Virus record (IMG/VR): IMGVR_UViG_3300033158_000302
From: an uncultured virus (IMG/VR IMGVR_UViG_3300033158_000302)
Lineage: Duplodnaviria > Heunggongvirae > Uroviricota > Caudoviricetes
Length of the DNA: 20,000 nt
Reading direction: 5' to 3' (one strand)
Positions 1-20,000 of the stretch are shown here, one piece after another; positions within the stretch are counted from its first letter, which is position 1, and every line of letters begins with the position of its first letter. The position numbers were made by a program, and so were the translations under genes. Below the pieces are notes generated by a model. The model saw only the letters and a program-made list of their open reading frames with translations. It made no database searches and had not been told where the DNA came from.

Positions 1-1
1 C

Positions 2-145
2 CTCACCGGCGACCCGGCCGCCTGCGGCGACACCGGCGTCACCATCCTCGCCGCCTACAACGTCATCGGCCCCTCGGCGCTGCCCGGCACCGGCGAAATC
101 TACGCCTTCCTCGTCGTCGCCAACTTCATCCTCGCCACCCTCTAA
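2..145 (+). CDS. 3' end of a phage structural protein, probably tail terminator or head-tail joining (partial)
   Basis: Open frame LTGDPAACGDTGVTILAAYNVIGPSALPGTGEIYAFLVVANFILATL* with phage-like codon use. Function inferred only from its position upstream of the tail tube gene. Confidence 0.5.
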   Translation, partial: LTGDPAACGDTGVTILAAYNVIGPSALPGTGEIYAFLVVANFILATL

Positions 146-170
146 CCCCCAACCAGAGGAGTCCCACGCA

Positions 171-530
171 ATGGCAGCAATCGTCCCCGTGGTCGCCAGC
201 CGCGCCGCCGGCGCCAACAACGCCACCGCTATGGCCGCCGCCAGCTCCGGCGGCGACACCTTCCCGGCCGGCAGCAACACCTACCTGCGGGTCAAAAACA
301 CCAACGCCTCCACCATCACCGTCACCGTGTCCCCGCCGACCGGCGGCGGCCCGCTCGGCACCACCGTGTCCCCCTACGTGCTGTCCCCCGTCGTCGAAGC
401 CACCACCGGGGACCGCACCTACGGGCCGTTCCCCGCCAACCCGTTCGCCGACTCCAACGGCAACGTCAACTTCGTCTGCTCCCCGTACGCGAACGTCACC
501 GTCGGCGCGTTCGTCTACCCGGCCGGCTGA
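171..530 (+). CDS. Small phage virion structural protein, beta-rich (119 aa)
   Basis: RBS GAGGAG. The GGDTF...LRVKN...TITVTV pattern recalls small actinophage structural proteins found near head-tail genes. Confidence 0.6.
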   Translation: MAAIVPVVASRAAGANNATAMAAASSGGDTFPAGSNTYLRVKNTNASTITVTVSPPTGGGPLGTTVSPYVLSPVVEATTGDRTYGPFPANPFADSNGNVNFVCSPYANVTVGAFVYPAG

Positions 531-538
531 GCCCGGCC

Positions 539-829
539 ATGCCCGACGACACCACACCCGAGCCGCCCGCCGCTGAGCCCGCCCGGCCCCGCCGTCCCCT
601 CCGCGACGGCCCGGCACCGGCGCCGCCGGAAGACCCCGGGCCGCCACCGTTTTTCATCGCCGACCACCCGCTGATGGTTGGCGGCGCCGAAACCATGCCG
701 GTCCGTGCGTTCAGCCCCGGCGACCACGTACCGCCCGAGCACGTCGAAACCCACCACTGGCAGCACCTCGTGCACGCCCCCGACCAATGGGCATCCGCGC
801 CGCCCGCCACCCCCACCCCGGAGGAGTAA
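539..829 (+). CDS. Hypothetical Pro-rich phage protein (96 aa)
   Basis: ORF fills the gap between neighbours. Its last codons (GAG GAG) double as the RBS of the next gene. Confidence 0.6.
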   Translation: MPDDTTPEPPAAEPARPRRPLRDGPAPAPPEDPGPPPFFIADHPLMVGGAETMPVRAFSPGDHVPPEHVETHHWQHLVHAPDQWASAPPATPTPEE

Positions 830-835
830 GCACCC

Positions 836-1393
836 ATGGCACGCGGATCCCCCACCGCCATCAGCCTCGGCCCCGGCTACCTGTATGTCGGCCCGCTCGG
901 CACCACCGAACCCACCGACCTGTCCACCGCCTGGACCGCGGTTTCGGCCTCGTGGGGCACCATCGGCTACACAGAGTCAGGGTCTGAGTTCACCTACAAC
1001 CCGGCGACCGCCACCGTCGAAGTCGCCGAAGAACTCGACCCGGTCGCTGTCGTCACCACCGGCCGCGCCAGCTCCGTCAAATTCGCCATGTCTGAGGTCA
1101 CCGCCACCCACCTCAAGACAGCGATGAACGGCGGCACCCTGACCACCGGCACCGGCATCGTCACCTACGAACCCCCCGACCTGGGCACCGAAGTGCGCTG
1201 CATGCTCGGCTTCGAATCCGAAGACCACACCGAACGCTGGGTGTACCGGCAGTGCTTCCAGACCGGCACCATCTCCATCGCCCGCGGCAAAGGCAACGCC
1301 AACGCCAACATCGCCACCGAATTCACGCTGGAAAAACCAGCCACCGGCTCCCGCCTGTACAAGGCCATCTTCGCCGCCCCGCAACGGCAGTAA
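836..1393 (+). CDS. Major tail (tube) protein (185 aa)
   Basis: LGPGYLYVGPLGTTEP...WGTIGYTESGSEFTY...VEVAEELDPV pattern typical of siphoviral tail tube proteins; RBS GGAGGAG; lies upstream of chaperone and tape measure genes. Confidence 0.85.
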   Translation: MARGSPTAISLGPGYLYVGPLGTTEPTDLSTAWTAVSASWGTIGYTESGSEFTYNPATATVEVAEELDPVAVVTTGRASSVKFAMSEVTATHLKTAMNGGTLTTGTGIVTYEPPDLGTEVRCMLGFESEDHTERWVYRQCFQTGTISIARGKGNANANIATEFTLEKPATGSRLYKAIFAAPQRQ

Positions 1394-1455
1394 CCCCGCC
1401 GGGCCGTACAGCTACACGGCACACGATTCACGAATCGCGAATGAAGGACCGCGCC

Positions 1456-2091
1456 ATGCCCAAACGCAGCTACACGTCCACACCCGAGGCAGGCGGCGCC
1501 GAGCAGGACGTCGCCTCCACCGAAGGGATCACCTTCGACCTGGACGGTATCGAGTTCACCTGCCACGGCCGGATCAGCATGTACGACATTTCCGCCGCTG
1601 CCGGGTCCCTCACCAGCGACGGCATCATCGACGACCCCGACGCGATCCCGGCGATCGCCGACCTGATCCGCGAAGTGCTCGGCGCCGACACCTACCGGGC
1701 GTTCACCCGGCACCGGCGCGCCCACCGGACCCCCGACATGGTGGTGCAGGACATCATCAACGGCGTCATCGAGGAAACGGGGGAACGCGCCACCGGGCGC
1801 CCTACCGTCAAGCCGCCTACCTCACCGGATGGGCCTACGCTCACCCCGGTCTCATCGGCGGCCACCGGGCAGCCTGCGGCAGGCAAGACCCCAGCGAACT
1901 GGACGATGACCGGGCCGTCCCAGCAGCCCCCGGCCGCCGAGCAGACGATCCCGCCGGAAGTGGCCCGCGGCGGGGACATCCGGATGGTGCCGGAACCGGG
2001 CAGCCCGGAACCGGACCCGGCGTACAAGACGAAACGAGTGATCAACATCGGCGACGGCTCCCGCACCCGGGTCGAACCCGCCGTCTCCTGA
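1456..2091 (+). CDS. Tail assembly chaperone, G form (211 aa)
   Basis: ATG at 1456 after AAGGA; ITFDLDGIEFTCH N-terminal motif; located between tail tube and tape measure genes. Confidence 0.75.
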   Translation: MPKRSYTSTPEAGGAEQDVASTEGITFDLDGIEFTCHGRISMYDISAAAGSLTSDGIIDDPDAIPAIADLIREVLGADTYRAFTRHRRAHRTPDMVVQDIINGVIEETGERATGRPTVKPPTSPDGPTLTPVSSAATGQPAAGKTPANWTMTGPSQQPPAAEQTIPPEVARGGDIRMVPEPGSPEPDPAYKTKRVINIGDGSRTRVEPAVS

Positions 2092-2348
2092 CCGGCGGCC
2101 TGACCTGGGCGGGGCTGTGTGACATCGCCGAAGTCGTGCATGTGCGGGAAGCCCGGGACCGGATGAGCCTGCGGATGCTCGCCGTCTGCGCCCAGGCACT
2201 CGGCCTGGACGGCGCCTACACCGAGCTGGAAGACCCCGCCGACCTGATCGCCGCCATCGGCACCAGCGACGACCCCACCACGCCCGCAACGGACCGGGCC
2301 AGCGAAATCGCCGCATTCGTCGCCGCCACCGGCGGCGACACCAGCTAA
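1779..2348 (+). CDS. Tail assembly chaperone GT extension, reached by -1 frameshift
   Basis: The -1 frame is open from 1779 to TAA at 2348 and reads ...PYRQAAYLTGWAYAHPGLIGGH...LTWAGLCDIAEVVHVRE... It has no start codon before 2136. An in-phase G GGG GAA heptamer sits at 1779-1785. Confidence 0.7.
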   Translation, partial: GGTRHRAPYRQAAYLTGWAYAHPGLIGGHRAACGRQDPSELDDDRAVPAAPGRRADDPAGSGPRRGHPDGAGTGQPGTGPGVQDETSDQHRRRLPHPGRTRRLLTGGLTWAGLCDIAEVVHVREARDRMSLRMLAVCAQALGLDGAYTELEDPADLIAAIGTSDDPTTPATDRASEIAAFVAATGGDTS

Positions 2349-2402
2349 CCCGCACAGGCCCAAACGCGGATACACAACCAGCGGAGGAGGGGGGGATGCG
2401 CG

Positions 2403-5400
2403 GTGGCGTTCGACGCCGGGGAAGTCCTCATGCACGCCGCGCTGATCTTCGACCAATCCGCGTCCGCCCGCTCCGTCCGCGACGCCATGGACAAAGGCGT
2501 CGCCCCCACCGTCAAAAGCGCCGGCGCCAGCCACGGCAAAACCTACGCCGATGCGTTCGCGAAAGACGCCGACTTCTCCGCCCTCAAAACAAAAATCGCT
2601 GACCTCGGGAAAAACCTCCAGACCGCCCGGGCCAAAGTCGACGTCGACGACAAAGACGCCCGCGCGAAACTGGCCGCGTTCAACGTCATCTGGACGAAAC
2701 TTTCCCGCGACACCGCCACCCCCCGCATCGACATGACCGGGTTCGCCAGCGCCGAGGCCCGCGCCCTGGCGCTGGACGCGGCCATGCACAAAGCCGGCAC
2801 CGACACCGATCAGGCCGGCGCATCCGCGAACCGGGCCGGGCTCAACTTCGTCGGCGCCTCCCGCGGCATGTACACGCTGATCGCGGTCGCCGCCGGGCTC
2901 GGCCCTGCCCTCATCCCCATCGGCGCATCCCTGGCCGCCATCGCCCTCGGCGCCGGGTCCGCGTTCGCCGCCGCGGCGGCACCCATCACCGTGTTCGGGC
3001 TCACCGTCAAAGCGCAGCTCAGCGGCATCGTCGACGGCTACAAGCAAATCCAGACGCTGCAAAAGCAGGCCGCCGCTGCCCCGCCCGGGTCCGCCGCCCA
3101 AGCCGACGCGCTCCGCAAACTCGCCCTCGCCCAAGCCGACTACACCAAAACGTTCGGCCCGGCCGCCGCCGGAATGAAAAACCTGCAAGACGCCTGGGAC
3201 AAGTGGAAGGCATCCACCAGCGGCAGCACCCTGCCGCTGCTCGCCCAGGGCATGAACCTGCTCGCGGCTGCCCTGCCGAAACTGCGACCGCTGTTCGACA
3301 CCGGCGCGCAGGCCGCCCAGCGGTTCCTGAACGCCATCCAGGGCTGGGTCAAAAGCGGCGGCCTGGACCAGGCCATCGCCCGGCTCAACACCCTGGCCCA
3401 GGCCGTCCTGCCGCATGTCGAATCCACTATCACCAACGTGATCCGCACCGCCGCCCCGTTCGCCCCCATGATGGCCGACCTCGGCATCAAAGTCGCCGCA
3501 GGCATCGACAAGGCCACCGGGTCGATGGCCGCCTGGGCCGCCAGCAAAGGCCCCGGCGCGATGAACTCCTTCCTGGCCTACGTCCAGGCAAACGGCCCCA
3601 AAGTCTTCGGCCTGCTGGAAAACCTCGCCGTCGCCGCCGTGCAAATCGTCCGGGCACTGTCCCCGATGGCCCCCGTCTCCCTCGCCGTCGCCAACGCCCT
3701 GGCCAAACTGATCGCCTCCTTGCCCCCCGGCGCCATCCAGGCCATCGTCGTCGCCGTCATCGCCTGGTCCGGGGCCATGAACGTCCTCGGGCTGGCCTCC
3801 GGCAACACCGGCAAAGCCATCGCCTGGCTATCGCGGGTCAGCGGCCTCACCGGCGGGCTGAAGGCGCTCGGCACCGCACTGAAAGAAAGCGCCGCCGCCC
3901 AATGGCTGCTGAACGCCTCCATCCTGGGCTGCCCGGTCACCTGGATAATCGCCGCGATCGCCGCGCTCGGCGTTGGTTTCTACATCGCCTGGGAAAAATC
4001 CGCGCTGTTCCGCGACATCATGAAAGACATCGCGAAAGTGATGCTCAGCGTCGGTATCGTTTTCCTGCAAGCCGTCAAAGGAATGGTCGACGGATTCCTG
4101 TCATTCGTCGGGACCGTTATCAACGGCGCAGCGAAAGCATTCGGCTGGGTGCCCGGGCTCGGACCGAAACTGAAAGGCGCCGCGAAAGCGTTCAACGACA
4201 TGCGGGATGATGTCGACGGCGCCTTTAACCGGATGATCGGCAACCTGCAAGGCTGGCAGCGGGAACTGGACGGCAGCAAAACCAAATCCGGTGAAGCCGC
4301 CAAATCAATCACCGCGGATTTCGGCAAACAGGCGAAAGCCGCCGCCGACGCCCGCTCCGACCTGGACGCCTTCAGCACCGCCATCACCAGGAACGGGCAA
4401 TGGTCGTCCGCCGCGCAGGACGCCCGCAACAAACTGGCCAACGACCTGACCAAAGCCGGCGTGAACGCGACCACCGCGCAGGCCGACGTCGACCGGTACA
4501 GCGCCGCCGTCGCCGCCAACGGCGTCAAATCACAACAAGCCCAGCAGGCCCGGGAAATCCTCATCAAAGACATTCTCGACGCCAGCGGCAACGCCAAAGC
4601 CGGCCAGACCGACATGACCAACCTCGCCGCCGCGATCCGCCTGCACGGCACCACCTCCAACCAGTACAACGGTGCCCGCGCCACCCTCATCATGGACCTG
4701 AAAAACACCGGCATGAACGCCGCCGACGCAAACAAGCTCGTCGACGGGCTCACTAACAGCATCCGCAACGAAGGCGCCACCTCCGACTTCTACAAAGGAT
4801 CCCGCGGCGCGCTCATCGGTGACCTGAAAGGCGCCGGCCTGAACAGCAAAGACGCCGCCACCCTGATCGACACCCTCACCAGGTCGGTGCAGAACCAGGG
4901 CACCACGTCGGACTCCTACAAGTTCGCCCGCGCCGTCCTGATCGCCGACCTGGAAAAATCGGGGAAAACCAGCCAGGAAGCCGCCAGCCTCGTCGACGGG
5001 CTGACCGGCGCGATCCAGGGCGTGCCCGGCAGCAAAAACGTCAACATCGTCATGAACGGCGACGGCTCCTACACCATCACCGGGCTCGGCCCCCGCGCCA
5101 TCGCCGGCGGTCCCGCCCAGCTCGCCCCCCTTCCCCCCGGCAAAGCCGCCGGCGGGATGATCACCGGCGGCATCCGCGGCATGGACAGCGTCATCGGCCT
5201 GCTGATGCCCGGTGAGGTCGTAGTCCCCGAACCCCTGGTGCGGGCCGGCGCAGTCGACCACCTGCGCGGGATCCTGCCCGGGTTCGCCGGCGGCGGCCTG
5301 GTCAGCACCGGCAACACCGCCATCCTGTCCGGGGCCGCCATCGACCCGATGTACCGGGACTGGGAAACCCAGTACACGCAGGCCATGGTCAACAAAATGC

Positions 5401-6122
5401 GGGCCGCGCTGGCCGCGTCAGAGGCAGCAGCAATCAAAACGGCCGCTGCAGCCGCCGCGGCTACCGCCAGTGCTGGTGCCACAGCGGCCGGCGTCCTGTC
5501 CAAACAGCAAATCGCCGGATACTGGACCGGCGCCGGCGGCCCCGGCGGCACGGTCGCGCAGATCGCCGCCGCCATCACCGGCGGCGAATCCGGGTTCAAC
5601 CCCAACGCCATCCAGGCAGGGCAGCCACCCGGCCTCACTGGCTACGGCCTGTGGCAGATCACCCCCACCTCCGGCATCTGGCAAAACGGGGCGTTCGGGA
5701 ACCTGCTCGCGCCCACCAACAACGCCCGCGCCGCCGTCTACCTCTACCATCAGGCCGGCGACAGCTTCCGGCCCTGGGTCGTCTACAACACCGGCGCGTA
5801 CCTGAAATACATGAACGCCGGCGGGCTCGTCGGCGCCGGTTACGCCGCCGGCACCGGCAGCGCCGCCCCCGGCTGGGGCTGGGTCGGCGAGGAAGGCCCC
5901 GAACTGGTCCGGTTCCGCGGCGGCGAAACCATCTACGACGCCGCCACCTCCGCCGCCGCCGCGGCAGGCGGCGGAAACACCAGCGACAGCCTGCTCCGCG
6001 AAATCCGCGCACTGCACGCCACCCTGAACGACCTGCCCGCCCGGATCGCCGGGGGAGTCTCCAAAGCCGTCACCGCCCCCCAGCAAACCATGATCGCCGC
6101 CGCCCGCGCCGGTGCCCGCTAA
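2403..6122 (+). CDS. Tape measure protein with C-terminal lytic transglycosylase (SLT-like) domain (1239 aa)
   Basis: Long Ala/Gly-rich helical protein with hydrophobic segments. ESGFNPNA...GLWQI...NARAAVYLY...PW motif at about 5505-5813 and the GWVGEEGPELVRF motif near the C-terminus. Confidence 0.92.
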   Translation: MAFDAGEVLMHAALIFDQSASARSVRDAMDKGVAPTVKSAGASHGKTYADAFAKDADFSALKTKIADLGKNLQTARAKVDVDDKDARAKLAAFNVIWTKLSRDTATPRIDMTGFASAEARALALDAAMHKAGTDTDQAGASANRAGLNFVGASRGMYTLIAVAAGLGPALIPIGASLAAIALGAGSAFAAAAAPITVFGLTVKAQLSGIVDGYKQIQTLQKQAAAAPPGSAAQADALRKLALAQADYTKTFGPAAAGMKNLQDAWDKWKASTSGSTLPLLAQGMNLLAAALPKLRPLFDTGAQAAQRFLNAIQGWVKSGGLDQAIARLNTLAQAVLPHVESTITNVIRTAAPFAPMMADLGIKVAAGIDKATGSMAAWAASKGPGAMNSFLAYVQANGPKVFGLLENLAVAAVQIVRALSPMAPVSLAVANALAKLIASLPPGAIQAIVVAVIAWSGAMNVLGLASGNTGKAIAWLSRVSGLTGGLKALGTALKESAAAQWLLNASILGCPVTWIIAAIAALGVGFYIAWEKSALFRDIMKDIAKVMLSVGIVFLQAVKGMVDGFLSFVGTVINGAAKAFGWVPGLGPKLKGAAKAFNDMRDDVDGAFNRMIGNLQGWQRELDGSKTKSGEAAKSITADFGKQAKAAADARSDLDAFSTAITRNGQWSSAAQDARNKLANDLTKAGVNATTAQADVDRYSAAVAANGVKSQQAQQAREILIKDILDASGNAKAGQTDMTNLAAAIRLHGTTSNQYNGARATLIMDLKNTGMNAADANKLVDGLTNSIRNEGATSDFYKGSRGALIGDLKGAGLNSKDAATLIDTLTRSVQNQGTTSDSYKFARAVLIADLEKSGKTSQEAASLVDGLTGAIQGVPGSKNVNIVMNGDGSYTITGLGPRAIAGGPAQLAPLPPGKAAGGMITGGIRGMDSVIGLLMPGEVVVPEPLVRAGAVDHLRGILPGFAGGGLVSTGNTAILSGAAIDPMYRDWETQYTQAMVNKMRAALAASEAAAIKTAAAAAAATASAGATAAGVLSKQQIAGYWTGAGGPGGTVAQIAAAITGGESGFNPNAIQAGQPPGLTGYGLWQITPTSGIWQNGAFGNLLAPTNNARAAVYLYHQAGDSFRPWVVYNTGAYLKYMNAGGLVGAGYAAGTGSAAPGWGWVGEEGPELVRFRGGETIYDAATSAAAAAGGGNTSDSLLREIRALHATLNDLPARIAGGVSKAVTAPQQTMIAAARAGAR
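4365..4994 (+). repeat. Five tandem 42-aa (126-nt) degenerate repeats inside the tape measure protein
   Basis: Units begin DAFSTAITRNG, DRYSAAVAANG, TNLAAAIRLHG, DGLTNSIRNEG, DTLTRSVQNQG and share G..S......R..L..D. Confidence 0.8.
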
Positions 6123-6227
6123 AGCACGCCCGGCCGCCATCCGCTCCTCCCAGGCTGCTCACCCCGCGCGCACCCCTCCCGCCCATCCCGGCCACCGGCC
6201 GCCACCGGAAAGGAGACCAAAGGCCAA

Positions 6228-9200
6228 GTGGCAGACTCCCTCATTCTCGGCAAGCTCATCGAACTGCTCGGCGGCGGCGTGCCCTCAGCGCTGCCCCGCT
6301 GCACCGGGGCCACCTTCCGGCTCGGCACGGCGTTCAGCCTCGGTGACCCGGTGCCGGTCATCGACATGGTAGCGGCGCTGCTCGGGGACGGCAGCCGCCC
6401 CAGCGGCTGGCGGATGGACAACCGCCCTGTCACCTTGCCGATAACCATCAGCGTCCCCGTCACCGCCGACAGCCAAGCTGACCGGCTGCTGCTCGCCGGC
6501 GCCCGCGAAACGCTCCTGCAAATCGTCACCACCGACCAGTTCCCGCTCGTGTGGGGGCCGGACGGCGCGAACGGCACCCGCAACCTGGTCTTCGACTGTT
6601 TCAAGGCCCGGGCCACCGTCACCACCTGGGACCTGATCGCCAACCAGCAGCGGATCAGCGAAGTCACCGTCACCTTCGACGCGATCCCCTACGGCCGTTC
6701 CGACACCCTCACCGACCTGATCTTCGACAGCCCCGTGCTGGGCACCCCTGCCCCCCCGGCGCCGCTGACCCTCGACGACTACTCCCTCGTCTCCACCAGC
6801 ACCCAGCCCACCTGGTGGACGCAAAGCCCCGTCACCGCCGCCGGATCCTATTCGGCCCGCTGGCATCACGACATCACCGACATGAACTCGCCGCTGCGCT
6901 ACAGCCACGCCCTGTCCGACGCGGCCAGCTACGACTTCGAAACCGACATCGACCCGTGGTATGTGAGCGAAAACTGCACGATCGCCGCCAGCACCGCCCA
7001 GGCCCACGGCGGGACCGGTTCCCTGGCAATGACCTCAGTGGCAGCCGGCGAAATGATCGCCTCCGCCGAGGACGTCCTCGCCTGCGCTCCCACCGACCTG
7101 ATCACCTGCACCGGCTGGTTCCGGGCCGGCACCGCCGGGCGGAGCTGCGCGCCCGGGGCCGTGTTCTTCGACGCCAACTACACCTACCTGACCGCGCTGT
7201 ACCCTACCGCCGCCGCCGACAACAGCAGCGGATGGACGCAGGTTACCGGGACCGTCACCGCCCCCGCCGGCGCCGCCTGGTGCGCCCCCACCGTCCGGGT
7301 TTCCGGCACCGGCGCGGCCGGCGAAGTGCACTACGCCGACGACGTGGAAATCAGCTACGGCTTCACCGCCGACCTGACCGGCCTGTCGAAGCTGTCGTTC
7401 TGGTTCGGGCTCGGCACCCCGTACTGGACCTACGGGTACTGGCACTGGCATCAAGGCAACGTCTCGTTCGTGCTCACCCTCACCGACGCAGACGCGCACA
7501 TGCTCACCTTCGGGCTGCACCAGTACTGCTATTCCTCTGACAAGCCGGACTGGCCGCTGTGGCAGCAAATCACCGTCAACATCCCCCAGGGCGACCCCGA
7601 CTTCGACTACACGGCGCTGGCCGCCTACTCCATCACCGCCTGGAGCGAAACCCACACCTGGAATAACACCACCGAACTGGACACCACCGGTTACCTGGCC
7701 GGGTTGCGCGCCGTGCCCGTCACCAGCCCGAAACGGCCCGCATCGGTCCGCGGCGGCACCTACGTCCTGTACGGCATCGAAGGAACCGCCCCCGCCGAAC
7801 TCAACGTGCACTGCCAGTTGTCCCCCCAGACGCTGGTCGCCTCCACCCAGACCATCACCCTGCCCGGCACCCCCGGCACCGTCAACAACTTCACCGCCCC
7901 CGGCGAAAACCCCAACTCGCTGTCAACAGGATCAGCGGACTTCGAGGGCGGCGACACCGGCACCTGGACCGGCAGCGACGGGGCCGCCACCAACGCGGTC
8001 CTTTCTTCCAGCACCACCCAGGCCAACGGCGGGTCCACCTCGATGCGGATGACCCCCAGCAGCGGCGGCAGCAACATGACCGCCGCATCATGCACCGCCG
8101 CGAACATCACCGCGCAAGGGATCACCTGCACCGCCGGGGACCGGATCGCGGTCCGCGCCTACGTCCGCGCCGGAACCACCTCCCGCACCGTCACGCTCGG
8201 TGTGCAGTTCTTCACCGCCGCCGGGGCGGCGATCAGCGTGGTATCCCTGACCGGGGTGGCCGACAGCAACAGCGCCTGGACAAAACTTGACGGCCGGGTC
8301 ACCGCCCCCGCTACAGCCGCGTTCGGCCGCGCTGTCCTCACCGTGGCCACCCCCGCCGCCGGCGAATACCATTACATCGATGACGTGTACCTGGCGTATG
8401 CGGTGCAGGCCACCGTCATTTGTGTTGGCGGCGGCGGCGCCGCCGGATCCACCTGGGGATACGAGAGCGCCGCCGGCGGCGGCGGCGGCGGCGAAATCGC
8501 GTGGGAAACCAGCCTGGACCTGACCCCGGGCGGCACCCACGCCTACTCCATCGGCGCGGGCGGGGTAGCCATCTGGTCCGGGACATGGGCACCGCAAGGC
8601 GGGCAGTCATATTTCACCGGCATGACAACCACCGTCCGCGGCCACGGCGGCGGGGGGGGCGGCAACGCGGCCGGCGCGTATGAGTCCGCACCCGGGGCAG
8701 CAGCCGGCACCGGCAGTTCCAACAGCCACCACTACAACGGCGGCACGGGGGCGGGCGGGCAATACTACAACGCCCGCGGCGGCGGATCCGGCGGGTCCGG
8801 TGGTGACGGCGGCGCCGGCGGCAACGCCGGAACCGGAAGCAACAATGCCCCCGGAACCCCTGGAGCGGCCGGGTCCCTCGGCGTCGGCGGCGGCTGGGGG
8901 GCCTGGGGATACCCGGGGCCAGCCGGGCATGAAGGCCAGGGCAGCAACGGCGGGTACCCCGGCGGCGGCGGCTCCGGGTCAGCGAGCCTCAGCCACGCCC
9001 ACCACGGCGGCAACGGCGCGAACGGGCTGATCAAGGTCATCCTCACCTCCTACCTGGTCGGTGAACGGTTCCCCGCCCTCATCGTGCACAAACCATCCCA
9101 GCGGTCCCCGCTGCTGGCCAAACCGGTCCTGTCCGTCGGCGACGGCGGCGCCGTCCCCGACGGCCGCGAATACATGATCGACCAGGTCGACCAGCAGAAC

Positions 9201-9767
9201 GCCCGCTACGACGGCACCTACACCGTGCTGCTGATCGCCGCGTCCCTGCACGGCACCACTGGCCGGAACGTCACCGTCACCATCCGGCAATACGAATCAT
9301 CCGGTGGTGACTCCAGCACCGTCGCCGCCTCCGCCTACCTCGGCCCGGCCGAACTGGTCAACGGCATCATCAACCTCGGCGAAGTCACCCTCCCGGTGAA
9401 GGAAATGCCCCTCGAAAACACCGACAGCTACTATTCGATCGCGGTGACCAGCGACGACACTGCGGACAGGTTCCTGGACGTGGTTCTGATCGACTCGCAG
9501 GGATCAACGTTCATCACCAGCATCAACGGCGCCGGCTACACCGACTACTGGTACGACGCGCCCAGCATCGACACCGGGGTGCCGCTGGTCATCGGATCGG
9601 TCGACGACCGCTCCCAGGCCGTCTCGGTGATGGCCGACACCCTCATCTCCGGCCGGCCCATCCGCGTGCTGCCCGGCGACAACACCCTCACCGTCTACTC
9701 CCCATCCGGCATGCCAGCGCTTGAGGCGGAATACTGGCCGCACTGGTGGCATGAACGCCTATGGTGA
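6228..9767 (+). CDS. Minor tail protein: enlarged distal-tail (Dit-like) protein with two carbohydrate-binding modules and a glycine-rich domain (1179 aa)
   Basis: First gene after tape measure; RBS AAGGAG. Dit-like N-terminus (RPVTLPITI...FDAIPYGRS) and C-terminus (IRVLPGDNTLTV). Two DFE...AxGGxxS...WT...VTAP...HYxDDV modules and a VGGGG...GGNGANGLIKV Gly-rich block. Confidence 0.8.
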   Translation: MADSLILGKLIELLGGGVPSALPRCTGATFRLGTAFSLGDPVPVIDMVAALLGDGSRPSGWRMDNRPVTLPITISVPVTADSQADRLLLAGARETLLQIVTTDQFPLVWGPDGANGTRNLVFDCFKARATVTTWDLIANQQRISEVTVTFDAIPYGRSDTLTDLIFDSPVLGTPAPPAPLTLDDYSLVSTSTQPTWWTQSPVTAAGSYSARWHHDITDMNSPLRYSHALSDAASYDFETDIDPWYVSENCTIAASTAQAHGGTGSLAMTSVAAGEMIASAEDVLACAPTDLITCTGWFRAGTAGRSCAPGAVFFDANYTYLTALYPTAAADNSSGWTQVTGTVTAPAGAAWCAPTVRVSGTGAAGEVHYADDVEISYGFTADLTGLSKLSFWFGLGTPYWTYGYWHWHQGNVSFVLTLTDADAHMLTFGLHQYCYSSDKPDWPLWQQITVNIPQGDPDFDYTALAAYSITAWSETHTWNNTTELDTTGYLAGLRAVPVTSPKRPASVRGGTYVLYGIEGTAPAELNVHCQLSPQTLVASTQTITLPGTPGTVNNFTAPGENPNSLSTGSADFEGGDTGTWTGSDGAATNAVLSSSTTQANGGSTSMRMTPSSGGSNMTAASCTAANITAQGITCTAGDRIAVRAYVRAGTTSRTVTLGVQFFTAAGAAISVVSLTGVADSNSAWTKLDGRVTAPATAAFGRAVLTVATPAAGEYHYIDDVYLAYAVQATVICVGGGGAAGSTWGYESAAGGGGGGEIAWETSLDLTPGGTHAYSIGAGGVAIWSGTWAPQGGQSYFTGMTTTVRGHGGGGGGNAAGAYESAPGAAAGTGSSNSHHYNGGTGAGGQYYNARGGGSGGSGGDGGAGGNAGTGSNNAPGTPGAAGSLGVGGGWGAWGYPGPAGHEGQGSNGGYPGGGGSGSASLSHAHHGGNGANGLIKVILTSYLVGERFPALIVHKPSQRSPLLAKPVLSVGDGGAVPDGREYMIDQVDQQNARYDGTYTVLLIAASLHGTTGRNVTVTIRQYESSGGDSSTVAASAYLGPAELVNGIINLGEVTLPVKEMPLENTDSYYSIAVTSDDTADRFLDVVLIDSQGSTFITSINGAGYTDYWYDAPSIDTGVPLVIGSVDDRSQAVSVMADTLISGRPIRVLPGDNTLTVYSPSGMPALEAEYWPHWWHERLW

Positions 9768-10855
9768 GCCGGCTAGCCGACACCGGCCCCGCCACCCAAC
9801 TGCTGACCACCGCCCCCGACGGCAGCAGCGCCCGCTACCTCGGCCGCATCGGGCCTGTGGCCAACATCGTCTACGGCGACACCCTGGCCGGCGGCCCAGA
9901 ACAGCTCACCTGCACCGTCCAGGCCGACCCGTCCCGGCAAGATGACGCCCTGGCCCCCGGCCGGCTGGTCCGCGGCATCCGCGGCGCCTCCATCATCTGG
10001 GAAGGCACCCTCGACCAGCCGGTGCCCGGCGACGACGGCTGGGAACTCACCGCCTCCGGCGCCGGCACCTGGGGCAGCAAATTCCGTGCCGTCTACACCT
10101 CATGGACCGGCGAAAACGTCATCGACACCGCCATCAGCAACGGGCTGCGGTGGATACGCGGCACCGTGTCCGGCGGTTACCTCGCCGAACCCCGCGACTC
10201 CGCCTCCATCAGCGTCACCGAATTCCTCAACCTGATCACCTCACCCGGCTCCAAAACCTGGCACGTCACCCGCACCCCCGCCGGGCTGAAAGTCAACCTG
10301 ATCGACATCCCCACCACCCCCACCCGGATCCTGATCACCGACGTGCCCTCGGTCCGCACCCTCGCCGGCTACATCAACGTGCTCCGGGTCCGCTACCAGG
10401 CAACCGCCGACACCGGCTCGGTCCCCGCCACCTACGGGCTCGCGGTCGCCTACAACCCCGACGCCAAAACCAAATACGGGGTCAGCGAACAATACTGGGA
10501 CCTGTCCCCGGCCGGGGTCATAACCTACAGCGCCGCCGGCGCCTACGGCGTCGCCGCCCTCAACAAATACACCGACGCCTTCTGGGGCAGCCCGCTGACC
10601 ATCAGCCCCGGCCAGTACCTCACCATGGGCGGCGTCCCCGTCGACCTGGGATGCGAAAAAGCGGGGGAAGTGGCCCGGCTCGTCCTCGCCGACGGCCCCT
10701 ACAGCGGCCAGCTATCCCCCACCCCCGTCACCTTCCCCGTCGGGAAAATCAGCTACAACAACAGCACCGGCACCGCCCAGGTCACCCCCTTCCAGTCGGT
10801 GGCCACCGACTGGAGTTCGCTGCTGGACATCCTCGCGCCGAAGGCACCCGCATGA
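9761..10855 (+). CDS. Minor tail protein, hub or Tal-like (364 aa)
   Basis: Overlaps the upstream stop; follows the Dit-like gene; RGASIIWEGTLDQP motif typical of this position. Confidence 0.7.
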   Translation: MVSRLADTGPATQLLTTAPDGSSARYLGRIGPVANIVYGDTLAGGPEQLTCTVQADPSRQDDALAPGRLVRGIRGASIIWEGTLDQPVPGDDGWELTASGAGTWGSKFRAVYTSWTGENVIDTAISNGLRWIRGTVSGGYLAEPRDSASISVTEFLNLITSPGSKTWHVTRTPAGLKVNLIDIPTTPTRILITDVPSVRTLAGYINVLRVRYQATADTGSVPATYGLAVAYNPDAKTKYGVSEQYWDLSPAGVITYSAAGAYGVAALNKYTDAFWGSPLTISPGQYLTMGGVPVDLGCEKAGEVARLVLADGPYSGQLSPTPVTFPVGKISYNNSTGTAQVTPFQSVATDWSSLLDILAPKAPA

Positions 10856-11355
10856 GCAACCTGGCCACCGTCACCGCCAAAACACACCACCTCGCGCAAC
10901 GGATCGACGGCTACATCACCGCCGCCGCTGCCCGCTTCACCAGCGCAGAAACCCGGCTCACCAGCGCAGAAACCCGGCTCACCAACGATGAAGCCGGCAT
11001 CGCCGGCGGCAGCTATGCGATCGTCACCAATTTCGCTAACTCATGGACGGTGTTCGCCAGCCGCAGCCTGGGCGTCAAAACAATCGAAGGCGGGCACGCC
11101 GCCCGCATCACCGGGCAGCTCACCGCCGGCGGCACAGCCGACGGCACCACCGTCTGCGCACTGCCCAGCATGACGTATGCCCCCGGCCGGCTCGAAACGG
11201 TCCTTGTCGGATTCGCCGGCGGCACCCAGAACGCCGGCGCCATCCCTTACCTGGAAATCGACACCGGCGGGATCGTGAAAATATACGGGGCCGGTGGCGC
11301 CGCCGGCGGCCACTGGGTCGTCACCGGCACCTACCCGCTCGACACCACCAGCTAG
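10852..11355 (+). CDS. Short tail fibre or receptor-binding-like protein (167 aa)
   Basis: ATGA overlap start at 10852. Heptad coiled coil (RFTSAETRLTSAETRLT) followed by a beta-rich head (GQLTAGGTADGTTVCALP...P...LEIDTGGIVKIY). Confidence 0.65.
   Translation: MSNLATVTAKTHHLAQRIDGYITAAAARFTSAETRLTSAETRLTNDEAGIAGGSYAIVTNFANSWTVFASRSLGVKTIEGGHAARITGQLTAGGTADGTTVCALPSMTYAPGRLETVLVGFAGGTQNAGAIPYLEIDTGGIVKIYGAGGAAGGHWVVTGTYPLDTTS
10937..10984 (+). repeat. 21-bp perfect tandem repeat (2.3 copies) encoding a heptad
   Basis: tcaccagcgcagaaacccggc twice, then tcacca. Confidence 0.9.
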
Positions 11356-11417
11356 CCCGTAGCAGCAGCCCAAATGAGGCGCGCGCCGGCATCCGATCGA
11401 CTGCAGAAGGAGCCCCG

Positions 11418-11711
11418 ATGGCGGGAATCACCGGCCCCTGGGACGCTGAACTGAACACCGCCGGAACGTACGTCGTCAACCTCATCCGCGCAGTCGCCGA
11501 CCTTGAACGCCACCACAACTGGCTGATCACCGTCGACGCCTCCGGGGAAGCGGACTGGAAAACCCAAGGCGCCGACGATCAGCAAATCGCCACCCTGCGC
11601 GGCGCCTTCGACCAGCTCCACCAGGCCGCCCAGGTCATCTATGGCAATGCGGCGCAACCGGACCCGCAAAGCCTGCTCGACTACGCCTGGCAGCTCACCA
11701 AAGGCCAGTAA
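11418..11711 (+). CDS. Hypothetical helical protein (97 aa)
   Basis: ATG at 11418 after AAGGAG; MAGITGPWDAEL...; codon use matches flanking genes. Confidence 0.7.
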   Translation: MAGITGPWDAELNTAGTYVVNLIRAVADLERHHNWLITVDASGEADWKTQGADDQQIATLRGAFDQLHQAAQVIYGNAAQPDPQSLLDYAWQLTKGQ

Positions 11712-11774
11712 GGACCGCGCCATGGCGGCGGCGCGGCCTGGGGGGGCAGAATCTGGCCAGAAAGAAGTCCCCTG

Positions 11775-12203
11775 ATGATGACATGGCCGGCGCTGCGGCA
11801 GCGGATAGGGCACCGCGGCGCGTTCCTGCTCTGCGTCGCCGCCTACGACCTGTTCTACGGCTGGTATCTGGCGATCGGCGGCGCCATCGAGCATGCGCCG
11901 CTCATCCCCGAACAGGTATGGGGTGGCCTGTGGCTCGCCGCCGCGCTGGTGCTGTTCGCCGGGGCGTTCTTCCGCCACGACGCGATCTTTTTCGCCGCCG
12001 GGATCCTCATCAAAATGGTGTGGGCACTGGAATATTTCCGTCTCGACTTTCAGGCACACGTCCCCGGTGACTGGCTGCGCGGCTGCTACTGGCTGGCGCT
12101 GGCCGCCGCACTGGTCACGGTCGCCTTCTGGCCGGAACCAGCCAAACTAACCAAACCGCCCGGCCCGGACATTGACGTTGTGCAGCGGGCGAGGGACGCA
12201 TGA
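11775..12203 (+). CDS. Multi-pass membrane protein of the lysis cassette (holin candidate)
   Basis: About four hydrophobic segments; upstream of the endolysin. Confidence 0.65.
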   Translation: MMTWPALRQRIGHRGAFLLCVAAYDLFYGWYLAIGGAIEHAPLIPEQVWGGLWLAAALVLFAGAFFRHDAIFFAAGILIKMVWALEYFRLDFQAHVPGDWLRGCYWLALAAALVTVAFWPEPAKLTKPPGPDIDVVQRARDA

Positions 12204-12589
12204 CCTGGCAGGGCCGCCGCCGGCCGCACCGCGCCGCCGTCCTGGCCATCTGGTCAGCGCTCACCTGCGCCTACGGGGCAGGGCTCATCGCCGGCTACCG
12301 GCCAACGTTCACCGCCGCCCTGCACCTCGACGTCGCGGTATTCGCGTGGGCGTTCATCGCCGCCGCCATCATCGTCGCTACCGGGATTTTCACCCGCACC
12401 GACCGGTGGCAGTTCGCGGTCGGGGAACTGGCCAGCGCCGGCTGGGGGCTGCTGCTGTGCACCCACTGGACCCAGCCGTACGGGTGGGCGTCCGGGATGA
12501 GCTGGATGATGACCTCGGCGATGCTGCTGGTCGTTTCGTTCTGGCGGGAACCCCCCACGATCATCAATCCCCCGGACCCGGAGCCATGA
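12200..12589 (+). CDS. Multi-pass membrane protein, likely paralog of the preceding gene
   Basis: ATGA overlap; about four hydrophobic segments; shares MTW...HR..(V/F)L N-terminus and (V)xFWxEP C-terminus with 11775-12203. Confidence 0.65.
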   Translation: MTWQGRRRPHRAAVLAIWSALTCAYGAGLIAGYRPTFTAALHLDVAVFAWAFIAAAIIVATGIFTRTDRWQFAVGELASAGWGLLLCTHWTQPYGWASGMSWMMTSAMLLVVSFWREPPTIINPPDPEP

Positions 12590-12948
12590 CCGCAACCGCG
12601 TTTAACATCCTGGTCGCTGTCATATCCGTCGCTGTCTCCGGTGCCGCGTTCTACGGCGCCAACCAGGCCACCCGCGCCCGCGCCCGCAGCGACAACCGGG
12701 CCGTCGACGCCGCCGCCTACGCCCGCGCCACCGACATTTACGAATCGACCATCGCCGCGCTCAGAGCTGAGATCGCCCGGCTCACCAGCGACGTGCAAGC
12801 CGCCCGCACCGAAATCGCGGAAGTCCGGGCCGAACTGACCCGGATGCAAACCGCTCACAACCGGCTCGCCGCCAAACTAGCCGCCTACGGCGATCCCGGC
12901 GGGCAGTCGCCGGCCTTAGCCACGTCCCCGGGAAGGACCCCCTGTTGA
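12586..12948 (+). CDS. Single-TM plus coiled-coil lysis-cassette protein (120 aa)
   Basis: ATGA overlap at 12586; N-terminal hydrophobic helix, then the heptad pattern IAALRAEIARLTSDVQAARTEIAEVRAEL. Confidence 0.7.
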   Translation: MTATAFNILVAVISVAVSGAAFYGANQATRARARSDNRAVDAAAYARATDIYESTIAALRAEIARLTSDVQAARTEIAEVRAELTRMQTAHNRLAAKLAAYGDPGGQSPALATSPGRTPC

Positions 12949-14177
12949 CCACCACATACCTGCTGGACATATCCGGCTACCAGCCCGGTATCACCCTCGG
13001 CGGCTGGGGCGCGGTCGCGATCAAAATCACCGAAGGCACCGGCTACTGCAACGGTTCCGCCGCCGCGCAAATCGCTGAAGCGAACCGGTGCGGGGCCTGG
13101 GTGATCGGCTACCACTTCCTGCACGCCGGGAACGCCGCCGCCCAGGCCGCACACGCCCTGGCTGAAATGCGCTCGCACGGCATCGGCGGCCAGCCGCTGA
13201 TGGTCGACGTTGAACTGACCACCGCCGTCTACCGGGCACTGAAAGACGCCGGCCACGACCTCGACGCCATCGTGCCACCCGAGGCACAGGCCCGGATAGA
13301 ACGGGTCAGTGAGGAACGCGGCGCCCAGTCACTACCGCAGCTCGCCGACATCACCGGATTCGTCGACGCCTACCGGGCCGGCGGCGGCATCTGCCGCGTC
13401 TCCTACCTGCCCCACTGGTACTGGCAGGGCTACATGGGCTCAGTGTCCCTGGCGGCGCTGGCCAGCCGCGGCGTCGCCCTCTGGTCCTCGGCCTACACCA
13501 GCTACACCGACGCGGACAGCGGCACCGGCTGGCAGCCGTACGGCGGCCTCGTCCCCGAACTGTGGCAATACACCGCCAGCCTGAAAACCGGCGGTTACGA
13601 CGCGGTCGACTGCTCCGCGCACCGCAACACCCTCGACCACCTCAAAACCATCCTCGGCGGCAGCGGCCCCAGCCCCGACCCCACCATCAGCCAAGGCGAC
13701 ACCGGTCCCGCCGTCACCAAAGCGCAGCAGCGGCTCAACGCCTGGGGCGCGTCCCCGCCACTCACCGTCGACGGCGACTTCGGCCCCGCCACCTTGGCCG
13801 CCGCCGAAACCTTCCAGCGCGCCCACAGCCTCACCGTCGACGGGATCATCGGCCCCGCCACCTGGGCCGAACTGAACAAAACCCCCAACCCGCCCGGCGC
13901 GCTGCCCGCCCCCGCCTGGGTCGCCGCCGACCCCAAACGGGTCCCCATCATGTGGCCGGCGATCAACCCCGGCAGCATCCCGTTCACCGGCTACAGCGTC
14001 CAGGCCGTCCAGCTCAACGGTGTCGTCGCCCAAGAATTCACTGTCCCCGCCGACCAGCCGTGGGCGGTCGTCAACAGCCTGGTGCCCGGCTGGACCTACC
14101 GCATCAGGGTGTGGGCCAACGGCGGCCCCGTCGCTCCCGCCGCTGCGGAAATGACCTACACGATGCCGGCGGCATGA
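12945..14177 (+). CDS. Endolysin: GH25 muramidase, peptidoglycan-binding domain and FN3-like domain (410 aa)
   Basis: GH25 motifs DISGYQ, KITEG, GYHF, DVE, LWQYT. PG_binding_1 repeats VDGDFGPAT and VDGIIGPATW. C-terminal LVPGWTYRIRVWAN. TTG start after GGAAGGA. Confidence 0.9.
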   Translation: MTTTYLLDISGYQPGITLGGWGAVAIKITEGTGYCNGSAAAQIAEANRCGAWVIGYHFLHAGNAAAQAAHALAEMRSHGIGGQPLMVDVELTTAVYRALKDAGHDLDAIVPPEAQARIERVSEERGAQSLPQLADITGFVDAYRAGGGICRVSYLPHWYWQGYMGSVSLAALASRGVALWSSAYTSYTDADSGTGWQPYGGLVPELWQYTASLKTGGYDAVDCSAHRNTLDHLKTILGGSGPSPDPTISQGDTGPAVTKAQQRLNAWGASPPLTVDGDFGPATLAAAETFQRAHSLTVDGIIGPATWAELNKTPNPPGALPAPAWVAADPKRVPIMWPAINPGSIPFTGYSVQAVQLNGVVAQEFTVPADQPWAVVNSLVPGWTYRIRVWANGGPVAPAAAEMTYTMPAA

Positions 14178-14701
14178 CCACCAGCCAGCCCGGTGTCACC
14201 CCGCTGCCCGGCGACTGGGCCGTCTGCAAAGTCACCGGCCCCGGCAACAAGGTCGAATGGATGCAGCGGCTATCCGGCGGCGGCCGTGCCGCATGTGAAT
14301 ACGTTCACGCCGTCTACCTCGTCGCGCCCGGAATCATCGTCGAAGCTGTCCCAAGCGGTGCGCGGCGCGTCCCCGTGCACTACCCCGCCGCCACCCTCTG
14401 GTGGTCAACCGGGCTCATCCCCAAGACCGACGCTGCCCGGATAAAGTCGATCGCCGCTGCCAACAGTTACGCGGATCGCAAGACGGGCTACTCCTACCTT
14501 GATTACGCAGCGATCGGGCTGCACGCCTGGCACATTCCCGCCCCCGGGCTACGCGGGTACATCGCAAGCACCGGGCACGAAATTTGCAGTCAGCTCGTCG
14601 ACCAGATCGAACTCGATGGAGGGACGCACCTGTTCAACGACGGGCGGTGGCCCGGGTACGTCCGCCCGCTCGACCTCGCCGACCTGCTTGGCGCACCCTG
14701 A
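14174..14701 (+). CDS. Permuted papain-like amidase, YaeF/YiiX (C92) type (175 aa)
   Basis: ATGA overlap at 14174. Motif order PGD, YVHAVY, IVEA, GYSYLDY, ICSQLVD puts His before Cys, as in permuted NlpC/P60 enzymes. Confidence 0.8.
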   Translation: MTTSQPGVTPLPGDWAVCKVTGPGNKVEWMQRLSGGGRAACEYVHAVYLVAPGIIVEAVPSGARRVPVHYPAATLWWSTGLIPKTDAARIKSIAAANSYADRKTGYSYLDYAAIGLHAWHIPAPGLRGYIASTGHEICSQLVDQIELDGGTHLFNDGRWPGYVRPLDLADLLGAP

Positions 14702-14749
14702 CCCGCAGCGAGGGGAAGAAGGAGAGGACCCGGCGCGGCCGGCGGCCGG

Positions 14750-14814
14750 GCAGACCAGATGGCCCGCGGGATTCGAACCCGCACCGGCAAGGATTCAAAC
14801 CCGACGAGCGGGCC
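14750..14814 (-). other. tRNA-like fragment: perfect T-arm with a degenerate anticodon-like arm; not a complete tRNA
   Basis: Minus strand GCGGG-TTCGAAT-CCCGC at 14766-14782, preceded by GGG-TTTGAAT-CCT and a 5-nt spacer. No recognisable D-arm. Confidence 0.4.
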
Positions 14815-15012
14815 GATGATCCCGCGCTCTGCCGCCACCGTCTCTCTCTGCCGTCAGTTTTGGGTCCATGGCCAGGGCCGATTCTTTCGGTCCCGGGGAG
14901 ACGCCCTCACGCGCGTGCCCAGCGCGGAAGCCACCTGGGCCGCTCATACTAGCAAGGCAGGTTTCCCCGGAACCGGTGCCCGCGCGGCGGCTCGCGCGGC
15001 ACGCTGGACGTC

Positions 15013-15255
15013 ATGACGGAAACGTCCCGGGCCTACGGCCGGTGCCCCAACTGCGGCCGGGTCATCGCCGGCCGCGCCGACGGCATCCAGCGCGGTGCTG
15101 CCGCCCGGACCTGGGTGCTGCTGGCCCCGCACAGTTATCCTGGACGCCGCCGCCGCACCGTCGTGTGCCTCCCCCGCGGCGCGCGGCTCCGTGTCCCCCG
15201 CATCCCGCCCACAGACCTGGCAAAGGACCCCGCATGGCTATCTCCGCGTCACTGA
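15013..15255 (+). CDS. Hypothetical small basic protein, possible zinc ribbon (80 aa)
   Basis: CPNCGR plus later His and Cys; weak RBS. Confidence 0.5.
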   Translation: MTETSRAYGRCPNCGRVIAGRADGIQRGAAARTWVLLAPHSYPGRRRRTVVCLPRGARLRVPRIPPTDLAKDPAWLSPRH

Positions 15256-15512
15256 CCGTCACACCCTCCGCCCCCGCGCACGGCGACACCGTGACCGCCA
15301 CTTACCATGTCACCGGCAACGACCCGGTGCCCGCACACTCGGCCACCATCGACGGTGACGTCACCGTCGGCAGCCAGGACCTGGCCGTCTCCACCACCAT
15401 CACCCTGCCCGGCACCCCGGCCCTGCCGCAGACGTTCGCTCTCCCCACCTGCCCGGGCCTGACCTTCAGCGCCACCGCCGACCCGGCTGTGTTCACCGCC
15501 GTCGTGCCCTGA
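15234..15512 (+). CDS. Small beta-rich, Ig-like hypothetical protein (92 aa)
   Basis: ATG at 15234 after AAAGGA; LTVTPSAPAHGDTVTATYHV strand pattern. Confidence 0.7.
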   Translation: MAISASLTVTPSAPAHGDTVTATYHVTGNDPVPAHSATIDGDVTVGSQDLAVSTTITLPGTPALPQTFALPTCPGLTFSATADPAVFTAVVP

Positions 15513-15631
15513 TGGCCACCATCAGCGGCAGCGTCCAGGTCGGCCCCGTCAGTTACCCGGTCACCGCCGCAATCACCCTGCCCCCCGCCGCCAGCAAACC
15601 CGGAAAGGCCACCCGCCGGCGGCCGGCCTGA
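15512..15631 (+). CDS. 39-aa microprotein paralogous to the middle of the upstream protein
   Basis: TGATG coupling; MATISGSVQVGPVSYPVTAAITLPPAASKPGKATRRRPA*. Too short for the supplied ORF track. Confidence 0.6.
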   Translation: MATISGSVQVGPVSYPVTAAITLPPAASKPGKATRRRPA

Positions 15632-15663
15632 TACCGTAACCGTGACGGAAGCTGTCGGCTAAA

Positions 15664-15701
15664 CGAAAGCGGCCCCCCAATCGCCCGGGGGGCCGCTTTC
15701 G
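15664..15701. terminator. Probable bidirectional intrinsic terminator
   Basis: Perfect 15-bp inverted repeat cgaaagcggcccccc / ggggggccgctttcg between convergent transcription units. Confidence 0.75.
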
Positions 15702-15721
15702 CGCTGTCCAGGGGTCAGTCA

Positions 15722-15970
15722 TTGACATCCTCCCCGCCCTGAACGGCGGGGATTCCACGGAGCGGTTTCAAGCTAGGCACCCTCAGCATAAGGCAGGGCG
15801 GGCACCGGTTTTGCTGTCCGGTATAGCCCGCCCCGCTCGTTGACCTCTCCCACGGGAGAGGAAGTGCCTAGCCGCCGCTCCGTGGGGGTTCCTGCTTCAG
15901 CGCGGCAATGCCAGGTTGCCCTGGTCTTACGTCCGCTCCACAGGCGTGACTTCCCGCCAGCCCGGCGGTA
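15722..15970 (-). ncRNA. TnpB omegaRNA (reRNA)-like scaffold
   Basis: GCCTGTGGAGCGGACGTAAGACC...TGAAGCAGGAA...GGAATCCCCGCCGTTCAGGGCGGGGAGGATGTCAA, the layout typical of IS605 right ends. The 5' boundary is approximate. Confidence 0.7.
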
Positions 15971-16051
15971 GACGCTTGCGCGCACCTGTACGCTACCCCA
16001 GTTTCCGGGCTAACCCCGCCCTGAACGGCGGGGCCTGTGCCCGGCATCGCG
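15722..16051 (-). mobile_element. Non-autonomous IS200/IS605-family element (PATE/MITE-like) with tnpB internally deleted
   Basis: Identical 20-bp hairpins ccccgccctgaacggcgggg at 15732-15751 and 16014-16033. Right end ...GAGGATGTCAA. TnpB C-terminal remnant AGLAGSHACGADVRP...KQEP. TGAC directly 5' of the left end. Confidence 0.85.
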
Positions 16052-16056
16052 GTCAG

Positions 16057-17859
16057 TCAGTCACGCGGAGGTACAGCCACCGGCCCGGCGCCCCCCAGCA
16101 CCGTGCCGGCCGGCACCGGCGCCGTGGCCGGCTGCCACGGGATCCGGGAACCGGCAGGGGCCGCCGGCGTATCCTCCCACGGCCACGGCGCGTCCCGGCC
16201 CGCACCCACCATCCCGATCAGCTTGAAACTCGCATCGGTCAGGCCACCGAACGTGTGCCGGTTCGTCCCGCCAGAAGCCATCGCCCCCGCCGTGTAGCCG
16301 CCGAAATTCCACAAGAACACCGGCACGTCCGCGGACACCATCTCATCGATCCGCCGCGGCGGGCCGCCCCCATACCCGGCCATGTTCGAGGCCAGCCAGC
16401 CCGGCCGGGTCTGCTCATCGGTGATGATCACGACCTGGGTGACGTCCGGGGTCAGCCACTTCGCCAGCGCCCGCGGAATATCGGTACCCTCCCGCACCCC
16501 CGGCTCGCGCGACTGCGGGCTGAACTCATCCACCAGCCCGAGCAGATCAGCGTGCGGCCGGAACCGGATCTGCCGCGAATCACCCCAGAATTCGGCGAGC
16601 ACCGCCTGCTCGGACCGCAACGCCAGCGCCGCCCCGAACAACGCCGCCGCATCCGCCCACGTCATCTGCGAATGCTCACTGAACGGCTGCAACCACATCG
16701 ACGGGGACCGGTCCACCAGAATCAGCACCTTCCCCGGCAGCCGCGGCACATTAGCCAGCGAAGACGTCAGGGCCTGCTGCAACGGCCACGCCCACCGCAG
16801 CCCCGCCGCCCGGCGCGCCGACAAGAACCGGAACGGGAACAGGCCCGACGCGGCGACCGCCTCCGGGTTCGCCAGCTTGGCCGCGACCCGGGCCGCCACC
16901 TCATCAGACATGCCCGTCTCATCCATCGCGCGCAGGTTCGACAGCAACGCCCCATACGGCATCACCGGCACAAGCGCCTCCCACAGCCGCGCCTTATCCA
17001 CCGGCTGCCCGGCCTGCCCCGCCGCCGACAGCACATTCTGCCAGGTCAGCCCGGCCGCATCGAGCCGGGCCGTGTCCGCCAGCACCGCCGGGTCCGCGAC
17101 CGCCTCGGCCAGCAGCGACTCACGGCGCCGCGCCATCGCCGCCACCCCCGCCGGAGGCATACCCCGGCCATGCCGGCGGGCGATCAGCCACTCCCACAAC
17201 CGGGCCTGCCCGGTGTCCCACGCCTGCCGGTGATACCGCGGATTGACCAGCTCCACCACGTCACCGAACCGGAACGGCGCATCCTCCGTGTCATACTTCA
17301 GCACCGTGTACGGCGTCCACAACCGGGGCAGCACATCGGCGATACCCCGCTTGACCGCCACCGGCAGACGCCGCCCATAGGTTTCCAGCCAGTACACGAT
17401 CAGCTCCGCCGGTTCATCGGCGCGGCGCAGCACCGACCCGATCACCCGCCGCGCGCTAGCCTCCGGCGCGGTCACCGGCGCCAGCACCGGTGACCCGTCC
17501 GCGCGGACCGCCCCCAGCGCCGCCGCGAGCCGGCGGGCCGCCACGAAATCAGCGGCACCCTCAACCGGCGCCAGCCGCAGCCCACCCGGGCCGCGCAGCC
17601 AGCCGAGCAGCCCCGCCGTCCACACCGGATCCGTGACCGCAGCCTCACGGACCATCGCGTGGAACCGGGTCACCCGCTCATCGCGTCCCTCATGCACGGT
17701 TTTCTCACCCGGCAGATACCCGGCCGCGAGCAGAAACAGCGCGCTCCGCAAATCGCGGGTGACCGCCGGGGCGCCCAGCGCCGTCAGCTCCCCCGTCGCC
17801 GCCCCGAACACCGGCGACGTCGCCACCGTGTGAACCCGGCCCCGATTCCGCTTCGTCAC
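16057..17859 (-). CDS. TROVE-domain Ro60/Rsr-like RNA-binding protein with C-terminal VWA domain (600 aa)
   Basis: GTG at 17859 after GGAGGAG. TROVE-type segments LFLLA, DPVWTAGLLGWLR, RADEPAE, VKRGIAD, ALLSNLRAM, LFPFRFLSA. VWA motifs ILVDRSPSM, GTD, VVIITDEQ, WNFGGY. Confidence 0.9.
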   Translation of the reverse strand: MTKRNRGRVHTVATSPVFGAATGELTALGAPAVTRDLRSALFLLAAGYLPGEKTVHEGRDERVTRFHAMVREAAVTDPVWTAGLLGWLRGPGGLRLAPVEGAADFVAARRLAAALGAVRADGSPVLAPVTAPEASARRVIGSVLRRADEPAELIVYWLETYGRRLPVAVKRGIADVLPRLWTPYTVLKYDTEDAPFRFGDVVELVNPRYHRQAWDTGQARLWEWLIARRHGRGMPPAGVAAMARRRESLLAEAVADPAVLADTARLDAAGLTWQNVLSAAGQAGQPVDKARLWEALVPVMPYGALLSNLRAMDETGMSDEVAARVAAKLANPEAVAASGLFPFRFLSARRAAGLRWAWPLQQALTSSLANVPRLPGKVLILVDRSPSMWLQPFSEHSQMTWADAAALFGAALALRSEQAVLAEFWGDSRQIRFRPHADLLGLVDEFSPQSREPGVREGTDIPRALAKWLTPDVTQVVIITDEQTRPGWLASNMAGYGGGPPRRIDEMVSADVPVFLWNFGGYTAGAMASGGTNRHTFGGLTDASFKLIGMVGAGRDAPWPWEDTPAAPAGSRIPWQPATAPVPAGTVLGGAGPVAVPPRD

Positions 17860-17887
17860 GATCTCTCCTCCAGACAGGGGAGAGACC
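17860..17887 (-). promoter_or_regulatory. Hairpin covering the TROVE ribosome binding site
   Basis: Minus strand GGUCUCUCC pairs with GGAGAGAUC and ends immediately before the GTG start. Confidence 0.55.
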
Positions 17888-17900
17888 ACAGCTATGCGCG

Positions 17901-17999
17901 AAGGCGCCGCCCGATAACAAGACGGCAACCGCTGGACCCACCAAGAGGTCCTCCGACCCAAACGAAGTAGCGGTCCCCTGGCACTTCGGGCGGCACCTT
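17901..17999 (-). ncRNA. Putative Y-RNA-like ncRNA, gene-proximal unit
   Basis: 81-nt core (17910-17990) repeated at 18021-18101; closed by a 14-bp stem AAGGUGCCGCCCGA/UCGGGCGGCGCCUU; directly upstream of a Ro60 homolog. Confidence 0.75.
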
Positions 18000-18014
18000 G
18001 CAGCAAGCATCATG

Positions 18015-18107
18015 GCCTCCCCCGATAACAAGACGGCGACCGCTGGACCACCGAAGGGGTCCTCCGTTGAATGCGAAGTAACGGTCCCCTGGCACTTCGG
18101 GAGAAGC
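18015..18107 (-). ncRNA. Putative Y-RNA-like ncRNA, gene-distal unit
   Basis: Same core, closed by a different stem GCUUCUCCCGA/UCGGGGGAGGC whose wobble pairs form only on the minus strand; internal cUUCGg hairpin. Confidence 0.75.
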
Positions 18108-18115
18108 ACCACCCC

Positions 18116-18121
18116 ACCCTA
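18116..18121 (-). promoter_or_regulatory. Possible -10 element for the RNA-TROVE transcript
   Basis: TAGGGT (TANNNT type) 8 nt upstream of the first RNA stem; no convincing -35. Confidence 0.3.
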
Positions 18122-18218
18122 AACCCCGCACCCGCCCAGCGCCAGAAGATTAAACAGGCCCCCGCCCCGCCCAGCCTGGTGTTAGCCTCCCCCCGACCGC
18201 ACCCAACGGGAGGAAACC

Positions 18219-20000
18219 GTGTCCACCCCTGCCACCCCGCCGGCGCTCGGCCGCCGCCCCGCCGACCCCGCCCGGTACGCCAACACAATCCTGCTGCGCC
18301 TCACCGGCGCCGTGCCCGCACACCCCCTCATCGCCGACCACCTGTCCAAAGTCCCTGCCTGGATGCTCGGCGGCAACGACCGCTACGGGACCTGCCTGAC
18401 GCCAGAGACGAAGGTTCTCACAGCAGACCTGCTGTGGGTTCCGGTCGGCGAGCTGGCTGAAGGTGACCACCTCCTGGGCTTCGACGAGCTTCCGCGCGGA
18501 GGCAACGCCGGTCGGCAGTACTGCCGCAGTGTCGTCGAAGACGCCAAGGTTGTCCGGAAAGAGTGCTACGACCTCGTGTTCGAGGACGGCACTCACGTGC
18601 GCTGTTCCGCTGACCACCGCTGGCTCGTCTCCAGTACGGTGCAGGGGCAGCTTCAGACACAGCAGTGGCTCAGGACCGATGAAATGCGCGCAAGCGCGCC
18701 GCGGCAGACCAAGGTCATCAAGCCGCTGGACGTCTGGGAGACAGATGACTCCCGCGCCGCTGGCTATCTCGCTGCCGCCTTCGACGGGGAGGGCTGCTTG
18801 GAACAGACCCGGCACGGCAAGTACGCCAACCGGGTCAACTTCGTCCAATCCGACAATCCCATGCTGGCGGAAGCCGAGCGGTGCCTGAAGGAACTCGGCT
18901 ACCCGTTCAATCACACGATCACTTCGAGCGGTCAGCGACTGCGCGTGGACGGTACGCGGCGGTTCGACAAGCACCGTCTTGAGGTCAGCCCGCGGTCAGA
19001 GTACATCCGTTTCCTGGGCTCGGTGCGGCCAGTCAGGCTCTTGCCCAAGCTGGAGATCGGTCGGCTTGGCCGCATCGACGGCCGCGCGGTCCGGCTCGTC
19101 AGCATCGAACGAGCTGGTATCCGCGACGTAGTGAAGCTCGAAACCTCGTCAAAGACCTACTTCGCTGCGGGCTTGGCCTCACATAATTGTGGTCCGACAT
19201 ATGTGGCCAACCTGGCCGTGCTCACCTGGAAATACTTGCTTGGCCTCGACATCAGCGTCAGCGACGACGCCATCTTCGACCTGTACCGACGGTCCGGGAA
19301 CCCCAACTTTGACCCGGCCACCGACGCGGACGACAACGGTGTCGACATGACCGTCATGCTGTCCGCGCTCGTGTCCGGCGGCATCACCATCACCCACAGC
19401 GACGGCGGCACCGAACTGGTCAAGCCGATCTGCTTCGCCAAACACGGCACCGGCGTCGACCTGGTCCGCGCCGTCACCTCGATATTCGGCGCGTCCGGGC
19501 TCGGCGTCGACCTCGACGTCGCCCAGCAAACCCAAACCGACGCGCACCTATGGGACTACGTAGCCAACTCGCCCGGCTGGGGCGGGCACGCCATCCCCGG
19601 CGGCGCCTACACCAGCTCCGCCGCCCCCGGCACCGCCGACGTCACCTGCATCACCTGGACCGAAAAAGTCGGCATGACCGACCTGTTCATCTCCCGGCAG
19701 CTCGCCGAAGCCTACGCCGTCGTGTGGCAGCCGCTATGGGACCATCCCGCCTTCCAGGCCGGCGTCGACCAGGCCGCCCTCGCCGCCGACTACACCGCCT
19801 GCACCGGCCGGCCATTCCCGCTGCCCGTCCCGCCAGGCCCGCCCGGGCCAGCCGTCCGCATCGACCCCGCCGACCAGGCCCTGCACGACAACACCCACGT
19901 GCGGGCATTCCTGGCCGGTCACCGCGGCAGTGAAGTCTTCCAGGCCGCCGGCGCGATCCTCGACTGGGAACGCGCCAAAGGATTCACCACCATCCCCTGA
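18219..20000 (+). CDS. Intein-containing papain-like cysteine peptidase (593-aa precursor, 328 aa spliced)
   Basis: GTG after GGGAGG. Spliced motif WMLGGNDRYGT|CGPTYVAN, then DDNG, GGHAI and CITW. Confidence 0.8.
   Translation: MSTPATPPALGRRPADPARYANTILLRLTGAVPAHPLIADHLSKVPAWMLGGNDRYGTCLTPETKVLTADLLWVPVGELAEGDHLLGFDELPRGGNAGRQYCRSVVEDAKVVRKECYDLVFEDGTHVRCSADHRWLVSSTVQGQLQTQQWLRTDEMRASAPRQTKVIKPLDVWETDDSRAAGYLAAAFDGEGCLEQTRHGKYANRVNFVQSDNPMLAEAERCLKELGYPFNHTITSSGQRLRVDGTRRFDKHRLEVSPRSEYIRFLGSVRPVRLLPKLEIGRLGRIDGRAVRLVSIERAGIRDVVKLETSSKTYFAAGLASHNCGPTYVANLAVLTWKYLLGLDISVSDDAIFDLYRRSGNPNFDPATDADDNGVDMTVMLSALVSGGITITHSDGGTELVKPICFAKHGTGVDLVRAVTSIFGASGLGVDLDVAQQTQTDAHLWDYVANSPGWGGHAIPGGAYTSSAAPGTADVTCITWTEKVGMTDLFISRQLAEAYAVVWQPLWDHPAFQAGVDQAALAADYTACTGRPFPLPVPPGPPGPAVRIDPADQALHDNTHVRAFLAGHRGSEVFQAAGAILDWERAKGFTTIP
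18393..19187 (+). mobile_element. Intein (265 aa) with one LAGLIDADG motif
   Basis: Block A CLTPETKVLTAD, block B VRCSADHRWLV, LAGLIDADG-like GYLAAAFDGEGC, terminal YFAAGLASHN followed by Cys+1. Confidence 0.93.

Follow-up and report, generated by a model that had tools for sequence, protein, structure and literature searches.

We propose that two tandem RNA units lying directly upstream of a TROVE/Ro60 (Rsr-like) gene in a wetland phage are very probably small Y RNA genes, whose products would serve as Ro60 partners through a docking handle and a small head, and which are probably co-transcribed with the TROVE gene and then excised. The proposal draws on the homology of the handle, on covariation within the RNA family, and on the strand and position of the units. 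Both units lie near the TROVE gene and on its strand, both have a stem formed by their paired ends with a CGAA internal bulge, and both have covarying homologues, all of which are hallmarks of Y RNAs. Judged by the homology of the handle, they are members of the Y RNA family and fall outside its tRNA-like YrlA subclass. Here, the window denotes the whole stretch of high-GC phage DNA that was analysed, 20 kb in length.

The TROVE gene (16057..17859, minus strand) starts with GTG and encodes a protein of 600 aa. This protein matches Pfam TROVE (E 2.9e-13) as well as phrog_850, annotated 'RNA-binding protein' (E 1.1e-26), and has 2794 homologues at E<=1e-20, with a best identity of 56% and alignments that cover 93-96%. 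All 96 invariant columns of a 45-sequence alignment, which comprises the window protein and 44 relatives, are kept in the window protein. It carries the vWA MIDAS-type motif VDRSPSM (DxSxS), in which D383, S385 and S387 are invariant, and a proline-rich C-terminal tail of ~40 aa that the relatives lack. The codon-position GC of the gene is 0.74/0.56/0.87. The only PDB sequence matches are those to the Ro60 of phage phiLo (9KOP and 9L5Y; E 3.7e-15 over ~215 residues), and a search of IMG/VR with patterns of the TROVE protein found nothing. The presence of TROVE and of a vWA region with the MIDAS motif, combined with similarity over the full length, points to a protein of the Ro60/Rsr type.

The plus strand of the window encodes a major tail protein, a tape measure protein, minor tail proteins and a GH25/PG_binding_1 endolysin. 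The TROVE gene and both RNA units lie in a minus-strand island (15513-18218); the cassette and the tail and lysis genes are on opposite strands. Its upstream neighbour is a plus-strand gene from 18219; since this gene has a GC pattern of the coding type, the 112 nt between it and the repeat can be regarded as a divergent intergenic region. Neither an integrase nor a repressor was recognised among the 22 ORFs scanned in the window. Unit A, the distal one, occupies 18009..18112 on the minus strand (model core 18016-18106, with the outer stem P1 reaching 18112/18009 in the minimum-energy fold), and unit B, the proximal one, occupies 17901..17999 on the same strand (model core 17905-17995). The end of unit B and the TROVE start codon are 41 nt apart on their common strand. 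Four DNA contig sets over 17700-18300 contain no letter variants within the units. DNA of 15500-18400 had no match among sequenced phages in near mode. An exact search of IMG/VR with a 17-mer of the handle returned a single match, in an unrelated locus of low GC (L001), which we attribute to chance.

The units constitute one direct-repeat family, with 88-nt copies at 17903-17990 and 18014-18101 that are 83% identical and have a spacing of 111. When their 91-nt cores are compared, 72 out of 91 columns are identical and 19 are variable. Nine of the 19 variable columns are in stems, seven in P1 and two in the inner stem P2, and each affected pair stays standard: three pairs of P1 are altered on both sides, and the two changes in P2 are switches between GC and GU wobble pairs. 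The other ten variable columns fall in the loops of two small hairpins, and the internal loop (5' AGUGCCA, 3' GUCUUGUUA) is identical between the units at 16 out of 16 nt. Divergence at 19 of 91 columns that leaves all stems paired and the internal loop untouched indicates that the units have been under selection.

In its minimum-energy fold, each unit (91-104 nt) consists of a long stem with an asymmetric internal loop, followed by a three-way junction with two hairpins. In P1 the two ends of the RNA pair over 10-14 bp, closing in CCCGA/UCGGG, with CGAAG at the edge of the internal loop. The resulting motif CCCGAAG differs from the published Y RNA motif GNCGAAN0-1G in that C replaces the first G. 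The fold energies of the two units are -54.1 and -45.1 kcal/mol on the minus strand (z -2.96 and -1.56) and -43.0 and -32.4 kcal/mol on the plus strand (z -2.32 and 0.02), so that the minus strand is favoured. These results bear out much of an earlier, sequence-only reading of this DNA, which had described a tandem pair of units on the minus strand just upstream of the TROVE gene, outer stems that differ in sequence yet pair, inner differences that preserve pairing (GACCGUU/AGCGGUC versus GACCGCU/AGCGGUU), a preference for the minus strand, and a long bulged stem leading to a three-way junction with two hairpins. Its '81-nt near-identical cores' are indeed two related cores, but 'near-identical' was a generous term for an identity of ~85% over those columns.

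That reading also held that the units have neither a T arm nor a D arm, and our searches agree. There is no T-arm motif in 15400-18400, the single match of the pattern being at 5593, inside coding sequence. ARAGORN found no tRNA, and Rfam gave no hit at the gathering threshold on the whole 20-kb window. The Rfam models Y_RNA, YrlA and tRNA gave no hit at E<=10, either on 15400-18400 or on the 251 nt of 17880-18130; hence there is no full-length YrlA hit, which is the check the earlier reading had set on its own claim of novelty. The YrlA class is recognised by a T arm with a GGUUCGA loop, an acceptor-like stem, a D arm and a score at or above the gathering threshold (69 bits for RF02553), and the units do not have these properties.

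To place the units in a wider family, we searched 160 loci encoding TROVE relatives, of which 80 came from metagenomes and 80 from actinobacterial genomes, with a covariance model built from the two phage units alone (R1), to which unit A itself scores 112 bits. In the metagenome loci, 32 out of 32 foreign matches at E<=0.15 were on the TROVE strand, as were 46 out of 46 matches in the genome loci, and they were placed mostly 50-500 nt upstream of the TROVE gene. A family model (R2) was then built from 53 R1 matches. At E<=0.01 it produced 340 matches (163 + 177) in the 160 loci, every one of them on the TROVE strand, and it scored the phage units at 66.1 bits (unit A; E 1.3e-12) and 67.2 bits (unit B; E 7.1e-13), the E-values of both models being approximate owing to short calibration. 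The next best R2 score in the 20-kb window was 15.1 bits. Members of the family tend to occur in tandem, with at least two matches in 116 out of the 144 loci that have matches.

The family also covaries. On a MAFFT alignment of 33 short members, RNAalifold predicted both P1 and P2, with two-sided changes in nine of 13 pairs. In 145 distinct model-aligned sequences, pairing is found in 85.4% of cells, compared with 67.1% after shuffling (a value of 85.4% was reached in none of 500 shuffles), two-sided changes occur in 21 of 24 pairs and slid controls pair at 24.7-57.8%, although this alignment was fitted to the model structure and is therefore biased towards it. We conclude that the family is a structured RNA. 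This conclusion bears on whether the repeat might be an element acting at the DNA level, for instance a set of iterons, a site of recombination or an attachment site derived from a tRNA, with no RNA gene at all. The arrangement as direct tandem repeats within the intergenic stretch that separates divergent genes would suit such an element, and the assemblies of two other samples stop inside the repeat. However, the G-U pairs favour a single strand, the family covaries as RNA, its matches lie uniformly on the TROVE strand, and ARAGORN detects no tRNA, which together make a pure DNA element exceedingly improbable.

The same models connect the units to known Y RNAs. Among long forms, R1 finds L025:1459-1598, L016:1380-1516, L092:2309-2447 and L007:2028-2167, and RF02553 matches these too, below its threshold (33.5-42.3 bits, E 1.5e-6 to 5.7e-4). 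Their recognition by both models ties the phage units to verified Y RNAs by way of the handle. The sequence-only reading had tied Y-RNA-type RNAs to TROVE/Ro60 and had proposed a covariance model of the upstream regions of related TROVE genes; R1 relatives, some of them tRNA-like forms also matched by RF02553, do lie upstream of TROVE genes, and the covarying homologues are on the same strand. A practical consequence is that the short forms escape the Rfam YrlA model entirely and the actinobacterial long forms stay below its threshold.

The handle common to the family consists of a terminal stem closing in CCCG(A/G), an internal loop, a second stem and the start of a UACUUC hairpin. The internal loop reads (A/U)G(U/C)GC.A on the 5' side and ..YUUG(A/U)U(C/A) on the 3' side, with CGAA/CGGU as the summary motif, and the handle of the Rfam YrlA consensus, cggCgaAUGC...AcUuGucGccg, corresponds to GCCCGAAGUGC...UCUUGUUAUCGGGC in the phage. 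The inserts past the handle vary among family members. In the best-scoring 300 of the family, 156 exceed 120 nt, and the T-arm motif is present in 149 of these 156, usually together with GUAGCUCA...GAGC; these long members, with their T and D arms, are classical tRNA-mimicking YrlA RNAs. Another 113 of the best 300 are no longer than 95 nt, 109 of them without the T-arm motif, and the remaining 31 are of intermediate length. This shows the modularity of Y RNAs: the same conserved handle can bear anything between one hairpin and a complete tRNA mimic, with the different forms often next to each other in arrays of 2-5 genes. The suggestion of the earlier reading that the units form a new 'reduced Y RNA class' is not supported: T-arm-free members are common among the short forms and are present in the phages BRock, GiJojo and Alone3, and short Y RNAs lacking a full tRNA-like domain have already been published (YrlB and Yrn2 in PMC4201824, Yrl1 and Yrl2 of phage phiLo in PMC12135203).

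The head of the phage units is a UACUUCG...CGGAG hairpin followed by a GGACC...GGUCC hairpin, with neither an acceptor-like (AS) stem nor a D arm. If the arms are named V, T, AS and D as in Chen et al. 2014 (PMC4201824), the UACUUCG...CGGAG hairpin sits at the 'V' position of YrlA and the GGACC...GGUCC hairpin at the T position. The second hairpin may be derived from the T arm; by reading, its loops, CCUUCGGU and UCUUGGUG, no longer fit a T loop. Handle, V hairpin and second hairpin together equal a YrlA minus the acceptor-like and D arms, and this, along with loops so unlike a T loop, could mean that the units are decaying, non-functional remnants of a tRNA-like YrlA that has lost both arms. 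Against such decay, the two copies have diverged as described above while their stems still pair and their internal loop is intact, and in cellular loci the short members are both numerous and conserved. We therefore regard the remnant explanation as very unlikely and favour functional small Y RNAs.

From the layout of the locus and by analogy with known systems, we infer transcription, processing, protein binding and an effect on host RNA decay. Transcription would start just upstream of unit A, from a single promoter. The candidate -10 element is TAGGGT (18116..18121, minus strand), ~5-8 nt before the 5' end of the terminal stem of unit A; it fits the TANNNT type of -10 consensus and may be part of the promoter. 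A strict scan for sigma-70 promoters found none. The transcript would span both units and the TROVE gene and run to a GC-rich hairpin, CCCCGCC-GUUCAG-GGCGGGG (16014..16033, minus strand), which is situated 24 nt past the TROVE stop codon, has no U tract and is likely the terminator of the cassette. A second exact 20-nt copy of this hairpin is found at 15732-15751. An Rfam match to HgcC at 15713-15806 (23.3 bits, against a gathering threshold of 50) stems from the GC hairpin and was discarded. Both units would then be cut out of the transcript, in the manner of M. smegmatis YrlA and YrlB, and the handle would dock on the ring of the phage Ro60. The small head would either gate the ring or tether a host factor or nuclease, such as PNPase, during infection. 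In the sequence-only reading, transcription opposite to the late genes was taken to suggest that the cassette may be expressed in a lysogen.

As there is no terminator-like site between unit B and the TROVE start codon, the single 'terminator' call falling within unit A, the units could act solely as part of the mRNA leader. They would then be cis-acting structures of the TROVE mRNA, for example sites of autoregulation by Ro60, and not released trans-acting RNAs. Their position directly upstream of TROVE on the same strand accords with such a role. So does a hairpin adjoining the GTG start (17860..17887, minus strand), which pairs the Shine-Dalgarno sequence GGAGGAGAG (17863-17871) and has an energy of -19.7 kcal/mol in a ViennaRNA fold of 17851-17900; its regulatory role is putative. 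However, the homologous RNAs of M. smegmatis, YrlA and YrlB, which are encoded upstream of rsr, originate from a single processed precursor and co-purify with Rsr (PMC4201824). In addition, Arthrobacter phage Atuin has family members downstream of its Ro gene too (L163 3138-3724), a placement for which a leader role does not account. We regard an exclusive role as a leader as unlikely and retain the interpretation of the units as excised Y RNAs; a leader role and a role as released RNA can coexist.

The locus is unusual in one respect only: the 20 kb examined of the 123.6-kb contig shows no tRNA-like Y RNA. A T-arm motif is missing from 11 of the 154 loci whose upstream sequence reaches at least 400 nt, and only four (L003, L087, L088 and L101) have family members that are wholly T-arm-free. 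It is conceivable, if somewhat doubtful, that the phage runs its Ro60 particle wholly without a tRNA-mimicking Y RNA. If this were true, the head with its two hairpins would serve as a docking module of a separate kind, for another host factor. A naturally occurring Ro60 locus whose Y RNAs are all T-arm-free could be of use in probing the purpose of the tRNA-like module.

A very stable 131-nt structure is present downstream of the TROVE gene (15755-15885), in which one can discern by eye a stem, then a CUUGAAA bulge, another stem and finally a CACUUCC hairpin. As a candidate for a third Y RNA it was rejected: R2 run unfiltered gave only matches to the GC hairpin, of <=15 bits, and both strands fold equally well. 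It could be a further partner or substrate RNA. DNA of 15513-16056 had no match among sequenced phages in distant mode.

Compared with known systems, the locus is a clear added phage example of the Ro60/Y RNA system, and its own contribution is modest. Chen et al. 2014 (PMC4201824) describe YrlA-type RNAs in 254 bacteria and 22 phages, encoded on the strand of Ro60 and no more than 4 kb from it. Like the units, YrlA (RF02553; Salmonella Typhimurium, M. smegmatis) adjoins Ro60/TROVE on the same strand and has a terminal stem with a CGAA-type motif, an asymmetric internal loop with CUUG on the 3' side, and a second stem that leads to a hairpin in the position of the 'V' arm. The units differ in having no T arm, acceptor-like stem or D arm and no RF02553 match, and in being shorter (91-104 nt, whereas YrlA is ~135-147 nt).

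Also comparable are YrlB and Yrn2, which PMC4201824 presents as Ro60-bound RNAs in tandem with YrlA, without the full tRNA-like domain, and pictures as long hairpins with a small loop. The units resemble them as tandem Ro60-partner RNAs that lack a complete tRNA-like domain. However, M. smegmatis YrlB keeps a possible T arm, whereas the phage units bear a pair of small hairpins and are without a T loop, and the species reported to have YrlB or Yrn2 also have a tRNA-like YrlA or Yrn1. Comparison by eye with the published probe suggests that M. smegmatis YrlB may be a member of the UACUUCAAGGUUCGA class found in L039 and L141.

A further parallel comes from Thermus phage phiLo (2025), for which PMC12135203 describes Yrl1 and Yrl2 upstream of the Ro60 gene and their binding to the phage Ro60. 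One of these RNAs has two hairpins and the other a single hairpin, both with CGAA in an internal bulge, and the phiLo Ro60 with its Y-like RNAs complexes the host PNPase (PDB 9KOP, 9L5Y). The two loci thus share a pair of Y-like RNAs before a phage Ro60 gene, a stem in which the 5' end pairs with the 3' end, and an internal bulge that contains CGAA. They differ in that phiLo belongs with a different phylum and its protein is distant. The likeness of the RNAs is one of published description.

Counterparts are also found in actinophages. Our sample comprised eight actinophages that have been sequenced and encode Ro-like genes (BRock, Atuin, Kela, VanLee, Rabbitrun, Alone3, GiJojo and Quantum), and in seven out of the eight there are arrays of at least two family members around the Ro-like gene, Kela having one match; none of the members is annotated, and at least one tRNA-like member is present in all eight. 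Y RNA arrays are present without annotation in sequenced actinophages, and some genes annotated as 'tRNA' are located within them. We found no literature description of T-arm-free Y RNA arrays in actinophages, although the supplements of PMC4201824 (22 phages, alignments) may cover related cases. Unannotated units with a two-hairpin head occur in the Streptomyces phages BRock (L162 1076-1174), GiJojo (L168 964-1062) and Alone3 (L167 661-755). These have low GC and R2 scores of 18.5-27.3 bits, and each of the three phages also has a tRNA-like member by the gene. Like the units of the window, however, they combine the handle with a UACUUC hairpin and a second short GC-rich hairpin, have no T-arm motif, and lie upstream of a Ro-like gene.

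In the sequenced actinophages BRock, Atuin, Kela, VanLee, Rabbitrun, Alone3, GiJojo and Quantum (L162-L169), the Ro-like gene is flanked by one to six matches to the Y RNA family per phage, which in Atuin lie on both sides of the gene, and none of these matches is annotated in the phage records. Within full-length matches to the family covariance model, three of these genomes carry annotated tRNA genes: a tRNA-Ser in Alone3 (L167 863-936, match 856-1005), a tRNA-Arg in GiJojo (L168 1167-1241, match 1160-1310) and a tRNA-Arg in VanLee (L165 1099-1170, match 1096-1237). Because these annotated genes fall inside full-length Y RNA matches, they are probably not tRNAs but belong to YrlA-type RNAs, as their tRNA-like domains. 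Clear tRNA-like Y RNAs of actinobacteria (L025, L092, L016 and L007) score only 33.5-42.3 bits with the Rfam model of YrlA, the tRNA-like Y RNA class, under its gathering threshold of 69 bits, and are thus missed by standard annotation. When the same model was applied at gathering to 20 loci with T-arm-bearing units, it gave no match.

In the alignment of Y RNA family members (A5), the internal loop in the handle, which separates the terminal stem from the second stem, has strands that co-vary as blocks, 5' GAAGUGC occurring with 3' CCGUU(A/G)UC and 5' GGUGCGC with 3' YUUGAUCUC. The two tandem units of the phage under study are of a mixed type, combining GAAGUGC with CUUGUUAUC. No standard pairs could be drawn that account for the block covariation in this alignment, which may instead stem from non-canonical pairing, or from co-adaptation of loop and protein.

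The window segment 17700-18300 recurs with no differing letters in contigs from four metagenome runs on wetland samples (X1-X4), and two of these assemblies stop within the tandem repeat, at 18018 and 18033. Directly before the GTG start of the TROVE gene, a minus-strand hairpin of 9-11 bp (17860-17887) pairs the Shine-Dalgarno sequence GGAGGAGAG, and could link translation with processing or with the binding of Ro60. At its other end (16057-16180), the gene encodes a proline- and alanine-rich C-terminal tail of ~40 residues; most relatives end before this tail, their matches spanning residues 1-559 to 1-567.

Past the TROVE gene, a 20-nt hairpin, CCCCGCCCTGAACGGCGGGG, is present in two exact copies (15732-15751 and 16014-16033), one of them 24 nt past the stop codon, and each close to a GTSAMTGACTGACC-like word (15713-15726 and 16051-16064). 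The two hairpins are possibly terminators bracketing a unit of ~260 nt. The convergent plus-strand genes are separated from the TROVE cassette by a perfect 15-bp inverted repeat with an 8-nt loop, CGAAAGCGGCCCCCC/GGGGGGCCGCTTTCG (15664-15701), which is likely a two-way terminator. The non-coding stretch 15513-16056 also holds a 131-nt element (15755-15885) with a predicted multi-branched fold of -84.6 kcal/mol, including long perfect stems of 11 bp (CCACGGAGCGG/CCGCUCCGUGG) and 8 bp (CUAGGCAC/GUGCCUAG). The 357-nt region 15700-16056 shows no strand preference in folding (z of -6.7 on the minus and -6.3 on the plus strand). The Y RNA model does not support the element, and no relatives of it were found among the fetched TROVE-relative loci or in sequenced phages.

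Several relatives carry a long tRNA gene array ahead of their TROVE gene and Y RNAs: L121, where Rfam identifies 15 tRNAs, and L096, L098, L113, L120, L126, L133 and L054, where runs of T-arm motifs point to such an array. The same layout, a tRNA array followed by the TROVE gene and Y RNAs, is found in large actinophages.
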